Part shown: piece by piece, positions 1-64,000 of the stretch
Layout: every line of letters starts with the position of its first letter
Position numbering within the stretch: the first letter of the stretch is position 1
Virus record (IMG/VR): IMGVR_UViG_3300001282_000006
From: a virus
Taxonomy: Duplodnaviria > Heunggongvirae > Uroviricota > Caudoviricetes
Direction: 5' to 3' (one strand)
DNA: 64,000 nucleotides
The notes under the pieces: model-generated
The model's database searches: none
Told to the model about the DNA's origin: nothing
Seen by the model: the letters and a program-made list of their open reading frames with translations, nothing else
Translations under genes and position numbers: made by a program

Positions 1-1
1 A

Positions 2-994
2 TTATCTGAGGGAACAGAACATTATTCATTTGTTCAAACTACATTAGGTATTTTAAGCTCATCGTCTGGTACAAGTGGTGTTTCTGGTTCAAGTGGATCA
101 ACAGGATCATCTGGTACATCCGGATCAAGTGGTTCTTCCGGTGTTAATGGTATATCATCAAATGGTCCTCAAAATTATATTCAAGTTTTAGGTAGTCAAA
201 TTGGTAGTATTTCTACTATTGGTTCTACTATTATTAGTGGAACTATATCTACTACTGGCGGGCCGGTTAAGATAATGGCTACTGGAGATGCAAACCCACA
301 ATCTGTGACGGGTTGGGTGAGACTTCAAATTTATAGAGATAATACTCCAATAGGAAATATAATTCAAGCAGAAACTTCGGGAAATAATGTTAATGTTCCA
401 TATTGTTTAGATTATATAGATAATCCATCTACAGGAACATATGTTTACAGTATGAGAACTGTTAGTGGTATATCAGGAACCTTCCAATTTGGAGAGGTTA
501 ATGGACCAACTTTAACAATTGTTGAATTAACTGGGTCGGGTACTTCCGGTACATCAGGTATAGCTCCTACAAGTTTATCTTTATCAGAAACACTTACTGT
601 TTCTGGCACATCTTCATTTAGTGGATTAACAGTTTTACAAGAAGTGACTGAAGTTATTAACTCAACACCGGGTGCTACGGCATCAACTGTTGTTTATGAT
701 TTTACAACGGGTTCTAATTGGTATCATTCATCTATTAATACTAATTATACTGCTAATTTCACAAATATTCCAACAACAAATAATAGAGCTATAACAGCTA
801 CAATTGTTATGAGTCAAAGTTCAACGGCTTATATGCCAACTGCTGTTCAAATAAATGGATCTGGTCAACAAATTAGATGGGCTGGTGGTACTGCTTCTGG
901 AACACCAAATCAAGTTGATATAGTTGGATTTACATTTATTAGAAGTGGTAATGTCTGGGCTCAAGTCTTAGGACAAATAAACACTTTTGATTAA
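2..994 (+). CDS. Collagen-like (G-S/T-S)n repeat structural protein, 5' partial. The frame is open from the window edge, and the annotated Met at 275 is internal.
   Basis: Frame 2 has no stop from nt 2 to 994. It contains GTSGVSGSSGSTGSSGTSGSSGSSG and later GSGTSGTSG runs. Confidence 0.65.
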   Translation, partial: LSEGTEHYSFVQTTLGILSSSSGTSGVSGSSGSTGSSGTSGSSGSSGVNGISSNGPQNYIQVLGSQIGSISTIGSTIISGTISTTGGPVKIMATGDANPQSVTGWVRLQIYRDNTPIGNIIQAETSGNNVNVPYCLDYIDNPSTGTYVYSMRTVSGISGTFQFGEVNGPTLTIVELTGSGTSGTSGIAPTSLSLSETLTVSGTSSFSGLTVLQEVTEVINSTPGATASTVVYDFTTGSNWYHSSINTNYTANFTNIPTTNNRAITATIVMSQSSTAYMPTAVQINGSGQQIRWAGGTASGTPNQVDIVGFTFIRSGNVWAQVLGQINTFD

Positions 995-3074
995 TATGCT
1001 AAGTAGATTATCATCATTCTCAGGGCCTTTATCACCATTATTTAGAATACCAGTTGGTGGATTTACAGCAGATGGTTTAATTTTAAGATATGAAATATCT
1101 GATAGAGATTCATATTCAGGCACATCTTCAGTTATTGACTTAGTATCTAATAGTAATTCTACATTATATAATGGACCAACATATTCTATAAATGGTTACA
1201 TAAATTTTGATGGTATTAATGACTATCTATCAACAAATACATCACTTAATTCTAAATTATCACCAGTTAATACATCAACTATTATTTCACATTTTACTTG
1301 GGCGTATCCAACAGATAATGGTGTTATTGTTTCTGAGATTGGTCAGACTACACCAAATATATTGTGGCATGACTCACAGATTGAAATAGTTAGTGGAAAT
1401 TTAAAATTTGGTTTATGGACTGGAATTGGTGGTGTATCAAGTTTAAATTCTTCAATTTCAACACCTTTTTATAATTGGTACTATGTTGGTCTTACTTATG
1501 ATGGTACTACAATGAGAGGTTATGTTAATGGTCAATTAGCAGGTACTAAAAATCTTATAAGAGATACTCCTTATAATCTAGGTAGCACCGGATTACACTA
1601 TGCTATAGGAGCGTCTGATTCAACAAGTTTAGGTGATGGTAGTCCAGCTAAAATGAAGTTAGGTGCTTTTCATGTTTATAATACAGCTCTTAGTCAACAA
1701 CAAATATTAAATAATTATGATTTTACTAAATCTGATTATATTTATACGGGTAGTATGTCTATTTGGATTGATGCTAATGATCCAGCAAGTTTCTCAGGTG
1801 GTTCAGTTAATGATTTAAGTGGTAATAATTATACACATACTTTAACAGCAGGTGCTACTTCATCTACTATATTTGGTTTTAAATCTTTTGATTGTTCGAC
1901 TGGTAATGAAAGAGTTGAAGTTAATGGTACAGGTCCTACATTACCAACAACTGGATATACATATGTTTCTTGGGCAAGACTTATCAGTGCTACCTCATCA
2001 TATAGAACTTTACTTTATACAAATATATCAGGTGATAAATATACACCAATTACTATTCCCAATGGAACAAATACATTAGGATGGTGGGATAGAAATCCTC
2101 CTGCTCAGTTCAGAACTTCTGGCTATGGTCTAACATCTTCTGTTGATGTTTGGGTTCAATATGCTGTTGTTGGAGATAATTCATCACATACATACTATAT
2201 AAATGATGCTCAAGTAGGAAACTCAGTTCCTTACGGTATTAGTGGAACAACTACACATTGGGGATTGGGTAATAATGCTCTAGCTGGTCAACCTTTTGGT
2301 TATGTTGGGAATATGATGTTCTATAATAAAAAATTAACACTAGCTGAAATTAAACAAAACTATGATGCTCTAAAACATGTATATGCTAATGGAAATTTTG
2401 TAATTGATAATATAAAAACATCTTTACTGCCTTATAATGCTAATAATAATACTACTTGGTCTACATCAACCGGTACTTTTAGTGCTACAATGACAGGTTC
2501 ACCATCATACAATTCTCTTGGATATACATTTAACGGTACTAGTCAATATGGTAGAATTCCTAGTTCTGCTGGTATTACAGATTTTACAAACGCTGATACT
2601 TATACAATAGAAGTTTGGTTCAATCCATCTTCAAGTCAGCCAACTCCAGTAACAACTGTTTTAGAAAAATGGAATCTGGGTAATATATCAAGATATCCTT
2701 ATACATTAAGATTTAATGAGGGTATAAGTAATGCTTATTTTGCTTGTTATGATGGAACTAATTTCCCTTCAGCTAGCTTAACAGGAATTTCAGTAGGTAA
2801 CTGGTGTCAAGTGGTTGGCGTTTTTAATTTTACAACAGATGTTTTAAGTGTTTATAAGAATGGTGTAATTAGTGGTAGCGCAAGTTTAGTTGGAGTCGGA
2901 CAAGTAAGTAACACAAGTCCTGTGGGAATTGCTCATAGAATTAGTGTTGATGGACTATCCGCTGAATTTATGTTCAAGGGTTCAATAGGTATAATAAGAA
3001 TGTATAGTTCTGCTTTAAGTGCTTCTGATGTTTCTAAAAACTTTGAAGCTAACAGAGGTATTTATGAAATTTAA
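987..3074 (+). CDS. Fibre or structural protein with about three concanavalin-A-like lectin / LamG-type domains.
   Basis: Repeated LamG-like signature blocks such as YNWYYVGLTYDGTTMRGYVNGQLAG, WVQYAVVGDNSSHTYYINDAQVG and NWCQVVGVFNFTTDVLSVYKNGV. Confidence 0.55.
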   Translation: MINMLSRLSSFSGPLSPLFRIPVGGFTADGLILRYEISDRDSYSGTSSVIDLVSNSNSTLYNGPTYSINGYINFDGINDYLSTNTSLNSKLSPVNTSTIISHFTWAYPTDNGVIVSEIGQTTPNILWHDSQIEIVSGNLKFGLWTGIGGVSSLNSSISTPFYNWYYVGLTYDGTTMRGYVNGQLAGTKNLIRDTPYNLGSTGLHYAIGASDSTSLGDGSPAKMKLGAFHVYNTALSQQQILNNYDFTKSDYIYTGSMSIWIDANDPASFSGGSVNDLSGNNYTHTLTAGATSSTIFGFKSFDCSTGNERVEVNGTGPTLPTTGYTYVSWARLISATSSYRTLLYTNISGDKYTPITIPNGTNTLGWWDRNPPAQFRTSGYGLTSSVDVWVQYAVVGDNSSHTYYINDAQVGNSVPYGISGTTTHWGLGNNALAGQPFGYVGNMMFYNKKLTLAEIKQNYDALKHVYANGNFVIDNIKTSLLPYNANNNTTWSTSTGTFSATMTGSPSYNSLGYTFNGTSQYGRIPSSAGITDFTNADTYTIEVWFNPSSSQPTPVTTVLEKWNLGNISRYPYTLRFNEGISNAYFACYDGTNFPSASLTGISVGNWCQVVGVFNFTTDVLSVYKNGVISGSASLVGVGQVSNTSPVGIAHRISVDGLSAEFMFKGSIGIIRMYSSALSASDVSKNFEANRGIYEI

Positions 3075-3092
3075 TAATTTAATATATAACAT

Positions 3093-4052
3093 ATGATTAA
3101 AAGATATTTAGAGTTTATAAAAGAAAGTCAAATTAATGGATTCAATTCACTAGGTGAGTGGGTTGAATCTTTAATATCTGATGATTATGTTAGAAACATA
3201 GTAGCTCGTTATACAAAAGATTCTGATGCTTCTATTGATTTATCAAATGCTATTAATATCTTAGATGATAATACTAAAGATGAAATTAAATATCAAATTG
3301 ATAATTATTTACAAAATGGTATTGAAGAAAAAGAACCTGAGTTCTTAGTTTCAACTGATTTAGAAGAATTAACTGAATCTGAGATTACAGTTGCTGGTAA
3401 AGGTATATTTATTTCTTTCTTAAAATCTTTAACCAGTTTAGGTCAAAAAGAAGTGGGTCCAAATTGGTCTAAATCTTCAGATGACTTTTTATTATACTAT
3501 TACTATCCTAATTTACAATCAGAACATGTAAAACAAGTATTTTCAAGATTCAAATCTTTAAGTAGATACTTAGACCATGTTGATTATCAAAAAAATGAAG
3601 TTGATTTATACTTTGGTATCAAATGTGATGGTAATTTTGAATATGGTTTACATTATGATGTACCAACACCAATTGGTCAATTTAAGTTGAATCAATCTGT
3701 TATTAAATGGATTTGTCAAATTGAATCTAAGTCTGCTCATTCATTAAAGAAAGAATTAGTTAATTTAACTTTAGCAGATGTAATTACATTAGGTAAAATT
3801 AAATTAGATATGAAAGAATTCAATCCGGGATATCACGAATCAAAAGATGTTGTGAAAATTCAAGATAAGATTATTTCATTTGGATATAAAGGTTTAGGTA
3901 AATGGGACAACGGTAAATTTGATGAAGGTGAGTTTATGAATATTAAAAATAACTTCACTACTTGGGTAATGACTAAGAGATGGGGTGGTAAAGTTTTAAT
4001 AAGTGTTAAACCAACATCATATTATGTTTACATACATATAAAATTAAAGTAA
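3093..4052 (+). CDS. Hypothetical protein with a T4-CTS-like N-terminal leader (MIKRYLEFIKE|S).
   Basis: 319-aa ORF. TTTAATATATAAC motif lies immediately upstream of the ATG. Confidence 0.7.
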   Translation: MIKRYLEFIKESQINGFNSLGEWVESLISDDYVRNIVARYTKDSDASIDLSNAINILDDNTKDEIKYQIDNYLQNGIEEKEPEFLVSTDLEELTESEITVAGKGIFISFLKSLTSLGQKEVGPNWSKSSDDFLLYYYYPNLQSEHVKQVFSRFKSLSRYLDHVDYQKNEVDLYFGIKCDGNFEYGLHYDVPTPIGQFKLNQSVIKWICQIESKSAHSLKKELVNLTLADVITLGKIKLDMKEFNPGYHESKDVVKIQDKIISFGYKGLGKWDNGKFDEGEFMNIKNNFTTWVMTKRWGGKVLISVKPTSYYVYIHIKLK

Positions 4053-4054
4053 TC

Positions 4055-4798
4055 ATGAAAATTAAAAACTATAAACTATTTTTAGAGTCAAATAATTTTG
4101 ACTTTGATTTTTTAGCAAACATTGGTAAAATGAAACAAGCTATTATTAAAATAGTTCAACTTCATGAGAAAAAGTGTTATGGTGATATTAAACTATCATC
4201 TTATGAAAGATTTAAAGCTTCATTAAATGATTTAATTGATAGTGCTGTTAAAGGTGAATATACAATTACTGAAGATTACTTATCTGTAATTAATTTATTT
4301 GAAAAAGAAGTTTATGGAAAAGATTTACTTTCTTCTTATGAAGAATCTATTTTTAGTCATTTAGATGATTTGATATCTTGTTTTAATAGTTTATTAGATA
4401 ATGAGGAAAAAGACGAAGAAGATATTATGAGATTAGGAAAAGATGCTGACCATATCTTAAATAAGATGGATGAGACTTGGATTTATACTTCTGATGAATC
4501 TAATGTTAGTATTTCTGATATTGATATAAGTGATATTGATGATGCTATTGCTGGTTTAGACGATAGATTGTCAAAAGAAACAGATGACATGTGGACTTCT
4601 GAAGAAGAATTTGAAAAGGATATTGAATCATATATTGGAAAGAAAATGGATGATTTTGATTACTCGGATAAACTACAAGCTTATCAATATATTGAGAACA
4701 AAGAATGGGTGAAAAATATACTTGAAGGTGGTTCAGAAAAAGATAAAGACTTTGTTACTAACTTTCTTTCTCAAATGAAAGATATGTTTGGCATATAA
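4055..4798 (+). CDS. Hypothetical acidic protein with a CTS-like leader (MKIKNYKLFLE|S).
   Basis: 247-aa ORF rich in D/E. Confidence 0.7.
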   Translation: MKIKNYKLFLESNNFDFDFLANIGKMKQAIIKIVQLHEKKCYGDIKLSSYERFKASLNDLIDSAVKGEYTITEDYLSVINLFEKEVYGKDLLSSYEESIFSHLDDLISCFNSLLDNEEKDEEDIMRLGKDADHILNKMDETWIYTSDESNVSISDIDISDIDDAIAGLDDRLSKETDDMWTSEEEFEKDIESYIGKKMDDFDYSDKLQAYQYIENKEWVKNILEGGSEKDKDFVTNFLSQMKDMFGI

Positions 4799-4813
4799 AT
4801 TAATATATACATT

Positions 4814-5125
4814 ATGAAATACTTAAAGAAATATAACGAAAATCAAGAACAACAAGATCCTGAGTTTGCTATTGCTAAAATTAAGGGAAGATATCCTGAG
4901 GATATGGTTCAAGATATGTTAAATGATGAGATTAATCAGTGGAAGCCAGATGAAGAAGATCCAGAATTCTATTCAAGAACTGGAAACGGAGAAGCAGAAG
5001 ATGTTATCATCAATCAAATGATTGGTTGGTTTGATAAAAAGTATTATGCTTTATCTGATGAAAACTTTGAGAAAGTTAAACAATTAATACTAAAAGAGTA
5101 TGAGTTCTTAAACTTTAACTACTAA
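4814..5125 (+). CDS. Hypothetical protein (MKYLKKYNE..., weak CTS-like start).
   Basis: 103-aa ORF. TATAAATTAATATATACATT sits directly upstream of the ATG. Confidence 0.6.
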   Translation: MKYLKKYNENQEQQDPEFAIAKIKGRYPEDMVQDMLNDEINQWKPDEEDPEFYSRTGNGEAEDVIINQMIGWFDKKYYALSDENFEKVKQLILKEYEFLNFNY

Positions 5126-5130
5126 ACAAA

Positions 5131-5170
5131 AAATGAAAACTTTTCTATAACAAGAAAAGTTTTTTGTTTT
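5131..5170 (+). terminator. Rho-independent terminator-like hairpin.
   Basis: gaaaacttttct-ataaca-agaaaagtttt followed by a T-run. Confidence 0.5.
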
Positions 5171-5503
5171 ATGAAAACACCAAATTTATTTCCCGTAGCT
5201 ATGAAAATTGCTGCTCAAACTATTGGACAAGATTTAGTCAGTGTTCAACCAATGGCTGGACCAGGTGGAATGACTAAAGAAGAAAGAGAAAGAATTGAAG
5301 CCGAGATTAAACAAAAGAATCGTGATGGTAAAATCGATTCATTAATTGAAGGATCAGAATATAAAGAAGAAAAATTAGAAGAACATCCTGATTATAAACC
5401 AGGTAGTGGTTGTCAATTATTTTATATGGATTATACTTACAATTCTCCAACTCACAAAAAAACAAGAAGAAGTAAAAAGAAAAAGAAAGATGGGAGTATT
5501 TAA
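5171..5503 (+). CDS. Hypothetical protein.
   Basis: 110-aa ORF with a Lys-rich C-terminus. Confidence 0.5.
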   Translation: MKTPNLFPVAMKIAAQTIGQDLVSVQPMAGPGGMTKEERERIEAEIKQKNRDGKIDSLIEGSEYKEEKLEEHPDYKPGSGCQLFYMDYTYNSPTHKKTRRSKKKKKDGSI

Positions 5504-5675
5504 GAGTCCAGGAGTTTTTGTTAAAGAAGTAGATATATCTATTGTTAGACCAACTTTTTCCAAAAGATATTCAAGAAGAATAAAAATAGGTAAAATATTT
5601 GATATAGATGTTCCTAATATTATTATAACTTCTACTCCAAAAGGAGGACCCTCAAACTTTCCACAAATCTGGTGA
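5490..5675 (+). CDS. Small hypothetical protein. It overlaps the end of the previous ORF.
   Basis: ATG at 5490 inside the ORF 5406..5675 on the six-frame track. Confidence 0.3.
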   Translation: MGVFKSPGVFVKEVDISIVRPTFSKRYSRRIKIGKIFDIDVPNIIITSTPKGGPSNFPQIW

Positions 5676-5705
5676 TGAAAACATGTTAGAGTAATATATA
5701 CTCTA

Positions 5706-6041
5706 ATGATAAATGTTTATTTGATATGTGCCGAATTTGAAGGAAGAAGATTGTATAAGATTGGTTATACAAGAAGAGATGTCTCTAAAAGAATTAAAGA
5801 GTTGAAGACTGGTAACGGTTCTGAAATGTATGTTATAGATTCTTTTAAGTCAAAATGGGGAACTAAAATTGAATCACAGTTACACAGAACATTTAAAAGT
5901 AAAAAGATAAATGGTGAGTGGTTTGATTTAACTGATGAAGAAGTAAAATCATTTATGGAAAAATGTAAATCTTCACATGATGTGATGGAACTAATTACCA
6001 CCAACAATACTTACTACTTAGAAACTGGTAAACTATATTAA
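5706..6041 (+). CDS. GIY-YIG-like T5orf172 / MUG113-domain protein.
   Basis: YKIGYTRRDVSKRIKELKTGNGSEMYV...INGEWFDL matches the T5orf172 pattern (KIGxT..R..EL...EWF). GTAATATATACTCTA lies just upstream of the ATG. Confidence 0.55.
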   Translation: MINVYLICAEFEGRRLYKIGYTRRDVSKRIKELKTGNGSEMYVIDSFKSKWGTKIESQLHRTFKSKKINGEWFDLTDEEVKSFMEKCKSSHDVMELITTNNTYYLETGKLY

Positions 6042-6050
6042 TAAATATAA

Positions 6051-6058
6051 TATAAATA
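6051..6058 (+). promoter_or_regulatory. TATAAATA box (T4-late-promoter-like) 19 nt upstream of the ATG at 6077.
   Basis: Exact TATAAATA. Confidence 0.35.
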
Positions 6059-6076
6059 AAAAATAAACTTTCGAAT

Positions 6077-6343
6077 ATGAGCTCAATGAAAGAAATAGCA
6101 ATTAGAGATTATGTCTCTAAGATTGATTTTAAAAATGATGATTGGAAACTACCAAAAATCAAAGAAGACATGCGTAAATTTTTAGGTGAAGAACCTGGAA
6201 TTGAAGTTGTTTACAAAAAAGATGTAATGGTAAATGAATTTACTGGTGAGTCTAAAGAATTTGTAGATGTTGATAAAATTCAAATCATTTTTACTGATAC
6301 AGATGATAGATTTAAAAAATTAGAATTCACTTTAGGTGTTTAA
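6077..6343 (+). CDS. Hypothetical protein.
   Basis: 88-aa ORF. Confidence 0.55.
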   Translation: MSSMKEIAIRDYVSKIDFKNDDWKLPKIKEDMRKFLGEEPGIEVVYKKDVMVNEFTGESKEFVDVDKIQIIFTDTDDRFKKLEFTLGV

Positions 6344-6345
6344 TA

Positions 6346-6705
6346 ATGGATAATGAAATTAAAATAACAGCAGATATAGTAGACTATCTTGGTAAATACG
6401 AAGATGGTGTGATAGTTCTGTTGTCTATTGGATATAAAGAAGAGTACACAGAAGGCACTCTTTATTATTCTGATAAAATGTTAGCTTTAACAGTTGACGA
6501 ATCTATAGAAAATGACTTAGGTAGTCCTATAGAACTTTGGTCTGGTTATAAAGACCTTCTTATTTCAATTCTTAAAAGAGTTGTTCCTTATACTGAGATT
6601 ATCAATAGATTAGATGATGTCAATTTTACACAATATTTTGGCGATGTTAAAATAGAATCAACAGAAGCTGAAGATATAGATGAAGATGATATAACAACTG
6701 AGTAA
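6346..6705 (+). CDS. Hypothetical acidic protein.
   Basis: 119-aa ORF. Confidence 0.55.
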   Translation: MDNEIKITADIVDYLGKYEDGVIVLLSIGYKEEYTEGTLYYSDKMLALTVDESIENDLGSPIELWSGYKDLLISILKRVVPYTEIINRLDDVNFTQYFGDVKIESTEAEDIDEDDITTE

Positions 6706-6725
6706 ACTAATTTTGATTATTTTGA

Positions 6726-6733
6726 TATAAATA
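6726..6733 (+). promoter_or_regulatory. TATAAATA box 21 nt upstream of the SbcC-like gene.
   Basis: Exact TATAAATA. Confidence 0.35.
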
Positions 6734-6753
6734 AAAAATAGTCAAAAGTATTA

Positions 6754-8502
6754 ATGCTTATTAGTGAATTAGGAATTAGAGGATTCAAAAGTTATGGTAA
6801 TAACGAACAAGTCTTAAAATTAAATACGGAAAAAGGAGAATTGATTCTTCTTGTTGGAAATAACGGAGCAGGTAAATCATCTTTGTTAGATTCCTTCGAT
6901 TACACACTTTATGGTAAAGTTAGAGGTCGTAAAAAGAAATGGGCCACTTTATCCACACTCCCAAACAGAATTAACGGTGAACTACTTAATAGAATTAAAT
7001 TTAATTCTTTAGGTACTGACGTTGAAATAAAACGAGGTATATCACCTGGTGTGTTAGAACTTACAGAAAACGGTGTTGTCAATGAAAGAGCCGGTAAAGG
7101 TAATGTTGATGAAAAGATTGAAAAGTATATCGGTATGGATATTGAAACTTTCAAATCATTTATCTCAATGTCTATTAATGATTTCAAAAACTTTATCTCT
7201 TTATCAAATGAAGAAAAACAACTTCTTTTAGATAAGTTGTTCAACTTAGAAGTTATCAATATCTTAAATGGTATCTTAAAAGATATCGCTAAGAATAATA
7301 AAGTCAGAGCCGCTTCTTTTGATGGTGAAATTAGAACTTTAGATGACTCAATTTCATCTATTCAAAAGTCTATTGATAAAGCTATTGAAAGGCAAAAAGA
7401 AGAAGCTAGACTAGCTTTAGAAAGAGAGAAAGAAGATATTCAAGCCGAGATTGATAGAATCACAGGTGAGATGAATTCTAGAAAAGATGATTATAAATCT
7501 TTGAAAGAAAAGATGGATAAAATCAAAGAAAAGGATTCAGAATTATCTGATGAGATGGACAAAGAAAAAAGACAACTTATCAATTGTCAAAATGATATTA
7601 AGAATGTTCAAAGAGAATTAGACTTATATGATTCTGGTAAATGTCCTACTTGTAAAACAGATTTTGATTCGGTTCACTTTGCTAATTTAAGAACGGCTTT
7701 AGAAGAAAAGAAATTAGGTTTTGAAAATATCAAATCTGAAATTGAAGCTAATGTTACTAAGATAAGAGAAAGACAAGTTAAGTTAAAAGGTTTATCTGAA
7801 ACAACTACAACAACTTTTAATGATTTAAGTTATCTATTGAAAAACTATAAATCAGAGATTGATAAATTAGTTCAAAAGAAAGCTTCTCAAACTGTTCCGG
7901 TTAATACTACTCCTTCTATTAATATTCAAGAGTTTCAAAATACAATTGAAGAACTTGAAGAAAAGAAAGTAGTTAGTTCTGATAACATCACAGTTTGTAA
8001 AGAGAAAGACCTTTATTATAAAGAGTTGAATCGTATCTTTGGTGAAGATGGTGTTAAGAAGTCTATAATCTCTGGCATTATTAAACCAATCAATCACTTT
8101 ATTGCTGAGAATATTAAAAAGATGAGTTTGCCATTTGAAGTAAGATTAGATGAAACTTTTACAGCTGAGATTAAACAATTAGGTTCTCAAATTGAACACG
8201 ATTCTTTATCAACTGGTGAAACTAAAAAAGTTAATATTAGTATCTTAATTGCTTACTTGAAGTTAATTAGAACTAAGCGTCATATCAATATACTCTTCTT
8301 GGATGAGGTCTTCTCTTCTATTGATATCGAAGGTATAGATTCTATTTTGGCTCTCTTAAAATCGTTCGCAAACGATTATAACATCAATATCTTTGTTGTC
8401 CATCATGCTATTTTGAACCAAGAGATGTTTGATAGAATACTGAAGATTAATAAAGAAGTGTTTTCTTCGATAGAAGAGGTTGATCTGAGTTATGGAAGTT
8501 GA
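6754..8502 (+). CDS. sbcC: SbcC / Rad50-like recombination ATPase (T4 gp46-like).
   Basis: Walker A motif LLVGNNGAGKSS. Long central coiled coil with a CPTCKTDF zinc hook. C-terminal LFLDEVFSSID. Confidence 0.8.
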   Translation: MLISELGIRGFKSYGNNEQVLKLNTEKGELILLVGNNGAGKSSLLDSFDYTLYGKVRGRKKKWATLSTLPNRINGELLNRIKFNSLGTDVEIKRGISPGVLELTENGVVNERAGKGNVDEKIEKYIGMDIETFKSFISMSINDFKNFISLSNEEKQLLLDKLFNLEVINILNGILKDIAKNNKVRAASFDGEIRTLDDSISSIQKSIDKAIERQKEEARLALEREKEDIQAEIDRITGEMNSRKDDYKSLKEKMDKIKEKDSELSDEMDKEKRQLINCQNDIKNVQRELDLYDSGKCPTCKTDFDSVHFANLRTALEEKKLGFENIKSEIEANVTKIRERQVKLKGLSETTTTTFNDLSYLLKNYKSEIDKLVQKKASQTVPVNTTPSINIQEFQNTIEELEEKKVVSSDNITVCKEKDLYYKELNRIFGEDGVKKSIISGIIKPINHFIAENIKKMSLPFEVRLDETFTAEIKQLGSQIEHDSLSTGETKKVNISILIAYLKLIRTKRHINILFLDEVFSSIDIEGIDSILALLKSFANDYNINIFVVHHAILNQEMFDRILKINKEVFSSIEEVDLSYGS

Positions 8503-8782
8503 TAATTTGTTAGAATTATATCTTAACGCTAAGAAAGATAAGAAAGAAGCTATTAGTCTTCAAAAATATGAGAAAGCGGCTATGGCTAGAGATACAGAAC
8601 GCAAACATTCAGTTGATTTGTATGAGTTATTGAGTGGTGATAAAGTTGAAGCTTTTGATTATAATAAATTTGATAAACTTATTGATGATTACTGTATGAG
8701 TAAGTATGAAGTAAGTATTTATGATACACACTCATTAAAACAAATTATTAGACAGAAAAGACTAAAAGATTTAGGAATATAA
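8492..8782 (+). CDS. Hypothetical protein.
   Basis: 96-aa ORF. Confidence 0.5.
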   Translation: MEVDNLLELYLNAKKDKKEAISLQKYEKAAMARDTERKHSVDLYELLSGDKVEAFDYNKFDKLIDDYCMSKYEVSIYDTHSLKQIIRQKRLKDLGI

Positions 8783-8816
8783 AAAAAGCCTCTGATTTCT
8801 CAGAGGCTTTTTTTTA
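8781..8816. terminator. Bidirectional rho-independent terminator between convergent genes.
   Basis: aaaaaaagcctctga-tttc-tcagaggctttttttt. Confidence 0.75.
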
Positions 8817-8825
8817 AATATATTT

Positions 8826-10370
8826 TTAACAATCGTAACAATCTACTTGTCCTCGACCATAACAATTACCACATTCTACTGTTTCATCTCCATCACATTC
8901 ACGACATGTTCTTTTACCATCTCCATCACAATCTGAACAATTCACTTTACCAGATCCATCACAATCTGAACATTCTTCCTCTTCGCCATCAGAGCCTTCA
9001 ACATTACCAGATCCATCACAATTTGAACAATCTTCTTTACCATCACCATCACAACTATTACACTCAATAGTTCCTTCACCATCACAATTACCACAAGAAA
9101 CTGTACCTTCACCGTCACAGTCATAACATTCAGTTCTACCAGAACCATTACAAGTATCACAAGGTCTAACATAGTCACCACCTGTATCTTCTAAGAAGTA
9201 ACAACCACCAGTATCCTCATTTGAAATAGTTTTTGTTCTTGAGTTAAAATATTTAAGTGTATCTAAATAAGGAAAATTATCCATACTAGCATCAGTTAAA
9301 TTAACAGTTAAATCTAAATTAACTCTACTTCCATCTGGAGCTATAGCTTGACCACTATCTGAACTATTATTATGTTCTTTATAGTACCAACCATTTTCTT
9401 TAGCATAATCTCTGAATAGTTCAACATCAGAAGGATTTACTGTATAGATTCTATCTAAATATTCTTTACCATCTTTTAATTTCCAAAGTAATGCTCTACC
9501 GATAATTTTTTCAGTATCATCCATTGATTTGTAAATAACTAAACCAACTTCTGGATTAGCAGTATAAACTTCTAACCAACTATCTGGAGCACCAGCCATA
9601 CAAGACGAACCTAAAGTACCATTTCTTTCAAAGTAGTTTTCATTATGATACCAATGAGCAATATCGGAACCTCTAGCAACTTCAATATAAGAGAATTTAT
9701 CATTCATCTTATCAATAGTAGCTTTATATAAATTCACAAATTGTTCAAAATCTTTATCAGTAAATTCAGCACCAGCCGCTTTTAAAAGCGCTCTCATTGC
9801 TCTACCTACTTTAATCTCTTGTCTACTTGATGACCAAACTTTTTTAAGTTTTTCATCAACAGATCTTAATTTCTCAACATTATAAACGCCTTGACCAGCA
9901 TCATTTCCAGATAAATCTTTAAATTTAACCCAAGCATAAGATTTACCACTTGTTTCAGATGTTACTTTAGCAACAACTTCACCTAAATCTCTTGAATTAG
10001 GTTTATAAGGTTCAGAACCTTCTTCAAATGTATAACCTAGTTTTTCAAATAAGCCATTATTAGACTCTTTGTGTTTTAACCAACCTCCACCAGAACCTGT
10101 AAATCTAACCACTTCTTTAGTATCACCTAAAATCTCTTGTGCTTTTCTATCAGGAGTAAAAGAAATTGTATCATTTTTAGAAAATTCTATATCAAGATAA
10201 TTAGCTTGAACAGTTAAGTCATTATTTTCAACACCTAAAATGGCTTTAGCCATTGGATGGTCAATTTTAGCCATTGCCTTTCTGAAGTTATCAGAGAAAA
10301 CGACATTTGATTCTAGTATAAACTCTAGATTTTCTTTTATAAAGTCTGAATATTTTTTAATCATTTTCAA
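8826..10370 (-). CDS. CTS-like-leader protein with about ten C-terminal DnaJ-type CxxCxGxG zinc-finger repeats.
   Basis: N-terminus MKMIKKYSDFIKENLEFILES. C-terminus CDTCNGSGRTECYDCDGEGTVSCGNCDGEGT...CSDCDGSGKVNCSDCDGDGKRTCRECDGDETVECGNCYGRG. Confidence 0.8.
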   Translation of the reverse strand: MKMIKKYSDFIKENLEFILESNVVFSDNFRKAMAKIDHPMAKAILGVENNDLTVQANYLDIEFSKNDTISFTPDRKAQEILGDTKEVVRFTGSGGGWLKHKESNNGLFEKLGYTFEEGSEPYKPNSRDLGEVVAKVTSETSGKSYAWVKFKDLSGNDAGQGVYNVEKLRSVDEKLKKVWSSSRQEIKVGRAMRALLKAAGAEFTDKDFEQFVNLYKATIDKMNDKFSYIEVARGSDIAHWYHNENYFERNGTLGSSCMAGAPDSWLEVYTANPEVGLVIYKSMDDTEKIIGRALLWKLKDGKEYLDRIYTVNPSDVELFRDYAKENGWYYKEHNNSSDSGQAIAPDGSRVNLDLTVNLTDASMDNFPYLDTLKYFNSRTKTISNEDTGGCYFLEDTGGDYVRPCDTCNGSGRTECYDCDGEGTVSCGNCDGEGTIECNSCDGDGKEDCSNCDGSGNVEGSDGEEEECSDCDGSGKVNCSDCDGDGKRTCRECDGDETVECGNCYGRGQVDCYDC

Positions 10371-10394
10371 CTATGTTATGTTTTATAGATATAA

Positions 10395-10406
10395 GTATAT
10401 ATTAAA
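10395..10406 (-). promoter_or_regulatory. TTTAATATATAC motif upstream of the minus-strand gene 8826..10370.
   Basis: Plus-strand gtatatattaaa. The same motif recurs upstream of many genes. Confidence 0.35.
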
Positions 10407-10437
10407 TATATAATGTACAAAAATTAATTTATTACAT

Positions 10438-10629
10438 ATGTTGATCGTAGAGGTTGAAGGAAAACTAACAATTGAAAAAGCTCTTAAAATTCTTAAAAGA
10501 AAATGGGACAAAACTAAAGCTATGAAAGAGCTTAGAGGAAGAAAAGAATTTACTAAAAAGTCTGTAAAAAGAAGAGCTGAAGTAACAAGAGCCGCTTATA
10601 TTCAGAAGAAATACAGAAGTAATGATTAA
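10438..10629 (+). CDS. rpsU: Ribosomal protein bS21 homologue.
   Basis: 63 aa. IEKALKILKRKWDKTKAMKELRGRKEFTKKSVKRRAEVTRAAYIQKKY follows the bS21 pattern, Flavobacteria-like. Confidence 0.75.
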   Translation: MLIVEVEGKLTIEKALKILKRKWDKTKAMKELRGRKEFTKKSVKRRAEVTRAAYIQKKYRSND

Positions 10630-10921
10630 GAAGTTACTTAGTTTATTTCCCAATCAAAATAATAAAACTTATGATTTAGGAAAATTACAAAAGTCTGGAT
10701 TTATATCATCTTTACCTGATATGTCTGGTTGTCCTAATTGTAAAAGTAAAAATATATCTTGGAAGTTCTTTATACCAACAGATGGTTCTAAACCAACTAT
10801 TCCATCACAAAGTGTTTGTAATGATTGTGGATATAAAGATGAAAAAGGTCAGTTTGAAATGACAAATAAATCGTTACTTAGAGAGAAAAAAATTAATCAA
10901 ATATTAGATGAGTTTCAATAA
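10622..10921 (+). CDS. Zinc-ribbon protein.
   Basis: CPNCKSKN...CNDCGYKDE motifs. Confidence 0.5.
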   Translation: MIKKLLSLFPNQNNKTYDLGKLQKSGFISSLPDMSGCPNCKSKNISWKFFIPTDGSKPTIPSQSVCNDCGYKDEKGQFEMTNKSLLREKKINQILDEFQ

Positions 10922-11123
10922 AAGATTTATCAGTAAAAATAGTTTATTATCAGCCGCTTCTAATGGCTTAGATTACTTAATAGGTTATGTAACAAAACCA
11001 GATGCTCTTATTATAGAGTCGGATGGTATATCTCACCAAGTTTGTGATATTGTTGGCTTAACAAAAGATAAACAAGAGATGAAACAAAAATTAAAAGAAA
11101 TAGGATTCTATGAATTTGAATAA
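10908..11123 (+). CDS. Hypothetical protein.
   Basis: 71-aa ORF. Confidence 0.45.
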   Translation: MSFNKRFISKNSLLSAASNGLDYLIGYVTKPDALIIESDGISHQVCDIVGLTKDKQEMKQKLKEIGFYEFE

Positions 11124-11817
11124 AAACTATTACTCAATTCTTGGAGTTGATAATAACTCTGATGAAAAGGTAATAAAAAAAACTTATTATAAATTATCAT
11201 TTACGCATCACCCTGATAAAGGCGGTAATCCTATTATCTTTGGTGAAATGACTGAGGCATATGATGTTCTTTGTAGTGAACAAAGAAAAGATTATGATGT
11301 TAAAAGTAAATTTGGTAATAATTATAATGAGTATTTTGAGCTATTTGATATTAATTTAGAATTTGATTATAATAAAGAAAAATCAAATTATGAAAAATTC
11401 AAAAAGAATGAAGTTTTAGATATCTATATGAATATAGATGAAACATTTAATGGTACGTTAGAATATGAAAGATGGGTTAAGTGTAAAACTTGTGATGGTA
11501 CAGGTAAAGACCTTTCAGCTAAAATTGTTATTAAAGACAATGATGGTAATATTTTAAGAACATTTGATGCTGATGATGGATGCGATTTCTGTGAAGGATC
11601 TGGTAAAGACTACAAAGGAGATGCTTGTAACTTTTGTAATGGTAAAGGTAAAGTAGGTTTAACACCTTGTAAAAAGTGTAATGGTGAAAAACGAATTTTA
11701 GGAAAACAAAAACTATCAGGTATTAAATTAACCGGTGATGAAACTAAAATTGAATCAATGGGTAATTGCTCTAAAGATGTTGCTGGAATGGTTGGTTATC
11801 TTTTATTAAAAAAATAA
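11110..11817 (+). CDS. dnaJ: DnaJ-like chaperone (J domain plus Cys-rich zinc finger).
   Basis: YYSILGVDNNSDEKVIKKTYYKLSFTHHPDKGG with an HPD tripeptide, then four CxxCxGxG repeats. Confidence 0.8.
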   Translation: MNLNKNYYSILGVDNNSDEKVIKKTYYKLSFTHHPDKGGNPIIFGEMTEAYDVLCSEQRKDYDVKSKFGNNYNEYFELFDINLEFDYNKEKSNYEKFKKNEVLDIYMNIDETFNGTLEYERWVKCKTCDGTGKDLSAKIVIKDNDGNILRTFDADDGCDFCEGSGKDYKGDACNFCNGKGKVGLTPCKKCNGEKRILGKQKLSGIKLTGDETKIESMGNCSKDVAGMVGYLLLKK

Positions 11818-11818
11818 A

Positions 11819-14800
11819 TTATCCTAAAGCAGTACCAACTTTACCAGCTGTTGCCATTTCAACAAATATAACACCACCCGAAGATTGACCAACACCAGCA
11901 CCAACACCACTAACAACTGTATTAGAGTTTTGAGTTTGAATACTATCTAAACCAACTGATATATTATCTATAAAGCTAAAGTTAGAATTAGTATAATCAA
12001 TAAAAGGTGATATTCCTTGATATGGAATTTGAATACCTTTATTAATATTATCTTCTGTAAAATATTGAAAGAATGGAATCATATCCACTTCATAAAAATG
12101 TAAATTATCAATTAAATATTCTACAGTTGTTAAAAATAAAGGACTATATCCATAAAAATGCATGGCTAGATTTCTTTTATTATAAAAATATTCTGATTTT
12201 TTAGTTTTTGATGTTAGTAAATGATTTACATTATCATATACAGGTAAATATGTTGCGGTTGTTAATATTGATGATTCAATTCCACCACTAATAGTAAGTT
12301 TTCTATTAACAAAATTTAAGTTATTAAAGTGTATAGGTGGAACCTGTACATTATTATTAGGTCCAAAATATTTATATGTATAAGGTGCGTGAGTAACTTT
12401 AGAACTTCCTTTCCAACTAAATTCGGTATAATCTGATATAATATTAGAAAATGTTACTAAATCAAACTCAACTTTTGTATATCTGAATCTTTGAATCTCC
12501 TCATATGTTTTGTTTAAAATATCGTTTTCACTAAATGACGTTACATCTAATATACCACCACTAGCAATTGCTTTTACTAACAATTCTTCTCCTGTTATTG
12601 AGTCAATACCTGTATATGTTGGTCTAGAAAATGTTAAAGATGAAACATCCCATCTAGAAAATGTCCAACCATCTTTTATAAATTCATTTTCTCCAGGTAT
12701 ATTGATATATACTTCAGCACTTGCTGCTTGTGATGCCGTAGATGAAAGAAAAGATCCGCCAAATTCTGTTTCAAATTTACCAGCATCTCCTATAAAATCA
12801 CTAAATATTTTATATTTTGTTCCTAGTTTATAACTTCTTATTGTTGTTGAAAAACTATCTCTAAAAGTTGAATCACTTTCTAATATATCATTTGTTGTAT
12901 AACCATATAAGTTATTTTCTGAATAAGTTTTTCTTGATAAGGAATTTAATAAAGCTTGAGGTTTTCCTATGTTACTAGCATATGAATTATCAAATAATAC
13001 ATCCATCCATGAGTTATAAACAAATACCGCATCAGATTCTAATGAGTTATTTGATGTTATTTTAGATATATTGTTTGACTTGAATTTAACTTTTTGTAAA
13101 ACACCTCTAGACATTTCAATTGTTACTGAACCACCTTCTAAAACAGAATCAGATCCCCAATCAATGTCGGTTTTTATTTGGTAATTATTTACAACTTCCG
13201 TAACATAATGTTCACCATCATATTGAGGATTTATTGTTTTATCTGTTTTATCTATTGTTATTAAATCACCAACAGTAAGACCGTGTGGTTGTGAGAAAGT
13301 TAATCCAACACTACCAGCCTGAAATATCGTATCAACAAAATTAGGTATAGTGTATTCAGATGAACTAAAATGACCACCATCAAAAACACCATCAATCCAG
13401 TTTGTATCATACATTTCAGTAATCAATGGATATCCTTTAAATAAACCATAATTCCAAATTCCCTTAAAATATCCATTTAAGAAACCACCAGATAACCAAA
13501 CATTTTTTGTTACATAAATTCTGTGATGATCTGAGTCTTTTTTAACTCTTCTTATTGGGAAGTTATTATCAAATTCAACAATTATACTATTATCAGTTTT
13601 ATTTATGATTGTATAATAACTTTTAAGTACTTTTCTATCCTCATTTATATCAATTGCGATGATATTTCCAATTGAAACATTATCACCAATATTAAAATTA
13701 GAAACTGATGAAGTTGGACCTGTAATCTGTACTCTCCATCTTTTATTTCTATTATATCCAAAGAACTGATTAACATTATGAAACTCATACATTCCTTCAT
13801 CAACTCTCCAACCACTATTCCAAACTCCATTTTCCCAAATACCTGCTTTGAATTTACCATTACCAATTTTTGAATAAATTTGACTAATTCCGGGATTTAT
13901 AAGAGATGCCGTTGCGTTTACACTATTACCATTTCCAACAAGGGCCGTATATGTTGCTCCTGTTAAACCAATAATAGGTGATGAGTATGTTAGACCAGTA
14001 CTCATTATATATTGTCTATTGTTACCAGAGTAGTAACCACCATCAACTGTTATATTTGATAAATATATAGATGAGTATGTTGTACCTGATGCTGATGCTC
14101 CAGCAAATCCACCAACAAAAATCAAATATTGATTTCCTCTAACTCCATAAAATTGTTGAGAAATAGAAGATGTCAGTGATGTTGATCCAGATGGAGAAAC
14201 ACTTTGAGTTAATGTTGCTAGTAATACAGATCCACTCGGTGGTGTATAACTATTAGACACTAAATTGGTCCAATCAGCAGGAGATTGAGATGGTGGAGAA
14301 TATGATGTATATATCTTTAATGGAAAATCACTTTGATTTTGATAAGAAAATGAAAAGTTAAAATATGAATAAGGTACAAATTTAACTAAAGCATTATTTA
14401 ATCTAAATCCAATATTTGATGTCTTACTGCCATTTGGACCACCAACTGGAAAATATCCAGTATTTAACTGTGTTGCGTTAGATGCGGAACCTGTTACTCT
14501 ATCATACCAATGATATTGATCAGAACTTTTATTATAATACCAACCAAGTGAATTTGATACAATTGGTTGATTCTCACTAGCTGTTAGTCTATAATAAGAA
14601 AATCCTTGAATTTTAAAATCTATCTCATTTACGACAAAATCAGTTATGCCCTCATTTGCCACACCTTGACTACTAAATGTACCATTTGCTTTATAAACAA
14701 CATGACTGGTTGATGTTATAGTTGATGTTGGTGTTGAGTAGTGAAAAAAACTTTGAGTAGCATTAAGTGTTGGTGCTACATTTGAAGCACTCATTCCACT

Positions 14801-15121
14801 ATAGTATTTTAACTCATCTGATTGATTTGTCGGCCAAGGTGGAGATACTGAAAAAGATCCGTGTACCGCATATAAATTAACAGTGTGTGTTATAAATTGA
14901 TAAGTTTTTTTAGATTCAAAAGTATATGGTGTTCCAACATGATTAAGTGTATAAATATTATTAACAGCAGAAGATCCAATACCCACCACATTAATTTGTA
15001 GTCTACCAGGTGATGGTGCCGCATTATATATCCAATGTACAGTTGTACTAGGAGCAGTTGCTAGTGATACTGCGAGTGACATACCACTTGTCATTGATGA
15101 ACCAAATTTACCTGATGGCAT
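11819..15121 (-). CDS. Large virion structural or fibre protein (1100 aa) with W-x2-G-x-F repeats.
   Basis: 1100-aa ORF. IWENGVWNSGW and WLSGGFLNGYFKGIWNYGLFKG repeats. C-terminal ...MATAGKVGTALG. Confidence 0.8.
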   Translation of the reverse strand: MPSGKFGSSMTSGMSLAVSLATAPSTTVHWIYNAAPSPGRLQINVVGIGSSAVNNIYTLNHVGTPYTFESKKTYQFITHTVNLYAVHGSFSVSPPWPTNQSDELKYYSGMSASNVAPTLNATQSFFHYSTPTSTITSTSHVVYKANGTFSSQGVANEGITDFVVNEIDFKIQGFSYYRLTASENQPIVSNSLGWYYNKSSDQYHWYDRVTGSASNATQLNTGYFPVGGPNGSKTSNIGFRLNNALVKFVPYSYFNFSFSYQNQSDFPLKIYTSYSPPSQSPADWTNLVSNSYTPPSGSVLLATLTQSVSPSGSTSLTSSISQQFYGVRGNQYLIFVGGFAGASASGTTYSSIYLSNITVDGGYYSGNNRQYIMSTGLTYSSPIIGLTGATYTALVGNGNSVNATASLINPGISQIYSKIGNGKFKAGIWENGVWNSGWRVDEGMYEFHNVNQFFGYNRNKRWRVQITGPTSSVSNFNIGDNVSIGNIIAIDINEDRKVLKSYYTIINKTDNSIIVEFDNNFPIRRVKKDSDHHRIYVTKNVWLSGGFLNGYFKGIWNYGLFKGYPLITEMYDTNWIDGVFDGGHFSSSEYTIPNFVDTIFQAGSVGLTFSQPHGLTVGDLITIDKTDKTINPQYDGEHYVTEVVNNYQIKTDIDWGSDSVLEGGSVTIEMSRGVLQKVKFKSNNISKITSNNSLESDAVFVYNSWMDVLFDNSYASNIGKPQALLNSLSRKTYSENNLYGYTTNDILESDSTFRDSFSTTIRSYKLGTKYKIFSDFIGDAGKFETEFGGSFLSSTASQAASAEVYINIPGENEFIKDGWTFSRWDVSSLTFSRPTYTGIDSITGEELLVKAIASGGILDVTSFSENDILNKTYEEIQRFRYTKVEFDLVTFSNIISDYTEFSWKGSSKVTHAPYTYKYFGPNNNVQVPPIHFNNLNFVNRKLTISGGIESSILTTATYLPVYDNVNHLLTSKTKKSEYFYNKRNLAMHFYGYSPLFLTTVEYLIDNLHFYEVDMIPFFQYFTEDNINKGIQIPYQGISPFIDYTNSNFSFIDNISVGLDSIQTQNSNTVVSGVGAGVGQSSGGVIFVEMATAGKVGTALG

Positions 15122-15170
15122 TTTTTATTTTATTTTATTTTTATATATTTATTTTAATCATTTATGTATA

Positions 15171-18100
15171 TTATGGTGTAAGAACAATCCCGACCTTGCC
15201 AGCAACAGCAAATGGATCAGTTACACTTGAATACCAACCGTTTGTTGATATTGTAGATGCTGTTGCTGACACAATAGTTCTTTCTTGGTCGGTATTTTGT
15301 AAAAATATATTCCATATGTGACAAGAAGATGTTCCGCTCCAAGACATACCTCTGTTTAATATTTGTAAAGTATAATCATCTGTCACATAACCATTAAATT
15401 CAAATGATGAACCATACCAGTTACCATTTCTCCAAAGACCATTTTCCCAGAAAACATTAAAAGCATTCATATATTGAGATGTTCCATTTTCCCATATCAT
15501 ACCAGTAGCTGTTCCTATAATAAAGTTTCCATTTTTCCAGTGTGAGATATAAAAATCACTTCCATCTAAATCACCATTTTCCCAATAACAAGTATTATCA
15601 TTAAAATTAAAAGATGCTGTTGCTGATCCATTTCTTTTTACATAAGGATTGAATGAACTATTTTTAAATTTACCTCTCTCAAATACTCCGTTTAACCAAA
15701 CAGAACTACTCATCTCGCCGCTAGAATGACTAAAAGTTCCGGATACCCAAAGACCATTTTTAAATTTAGCACTTCTAGGTGGTTTATTTACACCTTCTAA
15801 ACTCATAGCCATTACTTGTTTTGTGAAAAACTTTTGGTCTTTAACAAATTTATCTTTAATATTTGTAAAAATACCATCTCTCCATTTACCCCAATATGAT
15901 TGACTATAAGAATCAACAAATATATTAGCGTTTCCACTTGTTAATCCTGAAACTGGATTTCCACCACTTCCTTGAAACTCACCATATAAAAATACACCAT
16001 TATTCCATACTCTACCTTTAAATACACCACCATTAAATTCACCTGTGTACCAAGTTGAATTCGTTAAACCATTAGCATTTCCAAATTCACCACCATTAAA
16101 TGTTCCTTTTTCCCAACCATAATCTAATTGTGATGTACTTTCACTTTGTGTCCAGCCATAAGCTGATGTAAACTTACCACCATTAAATGTTCCGTTTTTC
16201 CATTTACCATTAGTTATGAATTGACCACCATTAAATATACCTTTTTGCCATGTTGCTGAGTGTGTAGCGTTTTGTAATATATCAGAGCCAAAAACACCAT
16301 TAACAAAAATACCATTTAACCAGTTTAAGTTTTGATTTAAATTTTGATAATAACTTGTATCAATAGAATATAATGTAGCATTTTCAACAATAGCATAACT
16401 CACAGTACCATTATATAAATGTGTATCTAAAGTAGAAACTTGATTACTACCGATAATACCTTTGTTAAAGACACCATCATACCATTTTGAGTAGTTAAAA
16501 TTACCATTAGAGAATGTACCAGACTCCCAATCACTCTTATAAAAATCACCATCAATGAAATTACCACTTTGCCAAGAGTTTCTATTATTTGGCAAAGTTC
16601 CTTTTCTATAATAGGAATTTATATTTTCAGAATAATAATAAGGACTCACAACACTTGATGTTCCATTAAATGTTCTTGAGTTATAAAACCAACCATTTAA
16701 GAAATCTCCTTCAATCCATCTTGAGTCTCTGACAACACCATTACTAAATGTACCACCATTCCATATTGAGTTTTGTATAATTCCTGAATTCCATACATCA
16801 TCACCTTGAACAAAGAATGAGTTAATATATGTAGCATTTGATAAAATATTTGAGTTGTTAGAAAATATAGCGTCGGAAATAACTAAATTTCTAGCTTTTG
16901 CTAAATTTGTAAGATCTTTATCTAAATAGTTATATTCTAAATTTTGAATTAATGAACCAGATAAATAAGTTCTTCTCATTAATCCTGATTTAATATTTGA
17001 TTTACTTATTTTAAGTTTTTTTAAATGACCATATCTATTCTCCGCCTTATTAGTGTAGTAATAACCATTTGATGCTGATAAACTAATTATTTGACTAGCA
17101 GTTCCAATTTCTCGTAGTTTATAAACACCATTTGTATTTGAAATAACTTTATAAGCATCAGGAATTCTAGAAACAGTTCCCCAGTTAAAATCCACAGAGT
17201 CTAAAAATACAACATCTCCAACATTTATTAATTTAGATTCGGGGTAATTAGAATCATAAGATGTAGTTGCTGTAATATAATTTGAAGAATCAATTGATAA
17301 GTTATAATTTTCACCTAATAATGTTTGTACAGTTATATTATTATCATTATTTGATTCAATATGAGAGCCACTATTCCAATCAGAGTTTTCAATTAAACCA
17401 CTATCAAAATCAGCATCTACTATATAAGCACTTGATACATCTATAATATTATTTAATGGAGTAAGACTTGAAGAGTTATAGTTAAAATCTAAATTTTCTG
17501 TTGTTAAAGATCCTGTTTTATCATATCTACTTGACCATATATCAATAGAATAATATTTACTATTAGGATTTGTACCAGCAATCTCGGTATAATATTTTGG
17601 TCCAGTGTATGGAGGAAATATAGCAGTAGATGTGTAATACTTATAAGAGTTATCAGCAGGTGTTGATAAGAAAGCAGAATATTCATATCCTTTTTTACCA
17701 ACTGTTGTTACTCCAAAGTTTTCTTCTGTGTATTCTGTCCAAGAACCTATCTTGAATTTTTTATCAAAAAAGTTTATAATATCTTTAGATAGATTATTAA
17801 TACCTAAACCTTTAATATAAAATTTATCACCTGTTCTTAATCTATCATATCCACTTTTATCAATATAAAACTTATAAACTTTCTGAACAACGTCATTAAT
17901 AGAACTGAATGTAACAGAAGTTATAGCAGAAAACTCAGATGCTGCTAATTCATCATAGGCATATATTTTAATAATATTATCACTATTATAAAATGAATCT
18001 TTCAATACTGAATTATTAAAATATGAGTTTATAGATTTACTTTTTTCAAACTTTGAATTATTTGCCTTTGTGTTTTTTAATTCAGAATTTTCTAAATATG

Positions 18101-19481
18101 AATTATTGAACTCACAATCATTAAAAAATGCTTGTTTAATTTCATTTGTATAAGGTGATTCAATTCCTAATATCTCATCTTCGACTATTGAATAAGTAGC
18201 ACTTGATTGAGTACCAAATGTAGTTGTATAAAATGAACCATTTGTTATAGTTGATGTTTCTATTATAGAGTTAGCAACAAAATTATAACCTCTACCTGCG
18301 TTATTAGGTGAGTTAATTTTTTGATAAGGCAATCCATAATTATCAAATGAAGAAAAATAACTTTCACTTGAAGTGTATAATGAATTCATTGTTCCTTTTT
18401 TCCAAATAGTATTAATTAAGGTTCCAACATTCCAAACTGACTTATCACCATGCCATTTAATTCTTTTATCATATTGACCATATAGACCACAGTTCCATTC
18501 ACCTCTGAAGTTACCATCTCTAAAGTTATTTTTAGTTAAATATGGTTTAAAGTAAGTAACATCAACTTCCCAAGAAGATTGTGTTGGACCAACTACCCAT
18601 TTATAAACATATCCTTCTTTGAATTCTCTTCCATTATAAGTGAAATCAGCATTCATTATTTTTACTCTATTTACATTTGAATATGTAGGAGAAAGAGCAT
18701 ATGAATAAGAACCACTATTAATAAAGTTTGTTGTTATATTAGTCCAACTAGCTGTAGAACTTCTTACATAAAATCCAGGCGCACCTGAAACACCATTATT
18801 CAATCCCCAGTTTTGAGTAGTTGAATAATTACTATCAATAAATGCTATATTATTTTGATACCATTCAAATTTATGATTTATTTTACCTTCTCTTGTAGTA
18901 ATCGCTCTATTGGCATGTAAAAATTCAGACGTATCTCTAATGTAATAAACTTTTATTAATTGGTCATCTGTAGCTGTTGAATATGGTGTAACTCCTGTAT
19001 AGTCTATATCTAAAACAACTTGGCATTTATCTATGTGTAGAATTTTATAACCGTCTCTACCTTTTTTATATTTATTTTTTTCAATTAATAAATCACTATC
19101 ATAAGCACCATTTATTATAAATACTCTATCTCCAGCTTTTAATTCAGAATTAACTTCAGTATAAAAAAGAGTTTTTATAGAACCTTTTATTTCATATGGC
19201 TCTACCCAATTTAATAACTTAGAACTAAATGTTTTATTTGAATTTGAAACAAGACCTATTAGTGGATCATATCCAACTAGTTTTATATCCTTTCCTAAGT
19301 TTTGTAACTCAGCTCTTGTTATAAGTTGAGGTTTTGTTGATATCGTATTAGCAACCGCCGAAATACTTGCGTTTGTTAAATTTGGCACACTACTAACCGG
19401 TTCTTTGTATTGAACCTCCATAATACTAGGAATCTTAAAGATTTTTTTTCTAATATTTATATCAACTGAAAATGTCGCCAT
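15171..19481 (-). CDS. Large virion structural or fibre protein (1436 aa) with many W-x2-G-x-F-x2-G repeats.
   Basis: WQSGNFIDGDFYKSDWESGTFSNGNFNYSKWYDGVFNKG, WEKGTFNGGEFG...WYTGEFNGGVFKGRVWNNGVFLYGEF and similar. C-terminal ...FAVAGKVGIVLTP. Confidence 0.8.
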   Translation of the reverse strand: MATFSVDINIRKKIFKIPSIMEVQYKEPVSSVPNLTNASISAVANTISTKPQLITRAELQNLGKDIKLVGYDPLIGLVSNSNKTFSSKLLNWVEPYEIKGSIKTLFYTEVNSELKAGDRVFIINGAYDSDLLIEKNKYKKGRDGYKILHIDKCQVVLDIDYTGVTPYSTATDDQLIKVYYIRDTSEFLHANRAITTREGKINHKFEWYQNNIAFIDSNYSTTQNWGLNNGVSGAPGFYVRSSTASWTNITTNFINSGSYSYALSPTYSNVNRVKIMNADFTYNGREFKEGYVYKWVVGPTQSSWEVDVTYFKPYLTKNNFRDGNFRGEWNCGLYGQYDKRIKWHGDKSVWNVGTLINTIWKKGTMNSLYTSSESYFSSFDNYGLPYQKINSPNNAGRGYNFVANSIIETSTITNGSFYTTTFGTQSSATYSIVEDEILGIESPYTNEIKQAFFNDCEFNNSYLENSELKNTKANNSKFEKSKSINSYFNNSVLKDSFYNSDNIIKIYAYDELAASEFSAITSVTFSSINDVVQKVYKFYIDKSGYDRLRTGDKFYIKGLGINNLSKDIINFFDKKFKIGSWTEYTEENFGVTTVGKKGYEYSAFLSTPADNSYKYYTSTAIFPPYTGPKYYTEIAGTNPNSKYYSIDIWSSRYDKTGSLTTENLDFNYNSSSLTPLNNIIDVSSAYIVDADFDSGLIENSDWNSGSHIESNNDNNITVQTLLGENYNLSIDSSNYITATTSYDSNYPESKLINVGDVVFLDSVDFNWGTVSRIPDAYKVISNTNGVYKLREIGTASQIISLSASNGYYYTNKAENRYGHLKKLKISKSNIKSGLMRRTYLSGSLIQNLEYNYLDKDLTNLAKARNLVISDAIFSNNSNILSNATYINSFFVQGDDVWNSGIIQNSIWNGGTFSNGVVRDSRWIEGDFLNGWFYNSRTFNGTSSVVSPYYYSENINSYYRKGTLPNNRNSWQSGNFIDGDFYKSDWESGTFSNGNFNYSKWYDGVFNKGIIGSNQVSTLDTHLYNGTVSYAIVENATLYSIDTSYYQNLNQNLNWLNGIFVNGVFGSDILQNATHSATWQKGIFNGGQFITNGKWKNGTFNGGKFTSAYGWTQSESTSQLDYGWEKGTFNGGEFGNANGLTNSTWYTGEFNGGVFKGRVWNNGVFLYGEFQGSGGNPVSGLTSGNANIFVDSYSQSYWGKWRDGIFTNIKDKFVKDQKFFTKQVMAMSLEGVNKPPRSAKFKNGLWVSGTFSHSSGEMSSSVWLNGVFERGKFKNSSFNPYVKRNGSATASFNFNDNTCYWENGDLDGSDFYISHWKNGNFIIGTATGMIWENGTSQYMNAFNVFWENGLWRNGNWYGSSFEFNGYVTDDYTLQILNRGMSWSGTSSCHIWNIFLQNTDQERTIVSATASTISTNGWYSSVTDPFAVAGKVGIVLTP

Positions 19482-19502
19482 CTATTACCAAAAGGATTTT
19501 AT

Positions 19503-19514
19503 GTATATATTATT
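19503..19514 (-). promoter_or_regulatory. TATATATTA-type motif upstream of the minus-strand gene 15171..19481.
   Basis: Plus-strand gtatatattatt, 22 nt beyond the start codon. Confidence 0.3.
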
Positions 19515-19567
19515 TATTAAGACTTTCTTTGTAATTAAACTTTATTTAATTAACTTTGTAAAATAGT

Positions 19568-20302
19568 ATGAATAAGAAAAAAGTATTGATTTTTACTGGA
19601 GCAGGAGTTTCAGCTGAAAGTGGCGTTGCTACTTTTAGAACTGGTGATGATGGGCTTTGGTATAATCATAAAGTAGAAGATGTTGCCACACCTAGTGGGT
19701 GGCGTAGAGATAGAGAAAAAGTTCTTAATTTCTACAATATGCGTCGTGCTCAAATGAAAGATGTTGAGCCAAATTTGGCGCATAAAATAATTGCTGAATT
19801 AGAAAATGATTATGATGTTACTGTTGTAACTCAAAATGTTGATGATTTACACGAAAGAGCAGGCTCAACTAATATTATTCATCTACATGGTGAGTTAACA
19901 AAAGCTAGAGGCTGTATGTATGATCATAAAACATCACCATTAGACACAGTTGTTGATGTGGGATATAATCCAATTAATATTGGAGATAAATGTCCAACAA
20001 CTGGCTCTCAATTAAGACCTCATATTGTTTGGTTTGGTGAAGATTTAGATCCTGATTTTGTTGATATGGCTACTAAAGCGGCTAAAGAATGTGATGTATG
20101 TATTGTTGTTGGAACTTCAATGAAAGTTTCACCTGCTAATACAATTCCATTTTTGACTAGAGAAACTACTAAGATTTACTATGTAGATTTATCAGACCTT
20201 GATTTCTATGTACCAGAATACAGAAATGACTTATTTACTCATTACCAAGAATTGGCATCAACTGGTATGGAAAAAGTTAAAAACGATTTAAAAAATATTT
20301 AA
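19568..20302 (+). CDS. cobB: Sir2-family NAD-dependent protein deacylase.
   Basis: GAGVSAESGVATFR, TQNVDDLHERAG and a CxxC Zn module (CMYD...CPTTG). HIVWFGE motif. Confidence 0.85.
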   Translation: MNKKKVLIFTGAGVSAESGVATFRTGDDGLWYNHKVEDVATPSGWRRDREKVLNFYNMRRAQMKDVEPNLAHKIIAELENDYDVTVVTQNVDDLHERAGSTNIIHLHGELTKARGCMYDHKTSPLDTVVDVGYNPINIGDKCPTTGSQLRPHIVWFGEDLDPDFVDMATKAAKECDVCIVVGTSMKVSPANTIPFLTRETTKIYYVDLSDLDFYVPEYRNDLFTHYQELASTGMEKVKNDLKNI

Positions 20303-20303
20303 T

Positions 20304-20534
20304 ATGAAAGAAGAATATTACAAAGACATATTTGGTGGTAAAAAATATGGCGACTATATGGTTTATGGTTTAGATAAATCTAAAGAATCTACATATAGTG
20401 ATTACACTGATTTACTTGACCAAATGAACGCAACATCCTTCACTGAAGAATCTGAAGAACAAAAAGCTATTCGTGAAGCAAAAGAAAAGGCTGAGAAAAG
20501 AAATAATAAGATTGACCAACTTTTAGGAGAATAA
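20304..20534 (+). CDS. Hypothetical protein.
   Basis: 76-aa ORF. Confidence 0.5.
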   Translation: MKEEYYKDIFGGKKYGDYMVYGLDKSKESTYSDYTDLLDQMNATSFTEESEEQKAIREAKEKAEKRNNKIDQLLGE

Positions 20535-20535
20535 T

Positions 20536-21099
20536 ATGTCACAAATATCAATTGTTGATTGGATTACGGCTTTATTAATAGTCGTGCCTTTATTTGCTTT
20601 ACTTATATCAATTCCAAGTTTTATCTCTATGTATAAACTTGGATTCAAAGCTTATGTAGAACAATTGATACTTTTGAAAACAATGTTGAAAAAGATATCA
20701 TCTGGATATAAAATTACTCAAAATCAAGTTTATAATTACAGCGGTGTTAGTTATAATGGACCAAAATCAGTAACACAAGTTGAAACTAATCATTTCTTTC
20801 CAATAGTTATTAATAAAGATAATCTCTTAGTTCTTAATAAGAAAGAAGGTCCATTTAATACTTTACATATTCAGTATTGTAAACATGAAAATGATAACTG
20901 GGATAATAATATGGTTGAGATAAAAACCAGCAATTGTTTATTTACTCAAATTCTAAATGACAGATTTCAAAAAAAAGTTGATAATCTTATGAAAGAGTCT
21001 GTTCAACTTGATGGAGTTGAAAATCTAAATGAACTATTAAATAGTGAAATAACTTCTATTAAAAGAGAAGATAAACTTAATGCTTTATTAAATGATTAA
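20536..21099 (+). CDS. Membrane protein (N-terminal transmembrane segment).
   Basis: Hydrophobic WITALLIVVPLFALLISIPSFI. Confidence 0.55.
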   Translation: MSQISIVDWITALLIVVPLFALLISIPSFISMYKLGFKAYVEQLILLKTMLKKISSGYKITQNQVYNYSGVSYNGPKSVTQVETNHFFPIVINKDNLLVLNKKEGPFNTLHIQYCKHENDNWDNNMVEIKTSNCLFTQILNDRFQKKVDNLMKESVQLDGVENLNELLNSEITSIKREDKLNALLND

Positions 21100-21248
21100 A
21101 AGAGACATTGTAATAGTTGACCATATCAGTATGATAAGTGCTACTACGGTAGACCCATCCATATTGGAAAAACTTAATATTCGTGTTAAGAATATTCGTA
21201 AGTATAGAGGTCGTATTGAAAAACGAAAAGAAAAAATAAAAAGAATTT

Positions 21249-21437
21249 ATGAATAAAGAAACTCTTGATATATTTGGTCAATATCTAAATGGTAATAAAC
21301 AAATTATGATGTTGAAGGCTAGGCAAACTGGTAAGTCAAGTGCCACCGCTTCTTTAATGGCTTGGAAACATCTTCATAGTAAATATGAAAGAGCAAGAAC
21401 GAGAAAAGAAACCATAAAACGGCTTTTTAATATATAA
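21249..21437 (+). CDS. Hypothetical small protein.
   Basis: 62-aa ORF. Confidence 0.4.
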   Translation: MNKETLDIFGQYLNGNKQIMMLKARQTGKSSATASLMAWKHLHSKYERARTRKETIKRLFNI

Positions 21438-21461
21438 CTCAACAAAAAGAAATAAAATTTT

Positions 21462-22019
21462 ATGAATTTACAAGAATTACTTAATAAATGGAATATCAAA
21501 TGTGATGTTAATACATTACTTTCAATGTGGAATGAATCTCATAGATCTTATCATACCTTAAATCACTTAAATGATGTGATTGACCAAATCAACGAAAGTA
21601 AGTCAAAATACTCTGATAAAGAATATGAGAAGTTGATGTTAACAGCTCTTTTTCACGATTGTGTTTATGACCCAATGAAAAGTGATAATGAAGAAAAGTC
21701 AGCTGACTTCTTTATGGAATGCTGTTCAGATAAATCTAATTCAGACGTTTTAGAAGTAAAACAAATGATTTTAGATACAAAGACTCACCAAGCTACAACA
21801 AACCTTTCAGAGTCTTTTAATTACTATGATATGAGTATTGTAGAAAGAGATTTCGATCAATTATTAGAATGGGAAAACGGAATTCACGAAGAGTTCAAAG
21901 CTTATGGTGAAGCTTACAAAGAAGGTAGATTGAAATTCTTAGAATCAATCTTAGATAAATATCCTCATAACACAGAAAACTTACTTAAACTAGTTGAGTG
22001 GGTTAAAACTAACTACTAA
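21462..22019 (+). CDS. HD-domain phosphohydrolase-like protein.
   Basis: H..NH...LTALFHDCVYD resembles the H...HD metal-binding motif. Confidence 0.45.
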   Translation: MNLQELLNKWNIKCDVNTLLSMWNESHRSYHTLNHLNDVIDQINESKSKYSDKEYEKLMLTALFHDCVYDPMKSDNEEKSADFFMECCSDKSNSDVLEVKQMILDTKTHQATTNLSESFNYYDMSIVERDFDQLLEWENGIHEEFKAYGEAYKEGRLKFLESILDKYPHNTENLLKLVEWVKTNY

Positions 22020-22020
22020 A

Positions 22021-22470
22021 ATGAATATAAAAGTAAAGGACTGGGGTAATTTTATAAAAGAATCTAAAATGGAGAAGAAAGTCATAATGAACATGTTTAT
22101 TTGTAGACATGAGTCTCCTATAGGCTCATCAAATACAAACCCAAATTGGTCAAAATGTGTTGAAGTTTTACATTCTATAAAATTTCCAACAACTGTTGAA
22201 ATATCAGGTGCTCATCATAGAGGGTTAGCAGTTCAGGTACTCTTAGATACAAATCTTGAAGAGTCAATTTCTTTTTGTAGAGGTTTATTAGATAAATTTC
22301 TACCTGAGGTTCCATTAATAGTAATATCAGAAGTCAATGTTGAGATTAGAAACACCCCAATAGGTCACTGGTTTGATGATGATTTAGTTCAACCAGGTAG
22401 ATATTTTGATAAGTTAGTAAGTGAGGGAAAAACTGGTTTAGTAATTCATGATGAAAACACACCTAAATAA
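22021..22470 (+). CDS. Hypothetical protein.
   Basis: ATG at 22021. The track ORF 21994 uses an alternative start. Confidence 0.55.
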   Translation: MNIKVKDWGNFIKESKMEKKVIMNMFICRHESPIGSSNTNPNWSKCVEVLHSIKFPTTVEISGAHHRGLAVQVLLDTNLEESISFCRGLLDKFLPEVPLIVISEVNVEIRNTPIGHWFDDDLVQPGRYFDKLVSEGKTGLVIHDENTPK

Positions 22471-22500
22471 TTAAAAAACAGACAGGAATTTATAAGATAT

Positions 22501-22530
22501 AAAAAAACCCACTCTAGAGTGGGTTTTTAA
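22501..22530. terminator. Bidirectional rho-independent terminator.
   Basis: aaaaaaacccactc-taga-gtgggttttt. Confidence 0.75.
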
Positions 22531-22534
22531 TTTA

Positions 22535-23203
22535 TTAAATATTTGGATTAGGTTTGTTAGGTCTTTGATTAGGATTTACTACAGCACCTTTATTTGTCTT
22601 AGGTTCAGCAAAATATAAAGCAAAATTTGTTTCTTTATCTTCAGTACTTAATAACATATTAGGATATTTTGATTTGATAGTATCAATTAATTTATTTCCT
22701 AACTTATTTACAAATTTTACTACTTCTGGGTTTTTCTGCATATCGTATAAGTTAGCAATTTTACCAGATTCTCCAAAAATAGCATCTTTTATATGTGACC
22801 AATTTTTAGAAATATCCTGTTGATAAGTTCCAGGGTATTTTTCATAATCACCAGGTTTCTTTTCATCCATCATCTTTTTAATTATCTCTTTATTTTCAGG
22901 TGCTGTTATAAATTGATAAGCAACAGCATAAACAGGCAGAAACAAGCCAATTTGTTCAACATCTGAAAATTGATGAATTTCTACAGTACCACCTTTACCA
23001 TTCAAATATTTTGAATCTTTTGTACCAACTAAAGAATCACCACCTCTATATTTTGATTTTTCGCTATTTTCTTTTATTTCAACTTCATACCCTTCACTTT
23101 TTACAAGAGAGTATAATTGTTTAGCTATAGATTTTAATTCCAGAAAATCTTCATTAATAGATTCTGAGTCTGAGAAGTTTTCAAATAATTTAAGATGTTT
23201 CAT
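22535..23203 (-). CDS. Hypothetical protein with a CTS-like leader (MKHLKLFE|NF).
   Basis: 222-aa ORF. TTTAATATATAC motif 21 nt upstream. Confidence 0.7.
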   Translation of the reverse strand: MKHLKLFENFSDSESINEDFLELKSIAKQLYSLVKSEGYEVEIKENSEKSKYRGGDSLVGTKDSKYLNGKGGTVEIHQFSDVEQIGLFLPVYAVAYQFITAPENKEIIKKMMDEKKPGDYEKYPGTYQQDISKNWSHIKDAIFGESGKIANLYDMQKNPEVVKFVNKLGNKLIDTIKSKYPNMLLSTEDKETNFALYFAEPKTNKGAVVNPNQRPNKPNPNI

Positions 23204-23252
23204 AATTATGATTTTTTATTAATGTATATATTAAATTTAATATTCGATTTTT

Positions 23253-23915
23253 TCATTTTATATACATTGAGTTACAGAAGTCATTCCAATCCAATCTATA
23301 TCCTAACTGTGATGTGAGTTCTTTACAAACATCTAAACCAATATGTTCATGCTCAATAAATAAATGAGTAGGTAAGACATCACAGTCTTTCATACTTTCT
23401 AATATCAATGCTTCAACACCTTCAACATCTAATATAAACAAATCAACATGTTTAATATCATATTCTTCTATAAGTTGTTTAAATGTAATTACTTCAACTA
23501 TAAATTCTTGTAGTTGAACTCCCATCTTATGGAGTTGATAAAGGTGTTTTTCTACATGTTGAAATGAACCATTACTCCATCCTGGCGCTTTTGCTATATC
23601 TTCAACATTGTCGTCTCTGAATACAAATGAACCGGTTTTATTAAGTAAACCTTTATTTAGGTTAAGGAATGAATTAGGTCTGTTTTCTACTAATTTCTTA
23701 AATTTAACCGGACTCGCTTCTATATTAACGCCTTACCAACCCATAGTTTCTTCAAAAAATTTACAACATGATAAGTTAAGACCATCAGCTGCTCCGCACT
23801 CGATAAAAAAACCATCTCTTTTGTCTTTAAAGTAATTGTCGTGTAAGAACTTATCTACCGGTACTCCTCTATAGAGATAACCAGCATTTGGAACCTGTCC
23901 GTAATATTTATTCAT
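23253..23915 (-). pseudogene. FkbM-family methyltransferase interrupted by a single in-frame TAA. The stop lies at plus-strand 23733-23735, complement.
   Basis: The N-terminal fragment ...GFFIECGAADGLNLSCCKFFEETMGW* continues in frame as GVNIEASPVKFKKLVENRPNS...VDLFILDVEGVEALILE...FIEHEH. Together this matches the FkbM pattern (G.F.E.GA.DG / GW.G..IEP.P / IDLLKIDVEGAE). Confidence 0.6.
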
Positions 23916-23925
23916 GTATTATATA

Positions 23926-24648
23926 TTAATAATTCATAATTATCAACTCTGTACCCATTATAGTTATCTTAGAATCAAATTTACAAGTAGGATAAAGTTC
24001 TTCTATACCGTCGAAATAGTAGTAACTTAATAAGAACTTTCCTTTAATATTATTAAGAGTTTCCGCCAGCTCTTTATGAGTATCTTTATTAAAATCGTGA
24101 TTGATATAGTACTCTTCTTTACCCATATAAGGCGGATCTACATAAAAGAATGTTGATTCTGAATCATACATTTCAATTACTTTTTTATAATCGTAGTTGT
24201 GTATATTATTTATTTTACTTAAATGATGTTCATAAGCACGGTGCTTCATTTTAAGTATATTGAATTCACTATTATCTCTCCAAGAATCTTTACCAATTTC
24301 ATAAGGAGATGAGCAAGTTAAAACAACTAACCAATAAAGAGAAAGTAACATCTCATCTTTTTCAGTTATTATTTTTTTCAAACAACTTCGATAGTAATCT
24401 TCATCTATCTCTGTGTTCTTAAATAATTCAACAAAATTAGAATTTCGTAAATTTTTGAATAATAAATAATTTAGATTATTCTTATCATTATAGATAAAAT
24501 TAACATCCTTAAACTTAGTGAAGTCTAAGGCAAAAAAAATACCAAACATTCCGGCAAATGGTTCTACATAAGTAGAAATATTATTGGGAATATTTGGTAC
24601 TATAAAGTTCGCAAATTTAGATTTCTCGCCTAAATAAGGTATCAGCAT
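23926..24648 (-). CDS. dam: Dam-like N6-adenine DNA methyltransferase (D12 class).
   Basis: YVEPFAGMFGIFFAL (FxGxG-like) and YVDPPY catalytic motif. Confidence 0.8.
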   Translation of the reverse strand: MLIPYLGEKSKFANFIVPNIPNNISTYVEPFAGMFGIFFALDFTKFKDVNFIYNDKNNLNYLLFKNLRNSNFVELFKNTEIDEDYYRSCLKKIITEKDEMLLSLYWLVVLTCSSPYEIGKDSWRDNSEFNILKMKHRAYEHHLSKINNIHNYDYKKVIEMYDSESTFFYVDPPYMGKEEYYINHDFNKDTHKELAETLNNIKGKFLLSYYYFDGIEELYPTCKFDSKITIMGTELIIMNY

Positions 24649-24656
24649 CCAAAAAA

Positions 24657-24914
24657 TTAATTTTTTGACTTCGCAGATTTCTTAATCTCTTTGTGAAGTT
24701 GTTTGAAGATAGATTTAACTTCTCCAAATTTCATTTCGCCGCTAATTGCCGCCATATAGGCAGTTTCTAATTTGCTCATTTTTTCACTAACTGGAGAAAC
24801 AGTTGTAATAGCAGTAGCTACTGTATCAGTAGTTGCTGTAACTTTTGTTTTCCTAGTCGCACCTGTAGAAGCCTTAGATTTCATAGTAGGTGCTTTTGTT
24901 GCTTTTGTTTTCAT
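24657..24914 (-). CDS. Small Lys/Thr-rich basic protein.
   Basis: 85-aa ORF. MKTKATKAPTMKSKASTGATRKTK... Confidence 0.45.
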   Translation of the reverse strand: MKTKATKAPTMKSKASTGATRKTKVTATTDTVATAITTVSPVSEKMSKLETAYMAAISGEMKFGEVKSIFKQLHKEIKKSAKSKN

Positions 24915-24966
24915 ATTTTTGTGTTATGTTTCTTAAATATTATAGTATAATAATTTAAAAAGTTTA

Positions 24967-24986
24967 AGTCCAGATTATCTGGACTT
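24967..24986. terminator. Hairpin overlapping the stop of 24975..26090, probably a terminator.
   Basis: gtccagattatctggac flanked by T/A runs. Confidence 0.4.
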
Positions 24987-26090
24987 TTTAAATTCTTTTT
25001 TATCATTAGAAATATAGAATTTATCAAAATTATAGTATTTCTTATACACTTCTTTGATTTTCTTCATATTAACTTTATCTAAAATATCATAAACTGACCA
25101 ACCCTCTGGATTGATATATTGATTAACATTCTTATATCTAAGAATCTCATCTTTAGCCATTCTTACTTTGTAGTAATCTTTAACTAAGTCAAATCTTTCT
25201 TTTGTTAAATATTTATCAGGGTTTGTAATCACCTCTTTAACAGCGTCAACTACACCATTGTAATTTTTATTAGATGTTTGAGTTGAGATAGTATTAATAC
25301 CTTGATTGTTAACTCTTGACTGATAACAATGTACATAATAAACTAATCCTTTTTTCTCTCTAATTTCTTGATAAAGTGGAGATTTTAATCCTAATGACAA
25401 CATAGCATTGATAAAGTGAACATAAGCAAAATCTTCCTCAATTATTGGAGAAAGAATAGCAATAGATGTTTTGTCTTTGAACTCATTACTTAATTCTAAA
25501 TCAACATCATTTTCACCAAACTCAATAGTTTTTGTAATATCTCTCTTAGCAAAATCAATAGTATTGTTTTTGTAAGGTTTGTTTTTAGATACGTTAATAA
25601 TCTTAGTAGGCTTAGCATATTGAAGTTCAAAGAAATTCAAACAATCCATATACTTTAGTTTTTCTAAATCTTCTTTTAATCCAATTGGATCATAATCACC
25701 AAATAATTTACGAGAAAGATTTAACATATGTGTTTGAGTTTGGTCATTGAAACAATCCATGTATTCTTCAAGTACAATGTTTCTTTCATTTTCAAATTGT
25801 TCTTTAGTAACATTGAATTCACCAAGTAAGTCCATAAACTCACCTTTCCACTTATTTACTTTTTCATCTAAGCCAGTTAGATAAAAAACAATTTCATTTG
25901 AACTTGTGTAAGCATTCCAATCAATGCCGTCTTTGTCAAAATCTTCTTGAAGATGATCAAAGTTTTTACACATTAAATGTTCCATTAAGTGAGAGATACC
26001 AAACCAACCTTTTTTCTCAAGATTAGTTGAACCTTCATATACAACGTAGAAACCAGATAATTCAGTTTCAGATTTAAGATTTATTATCAT
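24975..26090 (-). CDS. M16 (pitrilysin / insulinase) family metallopeptidase-like protein.
   Basis: Inverted zinc motif HxxEH (GISHLMEHLMCK) near the N-terminus. Confidence 0.55.
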   Translation of the reverse strand: MIINLKSETELSGFYVVYEGSTNLEKKGWFGISHLMEHLMCKNFDHLQEDFDKDGIDWNAYTSSNEIVFYLTGLDEKVNKWKGEFMDLLGEFNVTKEQFENERNIVLEEYMDCFNDQTQTHMLNLSRKLFGDYDPIGLKEDLEKLKYMDCLNFFELQYAKPTKIINVSKNKPYKNNTIDFAKRDITKTIEFGENDVDLELSNEFKDKTSIAILSPIIEEDFAYVHFINAMLSLGLKSPLYQEIREKKGLVYYVHCYQSRVNNQGINTISTQTSNKNYNGVVDAVKEVITNPDKYLTKERFDLVKDYYKVRMAKDEILRYKNVNQYINPEGWSVYDILDKVNMKKIKEVYKKYYNFDKFYISNDKKEFKKSR

Positions 26091-26108
26091 TTAAATTAAT
26101 TTAATTTG

Positions 26109-26116
26109 TATTTATA
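26109..26116 (-). promoter_or_regulatory. TATAAATA box on the minus strand, 19 nt upstream of the M16 peptidase start.
   Basis: Plus-strand tatttata. Confidence 0.35.
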
Positions 26117-26136
26117 CAGTTTATTGAAAGATAAGT

Positions 26137-27102
26137 TTATAAGTCAACTTTGAATTTGCCCCAAATGACAACATCACCATCAATAACTTCAATATCAGTT
26201 CCAGCCCATTCTAAATATTTAACTATACCAGATGATACATCTTCTGATGTTGTTGTATCTGGAAAAGCTTTATTAATAGTATCAGCCATTTCATTTGTGT
26301 ATATAATCATTCTATCATCTTCAACTAAAGTAAAATCTTCAATTTGAATTGATGATCTTAAAAAAGAAGTTAAATTTTTTATCAGATTATCACCTAAATC
26401 GGATCTTCTAACTGGAACTTTATTAATTACACCATTACGCATAACACTTGATGATATCATCTCACTCCAGTTATCTTTAATATCTTGTTGTAAATAAACT
26501 AAAGCTTCTTCTCTAAATTGTTCAACTGTATAACCTATTTGATCTAACATTAATTGACCATATTTAGTTTGATGATAACCATATTTATATCTGATGTACA
26601 TCTCATCACCTTCAGCATAAGAGGCCCATCCATCTCCACCTAATGAAATAATATCATTAGCATTTAATCCTAATTTTTTAGCAGTAAAATAAAGATAAAC
26701 ATCACAGTGACCATTTTGACTTCCTATTTGTCCATAACTATTAAACCAACCATCAAAATCTTTATCAACTAATTTATTAGCTTCTTCGCTGAATAAGTTT
26801 TTAATTGATTCAAAGTCCCAACCTTTTTTATTAAGCAAATTTTGCATTTCTTGATAATCAGCTTCAGGGTTAGCATCTTTCCTTTTACACATATCAGAAA
26901 ACCAACCAGGATAAAAATCAGACATAGCAATTACTGACTCTTCAAAATCATCTCTTAACTCTTGTATAGTTTCTTTACCAGTACCTGGTACTTTTAAAAT
27001 AACTCTACTTATAATAGTGTCTAATTCTTGCTTAGTTAATTTTGGCTTAGCAACTAGAGACTCATTAATAAAATCATTATACTTTTTTAAGTTCTTCTTC
27101 AT
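26137..27102 (-). CDS. Hypothetical protein with a CTS-like leader (MKKNLKKYNDFINE|S).
   Basis: 321-aa ORF. Confidence 0.7.
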   Translation of the reverse strand: MKKNLKKYNDFINESLVAKPKLTKQELDTIISRVILKVPGTGKETIQELRDDFEESVIAMSDFYPGWFSDMCKRKDANPEADYQEMQNLLNKKGWDFESIKNLFSEEANKLVDKDFDGWFNSYGQIGSQNGHCDVYLYFTAKKLGLNANDIISLGGDGWASYAEGDEMYIRYKYGYHQTKYGQLMLDQIGYTVEQFREEALVYLQQDIKDNWSEMISSSVMRNGVINKVPVRRSDLGDNLIKNLTSFLRSSIQIEDFTLVEDDRMIIYTNEMADTINKAFPDTTTSEDVSSGIVKYLEWAGTDIEVIDGDVVIWGKFKVDL

Positions 27103-27250
27103 CTTCTTCTTCTTCTTGTTCTTCTATTTCAACTTCATTAATTAACTCATCTGCGCACCATTCGTGGTCATATCCAACATCACTGTCGTTGTAAAAATGT
27201 AATTTAGTAGTCATAAAATATTAGAATTTTTTTTGTAAAGTATATATTAA

Positions 27251-28213
27251 TTAATACTTTCTATTTTTCATATGTCTGAGAAAATTAAAAACATCATCTT
27301 TATGTTCTTCAATCATATCAAGAGTTACATCAATTTCCATAAGATTGTCTAAATTTTGATTTTTTTGAAAATAATGTTCAGCAGGATCTTTAGCTATTTT
27401 ACTAATAACTATTCGTGTTGGAATATAATTCATTGTAAAGAATTCTTTCAAAATAGCAGATGTTCTTAAACCAACAGAATCATTATCAGCAAATACCACA
27501 ATTGAACTTGGTTCTTTTTCTAGAACTTGATAAAGCTGTAAACCAGACCACATACCAGATGAACAACTAACAGACTTTTTACCTAAATTAAAAAGAGCTA
27601 TTGTATCAAATATACCTTCAGCAATCCAAATTTCTTTACCTTTTTCAAACTTATCTAATCCCCAAACTGGAATATCAGGACAAGCCAATGAATATTTTAA
27701 TGATTTAGAAGAATTTATCTTTCTAATAGCACAATTAACTAAAATACCATCTTTAAAAAGTGGAATTAGTATACCACCATTTTCAATACCATCACTCATT
27801 ATTTTTTTAAGAACTGGGTGACAAGTTGAACCTAATATCTCATGGTGTTTTAAACTTGTAATATTAGATAATCCTAATATATCCCAGTCTAAGATTGTTT
27901 TCTCTCCAAATCCTCTTTTCTCTAAATATTCAAATTCATTAGTATTCAATAATCCTATATTTTCTGTAATTAAATCAGTAAGTGATGCCAATTCATCAGG
28001 TGTTACAATAATGTCATTAGCTTCAATATCTAATTCATCAATGTTGATTTCAACCATTCTGTTGTCATTATTAAACATTTCTTTACACTTATTGAATTGA
28101 TTTTCAATTTTCATAAGTTTCATAGGGTTTAATTTTGGTAAGAAATTAGAAACAACGCCTTTTACTGAGCGATTGTTGTAAAGGATAAAACCAAGTTCTT
28201 CGTTAGTGTACAT
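27251..28213 (-). CDS. Toprim-domain protein (primase-like C-terminal module).
   Basis: WIAEGIFDTIAL...VVFADNDSVG (E..D / DxD Toprim signatures). No N-terminal Zn ribbon seen. Confidence 0.55.
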   Translation of the reverse strand: MYTNEELGFILYNNRSVKGVVSNFLPKLNPMKLMKIENQFNKCKEMFNNDNRMVEINIDELDIEANDIIVTPDELASLTDLITENIGLLNTNEFEYLEKRGFGEKTILDWDILGLSNITSLKHHEILGSTCHPVLKKIMSDGIENGGILIPLFKDGILVNCAIRKINSSKSLKYSLACPDIPVWGLDKFEKGKEIWIAEGIFDTIALFNLGKKSVSCSSGMWSGLQLYQVLEKEPSSIVVFADNDSVGLRTSAILKEFFTMNYIPTRIVISKIAKDPAEHYFQKNQNLDNLMEIDVTLDMIEEHKDDVFNFLRHMKNRKY

Positions 28214-28279
28214 AAGATTACTTTTATATAATTTTGAAATAAAGTTGTTTTTTCTAAGAATGTTTTATATATTTGTAGT

Positions 28280-28287
28280 TATAAATA
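28280..28287 (+). promoter_or_regulatory. TATAAATA box 12 nt upstream of the ATG at 28299.
   Basis: Exact TATAAATA. Confidence 0.35.
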
Positions 28288-28298
28288 TATTTAATACA

Positions 28299-28907
28299 AT
28301 GATAAAAGTTGGACTTTCGGGTAATAGATATTCAGGTAAAAATGAAGTCTGTAATATTTTCAGAAAACTCACCATACCTGTTTTTGAAGCAGATACTGTT
28401 TTGAAATTTATTATAAATCATGACGCTTCTGTTAATAGCCAAATAATGGCAAAGTTAAAACCCTTACACGGTAAATCTGTTTATGTAGATCCACAATTTG
28501 TAAAAACTAAAACAGAATTTGATATAGTTGTAGATTGTGCTCAGCATGAACTAATGAGAGCTTATGAAGCTTTCTCTGAAAAACACAAATCTTCTATTTA
28601 CACAATATTTCATTCTTCAATTTTATTTGAAAGAAACTGGCATAAACTAATGAACCACAATATTGCTATTTTTTGTCCAAAAATTACACGAATGGAAAGA
28701 TGTAAAGAATTGACAAATATGAAAGTTTCTGATGTTGCTATGTCAATGAGAAATGAAATAGACGACTTAGATAAAAATAAAATGGCTAACTTTGTAGTTC
28801 ATAATTATAATGGTAGAAAAGTTTTAGACCAAGTTCATCAAATCGACCAGTTTGTTATTGACTCTTATTTAAGATTAGAACAAACTATCGTATCAAAACA
28901 CTATTAA
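28299..28907 (+). CDS. P-loop kinase-like protein (dephospho-CoA-kinase-like fold with a degenerate Walker A).
   Basis: MIKVGLSGNRYSGKNEV..FEAD resembles CoaE MxxIGLTGGIGSGKS...DAD. Start moved to the ATG at 28299. Confidence 0.35.
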   Translation: MIKVGLSGNRYSGKNEVCNIFRKLTIPVFEADTVLKFIINHDASVNSQIMAKLKPLHGKSVYVDPQFVKTKTEFDIVVDCAQHELMRAYEAFSEKHKSSIYTIFHSSILFERNWHKLMNHNIAIFCPKITRMERCKELTNMKVSDVAMSMRNEIDDLDKNKMANFVVHNYNGRKVLDQVHQIDQFVIDSYLRLEQTIVSKHY

Positions 28908-29371
28908 TGAAAACTATTAAAATAAAATTAATCGAACCAACAACTCAAAAATTGGCTTTTGTTAAGCTAATAAAAGAGTGTAGTGGACTTGGTCTAAAAG
29001 AAGCTAAAGATTTGTGTGATAATATACATAGTTATTCAGAAAGAGTTCATGAAATGCCTATTCGTGACTGGGAAACTTATGATTATAACACAGGAGTAAC
29101 TACACCAGCCACAACAGACTACCGTAGAAAATTTACTACTGAAATTAAAAATATTGAGGGTAAATTTGTTGTTAACGGTGGGGTTCAATGGGATAGAAAT
29201 GTAAAAATGTTACAACTTGGAATAGCTGATAAATCTGACTATACCGAATTTATGAAAGATTATATCTTAAATAAATTTGACAATTCAGAAGATTTACTTA
29301 CCTTTGTACTCAATAAGTTTTCTAAAGAAGATTTACAAGAAGCATTCAATAAAATTAATATAGAATTATAA
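28907..29371 (+). CDS. Protein whose N-terminal ~50 aa resemble the C-terminal domain of ribosomal protein bL12 (L7/L12), fused to an unknown domain.
   Basis: [25 protein letters not shown] compared with bL12 CTD [25 protein letters not shown]. Confidence 0.5.
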   Translation: [154 protein letters not shown]

Positions 29372-29767
29372 ATGGCTAACGCTTATATTCATTCAAAGTC
29401 CTCTGCTCGAAAATTTGGAGGTGAACCAGAAGATTATCTTCATATCCATATGAAAATGGATTGTTCTAAAGCATATGTATCTGATAATAGACACAGGGTA
29501 CTCACTCACACAAGTTTTTGGATTCATGAAGTAATGATACCTATTTTTGGTTACACTATGAAAAATTCGGCTGGTAAAGAATTCTCTGTTAAAGATGTTT
29601 GTGAGCAACACATCTTAGAAGACTTTGGAATGAGATTTATACCAACTCCTCAAGATTATCTTGAAAATATGGAGTTCATGGACTGGATGCAAAATGGCAT
29701 CAAAGGTCACCCATCATCTTTTGAAAAACTTTCACAAAAAGGAAATATTAAAGTAAATTTAGATTAA
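29372..29767 (+). CDS. Hypothetical protein.
   Basis: 131-aa ORF. Confidence 0.55.
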   Translation: MANAYIHSKSSARKFGGEPEDYLHIHMKMDCSKAYVSDNRHRVLTHTSFWIHEVMIPIFGYTMKNSAGKEFSVKDVCEQHILEDFGMRFIPTPQDYLENMEFMDWMQNGIKGHPSSFEKLSQKGNIKVNLD

Positions 29768-29769
29768 AT

Positions 29770-30495
29770 ATGATAGTAATTTGTAAAAGACCAACTAAGA
29801 GATTAGTTAAAGGTGTTAGATATGAAACTGGCAGTCTTTATAACAGTGGTAATAACCAACGTTGGCAAGAAGGTACTGTAGAAATTCTTGGTATTGGAAG
29901 ATTTGTTGTTGATAATTTTACTACAACAGATGGCAATCCACTACCTAAGACGGATATTATTGTACAACCAACTCCTTTAGAACAACCTACTTTTGAACAA
30001 CTTTCAAAAGGTGATATTCTTATTTGTACATCAGATAGTTACAAAACCCTTGGTAAGGGTTGTATGTATCAAATTGAAGAACTAAAATCAGTTTCTTCTC
30101 AAAAAGTAGGTTGGAATAAACAAACTTATACACACGTTGAAAAAAGTATTAAGTTTGTTGGTATTCCTCGAACATTAAAATTCTCTCCTTGGAGATTTAG
30201 AAAATTAACAGCTCAAGAAGCTCGTGAGATTTCTTTAAACTCTGTATTACATGGTGAAGAACCAGTAATTGTAAAATCAAAAGACATAAGAAAGATTGAA
30301 TTAGTGGCTAATAAAGAATTAGAACTAATGTCTATGTTATCTAAATCAATTATTGATACAAACAGACATCATCTTTCTATTATTGATTGGGCTTGTCAAA
30401 AGTCTGGAACTAATTTAGGAATAACATCAGATGATTACGCAACTATTTTGAATATGTCTTTGAAAGATATCCTTGAGAAAATTGAAACAAAATAA
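29770..30495 (+). CDS. Hypothetical protein.
   Basis: 241-aa ORF. Confidence 0.6.
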   Translation: MIVICKRPTKRLVKGVRYETGSLYNSGNNQRWQEGTVEILGIGRFVVDNFTTTDGNPLPKTDIIVQPTPLEQPTFEQLSKGDILICTSDSYKTLGKGCMYQIEELKSVSSQKVGWNKQTYTHVEKSIKFVGIPRTLKFSPWRFRKLTAQEAREISLNSVLHGEEPVIVKSKDIRKIELVANKELELMSMLSKSIIDTNRHHLSIIDWACQKSGTNLGITSDDYATILNMSLKDILEKIETK

Positions 30496-30517
30496 AAAAT
30501 CTTAGTAAAACACAAAT

Positions 30518-31006
30518 ATGAATAACGACAAGTTCGCAATTCTTCGCGAAAAACAAGAAGAAATTAAAAAATTGAAAGAAGAAATGTTAGAAGCTTCTAA
30601 CAAAATCTTTACAGATTTGACAAAAACAATTTTTGAAGACCATCCTAAGTTAGAGTCTTTTGGTTGGAGTCAGTACACACCTTACTTCAATGATGGTGAG
30701 ACTTGTACTTTTTCAGCTAATACCGATTACATCTACATCAACGGTCATCCAGCTGATGAAGCAGATTGGATTAACGAGACTAAGATTACAAATTATGGTA
30801 CTTGGAATCGTGAGAAAAGACAGTATGAAGGTCGTACTGAAGTAGCAAATTTAGATTATGATCCAGAATTAGCAAAAATAACTGATGAAGTTAAAGATTT
30901 TTTAAGTAACTTTGACGAGGATTTCTTCCTATCTCAATTTGGAGACCATGCTGAAATCACAATAACAGCTGAAGGTGTGAGTGTTGACGAATGCGAACAC
31001 GATTAA
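30518..31006 (+). CDS. Hypothetical protein.
   Basis: 162-aa ORF. Confidence 0.55.
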   Translation: MNNDKFAILREKQEEIKKLKEEMLEASNKIFTDLTKTIFEDHPKLESFGWSQYTPYFNDGETCTFSANTDYIYINGHPADEADWINETKITNYGTWNREKRQYEGRTEVANLDYDPELAKITDEVKDFLSNFDEDFFLSQFGDHAEITITAEGVSVDECEHD

Positions 31007-31049
31007 TAAGTAATTAAACAATTAATATAAACAAAAACAAAAAAAACAA

Positions 31050-32978
31050 ATGAGTAACATTTTAAATTTTATGTCAAACTATTGGTGGATTGGAGCAATT
31101 GTACTTTGCTTAGTAATGTACAAGTTCATCCTTCGAGTATTTTTCGGACTAGTTATTGTTCCTGAGGACAAGATTGGTTTAGTAACAAAAAAGTTCGTTC
31201 TTTTTGGAGAACACAAAGAACTTACAGGTGACCGTATTATTGCGGTAAATGGTGAAGCAGGTTATCAAGCAGAAATGCTTTCTCCGGGTCTTCATTGGTG
31301 GATGTGGCCTTGGCAGTATAACATCGATATGCATGGATTCGTTGTTATCCCAGAAGGTCATATTGGGTTAGTATCCTCTAAAGACGGTACTGTTCCACAA
31401 ACAGGTCGTATCTTAGGACGTAGAGTAGAATGTGAGAACTTCCAAGATGCTGTTACATTCTTATCGAATGGTGGTCAGAAAGGTCGTCAGTCTGCTTTTA
31501 TTCCAAATGGTGTTTATAAAATCAATACTTACTTATTTGAAGTATCTATTGTTAAACAAGCTACTATTCAAGAGAATATGGTGGGTGTTGTAACTACATT
31601 AGATGGTGAGCCATTAGAGAATGGTCAGATTGCGGGTAAAAATGTTGAAGGACATAATAACTTCCAAGATTTTGATAAATTTCTTGAGTTAGGTGGTAAT
31701 CGTGGTTTACAACAACAAACTATCTTAGCTGGTACTTACAACTTAAACCCTTGGGCTGTTCAAGTAGAAGAAGTACAAATGACTGAGATTCCAATTGGAC
31801 ACGTTGGTGTTGTTATCTCTTTCGTTGGAGAAGATGGTGTTGACGTAACTGGTGTTAACTTCAAACACGGTAACTTAGTTGGTAAAGGACAAAAAGGTGT
31901 TTGGGCTGAGCCATTCGGACCTGGTAAATATCCTATCAATAAGTACACTAATAAGATTGAGTTAGTGCCTACAACAAACTTAGTTCTTAACTGGGCCAAC
32001 GCTCGTACTGAGTCTCACAACTTAGATAAAGGACTTAACACAATTACTGTTCGTTCTAAAGATGGTTTCCCATTCAACTTAGATGTATCACAGATTATCC
32101 ACATTCCAATGACAGAAGCACCTAAAGTGATTGCTCGATTTGGTAACATGAATAACTTGGTATCTCAAGTTTTAGAGCCAACAATTGGTAACTACTTCCG
32201 TAACTCGGCTCAAGATTCTGATGTGATTGCTTTCTTAACTACTCGTAAAGAACGTCAAGATTCTGCGAAACAACACATTTCTAAAGTATTAGATGAATAT
32301 AATGTTCACGCTGTTGATACTTTGATTGGTGATATCGTTCCACCACAAGAGTTGATGAAAACGTTAACTGACCGTAAGATTGCTCAAGAGCAAGAAGTAA
32401 CTTTTGAAACTCAAAAGAAAGCCGCTATCTCTCGTCAAACTTATGAAAAAGAAACTGCGATTGCGGACATGCAAGGTGAAGTAGTAAAAGCCGACCAAGG
32501 TGTACAAATTGCTGAACGTCACGCTGATGCTTCTGTTAAGAAAGCTAAAGGTGATGCTGAATCTGTTAAAATTGCGGCTGAGGCAAGTGCTGAATCAACA
32601 AAGTTGAAAGCAGAAGCAGATGCTACAAGAACATCATTGATTGGTAATGCTGAGGCTGAGGCTATCCTTTCTAAGGGTAAATCTACAGCAGAAGCATACA
32701 AGCTAGCCGTTGAGGCGATGGGTAAAGAAAACTTTACAACATTTAAGGTTACCGAAGAGATTGGTAAAAACGGTGTGAAAATCATGCCAGACTTGTTAAT
32801 CAACGGAGGTGGACAAAGCGGGAACGGAGCAATAGACGGATTATTGGGAGTTCAAATCTTAAACATGATGGGTAACCAAATTGGTAAGAGTATGAACGAC
32901 ACGACAGTGAAATCAGAAGTACCTACTACTGATGTGCCTGTTGAAGATCTTTCTGTCCAAAGGAAAGGTAAGAAGTAA
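31050..32978 (+). CDS. Flotillin-like SPFH/band-7 domain protein (YqiK-like).
   Basis: N-terminal TM (WWIGAIVLCLVMY) and an SPFH core. C-terminal Ala/Glu/Lys-rich coiled coil AEASAESTKLKAEADATRTSLIGNAEAEAIL typical of bacterial flotillins. Confidence 0.75.
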   Translation: MSNILNFMSNYWWIGAIVLCLVMYKFILRVFFGLVIVPEDKIGLVTKKFVLFGEHKELTGDRIIAVNGEAGYQAEMLSPGLHWWMWPWQYNIDMHGFVVIPEGHIGLVSSKDGTVPQTGRILGRRVECENFQDAVTFLSNGGQKGRQSAFIPNGVYKINTYLFEVSIVKQATIQENMVGVVTTLDGEPLENGQIAGKNVEGHNNFQDFDKFLELGGNRGLQQQTILAGTYNLNPWAVQVEEVQMTEIPIGHVGVVISFVGEDGVDVTGVNFKHGNLVGKGQKGVWAEPFGPGKYPINKYTNKIELVPTTNLVLNWANARTESHNLDKGLNTITVRSKDGFPFNLDVSQIIHIPMTEAPKVIARFGNMNNLVSQVLEPTIGNYFRNSAQDSDVIAFLTTRKERQDSAKQHISKVLDEYNVHAVDTLIGDIVPPQELMKTLTDRKIAQEQEVTFETQKKAAISRQTYEKETAIADMQGEVVKADQGVQIAERHADASVKKAKGDAESVKIAAEASAESTKLKAEADATRTSLIGNAEAEAILSKGKSTAEAYKLAVEAMGKENFTTFKVTEEIGKNGVKIMPDLLINGGGQSGNGAIDGLLGVQILNMMGNQIGKSMNDTTVKSEVPTTDVPVEDLSVQRKGKK

Positions 32979-32991
32979 TCACTTCTATAAT

Positions 32992-33028
32992 AAAAAAACC
33001 CTTTGATTAATTTCAAAGGGTTTTTTTA
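32992..33028 (+). terminator. Rho-independent terminator.
   Basis: aaaaaaaccctttga-ttaatt-tcaaagggttttttt. Confidence 0.75.
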
Positions 33029-33041
33029 TTTTAAAATATTT

Positions 33042-33296
33042 ATGTATATTTGTATTATGTTGAGATACAAAAAGGGAGATATTGTAATTTGTGTAACTAA
33101 TAAGATGTATGGTATGAAATACCTATTAGAAGTTGGTGAACAATATCAAATTGATGATTGTATTGAAATGTCTGAAAAGAATTTAGTAAGTGTAAGTAAA
33201 GCTACAACTGGAGAACACGTTAGTATATTTGATGATAAACACTTCATGCCATTAGATGTTTGGCGTGAATTTCAACTAAGAAAGATATTAGAATAA
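33042..33296 (+). CDS. Hypothetical small protein.
   Basis: ATG at 33042 or 33057. The track ORF starts at a TTG inside the terminator. Confidence 0.4.
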   Translation: MYICIMLRYKKGDIVICVTNKMYGMKYLLEVGEQYQIDDCIEMSEKNLVSVSKATTGEHVSIFDDKHFMPLDVWREFQLRKILE

Positions 33297-33832
33297 TGTT
33301 AAAAGGCAAAGACATATTTACATTTGTAAGATTTGGTGGTTTAAATTTGAAAAATCAAAAAGGATTTTCAAAGACACCAGAGACTTATCATCAACCACCA
33401 GCTAGTCGTGGTTTTTATGCTATGCCTAAAATTGCTCAAGAACTTTTCTTAATTGGTTCTTTAGACTCTTATCAACCAAGTTCAGTTCCTAAAAAAAACT
33501 ATGAAAAACGTAAAGATTGGACAGAAGAACAATGGAACGCTTTTAATAAAAAATATGATAAAGCCGTTTCATTAATGCGTAAAGAGTTTAGAAAAGATAC
33601 TGGAGAAATCTGGCATCACTTAGATGAATATACTGACCATAAAGACGTTTTACAAAGAAATGGATCTTGGATTAAAACCGATATTAAAGTTTGGTCTAAA
33701 GCTTTTTCTAAAATGTCTACTATTATGAAATGGGGTAGAAGTAAAGATTTAGGTGGTGAAATTTACCCAAGAGGAATTACTGGTATTTATTCTAAAGACC
33801 ACTGTGAAGTATTTTTTGATGAAAAAGTTTAA
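33296..33832 (+). CDS. Hypothetical protein.
   Basis: 178-aa ORF. Confidence 0.55.
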   Translation: MLKGKDIFTFVRFGGLNLKNQKGFSKTPETYHQPPASRGFYAMPKIAQELFLIGSLDSYQPSSVPKKNYEKRKDWTEEQWNAFNKKYDKAVSLMRKEFRKDTGEIWHHLDEYTDHKDVLQRNGSWIKTDIKVWSKAFSKMSTIMKWGRSKDLGGEIYPRGITGIYSKDHCEVFFDEKV

Positions 33833-33834
33833 TT

Positions 33835-34578
33835 ATGTTGTATAATAAGATATATGATTTTTGTAAAGTAAGAAACTTTGGTAGTGTTTACTCAAATGGA
33901 GATAAACCTACACCAAGGGTACAATTTCTTATTGATCTTTTAAAATCTGAGAATATTGACTATGAGTTAGATACTTATCAGTCAAGAGGAACTACTTGTT
34001 ATAATCTTATCTTAAAAGGCGACTCTGATAGAATGGTGGTTGCTCACCACGATGTTAGTAATCCTAACATTGATAATGCTAACGACAACTCAGCATCTGT
34101 TATTAATGCTATATCAATTAAGAAGTTAATGCCTCATATAAACGTTGTTCTTTTAGATGGTGAAGAATGTGGTGGTTTAGGCTCTCAAAGAGCGTCAGAA
34201 CAGATTAATGAAGGTTATTTTGGCACTATTGACTGGGTTCTTAACTTAGAATTAACTGGTAAAGGTGGTAAGTATTTCTTTATTGGTAATTACCCTGGTA
34301 AACTATCTAACCATATTAAATCAATCTTTGATTGTCCTATTACAAATACCCCTTATAATGATTCTGTTACTTTTAGAAAGAATGGAATTGACTCTTGTGT
34401 TATTAATCCTATTCCACCTTTGAATGAAGGTAAATCTCAAGTTAAATGGGATGATAATACTTATTTAGACTTCTCGATGTTATACAACTGTCACTCTTCT
34501 AAAGACACTATTGATACAATTAGTGTTGATGATATGAGAGAGTTTACAGAAGATGTTGTTCTAAAAATACTGGCTTAA
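33835..34578 (+). CDS. M28-family zinc peptidase-like protein.
   Basis: VVAHHDV...DNSASV...LLDGEECGGLG resemble the M28 metal-ligand blocks (H.D / D / EE). Confidence 0.45.
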   Translation: MLYNKIYDFCKVRNFGSVYSNGDKPTPRVQFLIDLLKSENIDYELDTYQSRGTTCYNLILKGDSDRMVVAHHDVSNPNIDNANDNSASVINAISIKKLMPHINVVLLDGEECGGLGSQRASEQINEGYFGTIDWVLNLELTGKGGKYFFIGNYPGKLSNHIKSIFDCPITNTPYNDSVTFRKNGIDSCVINPIPPLNEGKSQVKWDDNTYLDFSMLYNCHSSKDTIDTISVDDMREFTEDVVLKILA

Positions 34579-34584
34579 AAAATT

Positions 34585-34598
34585 AATATATATACCAA
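34585..34598 (+). promoter_or_regulatory. TTAATATATATAC motif upstream of 34619.
   Basis: ttaatatatatacc. Confidence 0.3.
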
Positions 34599-34618
34599 TA
34601 CAAAAATTGGATATATTA

Positions 34619-35089
34619 ATGAAAAATCTAAAAACATTTGAAGCTTTTAACAATCCTTATATTGATAGAAGAGTTGTTGCTAGTAGACCTCCTAAAGAGA
34701 TTGCTTACTTAAAAGAACCTGTTGAAATCAGAATTGATGTTGAGAAAGTGAATCACGCTGGTGATAGACAATTTAGACATGGTGCTTTAGAAAATCAAAT
34801 TAAAGACGAAGATATTATTGATACAATTGAATTAGCAATTGAAGAATTGACTATTGCTCTCATGCAAGATAAATTTAATATCTATCAATTAGAAGATAAT
34901 TATCCAACTAAAGGTGTCAAAGAAGGTGAGCCTAATAGATTTGTAATTAAGAATAAAACAAATAACTTAAATGTTGTTTGTCAATTAGTACCAGGTGATA
35001 ATGAATTTAGATTAACTGTTATTACGGTGATGGTTAAACCAGATTTTAGAGCTTACTCTGGTCAATATGTAATTGAAGTAAAATCATAA
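34619..35089 (+). CDS. Hypothetical protein with a CTS-like leader (MKNLKTFEAF).
   Basis: ATG at 34619. The track start 34607 is a TTG. Confidence 0.6.
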   Translation: MKNLKTFEAFNNPYIDRRVVASRPPKEIAYLKEPVEIRIDVEKVNHAGDRQFRHGALENQIKDEDIIDTIELAIEELTIALMQDKFNIYQLEDNYPTKGVKEGEPNRFVIKNKTNNLNVVCQLVPGDNEFRLTVITVMVKPDFRAYSGQYVIEVKS

Positions 35090-35100
35090 ATTTATATAAA

Positions 35101-35140
35101 CAAAAAAAGCCTCAGATAAATCTGAGGCTTTTCTTTTTCT
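35101..35140. terminator. Bidirectional rho-independent terminator.
   Basis: aaaaaaagcctcaga-taaa-tctgaggcttttctttt. Confidence 0.75.
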
Positions 35141-35153
35141 GGTAGAATCAATC

Positions 35154-36251
35154 TTAACCTAAGGTCAAGAAGATTTTACGAGACATTCTATCCACTGAAA
35201 GAACTTTCACTTTGATATCTTGTCCTTGTGAGAACTTTTTACCAAGTTTCTCCATTTCTGAAGTGTGGATAAGACCCACTGTCTCATCATCAAGGTTTAC
35301 TAAAGTACCAAATGCTTTGGTGTCTTTAACAGTTCCTTCGATAACTTGACCGTTTTTAATGTTGTCCCAAAGAGTTTCACGAAGAATTTGAGTTAAGATA
35401 ATTTTATCTTTAATCACTTCTTTGATGTAAAAATCAATTTGAAATCCTGGTGTGATAGAAGTTAACTTCTCTGCCCATTCAGGATTAACGTTTGCTTTGT
35501 GGATCATTCCAGTTAAGCATTCGTTGAACTCCACGAACACACCAAATGGTGTAGTTCCTGTAACGTGACCGCTATAGATTTTGTTGTATTCCAATTCTTT
35601 AACAGCCTCAGGTATAAGAGTTTGAAGATACTTACGTCTTGAAACGATATAAGTTCCTTCGTTTTGAGCATAAGACTCAATCATAACGCTGAATGTTTTT
35701 CCAACGATTGCGTTAGGATCGTGTAATTTGTTGATTCCGGCTAAAGTGTTTGGCATAAATCCTGGAAGTGTAACACCACCGTGATTTAATTCAACATCAT
35801 AACCAGCTGGGTTAAGACTCTTAACTGTAACCATTACTGATTCGCCTTCAACAAGGGCTTTAAGCTTAGCGTGAGCTCTAGATTCATAAAGAGAAGCAAC
35901 ACTTCCTTTAATCATAAAAGCATCTTGATTTACTTCAGTGATTAATACGTCAATCATATCATTCAAGTTTAGGTTCTTGAAGTATTTAGACTCACCAACT
36001 TTATCATCAACTCTCACATCGTCTTTATAGCCAACCACACTAAACACAAATTGACCTGCTGACATGCCAACGTATTTAGCTGAAACAACTTGACCTTCTT
36101 CTGGGATAGCAATCTGGTCAAGATTGTAAAGTTTAAGCATTTCTTGGTATTCTTTCGTATTTTTGTTACGAGTACCTTTTGAGTTAAATTGAGTGTTTTC
36201 AAACACATCCATTAAATCCTCATTTCCGATTGTTTTGTTATTCATATTCAT
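35154..36251 (-). CDS. S1 RNA-binding-domain protein (ribosomal protein bS1-like, multiple S1 repeats).
   Basis: Several S1-like blocks, for example GQVVSAKYVGMSAGQFVFSV... and GQVIEGTVKDTKAFGTLVNLDDETVGLIHTSEM...GQDIKVKVLSVDRMSRKIFLTLG. Confidence 0.65.
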   Translation of the reverse strand: MNMNNKTIGNEDLMDVFENTQFNSKGTRNKNTKEYQEMLKLYNLDQIAIPEEGQVVSAKYVGMSAGQFVFSVVGYKDDVRVDDKVGESKYFKNLNLNDMIDVLITEVNQDAFMIKGSVASLYESRAHAKLKALVEGESVMVTVKSLNPAGYDVELNHGGVTLPGFMPNTLAGINKLHDPNAIVGKTFSVMIESYAQNEGTYIVSRRKYLQTLIPEAVKELEYNKIYSGHVTGTTPFGVFVEFNECLTGMIHKANVNPEWAEKLTSITPGFQIDFYIKEVIKDKIILTQILRETLWDNIKNGQVIEGTVKDTKAFGTLVNLDDETVGLIHTSEMEKLGKKFSQGQDIKVKVLSVDRMSRKIFLTLG

Positions 36252-36308
36252 ATTTTTTATAGAGTTACAATTTATTATATTCAGTTCGCTATCTTTAGTT
36301 TAGAAAAA

Positions 36309-36719
36309 TTAAAAAATTCTTTCAATGTTATTTCTCATCATATAGTCACGAACTCTTGCTGCTTCTTCATACTTTTCTTTTTTGATTAAGTCATCAAGTT
36401 TTTTATTTAAATCTTTAGTGATTTCTTCTATGCTCTTTTCTTTAGAAAGTTGTTTGATATCATCAATAAAAGAGTTGTAAAAGTTTTCCATTTGTGAAAT
36501 GTCCACAAAATACACAGGTACTGGAACAGGTAAAAGTTTTTGCTCAGAAGATTTTTCATCTTCATTCATTTCTTTTAGTTTATCACTGTTTTTTATTTTT
36601 TTAATAAAATCTTCAGTTAAAGCAGAATTCTCAACCAAATATTTGGCTAAGTGATAAGGTCTGTTTTTAAACATTTTTAGCATTATTACTAAACTGCGAT
36701 ATAGTTCCTCATTTTCCAT
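36309..36719 (-). CDS. Hypothetical protein.
   Basis: 136-aa ORF. Confidence 0.55.
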   Translation of the reverse strand: MENEELYRSLVIMLKMFKNRPYHLAKYLVENSALTEDFIKKIKNSDKLKEMNEDEKSSEQKLLPVPVPVYFVDISQMENFYNSFIDDIKQLSKEKSIEEITKDLNKKLDDLIKKEKYEEAARVRDYMMRNNIERIF

Positions 36720-36752
36720 AGTAGTAATTTTATGAAATAAAGAGTAACTTGT

Positions 36753-37442
36753 TTAGATTTTTTCAAATAAAATATTGAAACTATAGTCAAAATTATACTG
36801 AGAAGATGGTTTTTCCTGTGTAAATAAAACTTTTAATGTTGATTCATCAAATGCGACATCCATTTGTTTCTTTTTAAGTAAATTAGAATCTAAAGATATA
36901 GTAGATTTCCAAGTGTTTTTATATCTTAAAACATTTTGACTTCTTAAATCTGTATAAGAAACATAAAGATCCAATCTACTAAGTTTATATCTATTTGTGA
37001 CATTATTAGATATATATTCTCTAATAGCAGTATTAACGTCATTAGTTCTAGTTAATGGGTTACTTATACCTTCAAATGTTCTATATCTTTTCATAACGGC
37101 AAATAAATAATCTGATAGGATATTTCCTAAATCTATATTTAAAATCCATTTAGTATTACTTTCTTTTTGATAATCTAATTGAGCATCATCTAAAGTTAGT
37201 TTTTGATGTGATTTCATATTATCAGAAGCAGAATAAACTTGTGTGAGTAGTGATGATTCAATTGCTAAATCTATTTGCTCACCAGTTGATTTTTGATAGT
37301 AAATTATATTTTGATTAGAAACGTAAATACTATCTTCAACTTCTAACATTTTAGCAGCAAAGAAATTACTTTCTTCGACCATATTGAAAGTTCCATATAT
37401 TTGTGTATTACTATATTCAGGTGACATATAACTTCTTCTCAT
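36753..37442 (-). CDS. Hypothetical (possibly virion) protein.
   Basis: 229-aa ORF in the structural gene block. Confidence 0.55.
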   Translation of the reverse strand: MRRSYMSPEYSNTQIYGTFNMVEESNFFAAKMLEVEDSIYVSNQNIIYYQKSTGEQIDLAIESSLLTQVYSASDNMKSHQKLTLDDAQLDYQKESNTKWILNIDLGNILSDYLFAVMKRYRTFEGISNPLTRTNDVNTAIREYISNNVTNRYKLSRLDLYVSYTDLRSQNVLRYKNTWKSTISLDSNLLKKKQMDVAFDESTLKVLFTQEKPSSQYNFDYSFNILFEKI

Positions 37443-37443
37443 C

Positions 37444-40400
37444 TTATAAGTTTATATTTTTAATTGAGGTTTGAATACCTATCAATCCAGTGTTTTTAAT
37501 CATTGTTGCCTTTGCTTTTGTATTTGATATAATAATTGGATTATTTGATGTGATATAATGATAATTACTATCCCAAGAAGATTTAAATATAAATGTATCA
37601 ACAGTTGTATATCCAAATTCATCAATCATTGGATAAATAGATTTTTGGTCTTTTATATTGTTTAGTTTAAGAACAGATCCTTTATTATTTATCTTTCTAA
37701 TTTTTCTTTCTTTAACTAAACCAAAGTCTGATAGTGTTGTATCAAACTTATAGTTACCTGTAGATGCCGTAAATAAGTTTTTATCGAATAATTGTATATC
37801 ATAAAATAATGGCATATAAAATCCACTAAATCTATAAATAACTTCCTCGGTTATACTTTTACCACCGTGAAAATTAGATGTTGGTTTAGGTGTATTTCTA
37901 TTAGGGTTTATTTCAGCCGCAACAGCAACACCATTATAGTAATTTAAATTCGCCAAGTTAGGAGCAATTGATTTAAGAACCATAGTTGGTTTAAGTTGTT
38001 TAGGCAATTCTATTGCTTTATGTAACAATGAGTCATGTTTCATTACAACTTCATCTGGTGTTTCACAAGTTATATAGTATGGTAATCCTTCTATACTATT
38101 ATAGTTATATCTTTTAATACTACCATCTTCTTCTATTATTATGTAATTTACATAATCTGTAAATCCATATTTATTTGATAAATCATTAAGACATTGAATA
38201 AAGTTATATGCTGTTAATTTTGTATTTAAATCATTATATAATGTATCTCTATCCGCCTCAGATAAATTAGGTATTGTATTATCAGCAATATCAATATTAA
38301 TTAATATATTTTTCCATTTTTTATTAATATAAATATTAATACCATTTTGTAATGTTAAATTAGAAGAATTACTATTAATCATATAATAAGAATTATTCAT
38401 TTCAATTATAGGATTTGTAGTTGAGTTATAAACTAATGTAGTATCTGGTACTAAACTATATTCTCTAGTCCAGTCATTTGATATACCTGGTTCATTTCCT
38501 GTTTGAGAATAACCGGTTGAATAAACAATATCATTATGTACAACATATGTAGTTGTATTATATGGTGTGCTTGGATTCCAAACACCTACTGTTTTCCATT
38601 TAGGATCAGAAGATTGAGTTGCTGTCCAATAATATCTTCCAACATTTTCAAAAACGCTTACTCCATCTAATAAACTTCTATATGAATTATATTTTTTAGA
38701 AATGGCATAAGGTGCTACATAATCAGGTCTATAATGATTTGAAGATGTCATTGACATATAATATTGACCTTTGAATAAAACAACATCACTTTGTGTATAA
38801 CCTGTTGTATCAGATTTTGTTGAATCCCAAAAGTCCTCAGTAGCAGTTGGATTATAACAATAATAATAGTCAGTATGATTATACACTATATTATAACTAT
38901 TACCGGCACCATTTCCTGGGTATGTTCCAGTTGGTCTCCAGAATATAGATTTTGCTGAAGGTACTGTGTATAAAGACCAACCCAATTGATTATAAGGAGC
39001 AGACATAGCTTTTTTAGCCATCGCATACTCTCTTACAGGACTTGTTGTAACATTATCACCTAAGGTTGATATGTATAAAATGTCATCTTTTAAAACTATA
39101 TCACCTAAATTATATGTTTTATCCATTTTCCAATCATCAAAAATAGTCCAATTCATTAAATTTTGAGATTGTGTCAATGTACCAACATTATTACCAGTTG
39201 GTGAATCGATAACAGCCCAATCATTGTCTGATAATAAAATTGAAAATTTATAATCATCAAAAGTATTTGACGTTTTTAAATTTAATATGTCAATTCTACC
39301 AGTTTCATCTTTTTTAATATCTTCGACATCATAGATTAAAAATTTTAATCCTTTGAATAAAGTTATATTAGGAATAGATTTATTACCGGTATTAAATAAG
39401 GAATACTTTTTAACATTTTTACTTATCTTATAATTATCAAATTTAGCAACTCTTTCAAAAAAGTAAGAGAAATAATCAAAATTATAAATAGTTGAAGATG
39501 TTGAAGTTGAATAAGTGCCTAAGTTTAGATATTTATTCAATTCAAATCTAAATGAGCTATCTATTCCTAAAGAGCTTTGTTTTTCAACATGTAAAGTATG
39601 ATGTATATAAGAGGCAGTAGATGAATTTATTGTATAAAAATAATCTAAATTTCTTTCAATTCTTTTTGGGTTTGGATCAAAAGGATTTGTACTTCTATTA
39701 TAATCTTCAAATAATAAAGAGTTATTTAATAAATAAGGAACATCATTAGCTGATAAAGAATTTTGAAATGCCCATCTTGTATAAACAGCATTTTTTCTCC
39801 ATATTTCAGAAAGATCATTCCTATCTACTTTAAATGTCTCATAATTAGCTGTATATTCTGAAGAAACCGGAATATTTATTACTTCTTCATTGTAATTAAA
39901 GTCATCATAGCTTTTAGGAATCGTTGTACTTGATAAATTAATAAAATACATTTTAGTCTCATCTGTATCAGTTAATGTAAATTTATTCTCATACTCATAT
40001 TTAGAATATTCTGTATCAATAATTTTATCATCAAAATCTTTAATATCCGTAAATTTAAGTTTGTAAATTGTAAACTTTTTAGGTGGATTATCCTTATCAA
40101 CAACAAAACTTACTTTTTTAGTGTAAGTTGGGTCACTTTTATTAATCAAGTATGTATAATCATTTTCACCTATTGAAAATGAGTAATCACTGTTAATTCT
40201 AATTCTTGTAGTTTTAGTTTTAAGACCATTTACAGCTTCTGGACCAGTTTCTCTAACTAAATTATGAAACATACCATCAATTTCTATTAACCAAATATCA
40301 GCTGAGTCCCAATCACTTATTGAGTAGTTAGTATTATCGTAGTTTAATAATCTATTTGGATATGTAGTATCATCTCCAATAAGACCTGTATTTTTATTTA

Positions 40401-41544
40401 ATAAAGATTGCTTACCTGATAAATCAATATCTGAAATAATTCTATACTTATTAACTAATTTTGTAATATATTGTTGAGTTACTACATTTCCTGTTTGAAC
40501 TGACTGTAAAGTATTTGGTTGTGATTCAACATATTTTTCAACTTTATAGTATTCATCATTGTATTCTACATAATAAACTTTATGATCCATAAATCCTTCA
40601 ACAAATGGATCACCACTTGGTGAATATAATAAATTACCTGTTTGTATAACAGCATCTGATTTAATAAATGGTGTTATATAAGGTGATATAGTTTTTACTT
40701 TTACCATATCATCTAAATAAAATCCAAAATATCTATTAATAGACCATTTTCTTATTGAATCAGCATTTGCTGGTGTATCATCAAATAAAAATGACATATT
40801 AAGAATATTAGGAAATACTACTTTATTATTTTTATAACCATCAAAAACAAATTTTTCAAACTCAAATATTTCTTTTTCTTCTTCATAAACTGATTCTAAA
40901 AATTGAGACTTACTTGTATAGCCACCACTTTCAAAATCGATTCCATTCCATTTTGTAAATTCCAAGTTTTGAAAACTCATTTCAAATGGTGTTAATGGAA
41001 AGAATGAATTATTATTAAAGTTAATATCCAACCACTCACCTAATGGTGTAGTTTTAGTTAGGTCAAATAATTTTACTACTTTAAATTTACTAAGAATATT
41101 AGATTTAAAGTTTTCTTTATTAACAGATTCTATACCTGGACCATCTACTCTAAAAATAATAAACTTTTTAGGTAAATTATTAGATGAAATATAAAGAGGA
41201 GCAAAGTATTCAAACTCTTCAGTGTAATCTTTATTGTTTATTATATTTCTAGCACCATATTGATATAACTCATCATATTGAACAGAGTAATCTTTACTCA
41301 TTGTATCAACATCATTTTCATATTTAATATAAAATGCTGTGTCAAGTGGTAAACCATCATAAAAATAACTAACTAACTCATCATAATAGTTCTTTTTTAT
41401 AAAAGAAACTTTTTTGAATTTGCTATTAGCTAATTCTTCTTTTGATTCAATACTACTAAGTGATAGATTATAGTTACTATCCACCATTATTTTGATGTTA
41501 GTTGTTAATCCGACATTAGTTCTTAATATAGCAAAGCTCTTCAC
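37444..41544 (-). CDS. Large virion structural protein (1366 aa).
   Basis: Long ORF rich in N/S/T/Y. Confidence 0.8.
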   Translation of the reverse strand: MKSFAILRTNVGLTTNIKIMVDSNYNLSLSSIESKEELANSKFKKVSFIKKNYYDELVSYFYDGLPLDTAFYIKYENDVDTMSKDYSVQYDELYQYGARNIINNKDYTEEFEYFAPLYISSNNLPKKFIIFRVDGPGIESVNKENFKSNILSKFKVVKLFDLTKTTPLGEWLDINFNNNSFFPLTPFEMSFQNLEFTKWNGIDFESGGYTSKSQFLESVYEEEKEIFEFEKFVFDGYKNNKVVFPNILNMSFLFDDTPANADSIRKWSINRYFGFYLDDMVKVKTISPYITPFIKSDAVIQTGNLLYSPSGDPFVEGFMDHKVYYVEYNDEYYKVEKYVESQPNTLQSVQTGNVVTQQYITKLVNKYRIISDIDLSGKQSLLNKNTGLIGDDTTYPNRLLNYDNTNYSISDWDSADIWLIEIDGMFHNLVRETGPEAVNGLKTKTTRIRINSDYSFSIGENDYTYLINKSDPTYTKKVSFVVDKDNPPKKFTIYKLKFTDIKDFDDKIIDTEYSKYEYENKFTLTDTDETKMYFINLSSTTIPKSYDDFNYNEEVINIPVSSEYTANYETFKVDRNDLSEIWRKNAVYTRWAFQNSLSANDVPYLLNNSLLFEDYNRSTNPFDPNPKRIERNLDYFYTINSSTASYIHHTLHVEKQSSLGIDSSFRFELNKYLNLGTYSTSTSSTIYNFDYFSYFFERVAKFDNYKISKNVKKYSLFNTGNKSIPNITLFKGLKFLIYDVEDIKKDETGRIDILNLKTSNTFDDYKFSILLSDNDWAVIDSPTGNNVGTLTQSQNLMNWTIFDDWKMDKTYNLGDIVLKDDILYISTLGDNVTTSPVREYAMAKKAMSAPYNQLGWSLYTVPSAKSIFWRPTGTYPGNGAGNSYNIVYNHTDYYYCYNPTATEDFWDSTKSDTTGYTQSDVVLFKGQYYMSMTSSNHYRPDYVAPYAISKKYNSYRSLLDGVSVFENVGRYYWTATQSSDPKWKTVGVWNPSTPYNTTTYVVHNDIVYSTGYSQTGNEPGISNDWTREYSLVPDTTLVYNSTTNPIIEMNNSYYMINSNSSNLTLQNGINIYINKKWKNILINIDIADNTIPNLSEADRDTLYNDLNTKLTAYNFIQCLNDLSNKYGFTDYVNYIIIEEDGSIKRYNYNSIEGLPYYITCETPDEVVMKHDSLLHKAIELPKQLKPTMVLKSIAPNLANLNYYNGVAVAAEINPNRNTPKPTSNFHGGKSITEEVIYRFSGFYMPLFYDIQLFDKNLFTASTGNYKFDTTLSDFGLVKERKIRKINNKGSVLKLNNIKDQKSIYPMIDEFGYTTVDTFIFKSSWDSNYHYITSNNPIIISNTKAKATMIKNTGLIGIQTSIKNINL

Positions 41545-41558
41545 TCTTAAAAATTATT

Positions 41559-44500
41559 TTATCTGATAGAAGTGTTAATTGCTTGAGTTGCCTTCTTAAC
41601 AATTACTTTGCTTCTATTTATGTTAAATTTAATACTAAATGTAAATGGTCTATTTTCAGATTCATTTTCTAAGAAGAATTTAATTTTCTTAATATGTTTA
41701 ACTGTTTGTCTAGATGTATTTAGATTTATGTATTTATAGTTTAATCCTGGTTGATTATTATCTAATGAGTTCATTTTAAAGTAGATATTTAATGGAATAA
41801 CTGTTGAATTAACATCTCCTGTATCTATAGTTTTAACTTTTTCTGAATTGGTCTCCACAATTGTTTCTAAATTATTTACAACTGGATGAATAGTTGTTAG
41901 TAATTTAGCTGTTGATGAAACTGAAACATTAGTGTCTAACCATTTAGATGGATCTAATAATGACTTATTATTACCAACAAATGAGAGTATAGATGTTTCA
42001 TTATACCCTATATTATACTCATTTGATGATAAAACATTAGTAATAGAGTTTGATGCGTTTGTAGTAAATATATTACCAATATTTTCAGTTAATTTAGTAA
42101 CTGATGTTTCTAATACTGAATCATAATTAACTGTCCAGATATATTGATTGTCTAATTGTGTTCTTGTTTGACCTGATGAATCTGATGTAATCAATTCATC
42201 TTGATCATTAACCCAGAATGTTTGAGGAGCTCCGGTATTATAGAAATTAGGATTTTGTAAATAAGTTCTTCCAGAAAGTAAACCTAATGGTGAACTTGTT
42301 GATTTATTTCTAATTTTAACAACAAAGTCTTTAACAACATAAACGTTATTAGCATAAACTCTACCAGATGGAATACCTGCTCCTGTATAAGAGTCAAGAT
42401 AATCTTCACATTCAATATTAAATGTAGTTTCACTTCCATTAGCAACGACAAACTCTTGGTTGTTTCTAAGAATAACAACTTCAAGTTCACCTTTAACTCT
42501 TTTAATTTTCTCTTCTAAACTTAAAATTCTTTCTTGTAAAGATTTTAAGTAGGTATATAAGTCCAAAGCAACACCATTCTCATCTTTGAATCCTGATAAA
42601 ATTTTATTACTATCGTGATGGAATGTAAGATTATTAACAACTATAGTATCTGATAAGTGATCATCTAAACCTTTAGACGATAACTCTTGATTCATTTTGA
42701 TTTTTAAATCTTCTGAAGTTGCCGATTTTAATATAAAATCACTTTCATTCAATACATTATTTAAATCATCTGGAAACTCAACAGTTAAAATTTCAGACCA
42801 ATCTGATTCTGTTGGAGATTCGGGCCAACCTACTTCTGAAATAGATTTAATTCTCATTTCAATTTTTTCATTAGCTTGAATATCTACATCAATTTGATTA
42901 ATATTTGGCGTGTCCGCACTTTCAACATCTTCAATTTCCCAAGTGTATTCACTAGTTCCTGGATTATATGTTCTTTTTCGAGCATCAGTCTTAAACTCTT
43001 TCCAGTTTGAGAAAGCCGCTTTAGATTGAGTATTATCAACATTAAATGTTTCAATAGGAGATTCAGTACCATCTTTAGAAACATATCTATATTGAACTCT
43101 AAATTGAACAATTTCTTGTGGTCTTGTACCTCTTGTTACAACAGCTGATGGTACTGTCCAGAATCCTCTAACTCTAAATTTAGGTTGAACTTTAGTTTTA
43201 GGATTATTTGATAATTGAATAATTTCTTGAGTTGTTGTAGAAAGTAATTTAGATTTACTATCTTTTTTTCTAGTCAAATCTTCTATCTCAAGCATAACTT
43301 GTTTTTTATCAGATTCTGATTTAAACTTAACAAATTTAGATTTAGCGTTTTTATCAACTATAGCATCTTGAATTTGTTGAACTTCAGATTTTAATGTTAA
43401 ATGATAATTATGTTTTTGCTTAATTAAATTAGAATCTGGTGTATCTGTTAAGTGTTTATTAATTTGAACAACTTTGAAGTTACCAGCATTTAATGTAGGA
43501 GCCAATGGTGTACCAGCTAAAGCATTAGGTGTCTTTTTAGCAACTAAGTCTTTCAATACAGTTCCATAATCATATACATAATCTGTATAGAATTGTTCCA
43601 TAGTAAGACCATTCTCAGGCGCGTTTGAATCCAAAGTTAAATCATTTGTCCAGTATCCTGTACCTAAACTCCAATTTCTTGCCAATAAGTGATTATCAGC
43701 ATTTAGAGGTTTAATAAAAATAACATTTCTTTCATTATAACCAACACTTATTTTAACTATTTTACTATAAACAACTGGTGAATATATTTTAATTGTGCTA
43801 ATTCCAACAGCAATTGGTTCAACACCTTCAACTCTTTCAAATCTAACTCTTGGACTTGACTCTGATGTTGAAACTTCGGTTACTTTATATCTTGTTGATG
43901 TTTGTTCTGAATTTATAATAATTTCACTACCAATAGATAATTGAGCTGTTTCATTAGTACTTCTAACTAAATAAGTTAATGTATCTAAAACATACCAAAG
44001 TTTTCTGTTAATTCTATCTTCTTGTATTTTAAGAACTGAAAATTGACCATCATATAATAAATCGTGTGGATCTAAATCAAATACTTGTTCATCAAATTGA
44101 GGATTAGTAGGATAAAGAACACCAGATGTTGTATTGTGCCAGTTTTCAAAATCAGAAATATTAATTGATGCGTTACCTCTAAATAAAGTATTAAAACTAT
44201 TAAGAGCTGATTGACCAAGTGTTGTTAAAGTACCTGTAGCATCTTTTGCGAAATCAACGATATATCTTCTAGATTGAACTTTTCTTACATTATTTTCTAC
44301 TTTACCGGTTAAATCTAATTCAATAGAAATAATAGGACTCATAAGTCCATCAAAAAACCAGTTATTCAAAGCTTTAAATTTAGTAAGTGACCCAAGTGTT
44401 CCGACAGCATTTGGTTCTCTATTTAAATCTACTGTAATTATTTTTTTGTATTTATTTTGATTAGATGTTGAAATCATCGCACCACCAGCATCAATACTAT

Positions 44501-44726
44501 AAAGAGAGTTGATATTATTATTTAATCTATCAATTTCACCTTTTAGTGAAGCAAATGATGGAACGGCATAAGTTCTTAGAACTCCATTTTCATCATAAAT
44601 TTTAATATTTACAGATTGGTCTGTTGTGGTAGCTAAACTATTAATTTGACCTAGTATTTCTATAATATTCTTATTAGAAGAGATAACCTGGTCAGCTACG
44701 GTCGGAAATGAGCTTTGAATTGGCAT
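41559..44726 (-). CDS. Large virion structural protein (1055 aa) with a central coiled coil.
   Basis: Long ORF. LKSLQERILSLEEKIKRVKGELEVV coiled-coil segment. Confidence 0.8.
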   Translation of the reverse strand: MPIQSSFPTVADQVISSNKNIIEILGQINSLATTTDQSVNIKIYDENGVLRTYAVPSFASLKGEIDRLNNNINSLYSIDAGGAMISTSNQNKYKKIITVDLNREPNAVGTLGSLTKFKALNNWFFDGLMSPIISIELDLTGKVENNVRKVQSRRYIVDFAKDATGTLTTLGQSALNSFNTLFRGNASINISDFENWHNTTSGVLYPTNPQFDEQVFDLDPHDLLYDGQFSVLKIQEDRINRKLWYVLDTLTYLVRSTNETAQLSIGSEIIINSEQTSTRYKVTEVSTSESSPRVRFERVEGVEPIAVGISTIKIYSPVVYSKIVKISVGYNERNVIFIKPLNADNHLLARNWSLGTGYWTNDLTLDSNAPENGLTMEQFYTDYVYDYGTVLKDLVAKKTPNALAGTPLAPTLNAGNFKVVQINKHLTDTPDSNLIKQKHNYHLTLKSEVQQIQDAIVDKNAKSKFVKFKSESDKKQVMLEIEDLTRKKDSKSKLLSTTTQEIIQLSNNPKTKVQPKFRVRGFWTVPSAVVTRGTRPQEIVQFRVQYRYVSKDGTESPIETFNVDNTQSKAAFSNWKEFKTDARKRTYNPGTSEYTWEIEDVESADTPNINQIDVDIQANEKIEMRIKSISEVGWPESPTESDWSEILTVEFPDDLNNVLNESDFILKSATSEDLKIKMNQELSSKGLDDHLSDTIVVNNLTFHHDSNKILSGFKDENGVALDLYTYLKSLQERILSLEEKIKRVKGELEVVILRNNQEFVVANGSETTFNIECEDYLDSYTGAGIPSGRVYANNVYVVKDFVVKIRNKSTSSPLGLLSGRTYLQNPNFYNTGAPQTFWVNDQDELITSDSSGQTRTQLDNQYIWTVNYDSVLETSVTKLTENIGNIFTTNASNSITNVLSSNEYNIGYNETSILSFVGNNKSLLDPSKWLDTNVSVSSTAKLLTTIHPVVNNLETIVETNSEKVKTIDTGDVNSTVIPLNIYFKMNSLDNNQPGLNYKYINLNTSRQTVKHIKKIKFFLENESENRPFTFSIKFNINRSKVIVKKATQAINTSIR

Positions 44727-44746
44727 TTTTAATCTATTGATTTTTC

Positions 44747-44758
44747 TTATATATTAAA
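44747..44758 (-). promoter_or_regulatory. TATATATTAAA-type motif upstream of 41559..44726.
   Basis: Plus-strand ttatatattaaa, 21 nt beyond the start. Confidence 0.3.
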
Positions 44759-44807
44759 TTTTACTCATTTCTTTAATATTTGTTTTTAATAAATTATTTC
44801 CTTACAT

Positions 44808-45053
44808 TTGCTTATGATGAAGATTTACACAGTTACATTCAATGATGGTGGTTGGCATAGCGGACCTCTGCCAAATTTCATTGTAGTAGCCGAATCAAAA
44901 GATGAAGCTATTGAAAAAGTTTTAGAAAAAAATCCTAGATACAAAAGTGGATATGACAAATGGGCCTCAGAATTCACGATTGAAGGCTACATAATTGAGG
45001 TTTATGATGAAAAAACATATAACCGTGATAAAATTATTGATAAAATTCTTTAA
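44808..45053 (+). CDS. Hypothetical protein.
   Basis: 81-aa ORF. Confidence 0.5.
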   Translation: MLMMKIYTVTFNDGGWHSGPLPNFIVVAESKDEAIEKVLEKNPRYKSGYDKWASEFTIEGYIIEVYDEKTYNRDKIIDKIL

Positions 45054-45081
45054 TTAATAAAAAATTAACTATCTTTGTAAA

Positions 45082-46911
45082 ATGATTGAACAACTAAAAG
45101 AACAAATTATTAAGGCAAATGATGCCTATAGATTGGGACAACCAATTATATCTGATGCTAAGTATGACCAACTAGTTGAAGAATTATCTTTATTATCTCC
45201 AGATGATGAATTACTTACTAAAGTAGGTATTGAAATCGCTGATGAAACTCGTAAATCACGCCTTCCAATTGAAATGGCTTCGATGAATAAAATCAAGTCG
45301 ATGAATGATGTTGATGATTGGTCTCGTCTGAAAGGCATTTCAAAATCTGAATATGTTATTATCACACCAAAGTTTGATGGCTTATCATTATGTGTTAATG
45401 AGGCTACATCTGAAGCTTGGACTCGTGGTGATGGTGAATTCGGTCAAAAATCGAGCGAACATTACGCTTTAATTCAAAATCACTTAAACTTAGAAGAAGA
45501 TCCATTTAGTTTTACTTATGGTGAAGTAATGATACCTAAACAAGTATTCATTGAAAAATTCTCTGCTGATTTCGCCAACCCTCGTAACTTAGTTGCTGGT
45601 TTGTTAAACTCTAAAACTGTAAGTGATTCTCTAAAAGACTGTCAGTATATTAAATATGGTGCTGTTTGTAAAAGAAACTTCACAACTAAACAAGAAGTTA
45701 TTAACGAACTTAATAAAGGACAAGCATCAAAAGTACAATACTATATTTGTCAACTATCTGATTTATCAGAAGACCTGCTTATTGATTTATTTCATAAGTT
45801 CTCTACTGAATATGAAATCGATGGTTTGATTATCGAATTAAATGACTTAAAACTACAAGATAGATTAGGTCGTGAAACTTCTTCAAACAATCCAGTTTGG
45901 GCTCGTGCCTTCAAACATCCAAGTTTTGAGCAATCTGCTGAAACTGATGTTATTGGAATCTCTTGGAATATCTCTAAACAAGGTTTATTAAAACCAATCC
46001 TACACATTACTCCTGTTAAATTAGATGGTGTTACAGTGTCTAACGTGACTGGTAACAACGCCAGATTCGTAAAAGACTTAGGACTTGGTGTAGGTGCTAA
46101 AGTAGTCGTAAAACGCTCTGGAATGGTTATTCCAATCATTGCTGATGTTATCACTCCAGTTGAATTTGTTCAACCTACAATCGAAGGTGTTGAAGTAGAT
46201 TGGAATGAAGCAGGTATCGAGTTAATTACTTTGACCGAAACTGACGACCAAAAGTTAAAAAAGATTGTTGCTTTCTTTGAAATCTTAGAAGCAGACAATG
46301 TGTCAGAAGGAGTTATCACTCAATTATGGGATGCTGGTTATAAAACAATCAAAGATGTTCTTACTCTTACAACTTCTGACTTAGAGAAGATTGACCGTTT
46401 TGGTAAGAGAAAAGCTGACATCGTTTATAAGTCTATTCAAAAATCTGTTAGTAATGTTCAGTTGTCTAAACTACAACATGCTACAGGTATCTTCAAAGGA
46501 TTAGGTTCTAAGAAATTAGTTCTTTTAGAAGATTTCAAAACTAAACCAACTGTTGACCAAGTAATGTCAATTGAAGGATTTGCTGAAGTATCAGCTAAAT
46601 CATATATCGACTCATATGACATTTTCTTTGACTTTATTAAAGATCTACCTGTCACTATTACTGAAAAAGTTGAGGCTGTTAAAGTTGGCACAGACCTTGA
46701 GGGTAAATCATTTGTCTTTACCGGAGTTCGTAGACCAGATTTAGAATCTGATATTGAATCCCGTGGTGGAAAGATTGGTTCTGGTGTATCAAAAACAACA
46801 ACTCACCTTGTTATGAAAGCTATCGGTAGTGGCTCTTCTAAAGAAAAGAAGGCTATTGACTTGGGTGTTGAAGTGATTACCGTTGAACAATTAGAAAAAT
46901 TATTAAACTAA
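45082..46911 (+). CDS. ligA: NAD-dependent DNA ligase LigA.
   Basis: KFDGLS adenylation (KxDG) motif and a C-terminal BRCT domain (GKSFVFTGVRRPDLESDIESRGGKIGSGVSKTTTHLV). Confidence 0.9.
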   Translation: MIEQLKEQIIKANDAYRLGQPIISDAKYDQLVEELSLLSPDDELLTKVGIEIADETRKSRLPIEMASMNKIKSMNDVDDWSRLKGISKSEYVIITPKFDGLSLCVNEATSEAWTRGDGEFGQKSSEHYALIQNHLNLEEDPFSFTYGEVMIPKQVFIEKFSADFANPRNLVAGLLNSKTVSDSLKDCQYIKYGAVCKRNFTTKQEVINELNKGQASKVQYYICQLSDLSEDLLIDLFHKFSTEYEIDGLIIELNDLKLQDRLGRETSSNNPVWARAFKHPSFEQSAETDVIGISWNISKQGLLKPILHITPVKLDGVTVSNVTGNNARFVKDLGLGVGAKVVVKRSGMVIPIIADVITPVEFVQPTIEGVEVDWNEAGIELITLTETDDQKLKKIVAFFEILEADNVSEGVITQLWDAGYKTIKDVLTLTTSDLEKIDRFGKRKADIVYKSIQKSVSNVQLSKLQHATGIFKGLGSKKLVLLEDFKTKPTVDQVMSIEGFAEVSAKSYIDSYDIFFDFIKDLPVTITEKVEAVKVGTDLEGKSFVFTGVRRPDLESDIESRGGKIGSGVSKTTTHLVMKAIGSGSSKEKKAIDLGVEVITVEQLEKLLN

Positions 46912-46915
46912 AAAT

Positions 46916-47245
46916 ATGAAAAAATCCGATCCAATTTTATTTCTTATTGCCTTAACGGTAGGTGTATTTGCTATCTTTGCTTCTTGTGACGGTAAATCCA
47001 AACCCGACCCAGATATCCACTACATTAATATAGATTGTATAATAGTTGAAAAGATATCATCTGTTGGATCTGGTAGACTTACATCAAAAGCATTTTTAAT
47101 CAGAGGTACAAAAGACACAACATTGTATAGTGAGTATGTTGATTTATATCGATATGATATGTCAGACTCTTTATATTACAGTAGTAAAGTTGGTGACACA
47201 TTACACTTTGATTATATTAGAAAAAATAGATTTTTCAAAAAATAA
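46916..47245 (+). CDS. Putative lipoprotein.
   Basis: Signal peptide with a lipobox, LFLIALTVGVFAIFASC. Confidence 0.55.
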   Translation: MKKSDPILFLIALTVGVFAIFASCDGKSKPDPDIHYINIDCIIVEKISSVGSGRLTSKAFLIRGTKDTTLYSEYVDLYRYDMSDSLYYSSKVGDTLHFDYIRKNRFFKK

Positions 47246-47249
47246 CATT

Positions 47250-47633
47250 ATGATTTTAATAGGCATACTTATAGGATTTATTTTAGGTCTTCCAATTGGT
47301 TTTATTAAGTGGAAGAAAAAAACAGTACCACTTGTTGAAAAGTATTCAAGGCGCGGGTTACTTCATAAGAATTTTTCTGTTACTGGTGAACTTACAACTA
47401 GAACAAAAAGTGTTGATGTTCAATATGAGATTGGTGAATTAGAATCAACCGATAAATTATCAAAGATTGAAGTCATTGTACTTAAAGCAGACCAGTCTGA
47501 ATATAATAGTGAATATAATAAAAAGAGATTATTAGAAATGGTTGATAAGACTTGGATTAGTTCTGATGATATTACTTGGATTACAACTGCTGCTGATAAG
47601 AGAAATAAAAAAATTGACGAGATATTGAATTAA
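47250..47633 (+). CDS. Small membrane protein.
   Basis: ATG at 47250, MILIGILIGFILGLPIGFI. Confidence 0.5.
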   Translation: MILIGILIGFILGLPIGFIKWKKKTVPLVEKYSRRGLLHKNFSVTGELTTRTKSVDVQYEIGELESTDKLSKIEVIVLKADQSEYNSEYNKKRLLEMVDKTWISSDDITWITTAADKRNKKIDEILN

Positions 47634-47634
47634 T

Positions 47635-47943
47635 ATGAACTTTGATAAACTAAAATTTCCACACATAAAGTATATCTCTGAAATACAATCAAAAAGTAAA
47701 GAAGAAAGAACACTTTATTATTTAGGCGGTGAGCCTGAAGAAAATGACAGTAGACTAACTATTTATAAAGAATATGAGTTAAGAACTGCTTCTTATTCGC
47801 CATCAAGTGATGTTTATAGAGTAAGTGTTTGGATATGCTCTGATGATGAAGATAAAGGTAAAGTTTGTCAAATAAATCCAAATAATTTTGGTACCTTTGC
47901 TGACTTGCGTGATAAAAAAATTAATCAAATAATAAACCTGTAA
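47635..47943 (+). CDS. Hypothetical protein.
   Basis: 102-aa ORF. Confidence 0.5.
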   Translation: MNFDKLKFPHIKYISEIQSKSKEERTLYYLGGEPEENDSRLTIYKEYELRTASYSPSSDVYRVSVWICSDDEDKGKVCQINPNNFGTFADLRDKKINQIINL

Positions 47944-47952
47944 ATAAAACAT

Positions 47953-48729
47953 ATGAATGATCTAAAAAATGAACAACAATCTACTGAAGAAATTATTGAA
48001 ACAGACACAACTTTTGCTGATATATATGATATAAATTATTCGGGTGAGCAATCACCATTAACGGCAAAAGAAGGCAATATTGAGGATGAATTAATGACTC
48101 CTCAACAAAAAAAGAAACGGCAAAATATGGAACCTAAAAAGGCAATTCTATTCAGTGAACAAGAAAAAGTATTTAGAGAAAGAACGGGTAAAGATTTCTC
48201 ATCATTGTACACAAAGTATTACCCAAAACTAGTATATTTTACAGCTAAAATTACTAATGACCCTCAAAAAGCAGAAGATATCTCAACAGATTCATTCATG
48301 GCGGCTTTTGAGAAGATTGAGAAGTATGAAAAAGAAAAATCTCAATTCTCTACCTGGCTATTTACAATAGCAAAAAATCTAGCATTACAAGACCTTAAAA
48401 ACGAAAAGAAAACAATGTCGTTAGATATTGAGTTCGATGATGAAGGAACAACAATGAAAGACTTCATTCAAGAAGACGAAGGTGACAATTTCATGCATGA
48501 GATTCATGCTAAGAAAGCTGACATTATGAAGAAGCACATTGAGAACTTGAAGAATCCTTATCGTGATGTAATCGAAATGCGTGAGTTAAAAAGAATGTCT
48601 TATAAAGATATCTCCGATAAACTTAACCTAAACCTATCAACAGTTAAATCACAAATTCGTAACGGAAGAGCTATCTTAGTTCGTGAGACTAAGAAAGAGT
48701 TTGACGCTATCGATGAAATGTTAATGTAA
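47953..48729 (+). CDS. Sigma-70-family RNA polymerase sigma factor (regions 2 and 4).
   Basis: Region-2-like FMAAFEKIEKYEKEKSQFSTWLFTIAKNLALQ. Region-4 HTH YRDVIEMRELKRMSYKDISDKLNLNLSTVKSQIRNGR. Confidence 0.75.
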   Translation: MNDLKNEQQSTEEIIETDTTFADIYDINYSGEQSPLTAKEGNIEDELMTPQQKKKRQNMEPKKAILFSEQEKVFRERTGKDFSSLYTKYYPKLVYFTAKITNDPQKAEDISTDSFMAAFEKIEKYEKEKSQFSTWLFTIAKNLALQDLKNEKKTMSLDIEFDDEGTTMKDFIQEDEGDNFMHEIHAKKADIMKKHIENLKNPYRDVIEMRELKRMSYKDISDKLNLNLSTVKSQIRNGRAILVRETKKEFDAIDEMLM

Positions 48730-48735
48730 TTATTT

Positions 48736-50046
48736 ATGAATATAGAATCTCTAGGAAGACAGGCTATAGATAGAATCAAGTCTGAATGGGGCTTGCCCCT
48801 ACATGGATTTGTAGCTGGAGGTGCCATCGCAAACATTGTTTGGGAATTGGTATCAGGTAACAAAGCCGTGGTCAATGATATTGACATCTTTGTTTTTGAT
48901 GGTATTGAAAAGGAATTAGACAATGATAAAAAGTCCCTTTTTAATTATCAAGAAAAAGAAACAAAGTATTATGAAGACTACAATGGTATGAATTTTAATA
49001 ATTATACCAAGGATTTCTATTCTATAGTCGAGTCTGAGAGAGACGATATGTTTAATACGATTAAGTATAAATCAAACACATCAGACCCTTCTTTAATTAT
49101 TAAGTCATTTGATATCAATGCCACTCGAATTGGCTACGATATTGATAATGATAAATTATACTGGACTTCAGAATTTGAAGACTTCTTAAAAACTGGTGAG
49201 TTAAAGATTTCAAATATAATGACACCTTCACATACAGCTGTTAGAATTGCCAAAAAGAGTAAAGAGTTAAATGCTAAGTTGTATGATTTTGAATTTAAGT
49301 TACTTCAATATGCTCTTTCTTATAGATTCATTGATAGAATAAAACTAAGATTTAGAGAAAGGTATTTAGAAATGTGTAAAGATAATAAAGACTTATTATC
49401 ACCATATTTTCAAATGTCAAGAGATTTAGAAGCAGAAGAATATGTATTCACAAAAGTTGGTGAAAAAGTAGAACTTTATTACTTGGTTGCTAGAGATATT
49501 AAAAAAGAAGTAACAGAAGTTCCATTGACTGATAATTTTGAAAAAATAGTTTATAGCAATCTTCCTCAAATATTTGAAGATGATAACATTAATAAGATAT
49601 TTAAATCAACTGACTTCTTATTCTATATGAGAAATATCTATGGCAAGGATCAAAACTTGAAAGATATGTGGTCTAAATTATATTACTTCTTTAATGATGT
49701 TCATTATATTGATAGAGAAGTGAGCCAAGAAGACTTAGACTTATTACAAAGATTTGGTAAATATGCTCCTGGTTCTATTGAGAACTTAAAAGGATTAAAG
49801 ATGTCTGAGCAAATTGAAGTTATTAAAAAGTTCTTAGATAAGTTCAAAGAAGATCCTATTATAGCAATTTCTATTTTAGAAAGTGTTAAGGTAGATAAAG
49901 ATATTATTTTGGATGAACAAACAATGTTATTATTAGAACTTTCTGTTAGAAAAAAGATTGTTAATGATACAAGAGGAAAGGTTAATAAAATACTAAATAT
50001 AGAAGAAGTTATTGACAAGAATAATAATGACATCTGGATGTTTTAA
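48736..50046 (+). CDS. Nucleotidyltransferase-fold protein, possibly a tRNA CCA-adding enzyme.
   Basis: N-terminal GFVAGGAIANIVWELVSGNKAVVNDIDIFVF resembles the CCA-enzyme GGxVRD..LG....DxDxxT motif. Confidence 0.35.
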   Translation: MNIESLGRQAIDRIKSEWGLPLHGFVAGGAIANIVWELVSGNKAVVNDIDIFVFDGIEKELDNDKKSLFNYQEKETKYYEDYNGMNFNNYTKDFYSIVESERDDMFNTIKYKSNTSDPSLIIKSFDINATRIGYDIDNDKLYWTSEFEDFLKTGELKISNIMTPSHTAVRIAKKSKELNAKLYDFEFKLLQYALSYRFIDRIKLRFRERYLEMCKDNKDLLSPYFQMSRDLEAEEYVFTKVGEKVELYYLVARDIKKEVTEVPLTDNFEKIVYSNLPQIFEDDNINKIFKSTDFLFYMRNIYGKDQNLKDMWSKLYYFFNDVHYIDREVSQEDLDLLQRFGKYAPGSIENLKGLKMSEQIEVIKKFLDKFKEDPIIAISILESVKVDKDIILDEQTMLLLELSVRKKIVNDTRGKVNKILNIEEVIDKNNNDIWMF

Positions 50047-50090
50047 ACTTTCTCAATATATTCAATATAAAATAAAAATAAATTATTACG

Positions 50091-50459
50091 ATGATAGCAT
50101 ATATAACAGAATTAAACGGTGAGAACTATGATGATTTCGTTAAAGAAGGTATAGTACTTGTTGATATTTGGGCACCTTGGTGTGGTCCTTGTAAAATGAT
50201 TTCTCCAATTATAGACCAAATTTCTTCAGACTACTTTGAAAAAATCACAGTTGGTAAATGTGATGCTGACGCAAATAGAGATAAAGTTATGGAACTTGGT
50301 GTTAGAAATATTCCAACAATCTTCTTTTATAAAGATGGTCAAATTGTTGAATCTACACACGGGGCGGTAACTAAGAAAAAATTAACTGAAATTATTGATG
50401 GTTTATTAGCACCTGCCGAATCAGTTGATTCTATTGACAACACTGACACTGACTTTTAA
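50091..50459 (+). CDS. trxA: Thioredoxin.
   Basis: WAPWCGPCKMISP active site. Confidence 0.9.
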   Translation: MIAYITELNGENYDDFVKEGIVLVDIWAPWCGPCKMISPIIDQISSDYFEKITVGKCDADANRDKVMELGVRNIPTIFFYKDGQIVESTHGAVTKKKLTEIIDGLLAPAESVDSIDNTDTDF

Positions 50460-50470
50460 AATAAAGTCAA

Positions 50471-51064
50471 ATGAAAAACATTGAATATTTTTTTGAATTA
50501 ATACAAAAATCTGATATATCTCTTTTGGGGTATAGATTCAAGCAGGAAAGACTCAAAGACGAGATTATTTCTAAACTACCTCACTTGGTGGTTCCTGAAA
50601 TAGACTCGTCTTTTTCTTTTAAATCTTTTTTAAGAGATTTGAAACTTCAATCAATTTTAGAAACTGGTAATACTGTAAACAATCCAGAGTATCTTGTTTT
50701 AGATTTAAATGAGATTATATTTAAGTCAGATGATTTAGGAGGTAGACAAAATCAAATAGGAAATATTATTAATAAAATCAGAGAAGATTTATACTCAAAT
50801 TATTCTGATGTTTACCCTCAAACACCACCTTATAAACTTTTAATGTTAACATCACTATATAGTAGTGTAAAGAATGTTGATGATGCTAGTATTACAAATT
50901 TCAAAGGTGGTAGTAAACCAATTTATGTAAGTGATGTGGCTATTGTGATGGAAGAGGAGTCAATGAAAGTAATAAAGAATAGATTTGATGATAACAACAT
51001 TGATATTTCTTACAACAAATTAAAAGATTATAACTATATTTGTAACTATGAAAATAACAACTAA
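50471..51064 (+). CDS. Hypothetical protein.
   Basis: 197-aa ORF. Confidence 0.55.
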   Translation: MKNIEYFFELIQKSDISLLGYRFKQERLKDEIISKLPHLVVPEIDSSFSFKSFLRDLKLQSILETGNTVNNPEYLVLDLNEIIFKSDDLGGRQNQIGNIINKIREDLYSNYSDVYPQTPPYKLLMLTSLYSSVKNVDDASITNFKGGSKPIYVSDVAIVMEEESMKVIKNRFDDNNIDISYNKLKDYNYICNYENNN

Positions 51065-51482
51065 TAGAAAAGCTTATTATGAATACTTTGTGTTGGAAGA
51101 CTTCGACGCAGGTGTAATGCTATTGGGAGCTGAAGTTAAATCAGTTAGAGAAGGCAATGTTTCTATAGTTGATTGTTTTGCTTATATCACTAATGGTGAA
51201 GTTTGGTTAAAGAATATGAAAGTAGCCAGATATAAACAAACACATGTGGCTGAAAAACATGATGAAAGTCGAGATAAGAAATTACTTCTTAATCGAAAAG
51301 AGATTAATAGAATTGAAAAGTTACTTCAAGATAAAGGAACAACTATGGTTCCACTTGAAATATTTACAGCACATAACCGTGTAAAGGTTAAGATTGGTGT
51401 TGTTAAAGGAAAAAAGTTGTACGATAAAAGAGAAACAATCAAAAAAAGAGATATGGATCGAGAGATCCGTCGAACGGTATAA
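51048..51482 (+). CDS. smpB: SsrA-binding protein SmpB.
   Basis: NRKAYYEYFVLEDFDAGVMLLGAEVKSVREG...KKLLLNRKEI...KVKIGVVKGKKLYDKRETIKKRDMDRE aligns along its whole length with bacterial SmpB. Confidence 0.85.
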   Translation: MKITTNRKAYYEYFVLEDFDAGVMLLGAEVKSVREGNVSIVDCFAYITNGEVWLKNMKVARYKQTHVAEKHDESRDKKLLLNRKEINRIEKLLQDKGTTMVPLEIFTAHNRVKVKIGVVKGKKLYDKRETIKKRDMDREIRRTV

Positions 51483-51483
51483 A

Positions 51484-51846
51484 ATGGCTCGTAAATTAAA
51501 AGATATTAAACCTATATTAGAAGATTTAAATAAATCTTTGACAGAAGAAGAAATACTCAAACATCTTATTCTGTTAGTTAAAGGTTTTGATCCAAATCAA
51601 TATAGAGAAGTTATATACAGTAATCCATATTACAAGGCTTTAATACCAGATATTCAAAAAGATATAATTGAAGAGTTGGAAAAAATTAGTAAATCTATAC
51701 AAAATGAGATAGATACAATTGAATCTGATTTAAAAAAAGCCACTATAACATCAGCTAAAGAATTAAAAAAATTGAAAAGTGATTGTTTATCTTTGATATA
51801 TGAAATTGATGAGCGTAAAAAAGAAATTGATTCCTTATCTAAGTAA
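51484..51846 (+). CDS. Hypothetical protein.
   Basis: ATG at 51484 (MARKLKD...). Confidence 0.5.
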   Translation: MARKLKDIKPILEDLNKSLTEEEILKHLILLVKGFDPNQYREVIYSNPYYKALIPDIQKDIIEELEKISKSIQNEIDTIESDLKKATITSAKELKKLKSDCLSLIYEIDERKKEIDSLSK

Positions 51847-53532
51847 AGAATCAATATATCTTTCAATTTGTTTAGCCTTTTTAATATCTTCTAAAACTTC
51901 ATTTCTTCTTCTATCATTATCACATTCATTAATATAATATCTGACATCATTGGTATAATGAAATTCGTTTAGAATATTTCTAGTATAACCAAATGAAAAT
52001 CCTCTTTCACTAGCTAAATTTCTAATAGACCTTAATTTAACCATAATCATTCCCAAATCTTCAATAGTTTGAATGTTTTGTGAAAGTAAATAATTTTTAA
52101 TTTTCTTACCAATTTCTATAAATATTTTAAATATTTCTTTAAGTGGTTCTATATCACTATTATTAACTTCTTTAAGAGACTCATTATATTGTTTTGTATA
52201 ATCTTCAGAATATGAATTCAAACTTTTAAAAGAACTAATTATACTTGAGAGATAGTAATCTCTATCATTTCCATCAGTAGACTTCATCATATCATAAATA
52301 TAACCAGACATACTATCTAAACTATCAAATCCTGGTCTGCCTTTATAAATAGAAATAAAAGCTAAATCACCACAAACAGATTTTATTACCAACTTTTGAA
52401 GATTTTTAAGTTCTTTGATATCTTTATCAATACCCATTTTACCAACAATCGCAGTTAAATATCTTTCAATGTTTGCTCTTTTAATCTGAGAATCGGTCAT
52501 TAATTTAGTAGCACCTTCTCTTGATTCTTCTCTATTTGTTTTAATTTGATTAACTGGAACTTTAACTGATTTAAGTATATCATCAAGCATTAAAACAATT
52601 GAAAAGTCGGATTTTTCAACTAATGTATAATCATCTATTGACCAAGATGTATCACCCCATTCTCTTAAACCATAACTACTATTTAATGGTAAATTGAAGT
52701 CAAGAGGGCTTTCTTTTTCTTCTTCTTTTACTTCTTCTCTTTTAACACCTTCTATATGTAAAGGTTCTTCTGATGGTGTATAAATGTGTAATTTATTATG
52801 GTCAGAACCTGGAGAACTAACTGAACCCATATGCCAAGATCTTGAAAATGGTAAATAACCATCTTCATTTTCTTCACCATCTTCATCTCTCCAATTTCTC
52901 CAACTTTCACCATCTATTTGACCATCTGGTTCACCGCCTCCAGCAACACTTTGAATTCCATGAAGATCACCATATCCATCTCTCCAAATTTTAGCTAAAC
53001 CCATTCTTGACATATCATCTTCATCATCAGAGAATATACCAATTACTAACTGTTTGTGTGTCAAGTCTTCATAATTTTTAAGTGGTGTGAGTTTACCGGT
53101 TTTAATATTTAATCGATTTTTTATATAATCTAATTCATTATTGCTAAAATGTGAATTTCTATTACGACTTCTATTTCTGTTATTATTATATTTGATATAT
53201 GATTTAAAATCCATACTAGTATTACCAGTGCCGGTAAATCCTAAATATCCTTCATCCATTGAAAACCAAAACTTTAAACAATAAATTTCTTTATAATTTT
53301 CAACTCTGTCTACATTTCTAAGTTTAAGAGCTTGATTTCTATTAAGATATTTAACATCTTTATCACTTATCTTATCAATAGGAATATCAAATTGGGTAAT
53401 CAATCTTTTTAATTTATCCTTAAATCTTTCTTTAGAATTAGTATCTACTTTTTTAGCTAAGAACTTCATCATTTTTGATAAAGCATTAGATTCAAAAGCT
53501 TCAAATAACATTAAGTGTTTCATGTTTGACAT
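51835..53532 (-). CDS. Hypothetical protein with a CTS-like leader (MSNMKHLMLFE|AFE|S).
   Basis: 565-aa ORF. AATATATACATT sits directly upstream of the ATG. Confidence 0.7.
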   Translation of the reverse strand: MSNMKHLMLFEAFESNALSKMMKFLAKKVDTNSKERFKDKLKRLITQFDIPIDKISDKDVKYLNRNQALKLRNVDRVENYKEIYCLKFWFSMDEGYLGFTGTGNTSMDFKSYIKYNNNRNRSRNRNSHFSNNELDYIKNRLNIKTGKLTPLKNYEDLTHKQLVIGIFSDDEDDMSRMGLAKIWRDGYGDLHGIQSVAGGGEPDGQIDGESWRNWRDEDGEENEDGYLPFSRSWHMGSVSSPGSDHNKLHIYTPSEEPLHIEGVKREEVKEEEKESPLDFNLPLNSSYGLREWGDTSWSIDDYTLVEKSDFSIVLMLDDILKSVKVPVNQIKTNREESREGATKLMTDSQIKRANIERYLTAIVGKMGIDKDIKELKNLQKLVIKSVCGDLAFISIYKGRPGFDSLDSMSGYIYDMMKSTDGNDRDYYLSSIISSFKSLNSYSEDYTKQYNESLKEVNNSDIEPLKEIFKIFIEIGKKIKNYLLSQNIQTIEDLGMIMVKLRSIRNLASERGFSFGYTRNILNEFHYTNDVRYYINECDNDRRRNEVLEDIKKAKQIERYIDSLLR

Positions 53533-53539
53533 AATGTAT

Positions 53540-54018
53540 ATATTAAAATTTATTTGGTAAATTGAAACTTTCTTTCTACATTTGTATAAGAATTAACCAA
53601 GAGTCGTTAAGACAAGAGCTAAGAAATTAGCGTGTCGAAAGATTTCACATTAATATATGATAAAACCGTGTGAGTCTTAACGAAATTATGGTAGTAAGTA
53701 GCTGTTAAATAAGTTAACACCCTTGTTAAAGCCAGTGAACTACCTTGTAAATATAACTATATAATAATAGTAAGGGTGTAGATATCGAAGTCGTGTTGGT
53801 GATAGATGTCTCAAATAACTAATGATTAAACCCAACTCAAAGAAGATTTTAAACGAGCAGAATGGTAACACTGCTCAACCGAGGCGAAAGCATATTAAAA
53901 GGTAATCCTAAGTGATGAGGTCACTAAAAGTCAAGGTAAGGTTCTCGGATTTCGACCATACTTGACAGACGTTCCACCAATCTTCTTTTTTAATTGTAAA
54001 TAAGTAAATAAAAATAAA
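53540..54018. other. 480-bp ORF-free region that is GC-richer than its surroundings. It is a candidate structured non-coding RNA or regulatory region (tmRNA partner of SmpB, or an origin).
   Basis: No ORF longer than 28 aa in a genome otherwise packed end to end. Local GC is clearly above background. Confidence 0.25.
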
Positions 54019-54423
54019 ATGACACTGAAAGAAAAAATCAACGCAGACTTTATGACAGCATTTAAGTCTAAGAACATGGTAGCAAAAAGCATACTATCTG
54101 TTGTTAAAGGAGAAATTCAAACTGTAGAAAAGAATATTGGTTCTGATAATCTTTCAGATGTTGAGGTAACTAAAATTCTTACAAAAACTGTAAAGTCTCT
54201 TAAAGAAACTATTACATTAAGCAATGACGAAAAATCTAAAGTAGAATTGTCAGTAATTGAAGTTTATCTTCCAACACAAATGTCTAAAGAAGAAGTTACA
54301 GCTAAAGTAACAGAACTTGTTAATTCTGGAATCACACAAATCGGTGCTATTATGAAAGAATTCGCAACTCTTCCAGCTGATAAGAAAATGGTTTCTGAAT
54401 CAATCAAAGAAGTTATTAAGTAG
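54019..54423 (+). CDS. GatB/YqeY-domain protein.
   Basis: MTLKEKINADFMTAFKSKNMVAKSILSVVKGEIQ fits the YqeY family pattern. Confidence 0.7.
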   Translation: MTLKEKINADFMTAFKSKNMVAKSILSVVKGEIQTVEKNIGSDNLSDVEVTKILTKTVKSLKETITLSNDEKSKVELSVIEVYLPTQMSKEEVTAKVTELVNSGITQIGAIMKEFATLPADKKMVSESIKEVIK

Positions 54424-54922
54424 TAATAGTAACTGTTGATGCTGATGAACCAGCAACATTAACTGCGGTTAATGTAACTGTATAAGTTAATCCACTAGAA
54501 GCATAGTTATATTTATAACTTCCACCATTTATTACTTCTTTTGTAATTTGAGTAGCGTTATTATTATAGTAAATTTGCCCACCACCATCAGAATATATTT
54601 TACCAGATTCTGATACAACTACTTGATATCTATTGGCACCTGATAATTGATTCCAAGATATGTTTAAAACAGGACTAGAAAAACTACAAGTAAGACCTAA
54701 TGAACCTGCCGGTGTTGAGAATGTGTTAACTCTGTCATTCCATTTTGCGTATGGTTTTGCTGGATCACCATTTGACCAAGTAACTGTTTCAACATTTGCG
54801 GCTGTTGTAACTTTTCTAATAGACCAATTGAAATCTGTAGAAGCAGCATTTGGATCAATTGAATATCCATAATATATGGATGGAGTGGCATAGTCTTTTC
54901 TTAAATAATTTGTTAAATCCAT
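54416..54922 (-). CDS. Fibronectin-type-III-like domain protein (probably virion-associated).
   Basis: NISWNQLSGANRYQVVVSE...YTVTLTAVNVAGSS. Confidence 0.45.
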   Translation of the reverse strand: MDLTNYLRKDYATPSIYYGYSIDPNAASTDFNWSIRKVTTAANVETVTWSNGDPAKPYAKWNDRVNTFSTPAGSLGLTCSFSSPVLNISWNQLSGANRYQVVVSESGKIYSDGGGQIYYNNNATQITKEVINGGSYKYNYASSGLTYTVTLTAVNVAGSSASTVTITT

Positions 54923-55016
54923 TTTGTAGTTTTATAGTTTAACTTATATATTAAAAACAATTTCTCACATTTTGATGTACGATTAAATTTTTACTATATA
55001 AAAGAAAAAATTAATT

Positions 55017-55229
55017 ATGAGTTATTTAAGAGATAATGGAATTATTACCGAAAAACAATATGTTGGTAAAACTTTAGATGAAGCAACAAAATATGCCGAA
55101 AATGGTGGATTTGTAGTTAGAGTAGTAGAAGTAGATGGTCATTCTAAAATGCTTACTATGGAAGTTAAATCTAATAGAATTAACTTTAGAGTTAAGGGTG
55201 GTTATATAACTGCTGCTTATGGTGGGTAA
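55017..55229 (+). CDS. Small protein resembling peptidase inhibitor I78.
   Basis: VGKTLDEATKYAENGGFVVRVVEVDG..MLTMEV.SNRINFRVKGGYI follows the I78 pattern. Confidence 0.3.
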   Translation: MSYLRDNGIITEKQYVGKTLDEATKYAENGGFVVRVVEVDGHSKMLTMEVKSNRINFRVKGGYITAAYGG

Positions 55230-55278
55230 ATTTTAATAATAGTTTGGTAAATTATTATTTTTTCCATATCTTTGTGTT

Positions 55279-55527
55279 ATGGAAAACAAATTTAGAAACG
55301 CACTAATTATTATAGCTATTGCTTTTTCAGCATTTGCTTTTTATAACTTATACTCTTCAAGAGATTATAAACTTACAGTTTGTAATGGGTCAGGTTTTAC
55401 ATATATGGAAACATTTATTTACTGTGACTCATTTGAAATGGTTTCTATTAACGAAGTTAAGTTCTGGGTAGATGGTAAAGAACAAACAGTTTTGGCAACA
55501 GATTGTATCAGAGTTGAAACAAATTAA
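55279..55527 (+). CDS. Small membrane protein.
   Basis: N-terminal TM segment ALIIIAIAFSAFAFYNLY. Confidence 0.45.
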   Translation: MENKFRNALIIIAIAFSAFAFYNLYSSRDYKLTVCNGSGFTYMETFIYCDSFEMVSINEVKFWVDGKEQTVLATDCIRVETN

Positions 55528-55767
55528 TAAAAAAATAAAAAATATTAGGTGGAATTAAAACTTTTATCTATATTTGTATAAAATAAGAACAAAATAACCA
55601 AAAGGAAGAAATCCTTTTTAATATATAAAGAAATGACAACAAATCGCACACATAAACATTTTAGTAAATCGAGCAAGTGGTTTAGCACCCAGTTCGGTAC
55701 TGAAAGAGTATTGCGTGATTTGAAGGATGTCATTTAAGATTATCTAGAAAATTAAAATCAATATATC

Positions 55768-55799
55768 AGTCCGAACTTCAAAAGAGTTCGGATTTTTTG
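55768..55799 (+). terminator. Rho-independent terminator immediately preceding the tRNA cluster.
   Basis: gtccgaact-tcaaaag-agttcggattttttg. Confidence 0.7.
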
Positions 55800-55808
55800 T
55801 TTTTATAT

Positions 55809-55894
55809 GGTGTCGTTATTGTTAATGGAGAATCGAAAGATGAGCATTTAACTCTGTGAAAGTTAAGGTACGGGTTCGAATCCCGTACGACACC
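55809..55894 (+). ncRNA. tRNA-like element with canonical acceptor and T arms. The D and anticodon region is atypical or carries an insertion.
   Basis: GGTGTCG...GTACGGGTTCGAATCCCGTAC-GACACC. The internal region does not fold as a standard D or anticodon arm. Confidence 0.3.
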
Positions 55895-55900
55895 CAAATT

Positions 55901-55973
55901 GGAACCTAAGCTAATCAGGTGAAAGCACTGGACTGAAAATCCAGGGAGCCCGGATCGTTACCGGGAGGTTCCA
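55901..55973 (+). tRNA. tRNA with a GAA anticodon (Phe-like) and an atypical T-loop ATCGTTA.
   Basis: GGAACCT..CTGGA-CTGAAAA-TCCAG..CCCGG-ATCGTTA-CCGGG-AGGTTCC-A. Confidence 0.45.
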
Positions 55974-56050
55974 CGGAGTCCTGAGATAAACAGGAGACCC
56001 CCACTCCCATATGGCAGTCAGTCCGGTAATCTGATGAAGTGGGGTATTAT

Positions 56051-56124
56051 GGTGAATGTAGCTCAATCGGTAGAGCGCTGGTTTGTGGTACCAGAGGTAG
56101 CGGGATCGTAACCCGTCATTTACC
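56051..56124 (+). tRNA. tRNA-His(GUG) with the extra G-1:C73 pair.
   Basis: G-GTGAATG-TA-GCTCAATCGGTAGAGC..CTGGT-TTGTGGT-ACCAG..GCGGG-ATCGTAA-CCCGT-CATTTAC-C. Confidence 0.65.
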
Positions 56125-56129
56125 CAAAA

Positions 56130-56201
56130 GGAGACTTAGCTAAGTAGGTTTAGCGTCCGGTTGAAGCCCGGAAGAGATCGGTTCGATTCCGGTAGTCTCC
56201 A
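56130..56201 (+). tRNA. tRNA-Phe(GAA).
   Basis: GGAGACT-TA-GCTAAGTAGGTTTAGC-G-TCCGG-TTGAAGC-CCGGA..ATCGG-TTCGATT-CCGGT-AGTCTCC-A. Confidence 0.65.
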
Positions 56202-56207
56202 CAACAT

Positions 56208-56278
56208 ACGTCATACAGACAAGGTGTCGGTCAGGTCTCCAAAACCTCGACGGTGGGGTTCGATTCCTCAATGGCGTG
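56208..56278 (+). tRNA. tRNA-Trp(CCA).
   Basis: ACGTCAT..AGGT-CTCCAAA-ACCT..TGGGG-TTCGATT-CCTCA-ATGGCGT-G. The acceptor stem pairs along its full length. Confidence 0.55.
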
Positions 56279-56337
56279 CTAATATTATAAAAGAAAAATT
56301 AAAAGAAATGAAAACAAAATTGAAATATAAACGCTAG

Positions 56338-56363
56338 GCAACGATTCATACGGATCGTTGCCC
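56338..56363 (+). other. Perfect 9-bp hairpin inside the tRNA cluster (processing or terminator element).
   Basis: GGCAACGAT-tcatacgg-ATCGTTGCC. Confidence 0.4.
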
Positions 56364-56376
56364 TCAATAAGACAAT

Positions 56377-56449
56377 GATTCCGTAGCTCAATCGGTGGAG
56401 CTTCCGACTTTTAATCGGAAGGTTGTGGGTTCGAACCCCACCGGGATCA
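56377..56449 (+). tRNA. tRNA-Lys(UUU).
   Basis: GATTCCG-TA-GCTCAATCGGTGGAGC-T-TCCGA-CTTTTAA-TCGGA-AGGTT-GTGGG-TTCGAAC-CCCAC-CGGGATC-A. Confidence 0.75.
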
Positions 56450-56463
56450 CTAAAAACACAAAT

Positions 56464-56546
56464 GATCCTGTCGCTTAGCGGCTATAGCAACTGGCTTTTA
56501 ACCAGTAGATTAATTTCAACCGTGGGTTCGAGTCCCACCAGGATCA
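56464..56546 (+). tRNA. tRNA-Lys-like paralogue (UUU anticodon as read) with a 15-nt variable region.
   Basis: GATCCTG..ACTGG-CTTTTAA-CCAGT-AGATTAATTTCAACC-GTGGG-TTCGAGT-CCCAC-CAGGATC-A. Confidence 0.45.
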
Positions 56547-56555
56547 CTAAGTAAT

Positions 56556-56638
56556 GCGTCTGTCGCTTAGTGGCTATAGCAACTGGCTTTTAACCAGTAG
56601 ATTAATTTCAACCGTGGGTTCGAGTCCCACCAGACGCA
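56556..56638 (+). tRNA. Tandem near-identical copy of the previous tRNA with a different acceptor stem (GCGTCTG/CAGACGC).
   Basis: The body is identical to 56464..56546 except for one D-loop base. All seven acceptor-stem base pairs are replaced. Confidence 0.45.
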
Positions 56639-56645
56639 CAAAATT

Positions 56646-56729
56646 GATTCCGTCGCATAGCGGCGATTGCGCCAGACTCTTAATCTGATGATGAAAAGTC
56701 CACCGTGGGTTCGAGTCCCACCGGAATCA
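56646..56729 (+). tRNA. tRNA-Lys-like paralogue (CUU anticodon as read) with an expanded variable region.
   Basis: GATTCCG..CAGA-CTCTTAA-TCTG..GATGATGAAAAGTCCACC-GTGGG-TTCGAGT-CCCAC-CGGAATC-A. Confidence 0.4.
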
Positions 56730-56738
56730 CAAAAAATG

Positions 56739-56879
56739 GAGAGAGTAGCTCAGTTGGTAGAGCACGTTATTATACTCTGATAAGTATTCTCTGATTACGG
56801 TTAACGTAATTAGTAGTGATGTTAAGAGTTACTTCGGCTGTTAACCGCGTGGTCGTAGGTTCGAGTCCTGCCTCTCTCC
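56739..56879 (+). tRNA. tRNA gene interrupted by a ~65-nt insertion (putative small intron). A possible anticodon arm CGG-CTGTTAA-CCG gives GUU/Asn.
   Basis: Canonical GAGAGAG-TA-GCTCAGTTGGTAGAGC 5' part and GTAGG-TTCGAGT-CCTGC-CTCTCTC-C 3' part, separated by extra sequence containing AGAGTTACTTCG. Confidence 0.4.
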
Positions 56880-56945
56880 CTAGTTATGAGACTGTTTAGA
56901 ATTTTATCGACTTGGCACTTTTCAAGTAACGTAATAAATTCATTT

Positions 56946-57073
56946 GGGGATGTAGCTCAGTGGTAGAGAAAACTATCTCTTTTGAAATTTTACCTCGTAA
57001 GAGTGTTGATTGAGAGAGTTACTTCGTATATTTTGAAATTATAAGGTCGTTGGTTCGAATCCAACCATCCCCA
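56946..57073 (+). tRNA. tRNA gene interrupted by a ~55-nt insertion related to the one in 56739..56879.
   Basis: GGGGATG-TA-GCTCAGTGGTAGAG...GTTGG-TTCGAAT-CCAAC-CATCCCC-A. The insert contains GAGAGTTACTTCG and a duplicated TTTTGAAATT. Confidence 0.4.
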
Positions 57074-57116
57074 CAAAAAAAGAAGAATAAAAAATTAATA
57101 TATAACAAATAAGATT

Positions 57117-57194
57117 ATGAAAACAATTATTAACACATCGTCAAAATCGTCAAGTCGCTCGTCAAAAATGAGTGAGGTTCGATCGTGTTCATAA
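57117..57194 (+). CDS. Possible 25-aa Ser-rich micro-ORF inside the tRNA cluster.
   Basis: ATG preceded by TTAATATATAAC and followed by a terminator. MKTIINTSSKSSSRSSKMSEVRSCS. Confidence 0.15.
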   Translation: MKTIINTSSKSSSRSSKMSEVRSCS

Positions 57195-57214
57195 TATTCA
57201 AATAAGATATTAAA

Positions 57215-57251
57215 GAAACCCTTCGAACATCAGTTTGAAGGGTTTTTTGTT
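57215..57251 (+). terminator. Rho-independent terminator between tRNA sub-clusters.
   Basis: aaacccttc-gaacatcagttt-gaagggttttttg. Confidence 0.7.
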
Positions 57252-57258
57252 TTTATAT

Positions 57259-57333
57259 GGTTCTATAGTTTAACTGGATAAAACACTCGGCTACGAACCG
57301 AGAGACGTGAAGGTTCGAATCCTTCTAGAATCA
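57259..57333 (+). tRNA. tRNA-Arg(ACG).
   Basis: GGTTCTA-TA-GTTTAACTGGATAAAAC-A-CTCGG-CTACGAA-CCGAG..GAAGG-TTCGAAT-CCTTC-TAGAATC-A. Confidence 0.7.
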
Positions 57334-57338
57334 CAAAT

Positions 57339-57422
57339 GGAGAGGTAATTTAGCTGGCGCTAAAGCTAGTCTTGAAAACTAGTCGTACCTACGGGTATGG
57401 GGATCGATACCTCACCTCTCCG
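57339..57422 (+). tRNA. tRNA-Ser(UGA), class II.
   Basis: GGAGAGG..CTAGT-CTTGAAA-ACTAG, long variable arm CGTACCTACGG, TGGGG-ATCGATA-CCTCA-CCTCTCC-G. Confidence 0.65.
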
Positions 57423-57427
57423 CAACC

Positions 57428-57513
57428 GGAAGGAGTCCGAATGGACGAGGACACCGCCTTGAAAGCGGCTGGGTCGAAAGGCTTTGGGGGTTCGATTCCC
57501 TCTTCTTCCGCCA
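57428..57513 (+). tRNA. Second class-II tRNA with a UGA anticodon (Ser) and an encoded 3' CCA.
   Basis: GGAAGGA..CCGC-CTTGAAA-GCGG, long variable arm, GGGGG-TTCGATT-CCCTC-TTCTTCC-G-CCA. Confidence 0.55.
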
Positions 57514-57515
57514 AT

Positions 57516-57601
57516 GGAGAGTAAACTAGTCAGGGTACTAGCACCGCCTGCTAAGCGAGTGGCACAATAAAATGTGTGAGTTTCGAATACTCTGCTCTCC
57601 G
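57516..57601 (+). tRNA. Class-II tRNA, probably Ser(GCU). The anticodon stem is weak.
   Basis: GGAGAGT..CTGCTAA loop, variable hairpin CACAATAAAATGTG, TTCGAAT T-loop, GCTCTCC-G. Confidence 0.45.
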
Positions 57602-57613
57602 CAAAAGATAACT

Positions 57614-57700
57614 GGAGAGTTGTCCGAGTGGTTTATGGAGCACGCTTGGAAAGCGTGTGTACTTGAAAGAGTACCGAGGGTTCGAATCCCTCACTCTCCG
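57614..57700 (+). tRNA. tRNA-Ser(GGA), class II.
   Basis: GGAGAGT-T-GTCCGAGTGGTTTATGGAGCA-CACGC-TTGGAAA-GCGTG-TGTACTTGAAAGAGTACC-GAGGG-TTCGAAT-CCCTC-ACTCTCC-G. Confidence 0.7.
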
Positions 57701-57717
57701 CATAAAAATTAAGAATT

Positions 57718-58026
57718 ATGGAAGCAATTTATTCATATTACACAAGAAGAGAAACATCAATTGAAACAACTTTGATGTTACTACAAGATTTATTGATGGA
57801 AAGATTAACACCGGAATGGAGAAAAATTTGGGTAAACGCTTCTAACTCAGGTAGAACAAGATTTTGTTTTACCATATTTAATCATCATAATTATACTATG
57901 AGATTTTTAGATGCTGGTTCATTTAGACAATTCAGAACTGATGGAAACTTAGAAGAAGAAATGGAATTAATAGAAAGATTTATTGATTCTTTATCAGAAG
58001 GTATTCTAAATGATGTAATTATTTAA
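57718..58026 (+). CDS. Hypothetical protein.
   Basis: 102-aa ORF. Confidence 0.55.
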   Translation: MEAIYSYYTRRETSIETTLMLLQDLLMERLTPEWRKIWVNASNSGRTRFCFTIFNHHNYTMRFLDAGSFRQFRTDGNLEEEMELIERFIDSLSEGILNDVII

Positions 58027-58127
58027 AAGAGAAAAGGCTTTATTATATATAGACTTATGAAATTTTTGTCTATTATAATAAAGCCTTTAAAAATGTATGT
58101 TAATTGGAGAATTAATTCTCGATTAAA

Positions 58128-59852
58128 TTAACTAATTTTAGATATTATAAACCAAGGGCCGTTATTAGGTGTTGTACCACTTTTTACAATAGTAATTGAT
58201 CCATAATTTGTAGATATTACATAAGAAAAAATACCATCTATTTTATCACCACCAATCGCATTTATTTGAATTTGATTAGCGGTAGCATTACCACCTTCAT
58301 CTTTTATGTGAATAACTTTACCATCTGCTATACCAGCGCTAGCAGGTAAACTTAAACTAATTCCTGATTCGGAAGCTAGTGAATCCACTGGTATATATTC
58401 AATATCAGTAGATGGTGAAGGCGATATTGTTATAGAACCACTCATAGTCATTGAGGGTGTAGACATTAAAAGTGAACCACTTAATCCTGATGTACCACTC
58501 GATCCACTTGTTCCTGATGTTCCACTTGTTCCTGAAGTTCCACTTGTTCCTGATGTTCCACTTGTTCCTGATGTTCCACTTGTTCCACTTGTTCCTGATG
58601 TTCCACTTGTTCCTGATGTTCCACTTGTTCCTGATGTTCCACTTGTTCCTGATGTTCCACTTGTTCCTGATGTTCCACTTGTTCCTGATGTTCCACTTGT
58701 TCCTGATGATCCTGAAGTTCCAGATGATCCTGAAGTTCCAGATGATCCTGAAGTTCCAGATGATCCATTTGCTCCTGGACTGCCAATACTTTGTAAAATA
58801 AAACTTATAGAATAATCTCTATATTCTAATAAAGTTCCATTTGATGCTATAACTCCAGTAAGAGAAATGGTAAATGTATAATGTGTTCCATTATCAGTTG
58901 ATGTGTTTATTGAATAAATACCAAATATAGTAGCATCATCAGATTTAGTTATCTGTAAATAAACACTATCAGCGCTTGCGGTTACCATTGTGTCAATTGT
59001 ACCCAACCAACTAGTAACATCACCATTTAAACTTGTTTTATTTATACTAATTAAATTAATTAATGATGTATCAGTCTCGGAATTAGTGTCAAACTTTTCA
59101 AATGTAGTCGCAGTTGATGTGTTATCTAATGTCCATTTTAAAGTATTGGCAGCATCAGCACCCGAATTTCCGGATGTTCCAGCAGTTCCAGATAATCCAC
59201 TTGTTCCAGATGATCCTCTTGTTCCAGATGATCCTGAACTACCTGATGATCCACTATTACCACCCATTATAACCCAACTAATTGAATATTCTAAGCTGTT
59301 AGTAGGAGTACCATTTGATGAAACCTTAGTAACTTCATATCTCCAGTGTGTTGTTTGGTCAGAACCAGCAGTAACTTGGTAAATACCATATATGTTAGGA
59401 TCAACTAACTCTGATATTTTCATATAAACAGCGCCTGAAAATAAAGTAGCATAATCTCCCAAAGCTGTTAACCAAGATGATACGTCACCAATTTGACTAG
59501 AGTAATTAATTAAAACATAATTATTTGTTTGTGTAAAATCAGCAGTGGTTAATTCAAACTCACCGGTTGTATCTTTATCACCATATATCCATTTTAATGA
59601 GTTACCACCATCTGCTCCACTTGGTCCAGTTGCTCCAATATTTCCGCTTGTACCCGAAGATCCAGATGTACCAGCAGATCCAGATGTACCAGCAGAACCT
59701 GTACCAGCACCTGATCCAATTTCTGTTATAACTCCTGTAGAATCTTTTTGTTTAAATTTTCCATCTAGTGTATCTAAACCCATTATAATACCTGATGAAG
59801 GAGTTGCTGCTCCTGACATATCTGTGTAAGTGGAAAGTGAAATTATACTCAT
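58128..59852 (-). CDS. Collagen-like triple-helix-repeat protein with three (G-T/S-S)n blocks separated by non-collagenous domains.
   Basis: GSAGTSGSAGTSGSSGTSG..., GSSGSSGSSGTRGSSGTSGLSGTAGTSG..., and a long (GTS)n run of ~35 triplets. Confidence 0.8.
   Translation of the reverse strand: MSIISLSTYTDMSGAATPSSGIIMGLDTLDGKFKQKDSTGVITEIGSGAGTGSAGTSGSAGTSGSSGTSGNIGATGPSGADGGNSLKWIYGDKDTTGEFELTTADFTQTNNYVLINYSSQIGDVSSWLTALGDYATLFSGAVYMKISELVDPNIYGIYQVTAGSDQTTHWRYEVTKVSSNGTPTNSLEYSISWVIMGGNSGSSGSSGSSGTRGSSGTSGLSGTAGTSGNSGADAANTLKWTLDNTSTATTFEKFDTNSETDTSLINLISINKTSLNGDVTSWLGTIDTMVTASADSVYLQITKSDDATIFGIYSINTSTDNGTHYTFTISLTGVIASNGTLLEYRDYSISFILQSIGSPGANGSSGTSGSSGTSGSSGTSGSSGTSGTSGTSGTSGTSGTSGTSGTSGTSGTSGTSGTSGTSGTSGTSGTSGTSGTSGTSGTSGTSGTSGSSGTSGLSGSLLMSTPSMTMSGSITISPSPSTDIEYIPVDSLASESGISLSLPASAGIADGKVIHIKDEGGNATANQIQINAIGGDKIDGIFSYVISTNYGSITIVKSGTTPNNGPWFIISKIS
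58500..58770. repeat. Perfect tandem nucleotide repeat (18-nt unit ccacttgttcctgatgtt for ~11 copies, then ccagatgatcctgaagtt for 3 copies) encoding the (GTS)n run.
   Basis: Seen directly in the sequence. It generates spurious repeat ORFs on other frames. Confidence 0.85.
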
Positions 59853-59926
59853 TTGTAGTAATTTTTTTTATTACTCTATATATTATTTTGTCAAATGGCT
59901 TTTATTATTTATCTTTGTTCCGAATT

Positions 59927-60322
59927 ATGGGACACTGTATAAGCGTATATTTAATGAATAAGTCGGAGTTAAGAAATGAAAAGATTAACTCTGTGTTAGA
60001 AAATAAAGAATCTAAAGAAATAAAGTGGATCGAATTACCTCATGATATTTTAGCCACTACTTATATTCACAATGTAAGAGAATTTGGGAAAGATAAAACT
60101 ATTGCTAAAATATCAACAAACTATTTTGGAGGTACCGGTCACCAAGAAGCCAAACTTTTTGTGAATAATAAAAAAGAATATGATAAATCAAGTGAGTTTG
60201 ATTGGACTGAAAGACCTATTAATACAGTTTTAAAAATGATGGATGTTTCTAAAAAAGATCAAAAAGATGAATTTGATACAATTAATTTAAGTAACTATAG
60301 AAGTAACGAAGATTTCAAATGA
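59927..60322 (+). CDS. Hypothetical protein.
   Basis: ATG at 59927. The upstream part of the track ORF overlaps the collagen gene on the opposite strand. Confidence 0.45.
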   Translation: MGHCISVYLMNKSELRNEKINSVLENKESKEIKWIELPHDILATTYIHNVREFGKDKTIAKISTNYFGGTGHQEAKLFVNNKKEYDKSSEFDWTERPINTVLKMMDVSKKDQKDEFDTINLSNYRSNEDFK

Positions 60323-60495
60323 GTCCAATTAAAATGAAATTGATTTTAACAATACCGATGTTTGCTTTAGCCGGTATGATATTTAATCTAGTTATAAACA
60401 ATGACTGTAATATTGAGTATAAAATAATATACACAATACTTGGTTTATTTTTTATTTATGAACCAATTAGAATTTTAAGAATTAAAACAAAGTAA
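60319..60495 (+). CDS. Possible 58-aa membrane protein.
   Basis: MSPIKMKLILTIPMFALAGMIFNLVINND...ILGLFFIYEPIRILRIKTK. Below the ORF-track size cut-off. Confidence 0.3.
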   Translation: MSPIKMKLILTIPMFALAGMIFNLVINNDCNIEYKIIYTILGLFFIYEPIRILRIKTK

Positions 60496-60500
60496 ATTAT

Positions 60501-61571
60501 ATGAAGATAAACGAAAAATTCCTTGAAAGCTATTTGAATAGCAACTCACCGACCGGATTCGAATACGAATTAGGTGGTCAGAAACTTTGGATGGAAAACA
60601 TTGCTAAGTTTGCTGATAAAGTAGAAATTGATAACTATGGTACCGCTTACGGTATTATGGGTAATATGGACTCTGAGTTCAAAGTAGTAATTGAGGCACA
60701 CGCTGACGAAATCAGTTGGTTTGTGAATTATATCGATTCAAAAGGTTACATAAAAGTAATCAAAAATGGTGGCTCTGATGCTACTATTGCGCCTTCAATG
60801 AGGGTTACTCTTTGGGGTGAAAATGGACCAGTAGATGGTATCTTTGGTCACCCAGCAATTCACATTCACTATCGTAAAAAAGAATCTGATTTAGATTCAA
60901 TCTTTATTGATATTGGTGCTTCTTCAAAAGAAGATGTTGAGAATATGGGTATTAAAGTTGGTACAGTTGTTACTTTCAAAGACCAATTCATGAAGTTAGG
61001 AAAAGATTACTACACAGGTCGTGCTTTAGATAATCGCATTGGTGGATTTATGATTGCTGAGGTAGCAAGACGATTAAAAGAAAAAGGTAAAGAGTTACCA
61101 TACAAATTGTATGTTGTCAATTCTGTACAAGAAGAAATTGGTTTAAGAGGTGCTCAAATGATTACTCAAAGTATCAAACCAAATGTAGCAATCATCACTG
61201 ATGTTTGTCACGAAACTTCTTCTCCTTGTTACACTGCTTCTAAAGAAGGTGAACACGTTGCTGGTCAAGGTGGTGTTATCACAAGAGCACCTGCTGTTCA
61301 TAACAAATTGAGAAAGTTAGTAATTGATACTGCTAATAAAAAGAAAATTCCTTTTCAATTGGCGGCTTCATCAACTTCAACTGGAACTGATACAGATGCT
61401 TTTGCTTATTCAAATGGTGGTGTTCCTTCTGTTTTGATTTCACTTCCATTGAAATACATGCACACTACAGTGGAAACCGCACATCGTTCAGATATTGAGA
61501 ATATTATTAAATTGATTTACAATACTCTTCTAAACATTGAAGAAAATCACAATTTTAAATACAATATTTAG
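60501..61571 (+). CDS. M42-family aminopeptidase (FrvX / glutamyl-aminopeptidase-like).
   Basis: SPTGFEYELGGQKLWMENIAKFADKVEIDNYGTAYGIMG...VIEAHADEISWFVNYIDSKGYIKV matches M42 along its length. Confidence 0.75.
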   Translation: MKINEKFLESYLNSNSPTGFEYELGGQKLWMENIAKFADKVEIDNYGTAYGIMGNMDSEFKVVIEAHADEISWFVNYIDSKGYIKVIKNGGSDATIAPSMRVTLWGENGPVDGIFGHPAIHIHYRKKESDLDSIFIDIGASSKEDVENMGIKVGTVVTFKDQFMKLGKDYYTGRALDNRIGGFMIAEVARRLKEKGKELPYKLYVVNSVQEEIGLRGAQMITQSIKPNVAIITDVCHETSSPCYTASKEGEHVAGQGGVITRAPAVHNKLRKLVIDTANKKKIPFQLAASSTSTGTDTDAFAYSNGGVPSVLISLPLKYMHTTVETAHRSDIENIIKLIYNTLLNIEENHNFKYNI

Positions 61572-61669
61572 AAAAAAATTCAGATATTTTTTCTAGTGTG
61601 TTATCATAATAGGATATTCTTAATTTCATTAAGAAACTTATTCCAATCTTCATTAGTCCAAGCAGTACT

Positions 61670-61700
61670 AAAAAAACCTCATCTTAATTGATGAGGTTTT
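61670..61700. terminator. Bidirectional rho-independent terminator.
   Basis: aaaaaaacctcatc-ttaattg-atgaggtttt. Confidence 0.7.
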
Positions 61701-61705
61701 ATAGA

Positions 61706-62215
61706 TTATATTTCTACTTTAGTTATTTCAAAGTAACCACGATGGTCTTTCATACCTACTTCAAATCCTTTCTCAAATTTACAATAGTATCCACCAATCC
61801 AAACTAATCCTACATCTTTATAATCTTCAGTAGCGTATCTTCTATCAGTGCTGGTTATTTCATTATCATCTAATTTTAATTCAGTACCAAATATTCTTGA
61901 AGTATGAACATATATCTCTGAATTTTTAGGATCGTATGATAACCAATGGTCATCTTGTTTACCAGTAAATGATTTACCATTAAATTCGTTTCTAGTTACT
62001 TCAAATGGAGTTGTAGCAACTTTAACAAGATTAAATCTATTATCATTTCTTTTTAAAGTAAATTCACTACCCATAGCCAAAAATGATGGTTTTCCTTCAG
62101 AATTTTTTATATCTTTTAATCTTCTCTCAAATTCAGCTGTTGGTTTTACCGTTATAGAAAACGGATGCTTATTATCTTTATCTGTAAAGTTTTCAAATAG
62201 TTTTAAGTATTTCAT
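61706..62215 (-). CDS. CTS-like-leader protein (MKYLKLFE|NF), paralogue of 62243..62707.
   Basis: ATG at 62215. Shared C-terminal YCKFEKGFEVGMKDHRGYFEITKV compared with CKFDEGVTPGTRDHRGYFEIVSV. Confidence 0.7.
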   Translation of the reverse strand: MKYLKLFENFTDKDNKHPFSITVKPTAEFERRLKDIKNSEGKPSFLAMGSEFTLKRNDNRFNLVKVATTPFEVTRNEFNGKSFTGKQDDHWLSYDPKNSEIYVHTSRIFGTELKLDDNEITSTDRRYATEDYKDVGLVWIGGYYCKFEKGFEVGMKDHRGYFEITKVEI

Positions 62216-62242
62216 AGTCAAGTTTTTTTTTATTATTATTAT

Positions 62243-62707
62243 TTATCTAACTGATACAATTTCAAAATATCCTCTGTGATCTCTTGTACCTGGAGTCACA
62301 CCTTCGTCAAATTTACAATACCAGTTATTAGTTATATTTTTCAAAGAATTAAAACTATTTGGTATATCAATACCTTGGTCCGAGTGTTCGCTAGACTGAA
62401 TTATATTTATTTCATCACCACTATATACAATATAATACCATATGGTATTTTTTCTGTCTTCTTTAGAAAACACTTTAAATAATGGGTAATAATAACCTTT
62501 TCTCATTTCAAGTCCGCCATCACCATAATTATGGTGACCTTCTCCTTCAAGATTTTTTAAGTTAGAAGCGAATCCATGTGCTTGATAAACTTTATCACCT
62601 TCAGTTCCTTTCCAATATTGGTTAATAAAACCATCACCATTAAATTTAACAGTTATTATTTCAGGTTTTTCTTGAGTGAAGTTTTCAAATAGTTTTAAGT
62701 ATTTCAT
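62243..62707 (-). CDS. CTS-like-leader protein (MKYLKLFE|NF), paralogue of 61706..62215.
   Basis: ATG at 62707. The 36 nt spanning the 5' UTR and the first codons are identical to the paralogue. Confidence 0.65.
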   Translation of the reverse strand: MKYLKLFENFTQEKPEIITVKFNGDGFINQYWKGTEGDKVYQAHGFASNLKNLEGEGHHNYGDGGLEMRKGYYYPLFKVFSKEDRKNTIWYYIVYSGDEINIIQSSEHSDQGIDIPNSFNSLKNITNNWYCKFDEGVTPGTRDHRGYFEIVSVR

Positions 62708-62837
62708 AGTCAAGCTTTTTTTATTATTGTATATATTATTTTTTTTAACCAATTTTTCACACAATTTAAGAATTATATCACCATGTATCAATCTTGATTT
62801 TTGTATAAATTCTTCTTGTGTTAATTTTTTAGGCATT

Positions 62838-63200
62838 TTAATATTTAGGTAGTTTCATATCTGTTGTGATTTCAATCTTGAAACCAAATCCAGTATCATC
62901 ATCTGAACTATATTTAACTTCTGAGTCATAACCTCTATTACCATCAAATGTTGTTGGTTTAGGACCATTCATTCTGGCTCTTCTTCTCATTTCTTCTTCT
63001 TTTCTTTTAGATTCTTCTTGGGCAACCATTTGTTCAAATGTTAAACCATTATCAACTTGTTTTGGTTCTTCTCTAGTTGAGAATTGTTGAGGTTGATGTC
63101 CATATTTACGAAGTAACTGTTCTGCCTCCCAACTATCAATATTAGCTGGTTGAGTTTGTTCTTCTTGATTTTGTATAATTCTTACTTCTGGTCTATTCAT
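62838..63200 (-). CDS. Hypothetical protein.
   Basis: 120-aa ORF. Confidence 0.55.
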   Translation of the reverse strand: MNRPEVRIIQNQEEQTQPANIDSWEAEQLLRKYGHQPQQFSTREEPKQVDNGLTFEQMVAQEESKRKEEEMRRRARMNGPKPTTFDGNRGYDSEVKYSSDDDTGFGFKIEITTDMKLPKY

Positions 63201-63204
63201 AATA

Positions 63205-63636
63205 TTAAATTATTTTATCTAAGTATATTTCGTTACCATATCTATCTAATTCCCAACCCTCTATTGGATTATTCTGTAAATATCTATAGTAAACTTTTGT
63301 TCTTTGAGTGATAGCGTCACTTTCATTTCCTTTACCTAAACCTTTTATAGTGATTTCAGAACACCAATCATTTTTACTAATAAAGTCTGATATAATTCCG
63401 TTAAATATAGTTTTCAAAAGACTGAATATGTTTGTTGGAACTAATTCAAATGTCCAGTTATCACCAGTTTTAACTCTATAAACAACTTCAGCTTCACCTT
63501 GTGGTTTTCTATCTATTTCAACTCTAAAATCATTTTGACCATCTGAGAAATAATAATAGTAGGTAGCACCATCTAAACCACCATCTTCAAACGGATAAAA
63601 TTCAATAGATTCAAGTATAGATTTAAGATGTTTCAT
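63205..63636 (-). CDS. Hypothetical protein with a CTS-like leader (MKHLKSILE|SIE|F).
   Basis: 143-aa ORF. TTAATATATACCTTA sits directly upstream of the ATG. Confidence 0.7.
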   Translation of the reverse strand: MKHLKSILESIEFYPFEDGGLDGATYYYYFSDGQNDFRVEIDRKPQGEAEVVYRVKTGDNWTFELVPTNIFSLLKTIFNGIISDFISKNDWCSEITIKGLGKGNESDAITQRTKVYYRYLQNNPIEGWELDRYGNEIYLDKII

Positions 63637-63697
63637 TAAGGTATATATTAAAACTTTTGATATTATTAAAGTATAAATTAATAAAATAATCTATTAT

Positions 63698-64000
63698 ATG
63701 AATATATCTGTTCTTGTAGTAAACTTAAACAATTTACAATTTACAAAAGATTGTGTAAGTGATTTAATGGCACAAGATTGTAATTTTAATTTAACTATTA
63801 TAGACCAAAATAGTTCTGAAGAAGGAACTAAAGAGTATTTTTCAACACTACCTAATGATATAGAGTTTATACAAAATAATATAAACAAACCACTTAATCA
63901 GCTTTGGAATTGGTTCGTATTAAAATCAAATACACCCTACATATGTTTATTAAATAATGATGTTAGAATAGCTTCTAATTTTTTATCATCTGCTATTCAA
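63698..64000 (+). CDS. Family-2 glycosyltransferase, 3' partial. It runs off the window edge.
   Basis: MNISVLVVNLNNLQFTKDCVSDL...LTIIDQNSSEGTKEY...YICLLNNDV is a typical GT2 N-terminus. There is no stop before nt 64000. The ORF track omits it. Confidence 0.6.
   Translation, partial: MNISVLVVNLNNLQFTKDCVSDLMAQDCNFNLTIIDQNSSEEGTKEYFSTLPNDIEFIQNNINKPLNQLWNWFVLKSNTPYICLLNNDVRIASNFLSSAIQ

What the first reader, a model, noticed from the sequence alone, without database searches (positions are those of the whole stretch)
53540..54018. 480-bp ORF-free, GC-enriched island, a candidate structured RNA
Almost every other intergenic gap in this window is under 80 bp. This region has no ORF longer than 28 aa and a visibly higher G+C than its flanks. 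It contains segments such as ggtaacactgctcaaccgaggcgaaagc and ggttctcggatttcgaccatacttgacagacgttccacca. Candidate roles are a divergent tmRNA (SmpB lies 2 kb upstream), another ncRNA, or a replication origin. I could not fold it into a known family by eye.
Basis: seen in the sequence. Interest (0 to 1): 0.5.

Follow-up and report, generated by a model that had tools for sequence, protein, structure and literature searches.

The report
New structured RNA of huge phages
The gap holds a gene for a folded RNA of about 400 bases that matches no catalogued RNA family. It was found only in giant phages, next to genes for a ribosome-rescue protein and a tRNA-binding-type protein. It is not a tmRNA, and its job is still unknown.

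Summary
The 486-bp gap (53533-54018) is real and non-coding in all six frames under any stop-codon reassignment. It encodes a plus-strand RNA of about 400 nt (about 53590-53991) behind a conserved Bacteroidetes-type promoter. The RNA has four modules:
- a three-way-junction 5' domain;
- pseudoknot A, which carries an AGUA/GAA (loop-E-like) internal loop;
- pseudoknot B;
- a 150-nt 3' domain closed by helix P1.

I collected more than 70 distinct homologs from huge-phage contigs and lake, marine and sludge metagenomes. None turned up in 185,579 bacterial and archaeal genomes.

Covariation is strong. About 94-95% of cells are paired, against 23-45% in slid controls. 14 of 26 pairs (3' domain) and 18 of 29 pairs (pseudoknots) show compensatory changes.

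No Rfam 15 family matches. The tmRNA reading fails: there is no acceptor helix, no T arm, no conserved CCA and no tag ORF.

yqeY lies directly downstream in 73 of 81 loci. SmpB lies upstream in 26 of 30, and sometimes abuts the RNA.

My best reading is a new class of stable phage RNA working in the translation module. It may be an RNA partner or mimic for tRNA-binding proteins. A cis-regulatory leader of yqeY is the main rival.

The parts
53553..53584 (+). Bacteroidetes-type promoter: -33 TTTG (53553-53556), 20-nt spacer, -7 TAcaTTTG (53577-53584). The inferred transcription start is about 53589-53593.
   Evidence: The sequence is. A TAnnTTTG box occurs in 60 of 70 distinct homolog upstream regions. 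37 of these cluster 260-280 nt before the 3'-domain motif, the same place as in the window. 41 of 70 carry the full TTTG-N17-23-TAnnTTTG. The background rate is 1 box per kb. The sigma-70 scan finds no plus-strand site. The start site is inferred, not measured.
53604..53683 (+). 5' domain (M1). A long-range helix, UCGUUAAGAC (53604-53613) with GUCUUAACGA (53674-53683), encloses two variable hairpins.
   Evidence: It is a perfect 10-bp inverted repeat (I6). Compensatory variants are seen by eye in homologs: L017 GUCAUUGAGAC/GUCUCAAUGA, L084 GUCACUAAGAC/GUCUUAGUGA, L018 AUAUCAAAAC/GUUUUGAUGU. The interior is variable. M1 is absent in L002.
53690..53779 (+). Pseudoknot A (M2). Stem a is GGUAG (53690-94) with CUACC (53740-44). 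Stem e is GCUG (53701-04) with CAGU (53733-36). The two are separated by an internal loop UAAGUA/GAA that contains the AGUA/GAA loop-E (sarcin-ricin-type) motif. Stem b is ACACCCUU (53717-24) with AAGGGUGU (53772-79) and crosses a and e.
   Evidence: Counted on alignment A5 (47 sequences). Stems a, e and b are 93-100% paired, and 10 of 17 pairs show changes on both sides. Model R2 finds M2 in all relatives. M2 also occurs alone in L224, L231 and L230. The loop-E assignment rests on sequence pattern only.
53780..53836 (+). Pseudoknot B (M3). Stem d is AGAUAUC (53780-86) with GAUGUCU (53805-11). It is interleaved with stem c, GUUGG (53795-99) with CCAAC (53832-36).
   Evidence: Stem d is 90.5% paired and 6 of 7 pairs show double changes. 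Stem c is 95.2% paired and 2 of 5 pairs show double changes. In the L014/L055-type homologs a longer, different insert replaces M3.
53839..53988 (+). 3' domain (M4), 40% GC, a multi-helix junction.
- P1: 53839-48 with 53979-88.
- P2: GAGCAG-AAUGGUAACA-CUGCUC, 53855-76, with a D-arm-like loop.
- P3: 53883-92.
- P5: AGUGAU-GAG-GUCACU, 53911-25.
- P6: GUCAAG (53930-35) with CUUGAC (53961-66).
- P7: 53940-57, enclosed by P6.
- Near-invariant joining strands, including AGACGUUCCA (53967-76).
   Evidence: Counted on alignment A3 (73 distinct sequences). 94.2% of cells are paired, against 23-45% for slid controls. 14 of 26 pairs show double changes. P6 covaries at 6 of 6 pairs and is 100% paired. For P1, the Watson-Crick helix with a sequence's own flank averages 8.7 bp, against 6.2 bp with foreign flanks. 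P1 is a perfect 10-bp repeat in the window (I7). Median nucleotide identity to the window is 88.5%, while the flanking proteins are 39-67% identical. M4 occurs alone in L002.
53986..53991 (+). U-run directly after P1. It is the possible 3' end or attenuation point of the RNA.
   Evidence: A run of at least 4 T within 30 nt after GUUCC is present in 58 of 78 distinct homologs. The consensus scan finds no canonical hairpin terminator. A function as terminator is inferred.
54019..54423 (+). yqeY (GatB/YqeY-domain protein). It is the most constant neighbour and is probably co-transcribed here.
   Evidence: Pfam YqeY E 2e-15; PHROG 1460. yqeY starts within 400 nt downstream of the RNA in 73 of 81 loci. 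In the window there are only 30 nt and no promoter motif between P1 and the ATG.
51048..51482 (+). smpB, on the same strand as the RNA, 2.1 kb upstream.
   Evidence: Pfam SmpB E 4e-53. SmpB lies within 4 kb upstream in 26 of 30 loci with enough flank. It ends directly at the RNA's 5' end in L014, L055, L056, L078, L088, L107 and L109.

Best explanation
**Shown.** The gap is the gene for a previously uncatalogued, modular, highly structured non-coding RNA of about 400 nt on the plus strand. The order is promoter, 5' three-way junction, pseudoknot A with a loop-E-type internal loop, pseudoknot B, then a 150-nt multi-helix 3' domain closed by P1 and followed by a U-run. It is conserved in a clade of huge AT-rich phages. 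The nearest GenBank relatives are the 635-kb and 642-kb Mahaphage genomes, which are predicted to infect Bacteroidetes.

**Inferred.**
- It is made as a stable RNA in its own right, often on the same transcript as the downstream yqeY.
- It acts in trans within the phage's translation module rather than as a simple on/off leader.
- The most likely mechanism is that the 3' domain presents tRNA-like surfaces and serves as ligand, scaffold or decoy for tRNA-elbow-binding proteins.
- The tRNA-like surfaces are a D-arm-like hairpin with the same AAUGGUAA loop as the phage's own tRNAs, and a GGUUC / GG-N-UU-Y-CGAC element like the T-loop and the tmRNA D-loop.
- The candidate proteins are the ones encoded beside it: YqeY (a GatB-tail-type domain) and possibly SmpB.
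- The pseudoknot modules would be separable accessory units.
For: **It is non-coding.** TAA stops occur in all six frames.

**Structure.**
- 3' domain: 94.2% of cells paired against 23-45% in slid controls; 14 of 26 pairs compensatory; 0 of 500 shuffles reach the observed score.
- Pseudoknots: 94.9% against 34-45%; 18 of 29 pairs compensatory.
- Strand: frequent G-U pairs would be A-C on the minus strand (G-U 42 of 47 at A5 columns 22/66; U-G 68 of 73 in P7).

**Promoter.** It is conserved in position in homologs.

**Conservation.** The RNA core is more conserved than the neighbouring proteins (88.5% nt against 39-67% aa).

**Distribution.**
- 0 hits in 185,579 prokaryote genomes.
- One copy in the complete 634,780-bp genome LR745206.

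**Not in Rfam 15.**

**Independent RNA rather than leader.**
- A full TTTG-N-TAnnTTTG promoter lies between the RNA and yqeY in the L092/L095/L104/L117 group. A TAnnTTTG box alone lies there in L033 and in the IF3-type L056.
- The downstream gene is IF3, a 70-aa ORF or something else in 8 of 81 loci.
- Module M2 alone is followed by a clean intrinsic terminator in L230.
- M4 occurs alone in L002, and M1+M2 alone in L224/L231.
- In other phages the slot just before yqeY is occupied by tRNA genes (L234, L238).

**tRNA-like features.**
- The P2 loop AAUGGUAA matches D-loops of the phage's own tRNAs, for example tRNA-Ile GAGUAAUGGUAACUC.
- The string GG-N-UU-Y-CGAC occurs only 5 times in 634 kb, and 2 of those are tRNA T-loops.

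**Neighbours.** yqeY follows in 73 of 81 loci and SmpB precedes in 26 of 30.
Against: - No transcript data exist. The 5' and 3' ends and the stability of the RNA are all inferred.
- In the window and in most homologs no promoter separates the RNA from yqeY. The ATG follows P1 by 25-40 nt, which is also what a 5'-UTR regulator looks like.
- L002 has promoter, then M4, then 20 nt, then ATG, which looks like a classical leader.
- TAnnTTTG boxes between the RNA and the next gene occur at about the chance rate overall (10 of 78). Only the four to five with the full two-box motif are convincing.
- The tRNA-mimicry idea rests on short sequence resemblances. The helices around them (P7, GGUU/GACC) differ from a T arm or a tmRNA D-loop.
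- No binding to YqeY or SmpB has been tested.
- The SmpB linkage breaks in one subgroup: L092, L095, L104 and L111 have no SmpB within 4-10 kb.
- All homologs come from one phage clade, so conserved gene order may be inheritance rather than function.
- Homologs were collected with an exact 16-22-nt motif in P2. This inflates apparent conservation there.
Confidence: 0.5

Rival explanations
1. It is a cis-acting leader of yqeY, either a riboswitch or a protein-binding autoregulatory 5' UTR. The 3' domain would be a sensor for a small ligand, a tRNA, or YqeY itself binding a tRNA-like operator. Formation of P1 next to the U-run would terminate transcription, or the fold would mask translation of yqeY.
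For: - The RNA is on the same strand and directly upstream of yqeY in 73 of 81 loci.
- In the window only 30 nt and no promoter motif lie between P1 and the ATG.
- P1 is followed by a U-run in 58 of 78 homologs.
- L002 has just promoter, M4 and yqeY.
- The joining strands are near-invariant, as in riboswitch aptamers.
- When yqeY is absent, the next gene is another translation gene, IF3.
- Translation genes are often autoregulated through tRNA or rRNA mimics in their leaders (established knowledge: thrS, r-protein leaders).
Against: - A full promoter sits between the RNA and yqeY in one subgroup, and probable promoters in two more. There the RNA cannot attenuate yqeY transcription.
- In IF3-type loci about 240 nt separate the RNA from infC, and at least L056/L087 carry a promoter motif in that stretch.
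- In L047 and L091 yqeY lies 1.5-2.6 kb away.
- M2 alone ends in its own terminator in L230.
- Four modules totalling about 400 nt are far more than known leaders of a 134-aa gene need.
- No alternative (anti-terminator) pairing was identified.
- No canonical terminator hairpin was found.
Confidence: 0.27
2. It is a highly divergent tmRNA, or a tmRNA-derived partner RNA of the phage SmpB, that acts in ribosome rescue.
For: - SmpB is always on the same strand upstream. In seven loci it ends right where the RNA starts.
- That is the position canonical tmRNA occupies after SmpB in about 30 other viral contigs.
- The complete relative LR745206 has SmpB, 59 tRNAs and no ARAGORN tmRNA, and the D-loop string points to no tmRNA 5' end anywhere else in it.
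- The RNA has serial pseudoknots, as tmRNA does.
- P7 carries GGAUUUCGAC, identical to the D-loop string of a phage permuted tmRNA in L198.
- The 3' tail CUUGAC-AGAC-GUUCC-A(CCA) resembles the GGAC-repeat and acceptor end of tmRNA. This comparison is from memory only.
Against: **Defining features tested and not met.**
- No strand complementary to the invariant GUUCC exists, so there is no acceptor helix and no G3-U70.
- CCA is encoded only in the window and a few homologs.
- There is no T arm. The GGUU/GACC pairing of P7 covaries as a simple hairpin.
- There is no conserved reading frame. The short in-frame stretches vary as helix e requires.

**Searches.**
- All Rfam tmRNA models, including the permuted one, are silent up to E = 10.
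- The same search picks up the divergent permuted tmRNA of L198 at E 4e-4.

**Context.**
- One subgroup has the RNA without a nearby SmpB.
- Many phage SmpB genes have no adjacent RNA at all.
- Phage SmpB could simply use the host tmRNA.
Confidence: 0.06
3. It is a replication origin or another DNA-level element in the divergent intergenic region.
For: - The gap lies between divergently transcribed genes.
- Cumulative GC skew has a local minimum near 53400-53550.
Against: - The skew change coincides with the switch of coding strand and is only local.
- There are no iterons, DnaA-box arrays or AT-rich unwinding repeats. The repeats found are two RNA helices and short chance matches.
- Sequence variation follows RNA base-pairing rules, including G-U pairs on one strand only.
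- The element keeps its orientation relative to yqeY and SmpB in loci that lack the divergent gene.
Confidence: 0.01
4. It is a small protein gene hidden in the gap.
For: The gap holds minus-strand ORFs of 33, 43 and 53 aa and a plus-strand ORF of 27 aa.
Against: - Stops are dense in all frames.
- Homologs differ by indels that are not multiples of three and by paired compensatory substitutions.
- None of the ORFs is preserved across the alignment.
Confidence: 0.01

Closest known systems
tmRNA (ssrA), standard and permuted two-piece forms
   Same: - It lies next to smpB on the same strand.
- It is several hundred nucleotides long and has serial H-type pseudoknots.
- It contains the string GG-N-UU-Y-CGAC found in the tmRNA D-loop.
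- In the window only, it ends ...UCCACCA.
   Different: - There is no acceptor helix, T arm, conserved CCA, G3-U70 or tag ORF.
- The 5' and 3' ends do not pair.
- No Rfam tmRNA model or ARAGORN detects it.
- The D-loop-like string sits inside a covarying hairpin.
GOLLD and ROOL (large ornate phage-associated ncRNAs of unknown function, often near tRNA genes)
   Same: - It is a large, elaborately folded RNA encoded by phages.
- It lies close to a tRNA array, which starts 1.9 kb downstream.
- It is known only from comparative genomics, and its function is unknown.
   Different: - There is no sequence or structure match; the Rfam GOLLD and ROOL models are silent.
- It is smaller, about 400 nt against about 580-800 nt.
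- It has a different host range: huge phages predicted to infect Bacteroidetes.
- It is tightly linked to yqeY and smpB.
tRNA and tRNA-like modules (for example bacterial Y RNA YrlA, viral tRNA-like structures)
   Same: - The P2 hairpin has a D-arm-like stem and the loop AAUGGUAA, as in the phage's own tRNAs.
- A GGUUC element is present.
- A closing helix (P1) joins the two ends of the domain.
- In other phages the same slot before yqeY holds real tRNA genes.
   Different: - It is not a cloverleaf.
- 5-7 nt lie between P1 and P2, where a tRNA has 2.
- There is no anticodon arm and no T arm next to the closing helix.
- 12 nt (AGACGUUCCACC) lie between the last helix and P1.
- ARAGORN and the Rfam tRNA model do not call it.
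Autoregulatory leaders and riboswitches of translation genes (thrS operator, r-protein leaders, T-box)
   Same: - It sits in the 5' region of a translation-related gene.
- It has highly conserved joining strands.
- It may mimic tRNA.
- A U-run follows the closing helix.
   Different: - It is much larger and modular.
- Its modules occur separately, with their own terminator or promoter.
- The downstream gene is not constant.
- In some phages a promoter lies between the RNA and the gene.
- No T-box or other leader model matches.
Loop E / sarcin-ricin (bulged-G) motif
   Same: The internal loop UAAGUA/GAA between stems a and e of pseudoknot A contains the AGUA/GAA signature. It is nearly invariant in the homologs that carry pseudoknot A; L224/L231 and L230 depart from it.
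   Different: The assignment rests on sequence pattern only. L230 has a longer variant, UAAUACAUA/GAA. No structural or protein-binding evidence exists.

Membership tests
tmRNA (RF00023 and clan; permuted RF04321) | An acceptor helix formed by the 5' end and the strand just before the 3' CCA, with a G3-U70 pair. | tested here: not met
   The invariant GUUCC(A) has no complementary GGRRC strand anywhere in the RNA. The ends of the transcript do not pair. P1 closes only the 3' domain and lies 3' of GUUCCA.
tmRNA (RF00023 and clan; permuted RF04321) | A T arm (5-bp stem, UUCRANY loop) next to the acceptor 3' strand. | tested here: not met
   No T-loop pattern occurs in the region. The GGUUC element belongs to P7, whose GGUU/GACC pairing covaries (U-A to C-G in 5 sequences).
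tmRNA (RF00023 and clan; permuted RF04321) | A tag reading frame with a resume codon and a conserved C-terminal tag followed by a stop. | tested here: not met
   No frame is conserved. Candidate 2-4-codon stretches before UAA in pseudoknot A change as helix e requires (GCUG/CAGU to GGUG/CACU to GUCA/UGAC).
tmRNA (RF00023 and clan; permuted RF04321) | Detection by the family covariance models or by ARAGORN. | tested here: not met
   ARAGORN finds none. Rfam finds none at the gathering threshold or at E up to 10 in the window, or E up to 5 in 10 homolog loci. As a positive control, the L198 permuted tmRNA is seen at E 4e-4.
tmRNA (RF00023 and clan; permuted RF04321) | Binding to SmpB and charging with alanine. 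| not testable with these tools
   Only genomic linkage is available: SmpB lies upstream in 26 of 30 loci and abuts the RNA in 7.
tRNA | Cloverleaf with acceptor, D, anticodon and T arms at standard spacing. | tested here: not met
   Neither ARAGORN nor Rfam RF00005 calls it. Only P2 resembles a D arm.
Riboswitch or cis-regulatory leader | Always in the 5' UTR of the regulated gene, with no promoter in between. | tested here: inconclusive
   This holds for the window and for most loci (73 of 81 have yqeY within 400 nt). A full promoter intervenes in the L092/L095/L104/L117 group and a probable one in the L033 and L056 groups. 8 of 81 loci have another gene or a distant gene downstream.
Riboswitch or cis-regulatory leader | An expression platform: mutually exclusive terminator and anti-terminator, or a structure that masks the start site. 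| tested here: inconclusive
   P1 is followed by a U-run in 58 of 78 homologs. There is no canonical terminator hairpin. I did not search systematically for alternative pairings.
GOLLD / ROOL-type large phage ncRNA | A match to the family consensus structure. | tested here: not met
   No Rfam hit. Only the general character is shared: a large ornate phage RNA near tRNA genes.
Replication origin | Iterons or initiator-binding repeats, an AT-rich unwinding element and a genome-scale skew switch. | tested here: not met
   No repeat arrays. The skew change is local and coincides with the change of gene strand.
Conserved structured ncRNA (generic) | Compensatory base changes in several helices, well above the controls, in many independent sequences. 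| tested here: met
   32 of 55 pairs show changes on both sides. 94-95% of cells are paired against 23-45% when partners are slid. 0 of 500 shuffles reach the observed covariation score.

The most novel reading that the evidence does not exclude
The RNA is the dedicated partner of the phage SmpB, and perhaps YqeY, in a ribosome-directed function that does not need a charged acceptor end. It would be a descendant or analogue of tmRNA that has lost the acceptor helix, T arm and tag ORF. It would keep a D-loop-like SmpB/elbow-binding element and serial pseudoknots. Huge phages would use it to occupy, rescue or reprogram host ribosomes during infection.
Probability: 0.07. Interest if true: 0.9.

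Novelty: categorically new. Interest (0 to 1): 0.72.

Why it matters
Large, intricately folded RNAs with conserved pseudoknots and near-invariant joining strands are rare. Almost all known classes carry out central functions, such as ribozymes, riboswitches, tmRNA and RNase P.

This one is a new class. It is confined to the largest known phages and is better conserved than the proteins around it. It sits inside a cluster of translation genes: SmpB, YqeY, IF3 in some relatives, and tRNA arrays.

If it binds SmpB or YqeY, it would show a new way for phages to take over or protect the translation machinery. It would also give YqeY, a widespread protein of unknown function, its first RNA ligand.

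Even without a known function, it is well defined. It has an alignment, two covariance models and clear module boundaries, so it is ready for structure determination and biochemistry.

The 'categorically new' label applies to the RNA family. The function is not established, and the RNA may yet prove to be a regulatory leader.

Tried and rejected
- **Alternative genetic code hiding an ORF:** rejected. TAA stops are present in all six frames.
- **Rfam:** no relevant hit at the gathering threshold, at relaxed thresholds on the window, or on 10 homolog loci. Only chance eukaryotic families appear, at E 0.09-1.8.
- **ARAGORN tmRNA and tRNA search:** nothing in the window, the homolog loci or the whole 634-kb relative.
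- **Acceptor partner of GUUCC and a conserved CCA:** none found.
- **Hammerhead-like GUGAUGAG, RNase P CR-I/CR-V-like AAAGUC and ACAGA, T-arm reading of GGUUC:** considered by eye and dropped. The motifs are not conserved in L002, or the covarying helices (P5, P6, P7) contradict the required pairings.
- **Mutual-information scan for extra tertiary pairs in the 3' domain:** the only strong signal is two alternative forms of P3. No partner was found for the variable dinucleotide in CAG-NN-GUUCC.
- **P1 significance by simple shuffling:** the test was weak, because one strand is purine-rich and the other pyrimidine-rich. I replaced it with an own-flank versus foreign-flank comparison.
- **Covariance searches near 80 viral SmpB genes and 54 viral YqeY genes:** models R1 and R2 hit only the same phage clade.
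- **Neighbour proteins (565, 150, 197, 436, 168, 70 aa):** no informative Pfam, NCBIfam, PHROG or PDB match.
- **Literature:** no description of this RNA was found. The catalogue of 10,006 viral candidate RNAs could not be checked because its supplements are not held.
- **Repeat and origin scan:** negative.
Full report
**1. What is in the sequence**

The gap runs from 53533 to 54018 (486 bp). On one side is a 565-aa ORF of unknown function on the minus strand (51835-53532). On the other is a 134-aa YqeY-domain gene on the plus strand (54019-54423; Pfam E 2e-15). SmpB is confirmed at 51048-51482 (E 4e-53).

All six frames of the gap hold 7-21 stop codons, and every frame includes TAA. No stop-codon reassignment can turn the gap into a gene. 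The few listed ORFs are 27-53 aa, and none is preserved in relatives.

The gap as a whole is not GC-rich: 31.3% against 29.9% for the window. Only the last 150 nt (53839-53988) stand out at 40%, while the first 300 nt are 29.4%. In a crude gene model it is the second-largest gap in the window, after the tRNA array. The median gap is 24 bp.

**2. Where the window comes from**

The window is a 30%-GC huge phage. The only GenBank phage records with similar DNA are LR745206 (634,780 bp) and LR756502 (642,428 bp). These sizes match two of the four largest genomes in Al-Shayeb et al. 2020, which that paper places in the Mahaphage clade and predicts to infect Bacteroidetes (PMC7162821). A lake metagenome contig, Ga0214919_10000553 (L085), is nearly identical to the window in this region.

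**3. Homologs**

- Exact-motif scans of IMG/VR gave ten distinct relatives on contigs of up to 476 kb.
- A 22-position degenerate motif gave 80 metagenome loci, which is the cap, from lake, marine, sludge and other samples.
- The same motif gave no hit in one genome for each of 185,579 bacterial and archaeal species.
- After removing duplicates there are 73 distinct 3' domains.
- The complete genome LR745206 carries the element once.

**4. Structure**

The RNA is modular.

*3' domain (M4, 53839-53988).* Helix P1 closes a junction that carries:
- P2, GAGCAG-AAUGGUAACA-CUGCUC;
- a short, variable P3;
- P5;
- P6, which encloses P7;
- near-invariant A-rich joining strands and the invariant tail AGRMGUUCCA.

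On 73 sequences, 94.2% of cells are standard pairs, against 23-45% when partners are slid by 1-3 columns. 14 of 26 pairs have changes on both sides. All six pairs of P6 covary with 100% pairing. No shuffle out of 500 reaches the observed covariation score.

P1 is purine-rich on one strand and pyrimidine-rich on the other, so a shuffle test is weak. A sequence's own flanks form Watson-Crick helices of 8.7 bp on average, against 6.2 bp with foreign flanks. Clearly non-homopurine variants also exist: UAUGAAGA/UCUUCAUA, AUGAAGGC/GCCUUCAU and AUGGAG/CUCCAU.

*Upstream modules.* Two H-type pseudoknots lie upstream, A at 53690-53779 and B at 53780-53836. Before them is a three-way-junction domain closed by a perfect 10-bp helix (53604-13 with 53674-83). 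On 47 sequences, 94.9% of cells are paired against 34-45% for slid controls, and 18 of 29 pairs have double changes. Pseudoknot A contains an almost invariant internal loop, UAAGUA/GAA. This carries the AGUA/GAA signature of loop-E (sarcin-ricin-type) motifs. That assignment is by pattern only.

*Strand.* Abundant G-U pairs would be A-C mismatches on the other strand, so the plus strand is the functional one.

**5. Transcription signals**

Upstream lies TTTG-N20-TAcaTTTG (53553-53584), the two-box promoter type of Bacteroidetes (established knowledge). A TAnnTTTG box is present in 60 of 70 distinct homolog upstream regions. It clusters at the same distance from the 3' domain as in the window. 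The background is one box per kb. The sigma-70 consensus scan finds nothing on the plus strand.

P1 is followed by a U-run (53986-53991). 58 of 78 homologs have one. There is no canonical hairpin terminator.

The RNA is therefore about 400 nt, from about 53590 to 53991. The ends are inferred.

**6. It is not a known family**

Rfam 15 gives only tRNAs at the gathering threshold. With relaxed thresholds it gives nothing meaningful in the region or in ten homolog loci. ARAGORN finds no tmRNA.

The tmRNA hypothesis fails on its defining features:
- The ACCA after GUUCC in the window is not conserved. Homologs read GUUCCAAAC, GUUCCUCUU and GUUCCCUCC.
- Nothing in the RNA is complementary to GUUCC.
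- There is no T arm. GGUUC is part of P7, whose pairing covaries.
- No reading frame is conserved.

As a positive control, the same Rfam search detects a divergent permuted tmRNA next to SmpB in another AT-rich phage contig, L198, which ARAGORN had missed.

**7. Genomic context**

*yqeY.* It begins within 400 nt downstream in 73 of 81 loci. The exceptions have IF3 (L014, L056 and their duplicates), a 70-aa ORF (L108), or yqeY 1.5-2.6 kb away.

*SmpB.* It lies within 4 kb upstream on the same strand in 26 of 30 loci with enough flank. Where the minus-strand 565-aa gene and a 150-aa gene are absent, SmpB ends directly at the 5' end of the RNA (L014, L055, L056, L078, L088, L107, L109). That is exactly where canonical tmRNA sits after SmpB in about 30 other viral contigs. 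One subgroup (L092, L095, L104, L111) has no SmpB within 4-10 kb and unrelated sugar-metabolism genes upstream.

*LR745206.* It has SmpB, 59 tRNAs and no ARAGORN tmRNA. Its only matches to the tmRNA D-loop string are this RNA, two tRNA T-loops and two unrelated sites.

**8. The modules are separable**

- L002 (LR756502) has only promoter, 3' domain and yqeY.
- L224 and L231 have the 5' domain and pseudoknot A but no pseudoknot B or 3' domain.
- L230 has SmpB, then a pseudoknot-A-like RNA ending in a clean intrinsic terminator (GGUCGGAUUUAUCCGACC plus U-run), then a 91-aa ORF, then yqeY.
- In the L092/L095/L104/L117 group a full two-box promoter lies between the RNA and yqeY. A TAnnTTTG box alone lies in that position in the L033 and L056 groups.
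- In more distant phages, tRNA genes occupy the position just before yqeY (L234, L238).

**9. Interpretation**

The shown facts are a conserved, strand-specific, multi-pseudoknot RNA of a new family, encoded once per genome in a clade of huge phages and embedded in their translation-gene cluster.

I infer that it is a stable RNA product rather than only a leader. Its modules can carry their own terminator or be separated from yqeY by a promoter. The downstream gene is not constant. Real stable RNA genes occupy the same slot in other phages.

The proposed mechanism is the weakest step. The P2 loop AAUGGUAA equals the D-loops of the phage's own tRNAs. P7 carries GGUUC and GG-N-UU-Y-CGAC, strings typical of T-loops and of the tmRNA D-loop that SmpB contacts (established knowledge for tmRNA; the resemblance is). 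The two constant neighbours are a GatB-tail-type protein and SmpB. The GatB tail binds the tRNA D-loop and elbow in GatCAB (established knowledge). So I propose that the 3' domain offers a tRNA-elbow-like surface to these proteins. This is a lead, not a tested result.

The main rival is a cis-acting leader of yqeY. It fits the window itself and L002 well, and I give it about one chance in four.

**10. Caveats**

- Homologs were collected with exact motifs in P2, so conservation there is partly forced and more divergent members are missed. L222, found only through YqeY, shows that they exist.
- All members belong to one clade, so synteny may be inherited rather than selected.
- The alignments come from MAFFT and the structure from my reading of them. 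The slid controls are fair, but the shuffles ignore phylogeny.
- There are no expression data.
- I found no prior description in the searchable literature, but one large catalogue of viral candidate RNAs could not be checked.

Noticed in passing
window 56739-56879 and 56946-57073: Two tRNA genes of 141 and 128 nt are found by Rfam but not by ARAGORN. Each carries an insert of about 60-70 nt in the anticodon region, and the two inserts share GAGTTACTTCG. They look like intron-containing phage tRNAs.
   Followed up: partly
window 57339-57427, 57430-57513, and T arms near 55872 and 56256: Further tRNA-like genes are called by neither ARAGORN nor Rfam at the gathering threshold. Two have long variable arms. 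One ends GGGGGTTCGATTCCCTCTTCTTCCGCCA, with an encoded CCA. The tRNA array is therefore larger than the tools report.
   Followed up: partly
L198 about 3360-3700 (IMGVR_UViG_3300033552_000059): SmpB is followed by two tRNAs and then a permuted two-piece tmRNA: T arm, CGGGTCC-A, loop, GGGCCCG-AAA-GGATTTCGAC. ARAGORN misses it. Rfam tmRNA_permuted sees it only weakly (30.7 bits, E 4e-4). Phage tmRNAs can escape standard annotation.
   Followed up: partly
L230 1021-1150; L224/L231 1365-1475; L002 2829-2987: The RNA occurs in reduced forms. Pseudoknot A alone has its own intrinsic terminator after SmpB (L230). The 5' domain plus pseudoknot A occur alone before yqeY (L224, L231). The 3' domain occurs alone (L002).
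   Followed up: yes
L014/L020/L077 (198-225 kb contigs), L056, L087: In a sister group of phages the gene order is S-adenosylhomocysteine hydrolase, SmpB, the RNA, then translation initiation factor IF3, with no yqeY in between. About 240 nt of further non-coding sequence lie before infC and were not analysed.
   Followed up: partly
window 53940-53978 (P7 and the 3' tail): GGAUUUCGAC is identical to the D-loop string of the L198 tmRNA. The tail CUUGAC-AGAC-GUUCC-ACCA resembles, from memory, the GGAC repeats and acceptor end of tmRNA with the T arm removed. It could be a chance match, convergence or a relic of descent. This is unexplained.
   Followed up: partly
L234 and L238, just upstream of yqeY: In more distant phages yqeY sits 10-20 nt downstream of a tRNA gene. 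This suggests that phage yqeY is generally co-transcribed with stable RNA genes.
   Followed up: no
window 48736-51846 and homologs: A conserved gene string precedes the RNA in most relatives: a 436-aa protein, thioredoxin, a 197-aa protein, SmpB and a 150-aa protein. The 436-, 197- and 150-aa proteins have no informative match in Pfam, NCBIfam, PHROGs or PDB.
   Followed up: partly

Follow-up and report, generated by a model that had tools for sequence, protein, structure and literature searches.

The tRNA-Lys gene cluster

Four tandem tRNA-Lys genes, here called t1 to t4, are encoded on the plus strand at positions 56377–56729 of the window, the term used below for the whole 64-kb stretch of phage DNA that was analysed (Table 1). 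They were detected with ARAGORN and with the Rfam model RF00005, whose gathering score of 29 bits is exceeded by all four, each covering model positions 1–71. The two programs agree with the first-pass annotation of this DNA, in which a canonical tRNA-Lys(UUU) had been described together with three relatives that have the anticodons UUU, UUU and CUU and a common T arm. Each gene has seven standard acceptor pairs out of seven and the 7/5 combination of acceptor and T helices. The T arm common to t2, t3 and t4 (GTGGGTTCGAGTCCCAC) is parsed as GTGGG/TTCGAGT/CCCAC, that is, a 5-bp T stem closed by a TTCGA-type loop, and G18G19 are present in the D loop.

Table 1. Coordinates of the four tRNA-Lys genes, their long variable regions and the flanking predicted terminators
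Feature	Position	Strand	Description	Source and score
Predicted intrinsic terminator	55768..55794	+	Immediately 5' of the tRNA block; probably marks where the tRNA transcription unit starts	Consensus scan
t1	56377..56449	+	Class-I tRNA-Lys(UUU), canonical	ARAGORN; Rfam 71.4 bits
t2	56464..56546	+	Long-variable-arm tRNA-Lys(UUU), 'type A' body; anticodon 56497-56499	ARAGORN; Rfam 62.3 bits; R1 87.0 bits
t2 variable region	56507..56521	+	AGAUUAAUUUCAACC; 1 nt, degenerate stem-loop (G-C, A-U, U.U), AACC tail	
t3	56556..56638	+	Long-variable-arm tRNA-Lys(UUU), 'type A' body; anticodon 56589-56591	ARAGORN; Rfam 64.6 bits; R1 87.1 bits
t3 variable region	56599..56613	+	AGAUUAAUUUCAACC; same as that of t2	
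t4	56646..56729	+	Long-variable-arm tRNA-Lys(CUU); anticodon 56679-56681	ARAGORN; Rfam 53.7 bits; R1 79.6 bits
t4 variable region	56689..56704	+	UGAUGAAAAGUCCACC; 1 nt, GAU/GUC stem (G-C, A-U, U.G), GAAAA loop, CACC tail	
Predicted strong intrinsic terminator	57213..57248	+	16-bp stem and T run; closes the block with the four Lys genes	Consensus scan

Gene t1 has a variable loop of 5 nt (AGGUU), does not encode CCA and differs at a single position from its orthologue in the relative L287, which is 90% identical; against the class-II-Lys covariance model R1 it reaches no more than 54.4 bits, the V helix being deleted. The acceptor stems are GAUCCUG/CAGGAUC in t2, which folds with a z-score of -3.27, and GCGUCUG/CAGACGC in t3, while the 5' strand in t4 (GAUUCCG) is that of t1. 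Gene t4 has a C27.A43 mismatch, and its minimum-free-energy fold (RNAfold), taken by itself, is not a cloverleaf, because its anticodon arm competes with the variable region; the covariance models still score it as a full tRNA.

The cluster is part of a block of about 15 tRNA genes, which is adjoined by a gene for a YqeY/GatB-like protein. The consensus scan returned nine terminator-like sites, all of them predictions, against 2.2 expected. AAA is the top codon of the window (6.4% of codons), with an AAA:AAG ratio of 4.5:1. Weak Rfam matches to YrlA, to Plastid-ycf2 on the opposite strand and to other models lie far below the gathering scores and were set aside as chance matches to tRNA-shaped sequence.

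The variable region

In textbook accounts, the tRNAs with a long variable arm are those of Leu, Ser, Sec and, in bacteria, Tyr. At 15, 15 and 16 nt, the variable regions of t2, t3 and t4 exceed the class II criterion of more than about 10 nt; since the anticodons are those of Lys rather than Leu, Ser, bacterial Tyr or Sec, we refer to these genes as class-II-like and not as members of class II. The D arm is likewise class-II-like, with a 3-bp D stem and a mismatch at 13:22, and in many members of the family described below positions 8–9 read 'UG'. The length of 15 nt given in the first-pass annotation holds for t2 and t3, but for t4 the region had been mis-registered as GATGATGAAAAGTCC instead of the 16-nt UGAUGAAAAGUCCACC.

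In isolation, the variable regions of t2–t4 fold with 0.0 kcal/mol (RNAfold) and are the weakest arms of the family, and in the context of the whole molecule t2 and t3 form a 2-bp GA/UC helix. The arrangement of one nucleotide, a short stem-loop and a 4-nt tail (AACC or CACC) is, however, that of relatives with clear hairpins. The t2 orthologues of the phage genomes L287 and L026 have the variable region AGAGAUAAUGUUCUCAACC, with a 4-bp stem, and the t4 orthologue of L001 reads C GAC GAAA GUC CACC. To judge from these comparisons, the long region of t2–t4 is a decayed class-II-type arm, eroded to two or three weak pairs in the lineage of the window. The earlier statement that the region is not a class-II hairpin is accurate in the thermodynamic sense and for the window copies alone; it fails for the family, in which a 2–5-bp hairpin and a conserved 3' tail, (C/A)A(Y)C, occupy the same place and the helix covaries.

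Extent and covariation of the family

The first-pass annotation missed the main point, which is that the long variable region marks a very large family of tRNAs in phages and mobile elements. The window genes have syntenic orthologues in two records of huge phages, LR745206.1 and LR756502.1, as well as in IMG/VR contigs of 135–476 kb, and the genomes that contain the 'type A' body are otherwise 72–92% identical to the window. The census relied on patterns with an obligatory CTTTTAA and a T arm of GTGGGTTCRA type and hence gives a biased sample; among the matches listed there are 94 unique long-arm tRNA-Lys sequences, 81% of which have a V hairpin, with a mean of -3.3 kcal/mol compared with -0.5 for shuffled sequences. 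A subtype of the family has an unstructured region of 11–13 nt.

In a seed of 18 sequences, all three modelled pairs of the V helix change on both sides, and the covariation score of the whole structure was equalled by none of 500 shuffles. A further, independent set of 104 distinct sequences (127 matches, 99 of them Lys) gave 92% pairing in the V helix and 29–44 double changes per pair; across the family sets the helix is paired in 92–94%. Compensatory change in the helix of more than 100 sequences, together with the conserved 3' tail, indicates selection on the arm.

A strict pattern matched at least 120 viral contigs, whereas in 185,579 cellular genomes it was found at 69 loci, almost all of them inside arrays of 10–31 tRNAs per 8 kb. 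Each of the two long forms, UUU and CUU, has the other as its closest relative, and within a locus the nearest relative of a long-arm tRNA-Lys is another such gene in 27 cases and a class-I tRNA-Lys in 8. To the Tyr genes of their own phages the long-arm Lys genes are at most about 0.6 identical. Long-arm Asn, Thr(UGU) and Ile(UAU) tRNAs co-occur with the Lys genes in phages, the Asn forms keeping the Asn-specific U1-A72 and G73, and long arms are also present on Trp, Cys and Met tRNAs.

Members of the same family are found in cultured phages: phiCbK-like Caulobacter phages, Brevundimonas phages, Mesorhizobium Cp1R7A-A1, Rhodobacter RcXuper, Xanthomonas X1 and phiKZ-like Pseudomonas phages. 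Their long Lys or Asn tRNAs measure 86–90 nt and share the layout of the arm, ending in a CACC or CAUC tail; compared with the window genes they are 72–78% identical or less, several have U73, and their hairpins are stable where those of the window are eroded. The long Asn form of phiKZ and OMKO1 has 87 nt, and Mesorhizobium Cp1R7A-A1 has long forms of both Lys and Asn. Both Lys tRNAs of the Caulobacter phage CcrRogue are long, and it has no other. The phiCbK genome paper makes no mention of the long arm, and a full-text literature search returned no description of long-armed tRNA-Lys or tRNA-Asn in phages, an absence that is no proof of novelty.

Divergence of t2 and t3

Genes t2 and t3 differ at seven positions, of which one is a D-loop base (56479 C versus 56571 T) and six fall inside the 14 acceptor positions (hypergeometric P = 5e-5). 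The two bodies are thus the same apart from that base, as had been stated, but it is not the case that every acceptor pair is swapped: three of the seven pairs differ (2:71, 3:70 and 4:69, all compensatory) and pairs 1, 5, 6 and 7 are equal. In eight orthologues of the t2/t3 type from six phage genomes, 39% of the acceptor sites differ, compared with 2.7% at positions 8–43 and 0% in the T arm. Other tRNAs of the same arrays have no acceptor excess (0.16 versus 0.15 internally). On this comparison, the t2/t3 type is indeed unusual in how its acceptor stem evolves.

The pair is not a recent one that has diverged in the acceptor stem alone. L287 already contains the two copies, which match those of the window in their acceptor types and in the C/T difference of the D loop, and their variable arms are unequal: a full 19-nt hairpin arm in t2 and a short 15-nt arm in t3. 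The identity of the two bodies in the window would accordingly stem in part from homogenisation of, or deletion in, the variable region. As the sole cause of this identity, gene conversion is viable only in part: the shared short region could be explained in this way, the invariance of the body across genomes could not. The acceptor stem of the L287 t3 orthologue, GCGUCUA/UAGACGC, contains one further compensatory pair change, and its t4 orthologue has a compensatory change of a T-stem pair from G-C to A-U.

The acceptor divergence had prompted the suggestion that the two copies are charged by different synthetases. Nothing points in that direction: both carry the full set of determinants for class-II LysRS, and acceptor pairs are not in that set. 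Evasion by t2 and t3 of a nuclease directed at the acceptor stem is pure conjecture.

Lysine identity

The identity set of class-II LysRS consists of the anticodon and A73, without acceptor pairs (PMC9976931). All four genes of the window have A73 next to the anticodons UUU, UUU, UUU and CUU, and across the family the anticodon is UUU or CUU and the discriminator is A73 in 48 of 76 members and U73 in 26. On these sequence elements t2–t4 are probably charged with Lys. A LysRS gene inside the Lys-tRNA cluster of the related huge phage LR756504.1 bears on this indirectly.

The first-pass annotation had left room for pseudogenes and for ordinary Leu or Ser tRNAs in a different fold. The long-arm genes score 53.7–64.6 bits and lack what marks tRNA-Ser and tRNA-Leu. 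A tRNA-Leu would combine A73 with the Levitt pair A15:U48, without any requirement on the anticodon, and the pair present here is G15:C48; a tRNA-Ser would have G73 and a long arm, and is excluded by A73. With Rfam, ARAGORN and R1 alike, UUU or CUU falls in an anticodon loop of 7 nt, and none of the alternative folds gives an anticodon of Leu or Ser. A recent switch of anticodon in a class-II gene was rejected for want of a near-identical Tyr, Ser or Leu relative. Taken together, t1–t4 are very probably genuine, selected tRNA-Lys genes, with t2–t4 belonging to the long-arm family.

Three of four cultured examples from alphaproteobacterial phages have U73, and A73 is found in Rhodobacter RcXuper and in the Xanthomonas phage. 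It is suggestive only that U73 marks hosts with a class-I LysRS, the LysRS classes of these hosts being our assumption.

A proposed role in translation under nuclease attack

We propose, with a probability of about one half, that t2–t4 are working Lys isoacceptors of a conserved family of phages and mobile elements, with a class-II-like architecture and a body that would shield them from nucleases. In this architecture the extra arm is placed between position 44 and the final four nucleotides of the variable loop, the 7/5 acceptor/T helix remaining normal. The three genes would be co-transcribed with t1 in a terminator-bracketed tRNA operon of a huge phage of 30% GC, and the transcripts would be processed and receive CCA post-transcriptionally. 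Once charged by LysRS through the anticodon and A73, they would decode AAA, the most frequent codon of the window, and AAG. Class IIb synthetases approach the tRNA from the side of the variable loop, so that tolerance of the extra arm by LysRS is an assumption. The extra arm and the altered D arm and anticodon stem may make these tRNAs poor substrates for nucleases of the PrrC, RloC, PARIS AriB and Schlafen types, in which case phage translation could go on once the host tRNA-Lys pool has been cut.

The idea that phage tRNAs can resist host tRNA nucleases, which the first-pass annotation had raised, fits the published context. To our knowledge, phage escape has been limited to point changes in the anticodon arm or to repair enzymes. 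tRNA-Lys(UUU) is a target of PrrC, PARIS AriB, the bacterial Schlafen protein RorSlfn5 and RloC, and variants of the Lys, Thr and Asn tRNAs allow phage T5 to escape PARIS by replacement of the cleaved tRNA and not by titration (PMC11464382; PMC12409363). AriB needs contacts beyond the anticodon stem-loop, and its recognition and cleavage site is U36-A-A-U39-C40|A41. In t2 and t3 the corresponding stretch is U36-A-A-C39-C40-A41, with U39 lost, while t1 (UAAUCG) and t4 (UAAUCU) keep U39-C40; the E. coli-like U39-C40-A41 site is kept in 13 of 76 family members, a point against evasion. Like the tRNA-Lys(UUU) of T5, the window genes provide a phage-encoded Lys isoacceptor alongside the host tRNA-Lys, and U39, which AriB requires, is missing from t2 and t3 as well. 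Long-arm forms exist for exactly the isotypes with which T5 escapes PARIS: Lys, Thr(UGU) and Asn. In contrast, the T5 tRNAs are of class I with point changes in the anticodon stem, whereas t2–t4 have an extra arm and a class-II-like D arm.

It is possible, with the odds somewhat against it, that the long arm exists for evasion of nucleases. The cuts made by PrrC, RloC, AriB and Schlafen all lie in the anticodon arm, and an extra arm is no obvious block to them; erosion of the arm in the window is awkward if the arm is the functional point; and long arms on Ile-UAU, Trp, Cys and Met tRNAs, which are not known nuclease targets, suggest that the trait may have a more general cause. A wider reading, which we put forward only tentatively and consider doubtful, is that phages and mobile tRNA arrays keep a parallel, 'class-switched' set of tRNAs (among them class-II-like Lys, Asn, Thr(UGU) and Ile(UAU) tRNAs and, in the opposite direction, Leu tRNAs with a short arm), whose architecture might be an adaptive disguise or a private label, with which translation of the element could outlast tRNA-targeting immunity of the host or rely on enzymes encoded by the element, such as a LysRS embedded in the tRNA cluster.

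Alternative explanations

The genes might do no more than supply many Lys tRNAs where many are needed, the arm being a tolerated historical insertion and the acceptor changes neutral compensatory drift. The codon usage agrees with this reading, the AAA:AAG ratio mirroring three UUU copies to one CUU copy, as do the degenerate arms of the window, the unstructured subtype and the fact that LysRS does not read acceptor pairs. We nevertheless consider it unlikely, as pairing in the arm is kept by compensatory change in more than 100 sequences with a conserved 3' tail, the contrast between acceptor stem (39%) and body (0–2.7%) is absent from neighbouring tRNAs, and near-absence from cellular chromosomes outside arrays is unexpected of a neutral variant.

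Another reading treats the arm as a handle for a partner encoded by the phage, be it a LysRS of its own, an enzyme for modification or repair, or a protein with a protective function; the phage would then have a private supply of Lys-tRNA that does without host enzymes. LR756504.1, a related huge phage, encodes a compact class-II LysRS (378 aa; TIGR00499, 341 bits) among four Lys tRNAs, next to the one of them that is long-armed; relatives encode a non-discriminating AspRS, a YqeY/GatB-like protein is encoded beside the array of the window, and invariance of the 'type A' body in genomes that are 72–92% identical suggests sequence-specific recognition. On the other hand, no LysRS gene was detected in the 64-kb window (Pfam, tblastn) or, by tblastn, within several kb of the others among about 290 loci, and a scan of IMG/VR for relatives of the LR756504.1 enzyme matched the same genome alone. 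No aaRS is known to us from phiKZ-like or phiCbK-like phages with long Asn or Lys tRNAs, and the free variation of arm sequences argues against sequence-specific reading of the arm. In light of this, such a pairing is rather improbable.

That the long-arm tRNAs act as decoys, titrating tRNA-Lys-directed nucleases or sensors as uncleavable look-alikes with translation secondary, is very improbable. Several copies with the same anticodon arm and different acceptor stems would suit a decoy, and recognition of tRNA-Lys is a defence hub in the PARIS and Schlafen literature, but the acceptor helix, discriminator and tertiary nucleotides of the T and D loops are fully conserved, as translation requires and a decoy would not, and the published T5 mechanism is one of replacement.

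Recoding is also very improbable; in this reading TyrRS (or LeuRS or SerRS) would be attracted by a class-II scaffold that bears A73 and U35, and Lys codons would in part be translated as a different amino acid. A73 and U35 are critical tyrosine determinants. The arm of E. coli and B. subtilis tRNA-Tyr consists of 1 nt, a 3-bp stem and a tail of 3–4 nt, a geometry matched here, and the 'UG' at positions 8–9 and the D arm point the same way. The similarity to bacterial class-II tRNA-Tyr extends to A73, U35, the 3-bp D stem and an arm of 1 nt, a 3–4-bp stem-loop and 3–4 unpaired nucleotides; the anticodon, in contrast, is UUU or CUU and not GUA, and there is no kinship in sequence. Precedents exist in the nev-tRNAs of nematodes (PMC3333845) and in allo-tRNAs (PMC5389517), which also combine a class-II scaffold with the anticodon of a class-I isotype and are charged by LeuRS or SerRS whatever the anticodon. 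Genes t2–t4, unlike these, keep the Lys set and lack Ser and Leu determinants, and assignment to the allo-tRNAs was rejected, since these need 8/4 or 9/3 acceptor/T helices and the window genes have 7/5. For LysRS the complete Lys anticodon is the strongest determinant; the Levitt pair differs from that of Leu and the discriminator from that of Ser, and none of the family members has a close relative among Tyr, Ser or Leu genes. Also opposed to misreading are the behaviour of the UUU/CUU pairs as an isoacceptor family, the exclusively long-armed Lys tRNAs of CcrRogue, the Asn-specific elements retained by long-arm Asn copies and the linked synthetase of LR756504.1, which is a LysRS and not a TyrRS.

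Decay of duplicates into pseudogenes with junk insertions has a negligible probability, for while the V stems of the window are weak and t4 combines a non-cloverleaf fold with the C27.A43 mismatch, all stems are intact, scores of 54–65 bits compare with a threshold of 29, close relatives have compensatory changes and the body is invariant across six genomes.

Implications

If the wider reading of a 'class-switched' set is correct, class-II tRNA-Lys would represent a new natural class of tRNA restricted to mobile elements, and the rule that a long arm means Leu, Ser, Tyr or Sec would fail for the virosphere. A large, conserved and covarying family of this kind, found for Lys and accompanied by long-armed Asn, Thr and Ile tRNAs, would, if limited to phages and mobile tRNA arrays, amount to a new exception, likely with a biological reason. 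As tRNA-Lys is a favourite target of anti-phage nucleases, the family is relevant to an active field. Its culturable carriers, which include phiCbK and phiKZ-like, Mesorhizobium and Xanthomonas phages, could be used to address how tRNA shape affects recognition by nucleases and synthetases and whether escape at the level of architecture exists, and long-arm scaffolds are possible orthogonal tRNAs for engineering.

Dense arrays of redundant, divergent tRNAs, known as tRNA array units, have been proposed to be anti-defence devices (PMC4758250; for M. avium plasmids, PMC12803027). The cellular long-arm tRNA-Lys copies sit in such arrays, while the block of the window, with about 15 tRNA genes, falls short of the 20-gene definition; neither paper reports class-II-like Lys tRNAs. 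For annotation, the consequence is that tRNA finders label these genes 'tRNA-Lys' without flagging the class-II-like structure, and this plain label is what the family members bear in the cultured phiCbK-like, Mesorhizobium, Rhodobacter and Xanthomonas phages.

The tRNA-Lys genes of the window

The nine tRNA genes called by ARAGORN in the 64-kb window all lie on the + strand within 55.9-57.7 kb. Four consecutive tRNA-Lys genes among them, t1-t4, are spaced by 7-14 nt, lack an encoded CCA and all exceed the 29-bit threshold of the Rfam tRNA model; t1 is of class I, and in the alignment to that model the 10-11 additional nt of t2-t4 fall within the variable region. A stretch of about 70 nt without a tRNA or Rfam call, between tRNA-Phe and tRNA-His, is unusually long for an otherwise tight array. 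The window (30% G+C) encodes an NAD-dependent DNA ligase, a sigma factor, an SbcC-like ATPase, collagen-repeat and lectin-like proteins and many ORFans. Of 50,697 phage records, just two match its DNA substantially, the uncultured phage genomes LR745206.1 and LR756502.1 (634,780 and 642,428 bp), and the window is therefore a piece of a huge phage genome.

The first-pass annotation had correctly given the four anticodons, as ARAGORN confirms, the T arm common to t2-t4 (GTGGGTTCGAGTCCCAC) and the near-identity of t2 and t3, which differ at seven sites, namely a single base of the D loop and acceptor positions 2-4 and 69-71. It overstated the acceptor divergence as a swap of every base pair, when three of the seven pairs differ, and the variable region that it gave for t4 is to be corrected to UGAUGAAAAGUCCACC. 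The differences are nonetheless concentrated in the acceptor stem (at least six of seven in 14 acceptor positions, P = 5e-5). The description of the variable regions as something other than class II hairpins holds to the extent that none of those of t2, t3 and t4 has a stable fold in isolation; it fails for their layout, which is of class II type, a single nucleotide being followed by a short stem-loop and then by a tail of four nucleotides (AACC or CACC). Folded in context, those of t2 and t3 have a helix of 2 bp. Relatives of these genes have the identical layout with proper stems.

Coordinates of the features discussed; plain positions are those of the window, and L numbers denote collected loci
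Feature	Location	Strand	Call or score
t1 tRNA-Lys, anticodon UUU, 74 nt	56377-56450	+	ARAGORN; Rfam tRNA 71.4 bits
t2 tRNA-Lys, anticodon UUU, 84 nt	56464-56547	+	ARAGORN; Rfam tRNA 62.3 bits
t3 tRNA-Lys, anticodon UUU, 84 nt	56556-56639	+	ARAGORN; Rfam tRNA 64.6 bits
t4 tRNA-Lys, anticodon CUU, 85 nt	56646-56730	+	ARAGORN; Rfam tRNA 53.7 bits
Predicted terminator, one flank of tRNA-Lys block	55768-55794		
Predicted terminator, other flank	57213-57248		
Gap between tRNA-Phe and tRNA-His	55975-56045		
His(GUG)-like tRNA, 85 nt	55810-55894		class-II-Lys model 30.6 bits; Rfam, partial, 27.4 bits
Trp(CCA)-like tRNA	56207-56278		Rfam tRNA-Sec, weak, 27.3 bits
tRNA with insert	56739-56879		Rfam tRNA 42.4 bits, only with ~68 nt skipped
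tRNA with insert	56946-57073		Rfam tRNA 45.3 bits, only with ~56 nt skipped
Segment ~99% identical to L287 throughout (flanks ~90%)	56735-57090		
Class II tRNA, Ser(UGA)	57339-57421		Rfam tRNA-Sec 46.7 bits (gathering score 47)
Class II tRNA	57427-57510		Rfam tRNA-Sec 38.7 bits (gathering score 47)
YqeY/GatB-like protein	54019-54423		Pfam 2e-15; PHROG 'tRNA amidotransferase'
Non-discriminating AspRS, LR745206.1	L294 475-1839		NCBIfam 474 bits
Compact class-II LysRS, LR756504.1	L126 3180-4316		
tRNA-Ile(UAU), examples	L076 6917-7007; L100 8593-8686; L109 8921-9011; L157 4036-4128		
'UUUA' tRNA, 91 nt	L131 3289-3379; L186 6113-6203		ARAGORN

A family of long-arm tRNA-Lys

The order of the array (Phe-His-Phe ... 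Lys x3-4 ... Arg-Ser) is kept in LR745206.1 and LR756502.1, where the long tRNA-Lys genes carry the arms C-GAGA-GAGA-UCUC-CAUU, C-GAG-UUUU-CUC-AAUC, C-GAC-GAAA-GUC-CACC, C-UACC-GAAA-GGUA-CAAU and A-GGAU-UUAU-AUCC-CAUC. Across 94 unique long-arm Lys tRNAs collected, an arm hairpin is predicted in 81%, with a mean energy of -3.3 kcal/mol against -0.5 for shuffles; the loops are frequently GNRA-like and the 3' tail is mostly (C/A)A(C/U)C. One subtype has an unstructured region of 11-13 nt, UAUACAAACAYC.

Over a seed alignment of 18 sequences, pairing across the full five-helix structure is 96.4%, and each of the three arm pairs in the model shows changes on both sides in 4-10 sequences. No shuffle out of 500 attains the observed covariation score, and slid controls collapse. 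Because the seed had been chosen by hand for a single arm length, a covariance model was built and run on 90 loci outside its building set. It gave 127 matches, 104 of them distinct and 99 called Lys by ARAGORN. The arm is 92.4% paired there and its three pairs show 29, 44 and 36 double changes, in an alignment that leans toward the model's own structure and in which slid controls also collapse. The model scores t3, t2 and t4 at 87.1, 87.0 and 79.6 bits, versus 54.4 for class I t1. The three genes of the window are members of this family with unusually degenerate arms.

The search patterns bias the census of the family, and its counts are those among the matches listed. The IMG/VR scan required a Lys anticodon loop and, at class II distance after it, a GTRRGTTCRA T arm; ARAGORN confirmed about 45 long tRNA-Lys among the first 120 loci listed; a much stricter pattern occurs in at least 120 contigs, many of 100-620 kb. 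The strict pattern finds only 69 loci in 185,579 bacterial and archaeal species (one genome each), about 58 of them long-arm tRNA-Lys, nearly all within arrays at a density of 10-31 tRNA genes per 8 kb; the archaeal matches are genes with introns. Near-identical 88-nt copies in about 35 species-level genomes of Acidobacteriaceae/Terracidiphilus MAGs (L127-L194), in arrays that reach 31 tRNA genes per 8 kb, suggest a single mobile tRNA array spreading through Acidobacteriaceae.

Among cultured phages, BLAST finds members in phiCbK-like Caulobacter, Brevundimonas and Ruegeria phages, Mesorhizobium Cp1R7A-A1, Rhodobacter RcXuper and Xanthomonas X1, all labelled plain tRNA-Lys; both Lys tRNAs of CcrRogue are long. 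Genes for tRNA-Asn of 86-88 nt occur in phiKZ-like Pseudomonas phages, Mesorhizobium Cp1R7A-A1 and Xanthomonas X1. Long-arm genes stand in GenBank under plain isotype names, the phiCbK genome paper makes no comment on its long tRNA-Lys genes, and full-text searches found no description of long-armed tRNA-Lys or tRNA-Asn of phages or arrays.

Constant body and variable acceptor stem

The four-gene Lys set is also present in the IMG/VR contigs L026 (476 kb) and L287 (135 kb), the latter about 90% identical to the window across the region. In L287, t2 has the acceptor GAUCCUG of the window and a full-length 19-nt arm (AGAGAUAAUGUUCUCAACC), t3 combines GCGUCUA/UAGACGC, in which one more pair has changed in a compensatory way, with a short 15-nt arm, and the D-loop C/T difference between t2 and t3 is that of the window. 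The duplication and the acceptor divergence therefore predate the split of window and L287, and t2 of the window acquired the short arm later, by conversion from t3 or an equivalent deletion.

The body shared by t2, t3 and their orthologues ('type A') is found in eight genes of six genomes, with UUU and with CUU anticodons. Positions 8-43 differ by 2.7% per site, at the wobble base and a single position of the D loop only, and the T arm by 0%; the arms come in four versions, and 39% of acceptor sites differ with pairing always kept. For the Phe, His, Arg, Ser and class I Lys tRNAs next to them in the arrays, acceptor and internal divergence are equal (0.16 versus 0.15). The contrast in rates is real and specific. 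It could result, for example, from diversifying selection that acts on pairs 2-4 and 6-7, or from an unusually strict constraint on the body together with an acceptor stem that is not read.

Amino acid identity

Lysine identity in E. coli resides in the three anticodon bases and A73, and class I LysRS depends on U35 and U36, with A73 marginal; Leu identity requires D-loop features and A15:U48 in addition to A73, Ser tRNAs have G73, and Tyr identity requires A73 and U35 (PMC9976931). The tRNA-Lys genes of the window have UUU or CUU, A73 and G15:C48, the full Lys set, and lack both the Leu and the Ser sets. Across the family N73 is A in 48 of 76 and U in 26 of 76, and among cultured phages U73 is found only in those of alphaproteobacteria. 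Class I LysRS is common in alphaproteobacteria, and we hypothesize that U73 is tied to the enzyme of such hosts.

Long-arm Asn tRNAs keep the Asn hallmarks U1-A72 and G73, and the long-arm UUU and CUU genes within any one phage are mutual nearest relatives; none of the long-arm Lys genes collected is close in sequence to a Tyr, Ser or Leu gene. The related 636-kb phage LR756504.1 encodes a 378-aa class II LysRS between tRNA-Lys genes, one of them long-armed; it was found by tblastn with an E. coli LysS query, whose 95%-identical matches are annotated as lysyl-tRNA synthetase, and the same search found no LysRS in the 64-kb window. Taken together, this evidence is read most economically as acceptance of lysine. 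Mischarging with tyrosine, given A73, U35 and a Tyr-like arm, is the one rival reading that may still hold on sequence grounds.

Possible roles of the extra arm

AAA is the commonest codon of the window (6.4%; AAA:AAG = 4.5:1). Codon supply alone explains the copy number of tRNA-Lys; it explains neither the long-arm architecture nor its restriction to mobile elements. According to published work, tRNA-Lys(UUU) is cleaved by PrrC, by PARIS AriB (between positions 40 and 41) and by the Schlafen RorSlfn5; AriB also targets Thr(UGU) and Asn(GUU), and its recognition involves tRNA parts beyond the anticodon stem-loop. Escape of T5 from PARIS requires the phage's own Lys, Thr and Asn variants (PMC11464382; PMC12409363). 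Long-arm versions in the collected loci include Lys, Asn, Thr(UGU), Ile(UAU), Trp, Cys, Met, Gly(UCC) and Glu, and the class I/class II boundary is blurred both ways, with long arms taken as at least 10 nt and many tRNA-Leu calls short-looped.

On these grounds we tentatively favour a role in which the altered architecture would let these tRNAs escape tRNA-directed immunity, with a probability of roughly one in three. The erosion of the arm in the window itself counts against such escape, as does the fact that every known Lys nuclease cuts the anticodon arm. Alternatively, the arm could be a handle for an element-encoded partner or a tolerated quirk.

Other tRNA genes and neighbouring genes

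The two tRNA genes following t4 carry their inserts in the D/anticodon-arm region. Both inserts contain GAGTTACTTCG, and that of the second has the anticodon-loop-like motif UUUUGAAAUU twice. These genes may be intron-like or rearranged tRNAs; group I introns are ruled out, the inserts being far too short. ARAGORN missed the His(GUG)-like tRNA, whose D region is expanded, and the Trp(CCA)-like tRNA, in which the 7-bp acceptor stem is intact but the D arm aberrant. The latter is syntenic with tRNA-Trp of LR745206.1 (L001), L026 and L287. Two class II tRNAs align best to Rfam tRNA-Sec; the first, in which the acceptor helix is long, the D stem has 6 bp and the anticodon loop CUUGAAA reads as Ser, resembles the 8/4 'allo-like' Ser tRNAs of bacteria and phages (Mukai et al. 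2017, PMC5389517).

Translation-related genes adjoin the arrays of the window, LR745206.1 and LR756504.1, namely those for the YqeY/GatB-like protein, the AspRS and the LysRS, the last amid four tRNA-Lys genes. At many loci a tRNA-Ile(UAU) of 90-94 nt has a long arm whose loop contains a conserved CCAGAUUAG motif; 12 of the 18 unique viral Ile(UAU) genes of the collected loci are long-armed. Finally, two Actinomycetota MAGs encode a class II-like tRNA to which ARAGORN assigns a four-base 'UUUA' anticodon, solitary on large contigs.

What the first reader, a model, noticed from the sequence alone, without database searches (positions are those of the whole stretch)
56739..57073. Two adjacent tRNA genes split by short insertions that share a conserved core (GAGAGTTACTTCG)
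Both genes have textbook acceptor stems, D arms and T arms (GCTCAGTTGGTAGAGC…GTAGGTTCGAGTCCTGC and GCTCAGTGGTAGAG…GTTGGTTCGAATCCAAC), yet they are 141 and 128 nt long. The extra ~65 and ~55 nt lie between the D arm and the variable loop and share the block (A)GAGTTACTTCG preceded by AGTG(A/T)TG(TT)(G)A. The second insert is flanked by a duplicated TTTTGAAATT. The inserts are far too short for group I introns and not obviously BHB-type. Candidate explanations are a new class of mini-intron, a tiny mobile insertion that targets tRNA genes (TSD-like duplication), or inactivated tRNA pseudogenes.
Basis: seen in the sequence. Interest (0 to 1): 0.7.

Follow-up and report, generated by a model that had tools for sequence, protein, structure and literature searches.

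The report
Phage tRNAs carrying a Y-RNA stem
Two tRNA genes of a huge phage each carry a 56-68 base insert that is a rearranged copy of the RNA stem normally bound by the Ro60 protein, so they look like tRNA/Y-RNA hybrids and not like genes split by a new mini-intron, a transposon or decay.

Summary
Window 56739-56879 and 56946-57073 are tRNA genes that ARAGORN misses and Rfam's tRNA model finds. Deleting 56767-56834 (68 nt) gives a canonical tRNA-Asn(GUU). Deleting 56969-57024 (56 nt) gives a class-I tRNA with anticodon UGA.

The inserts are not chance. The same element sits just after the D arm of at least 60 distinct phage tRNA genes, including cultured crAss001. In Bacteroidota chromosomes it lies between rsr (Ro60) and rtcB.

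Its two halves are the two strands of a Y-RNA stem. They include a GNYG(N)A/UUNC helix like the YrlA "GNCGAA" Ro60-site motif. The closest relatives of this phage encode Ro60 about 100-130 kb from the tRNA cluster. Next to that gene is a stand-alone Y RNA with the same two strands in swapped order.

So the insert is a circularly permuted Ro60-type stem-loop grafted onto a complete tRNA. Best reading: a stable tRNA/Y-RNA chimera that recruits phage Ro60. Excision as an intron is not excluded. BHB, group I, ribozyme, TSD-forming transposon and pseudogene readings are rejected. It is a new variant of a known kind.

The parts
56739..56766 (+). Gene 1, 5' tRNA part: acceptor strand GAGAGAG, U8 A9, D arm GCUC-AGUUGGUA-GAGC, A26, and C27 G28 of the anticodon stem. 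G at 56738 can pair with C56879 (G-1:C73).
   Evidence: Rfam tRNA alignment; ARAGORN cloverleaf after deleting the insert.
56767..56834 (+). Gene 1 insert (68 nt): permuted Y-RNA stem-loop. P1 is ACUCU 56774-56778 paired with AGAGU 56825-56829. The Ro-site-like helix is UUCU 56787-56790 with AGUG 56815-56818. The apical hairpin is 56791-56813. The tail UUACUU, conserved in every copy retrieved, ends at 56834.
   Evidence: Sequence; fold; family covariation; same two strands as the stand-alone Y RNA at L239 2559-2613.
56835..56879 (+). Gene 1, 3' tRNA part: C29-G31, loop CUGUUAA (anticodon GUU), CCGCG, variable loop UGGUC, T arm, acceptor strand CUCUCUC and discriminator C.
   Evidence: 86-92% identical to annotated tRNA-Asn genes of many phages, with alignments starting at window 56833-56835; ARAGORN tRNA-Asn(gtt).
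56946..56968 (+). Gene 2, 5' tRNA part: acceptor strand GGGGAUG, U8 A9, D stem GCUC, D loop AGUGGUA, and GAG of the D-stem 3' strand.
   Evidence: Rfam tRNA alignment; ARAGORN after deletion.
56969..57024 (+). Gene 2 insert (56 nt): permuted Y-RNA stem-loop. P1 is CUCUUUUGA 56977-56985 paired with UUGAGAGAG 57010-57018. The Ro-site-like helix is UUAC 56990-56993 with GUUG 57005-57008. The apical hairpin is CUC-GUAA-GAG 56994-57003. The tail UUACUU ends at 57024.
   Evidence: Sequence; nhmmer with the family profile, E = 5.8e-7; covariation; orthologues change only A/G opposite U in P1.
57025..57073 (+). Gene 2, 3' tRNA part: C25 G26, anticodon stem UAUAU/UUAUA (one U-U mismatch), loop UUUGAAA (anticodon UGA), short variable loop AGGUC, T arm, acceptor strand CAUCCCC and A73.
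   Evidence: Orthologues show compensatory changes in the acceptor, anticodon and T stems while keeping the loop UUGAA.

Best explanation
Each gene encodes a complete tRNA body with one extra arm. The body has an open acceptor stem, D arm, anticodon arm and T arm. The extra arm is a 56-68 nt stem-loop that leaves the tRNA at the junction of the D stem and anticodon stem. It is a circularly permuted Y-RNA stem.

In an ordinary Y RNA, the 5' strand (…GNYG(N)A…AGAGUUACUUC) and the 3' strand (ACUCU…UUNC…) pair to form the Ro60-binding stem, and the RNA ends are at the base of that stem. Here the order is swapped. The old ends are closed by a loop, and the tRNA occupies the position of the Y-RNA effector loop. 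This is the topological mirror of bacterial YrlA, where the acceptor stem is closed and the Ro stem is open.

Inferred mechanism:
1. The genes are transcribed with the tRNA cluster and trimmed like tRNAs.
2. The extra arm binds the phage's own Ro60 (Rsr) protein.
3. The tRNA body acts as the tether or decoy module, as proposed for YrlA. It would link Ro60 to tRNA-handling or RNA-repair and decay enzymes during infection.

Shown: homology of the insert to Y-RNA stems, its fold, its genomic linkage to rsr, and selection on the tRNA fold. Inferred: Ro60 binding, that the RNA stays unspliced, and the biological role.
For: 1. The element is a real family. A pattern scan found 78 viral stretches against about 20 expected by chance (my estimate). 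They give 71 distinct sequences, at least 60 of them tRNA genes with the element right after the D arm. Another 38 genome loci were found, mostly Bacteroidota.

2. In a Bacteroides MAG the element lies between rsr (TROVE domain, E = 1e-26) and rtcB (E = 9e-58). There its two halves flank permuted tRNA-like domains. Rfam's YrlA model matches one of these at 43.7 bits, E = 3e-8.

3. Linkage to rsr is strong. 50 of 76 element-positive loci contain an Rsr homologue within the few kb held. All 71 element copies in those loci are on the rsr strand, at a median distance of 361 nt. Only 20 of 153 element-negative loci contain Rsr.

4. The window's own lineage has the parts. Contigs holding orthologues of the two genes also encode a TROVE protein 100-130 kb away (contigs of L161, about 90% identical to the window, and of L122, L185, L163, L152). 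Directly upstream of that gene is a stand-alone RNA, CCAGUAGUGAAUUAGAGAGUUACUUCG-loop-ACUCUUUGAUAACUUACUCUGG. These are the two halves of gene 1's insert in swapped order.

5. Structure is supported by covariation. The variable bases next to AGAG are complementary to those next to CUCU: mean extension 2.15 bp against 1.38 ± 0.15 in 500 partner shuffles, maximum 1.83. The inner helix UUNC/GNYG covaries: one pair shows CG 14, GU 8, AU 7, UG 6, GC 4, and the covariation score is 0.294 against 0.134 ± 0.018, with 0 of 500 shuffles as high. Stand-alone Y RNAs show compensatory changes in the same P1 helix. The GNYG(N)A strand resembles the GNCGAAN0-1G motif of YrlA (Chen et al. 2014, PMC4201824).

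6. Against a decoding role. Gene 2 has a Ser anticodon on a short-variable-loop body, while class-II Ser(UGA)-like genes lie next door. Close crAss relatives keep one tRNA body but carry UUU, UGU or 9-nt loops. The distance from the conserved motif to the 3' junction varies from -2 to +9 nt.
Against: - No Ro60 gene lies within the 64 kb window. Its presence in this phage is inferred from relatives.
- No binding or expression data exist.
- The window copies read AGUGAU and GUUGAU rather than GNCGAA.
- Rfam's Y_RNA and YrlA models do not score the inserts, nor even the rsr-adjacent RNA.
- Removing the insert restores a perfect cloverleaf, especially for tRNA-Asn. No other Asn gene is seen in the window's cluster. 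That is what an intron would look like.
- An extra helix at positions 28/29 would probably block ribosome use. So if these RNAs decode, they must be spliced.
Confidence: 0.62

Rival explanations
1. A protein-dependent intron. The Y-stem insert is cut out by an unknown endonuclease, possibly guided by Ro60, and the halves are sealed by an RtcB-type ligase. This would give a functional tRNA-Asn and a tRNA(UGA), and perhaps a free Y-RNA hairpin.
For: - Exact deletion restores canonical cloverleaves.
- The anticodon stem pairs across the junction (CG|CGG with CCGCG).
- Gene 1's exons are 86-92% identical to real tRNA-Asn genes.
- In 42 family members a strict cloverleaf is recoverable by one deletion.
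- rtcB is in the bacterial operon.
Against: - No bacterial or phage endonuclease for this is known.
- The junction is not at a fixed distance from the conserved motif (-2 to +9 nt), and the insertion position ranges from 23 to 31.
- Many members give non-canonical tRNAs, with 9-nt loops or a class-I body carrying a Ser anticodon.
- In bacteria the same strands flank permuted tRNA-like domains that cannot be spliced in this way.
- No RtcB was found in the window or in the phage loci held.
Confidence: 0.17
2. A self-splicing or self-cleaving mini-ribozyme intron.
For: Strong conservation of AGAGUUACUUC next to the 3' junction.
Against: - No Rfam ribozyme or group I/II hit at E ≤ 10.
- At 56-68 nt it has only two helices.
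- The intron termini are not conserved (5' ends UUAUU, AAAAC, UACUU…).
- The same motif is conserved in stand-alone Y RNAs that interrupt nothing.
Confidence: 0.03
3. A tiny mobile DNA element (MITE-like) that targets tRNA genes and duplicates its target.
For: The direct repeat TTTTGAAATT in gene 2. Presence or absence of the two genes among relatives: L001 and L002 lack them.
Against: - The repeat is not at the insert boundaries and is lost in orthologues.
- Gene 1 has no such repeat.
- There are no terminal inverted repeats.
- The apparent duplication GATGGTAGAGCAGG in L197 is the D arm of the next permuted tRNA-like unit.
- In L001 and L002 the whole genes are absent, not just the inserts.
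Confidence: 0.03
4. tRNA pseudogenes inactivated by junk insertions.
For: ARAGORN does not call them. Gene 2 has a U-U mismatch in the anticodon stem.
Against: Orthologues at 74-97% identity keep the insert and show compensatory double changes:
- acceptor stem GGGGAUG/CAUCCCC to GGGGAGU/ACUCCCC;
- T stem GUUGG/CCAAC to GUGGG/CCCAC to AUAGG/CCUAU;
- anticodon stem UAUAU/UUAUA to UUUGA/UCAAA.
The insert itself covaries.
Confidence: 0.03
5. An archaeal-type bulge-helix-bulge intron at a non-canonical position.
For: Non-canonical positions are typical of some archaeal BHB introns. In gene 2 the 4 nt GUAG upstream of the 5' junction can pair with UUAC upstream of the 3' junction (by hand).
Against: - Gene 1's corresponding 4-mers (AGCA and UUAC) do not pair.
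- Neither gene has the flanking helices (hand check).
- No splicing endonuclease is known in Bacteroidota or their phages.
Confidence: 0.01

Closest known systems
YrlA (Y RNA-like A; Rfam RF02553), the bacterial and phage Ro60-associated tRNA mimic (Chen et al. 2014, PMC4201824)
   Same: - A stem carrying a GNCGAA-type motif is joined to a module with canonical D and T arms.
- It is encoded beside rsr, and in bacteria beside rtcB.
- The bacterial members of this family have YrlA's order: 5' strand, T arm, closed acceptor hairpin, D arm, 3' strand.
   Different: In the window the topology is circularly permuted. The acceptor stem is open with a discriminator base, the Ro-type stem is closed by a loop, and a full anticodon arm is kept. 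The genes sit in a tRNA cluster about 100 kb from rsr. Rfam's model does not reach its threshold (43.7 against 69 bits at best, in the Bacteroides locus). The stem sequence (AGAGUUACUUC, UUNC) is a different subtype.
Canonical Y RNAs (metazoan Y1-Y5; Deinococcus Yrn1)
   Same: A bulged stem formed by two distant strands, with a conserved G-N-C-G-A-A-like strand opposite U-U-N-C. A variable second module is thought to tether an effector. The stand-alone Y RNA of this phage lineage (L239 2559-2613) has exactly that layout.
   Different: In the window the stem is an internal hairpin of another RNA, not formed by the RNA's ends. In Yrn1 the Ro stem takes the acceptor position. Here it emerges at tRNA positions 24-29.
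tRNA introns (bacterial group I in the anticodon loop; archaeal/eukaryal BHB introns; tricRNA pathway with RtcB)
   Same: An intervening sequence whose removal restores a canonical tRNA. In bacteria it is linked to an RtcB ligase gene.
   Different: It is far too small for group I and has no catalytic core. There is no BHB. It sits 5' of the anticodon loop. The conserved motif is at a variable distance from the junction. The element also exists as a free-standing, non-interrupting RNA.

Membership tests
Y RNA / YrlA-type Ro60-associated RNA | Encoded next to a Ro60 (TROVE) gene, on the same strand | tested here: inconclusive
   Met for the family: 50 of 76 element-positive loci, 71 of 71 copies co-oriented, median distance 361 nt. 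Not met for the window copies: no TROVE gene in 64 kb. In relatives the gene lies 100-130 kb away on the same contig.
Y RNA / YrlA-type Ro60-associated RNA | Stem with the conserved Ro60-site strand (GNCGAAN0-1G) opposite a pyrimidine-rich strand, with a bulge or mismatch | tested here: met
   The helix U-U-N-C / G-N-Y-G has a central U×Y mismatch and covaries. Exact GGCGAAG occurs in L192 and GCCGAAU in L153. The window has AGUGAU and GUUGAU. The similarity to the published motif was judged by eye, not by a model.
Y RNA / YrlA-type Ro60-associated RNA | Second module that mimics tRNA (D and T arms) | tested here: met
   Rfam tRNA scores 42-45 bits for both genes. The tRNA-like part of YrlA matches at 43.7 bits in the Bacteroides locus.
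Y RNA / YrlA-type Ro60-associated RNA | Reaches the Rfam gathering score of RF02553 or RF00019 | tested here: not met
   The window gives only spurious YrlA hits of 13-26 bits caused by tandem tRNAs. The rsr-adjacent RNA at L239 gives no hit.
Y RNA / YrlA-type Ro60-associated RNA | Physically bound by Ro60 | not testable with these tools
   Needs EMSA or RIP with the phage TROVE protein.
BHB (splicing-endonuclease) tRNA intron | Two 3-nt bulges separated by a 4-bp helix at the two junctions, with flanking helices | tested here: not met
   Hand check on the sequence. In gene 1 the central 4-mers AGCA and UUAC do not pair. In gene 2 GUAG and UUAC pair but no flanking helices exist.
Group I / group II self-splicing intron or small self-cleaving ribozyme | Match to a catalytic-core model; conserved termini | tested here: not met
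   No such Rfam family at E ≤ 10 in 56735-57085. The inserts are 56-68 nt with variable 5' ends.
Transposable mini-element with target-site duplication | Direct repeats immediately flanking the insert, conserved across copies | tested here: not met
   The repeat lies 11 nt inside and 6 nt outside the insert. It is absent in gene 1 and in orthologues.

The most novel reading that the evidence does not exclude
The Y-RNA stem is a genuine excisable intervening sequence. Ro60 would recognise the stem in the precursor, an associated nuclease would cut at the three-way junction, and an RtcB-type ligase would seal the halves. The products would be a working tRNA plus a free Y-RNA hairpin. That would be a third, RNP-dependent route of tRNA splicing in bacteria and phages. 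It would also give the rsr-rtcB operon a natural substrate.
Probability: 0.12. Interest if true: 0.9.

Novelty: new variant of a known kind. Interest (0 to 1): 0.6.

Why it matters
1. It explains a class of phage tRNA-like genes that standard tRNA finders miss. They are unannotated even in the cultured model phage crAss001: the gap between gp96 (TROVE) and gp95 holds two of them.

2. It extends Ro60/Y-RNA systems to crAss-like and huge Bacteroidota phages, with a stem subtype that Rfam does not detect.

3. It shows that the tRNA-mimic idea behind YrlA exists in a second, circularly permuted topology. In this form the acceptor end is free, so the RNA could in principle be CCA-tailed or even charged while carrying Ro60.

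4. This makes the long-open question of what the tRNA module of Y RNAs is for directly testable in crAss001 and Bacteroides intestinalis.

Tried and rejected
- ARAGORN on the window misses both genes.
- RNAalifold on the MAFFT alignment of 48 inserts predicted no pairs, because the 5' strand is misaligned by ±1 column. I replaced it with an anchor-based complementarity test and a column test of the well-aligned inner helix.
- Brute-force deletion plus ARAGORN was too permissive to fix junctions, giving dozens of solutions per gene. A strict cloverleaf script replaced it.
- The first successful scan returned mostly chance matches. Only about 15 of 120 were inside tRNAs.
- About 8 genome hits were unrelated tRNA-Phe terminator hairpins of the form AGAGTTACTTC…GTAACTCT.
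- I considered that GAGUUAC pairs with tRNA positions 7-13 (GUAGCUC). I dropped this because the motif is equally conserved in stand-alone Y RNAs with no tRNA and in a His-type tRNA with a different D arm (L098).
- I briefly read the bacterial arrays as a guide-RNA scaffold with spacers, and GATGGTAGAGCAGG in L197 as a target-site duplication. Both were rejected once the units were seen to be permuted tRNA-like domains.
- GenBank phages show no BLAST match to the insert itself.
- Six literature searches found no description of a Y-RNA stem inside a full tRNA. Two reviews on bacterial Y RNAs were not available.
- No covariance model was built.

Full report
**1. The observation**

The window carries a phage tRNA cluster at 55.9-57.7 kb. 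ARAGORN calls nine tRNAs but nothing at 56739-56879 or 56946-57073. Rfam's tRNA model finds both, at 42.4 and 45.3 bits, each with one large insertion.

Read against the cloverleaf, gene 1 is:
- GAGAGAG-UA-GCUC-AGUUGGUA-GAGC-A-CG
- [68 nt insert]
- CGG-CUGUUAA-CCGCG-UGGUC-GUAGG-UUCGAGU-CCUGC-CUCUCUC-C

Gene 2 is:
- GGGGAUG-UA-GCUC-AGUGGUA-GAG
- [56 nt insert]
- C-G-UAUAU-UUUGAAA-UUAUA-AGGUC-GUUGG-UUCGAAU-CCAAC-CAUCCCC-A

Deleting 56767-56834 and 56969-57024 makes ARAGORN call tRNA-Asn(gtt), 74 nt, and a 73-nt 'tRNA-Ser(tga)' with a short variable loop. The 3' part of gene 1 is 86-92% identical to annotated tRNA-Asn genes of many phages, with alignments starting at window 56833-56835.

Both inserts end in AGUG-N-UG…AGAGUUACUU, and the next base is C in both. 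The 12-mer AGAGTTACTTCG occurs exactly twice in the window.

The TTTTGAAATT repeat exists but lies 11 nt inside and 6 nt beyond the insert. Orthologues do not keep it.

**2. The phage**

The nearest database relatives are uncultured huge phages LR745206 (634 kb) and LR756502 (642 kb), at 72-79% identity. Their syntenic tRNA clusters lack both genes.

IMG/VR contigs of 134-476 kb share the cluster and gene 2. These are the contigs of L161 (about 90% identical to the window), L122, L163, L185 and L152. L161 has both genes.

**3. The insert is a widespread family**

A scan for AGTGNTG-N(2-10)-AGAGTTACTT gave mostly chance hits, but about 15 lay inside tRNA genes.

A scan for TGGTAGAG-N(40-70)-AGAGTTACTTC gave 78 viral stretches, against about 20 expected by my estimate. 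They yield 71 distinct sequences. Most are tRNA genes with the element directly after the D arm. They come from crAss-size contigs, huge phages and others.

The same pattern with a D-arm prefix found 38 loci in bacterial genomes. They are mainly Bacteroidota: Flavobacterium, Sphingobacterium, Bacteroides, Parabacteroides, Dysgonomonas and Tannerella. About eight of these are unrelated terminator hairpins.

**4. What the element is**

In a Bacteroides MAG (L197) four copies lie in a row. The gene order is rsr (Pfam TROVE, 1e-26), a 155-aa ORF, the RNA array, then rtcB (Pfam RtcB, 9e-58).

The tRNA pieces there are circularly permuted. Each unit runs: 3' half, T arm, acceptor stem closed by 1-3 nt, D arm. 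Each unit is preceded by GUGYCGUARNNAAGAGUUACUUC and followed by CUCUUUUCGYUUGUURCCUUG. Rfam's YrlA model matches one such tRNA-like unit at 43.7 bits, E = 3e-8, model positions 24-84.

So in bacteria the two halves of 'the insert' are the 5' and 3' strands of a YrlA-type Y RNA stem. The first unit of each operon starts with the GUGYCG… strand only, downstream of a Bacteroidetes-type TAnnTTTG promoter box.

Across all loci held, the linkage to rsr is as follows:

| Loci | With Rsr homologue in held flank |
|---|---|
| Element-positive (nhmmer) | 50 of 76 |
| Element-negative | 20 of 153 |

All 71 element copies in the Rsr-positive loci are on the rsr strand, at a median distance of 361 nt.

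Cultured crAss001 has two such tRNA-plus-stem genes in the unannotated gap after gp96 (TROVE).

**5. The window's own lineage**

No TROVE or RtcB gene lies in the 64 kb window. This held for tblastn, for a family HMM, and for TAG/TGA-recoded translations.

LR745206 encodes a TROVE protein about 100 kb from its tRNA cluster. Its close homologues (80-84% identity) are on the very contigs that carry the orthologues of genes 1 and 2, 100-130 kb from them.

Immediately upstream of that rsr gene lies a stand-alone RNA (L239 2559-2613): CCAGUAGUGAAUUAGAGAGUUACUUCG-GUUCAGAAAAAAAC-ACUCUUUGAUAACUUACUCUGG.
- Its 5' strand matches the 3' half of gene 1's insert (UAGUAGUGAUGUUAAGAGUUACUU).
- Its 3' strand matches the 5' half (ACUCUGAUAAGUAUUCUCUG).

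It folds as a Y-RNA-like bulged stem. Its relatives show compensatory changes in the stem, for example UUGAU/AUUAG, UUAUC/GAUAG and UUAGU/AUUAA. The insert is therefore a circular permutation of this phage's own Y-RNA stem.

**6. Structure of the insert**

P1 pairs (A)CUCU plus variable bases with variable bases plus AGAG(U). Examples:
- L128: ACUCUGUU/AACAGAGU
- L124: ACUUUAAUC/GAUUAGAGU
- L003: CUUUUCUA/UAGAAGAG
- window gene 2: CUCUUUUGA/UUGAGAGAG

The variable extension is longer than with shuffled partners: 2.15 bp against 1.38 ± 0.15, maximum 1.83 of 500.

Above an asymmetric internal loop lies a 4-position helix U-U-N-C / G-N-Y-G:

| Position | Pairs observed |
|---|---|
| 1 | U·G 43, U-A 4, A-U 1 |
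| 2 | conserved U×Y mismatch |
| 3 | CG 14, GU 8, AU 7, UG 6, GC 4 |
| 4 | CG 36, UA 4, UG 2 |

The covariation score is 0.294 against 0.134 ± 0.018, with 0 of 500 shuffles as high.

The G-N-Y-G-(N)-A-A strand resembles the GNCGAAN0-1G motif that Chen et al. 2014 mark as the putative Ro60 site of YrlA. Exact GGCGAAG and GCCGAAU occur in some members. A variable apical hairpin closes the element.

The tail UUACUUC is identical in all copies retrieved (the search pattern required it). Close variants such as AGAGAUACUUC occur in stand-alone Y RNAs. It is therefore part of the Y RNA, not a splice signal tied to the tRNA.

**7. Spliced or not?**

For splicing:
- A single deletion restores perfect cloverleaves.
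- The stems pair across the junction.
- Gene 1 would be the only tRNA-Asn in the cluster.

Against splicing:
- In 42 strict cases, the distance from the motif to the 3' junction ranges from -2 to +9 nt and the insertion site from position 23 to 31.
- Gene 2 combines a Ser anticodon with a class-I body, although class-II Ser(UGA)-like genes are adjacent.
- crAss relatives keep one body but swap UUU, UGU or 9-nt loops.
- The bacterial forms are permuted and closed at the acceptor end.
- No endonuclease is known.

The most frequent site, 28/29, is shared by phage genes and the Bacteroides Y RNA (GG|…|GCA-CUCUUAA-UGCCC). This points to a conserved three-way-junction architecture rather than random intron positions.

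MFE folds show the insert as a separate fifth arm.

I favour a stable chimera (about 0.6) over an intron (about 0.17).

**8. Selection**

Orthologues keep the insert and show compensatory changes in the acceptor, anticodon and T stems. In P1 they change only A/G opposite U. These are not pseudogenes.

**9. Comparison with what is known**

By linkage to rsr, the motif, the covarying stem and the tRNA module, the family works like YrlA and other Y RNAs. The window copies fail two membership criteria:
- adjacency to rsr;
- the Rfam score.

They also differ in topology: open acceptor stem, closed Ro-type stem, retained anticodon arm.

BHB, group I/II, ribozyme and TSD criteria are not met.

Six literature searches found no description of this arrangement. 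Chen et al. explicitly discarded hits overlapping tandem tRNAs. Iyer et al. 2021 only note that some jumbo phages have a TROVE protein with a tRNA-like partner.

**Verdict**

The element is a new topological variant of a known kind of RNA, a Ro60-associated tRNA mimic.

Noticed in passing
window 57118-57250: Mini-ORF MKTIINTSSKSSSRSSKMSEVRSCS* followed by a strong terminator hairpin (57209-57250). It lies just upstream of tRNA-Arg(ACG) and three tRNA-Ser genes. The peptide and terminator are conserved in LR745206 (L001 3246-3380) and LR756502 (L002 3018-3150). Rfam gives weak His_leader and trpB-motif hits. It looks like a Ser/Arg-rich leader-peptide attenuator in front of tRNA genes.
   Followed up: partly
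window 56464-56547, 56556-56639, 56646-56730: Three tRNA-Lys genes (UUU, UUU, CUU) have variable regions about 9 nt longer than usual, giving 84-85 nt tRNAs. That is unusual for Lys. The feature is conserved in the LR745206 and LR756502 clusters (82-89 nt there).
   Followed up: no
window 57339-57421 and 57427-57510: Two class-II tRNA-like genes with loop CUUGAAA (anticodon UGA, Ser) are missed by ARAGORN. Only Rfam's tRNA-Sec model picks them up (46.7 and 38.7 bits). Counting gene 2, the UGA anticodon therefore occurs three times within 600 bp.
   Followed up: no
window 56738 and 56879: Gene 1 has a G at -1 that can pair with discriminator C73, giving an 8-bp acceptor stem as in tRNA-His. This sits on a GUU (Asn) anticodon. 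The feature is conserved in orthologues L003, L153 and L177 even though their acceptor sequence differs.
   Followed up: partly
L230 (crAss001, MH675552) 4579-4722 and 4831-4973: Two unannotated tRNA-plus-Y-stem genes lie in the 900-bp gap between gp96 (TROVE) and gp95 of the cultured phage crAss001. The first has a 9-nt 'anticodon' loop, AUGUUGAAA. The second has an aberrant D arm.
   Followed up: partly
L197 minus strand, locus coordinates about 1440-1535; also L193, L199, L205, L207, L212, L224: A third module is conserved in the Bacteroidota rsr-rtcB RNA arrays: …UUAGGGGAGGAAUAGCGAAGUCGUAAAAUCGGCAAGGUUAUCCGGUUCGAUUCCGGCAAG…. It has a T arm but no recognisable tRNA 5' half. No Rfam family matched it at E ≤ 1.
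   Followed up: no
L198, L200, L204, L215, L216, L218, L221 (Bacteroidales genomes): The terminator hairpin after tRNA-Phe(GAA) in many Bacteroidales reads AGAGUUACUUC-N-(A/G)GUAACUCU-U7. It uses the same 11-mer as the Y-RNA motif as its 5' arm. This may be coincidence or shared ancestry; it is unexplained.
   Followed up: no
L003, L153, L177 compared with window 56767-56834: The same tRNA-Asn, interrupted at the same position (28/29), carries a different stem variant in other phages. That variant resembles gene 2's insert, with a CCUC-GNRA-GAG apical hairpin. The window's gene 1 insert instead matches the lineage's rsr-adjacent Y RNA. This suggests stem replacement or repeated grafting.
   Followed up: no
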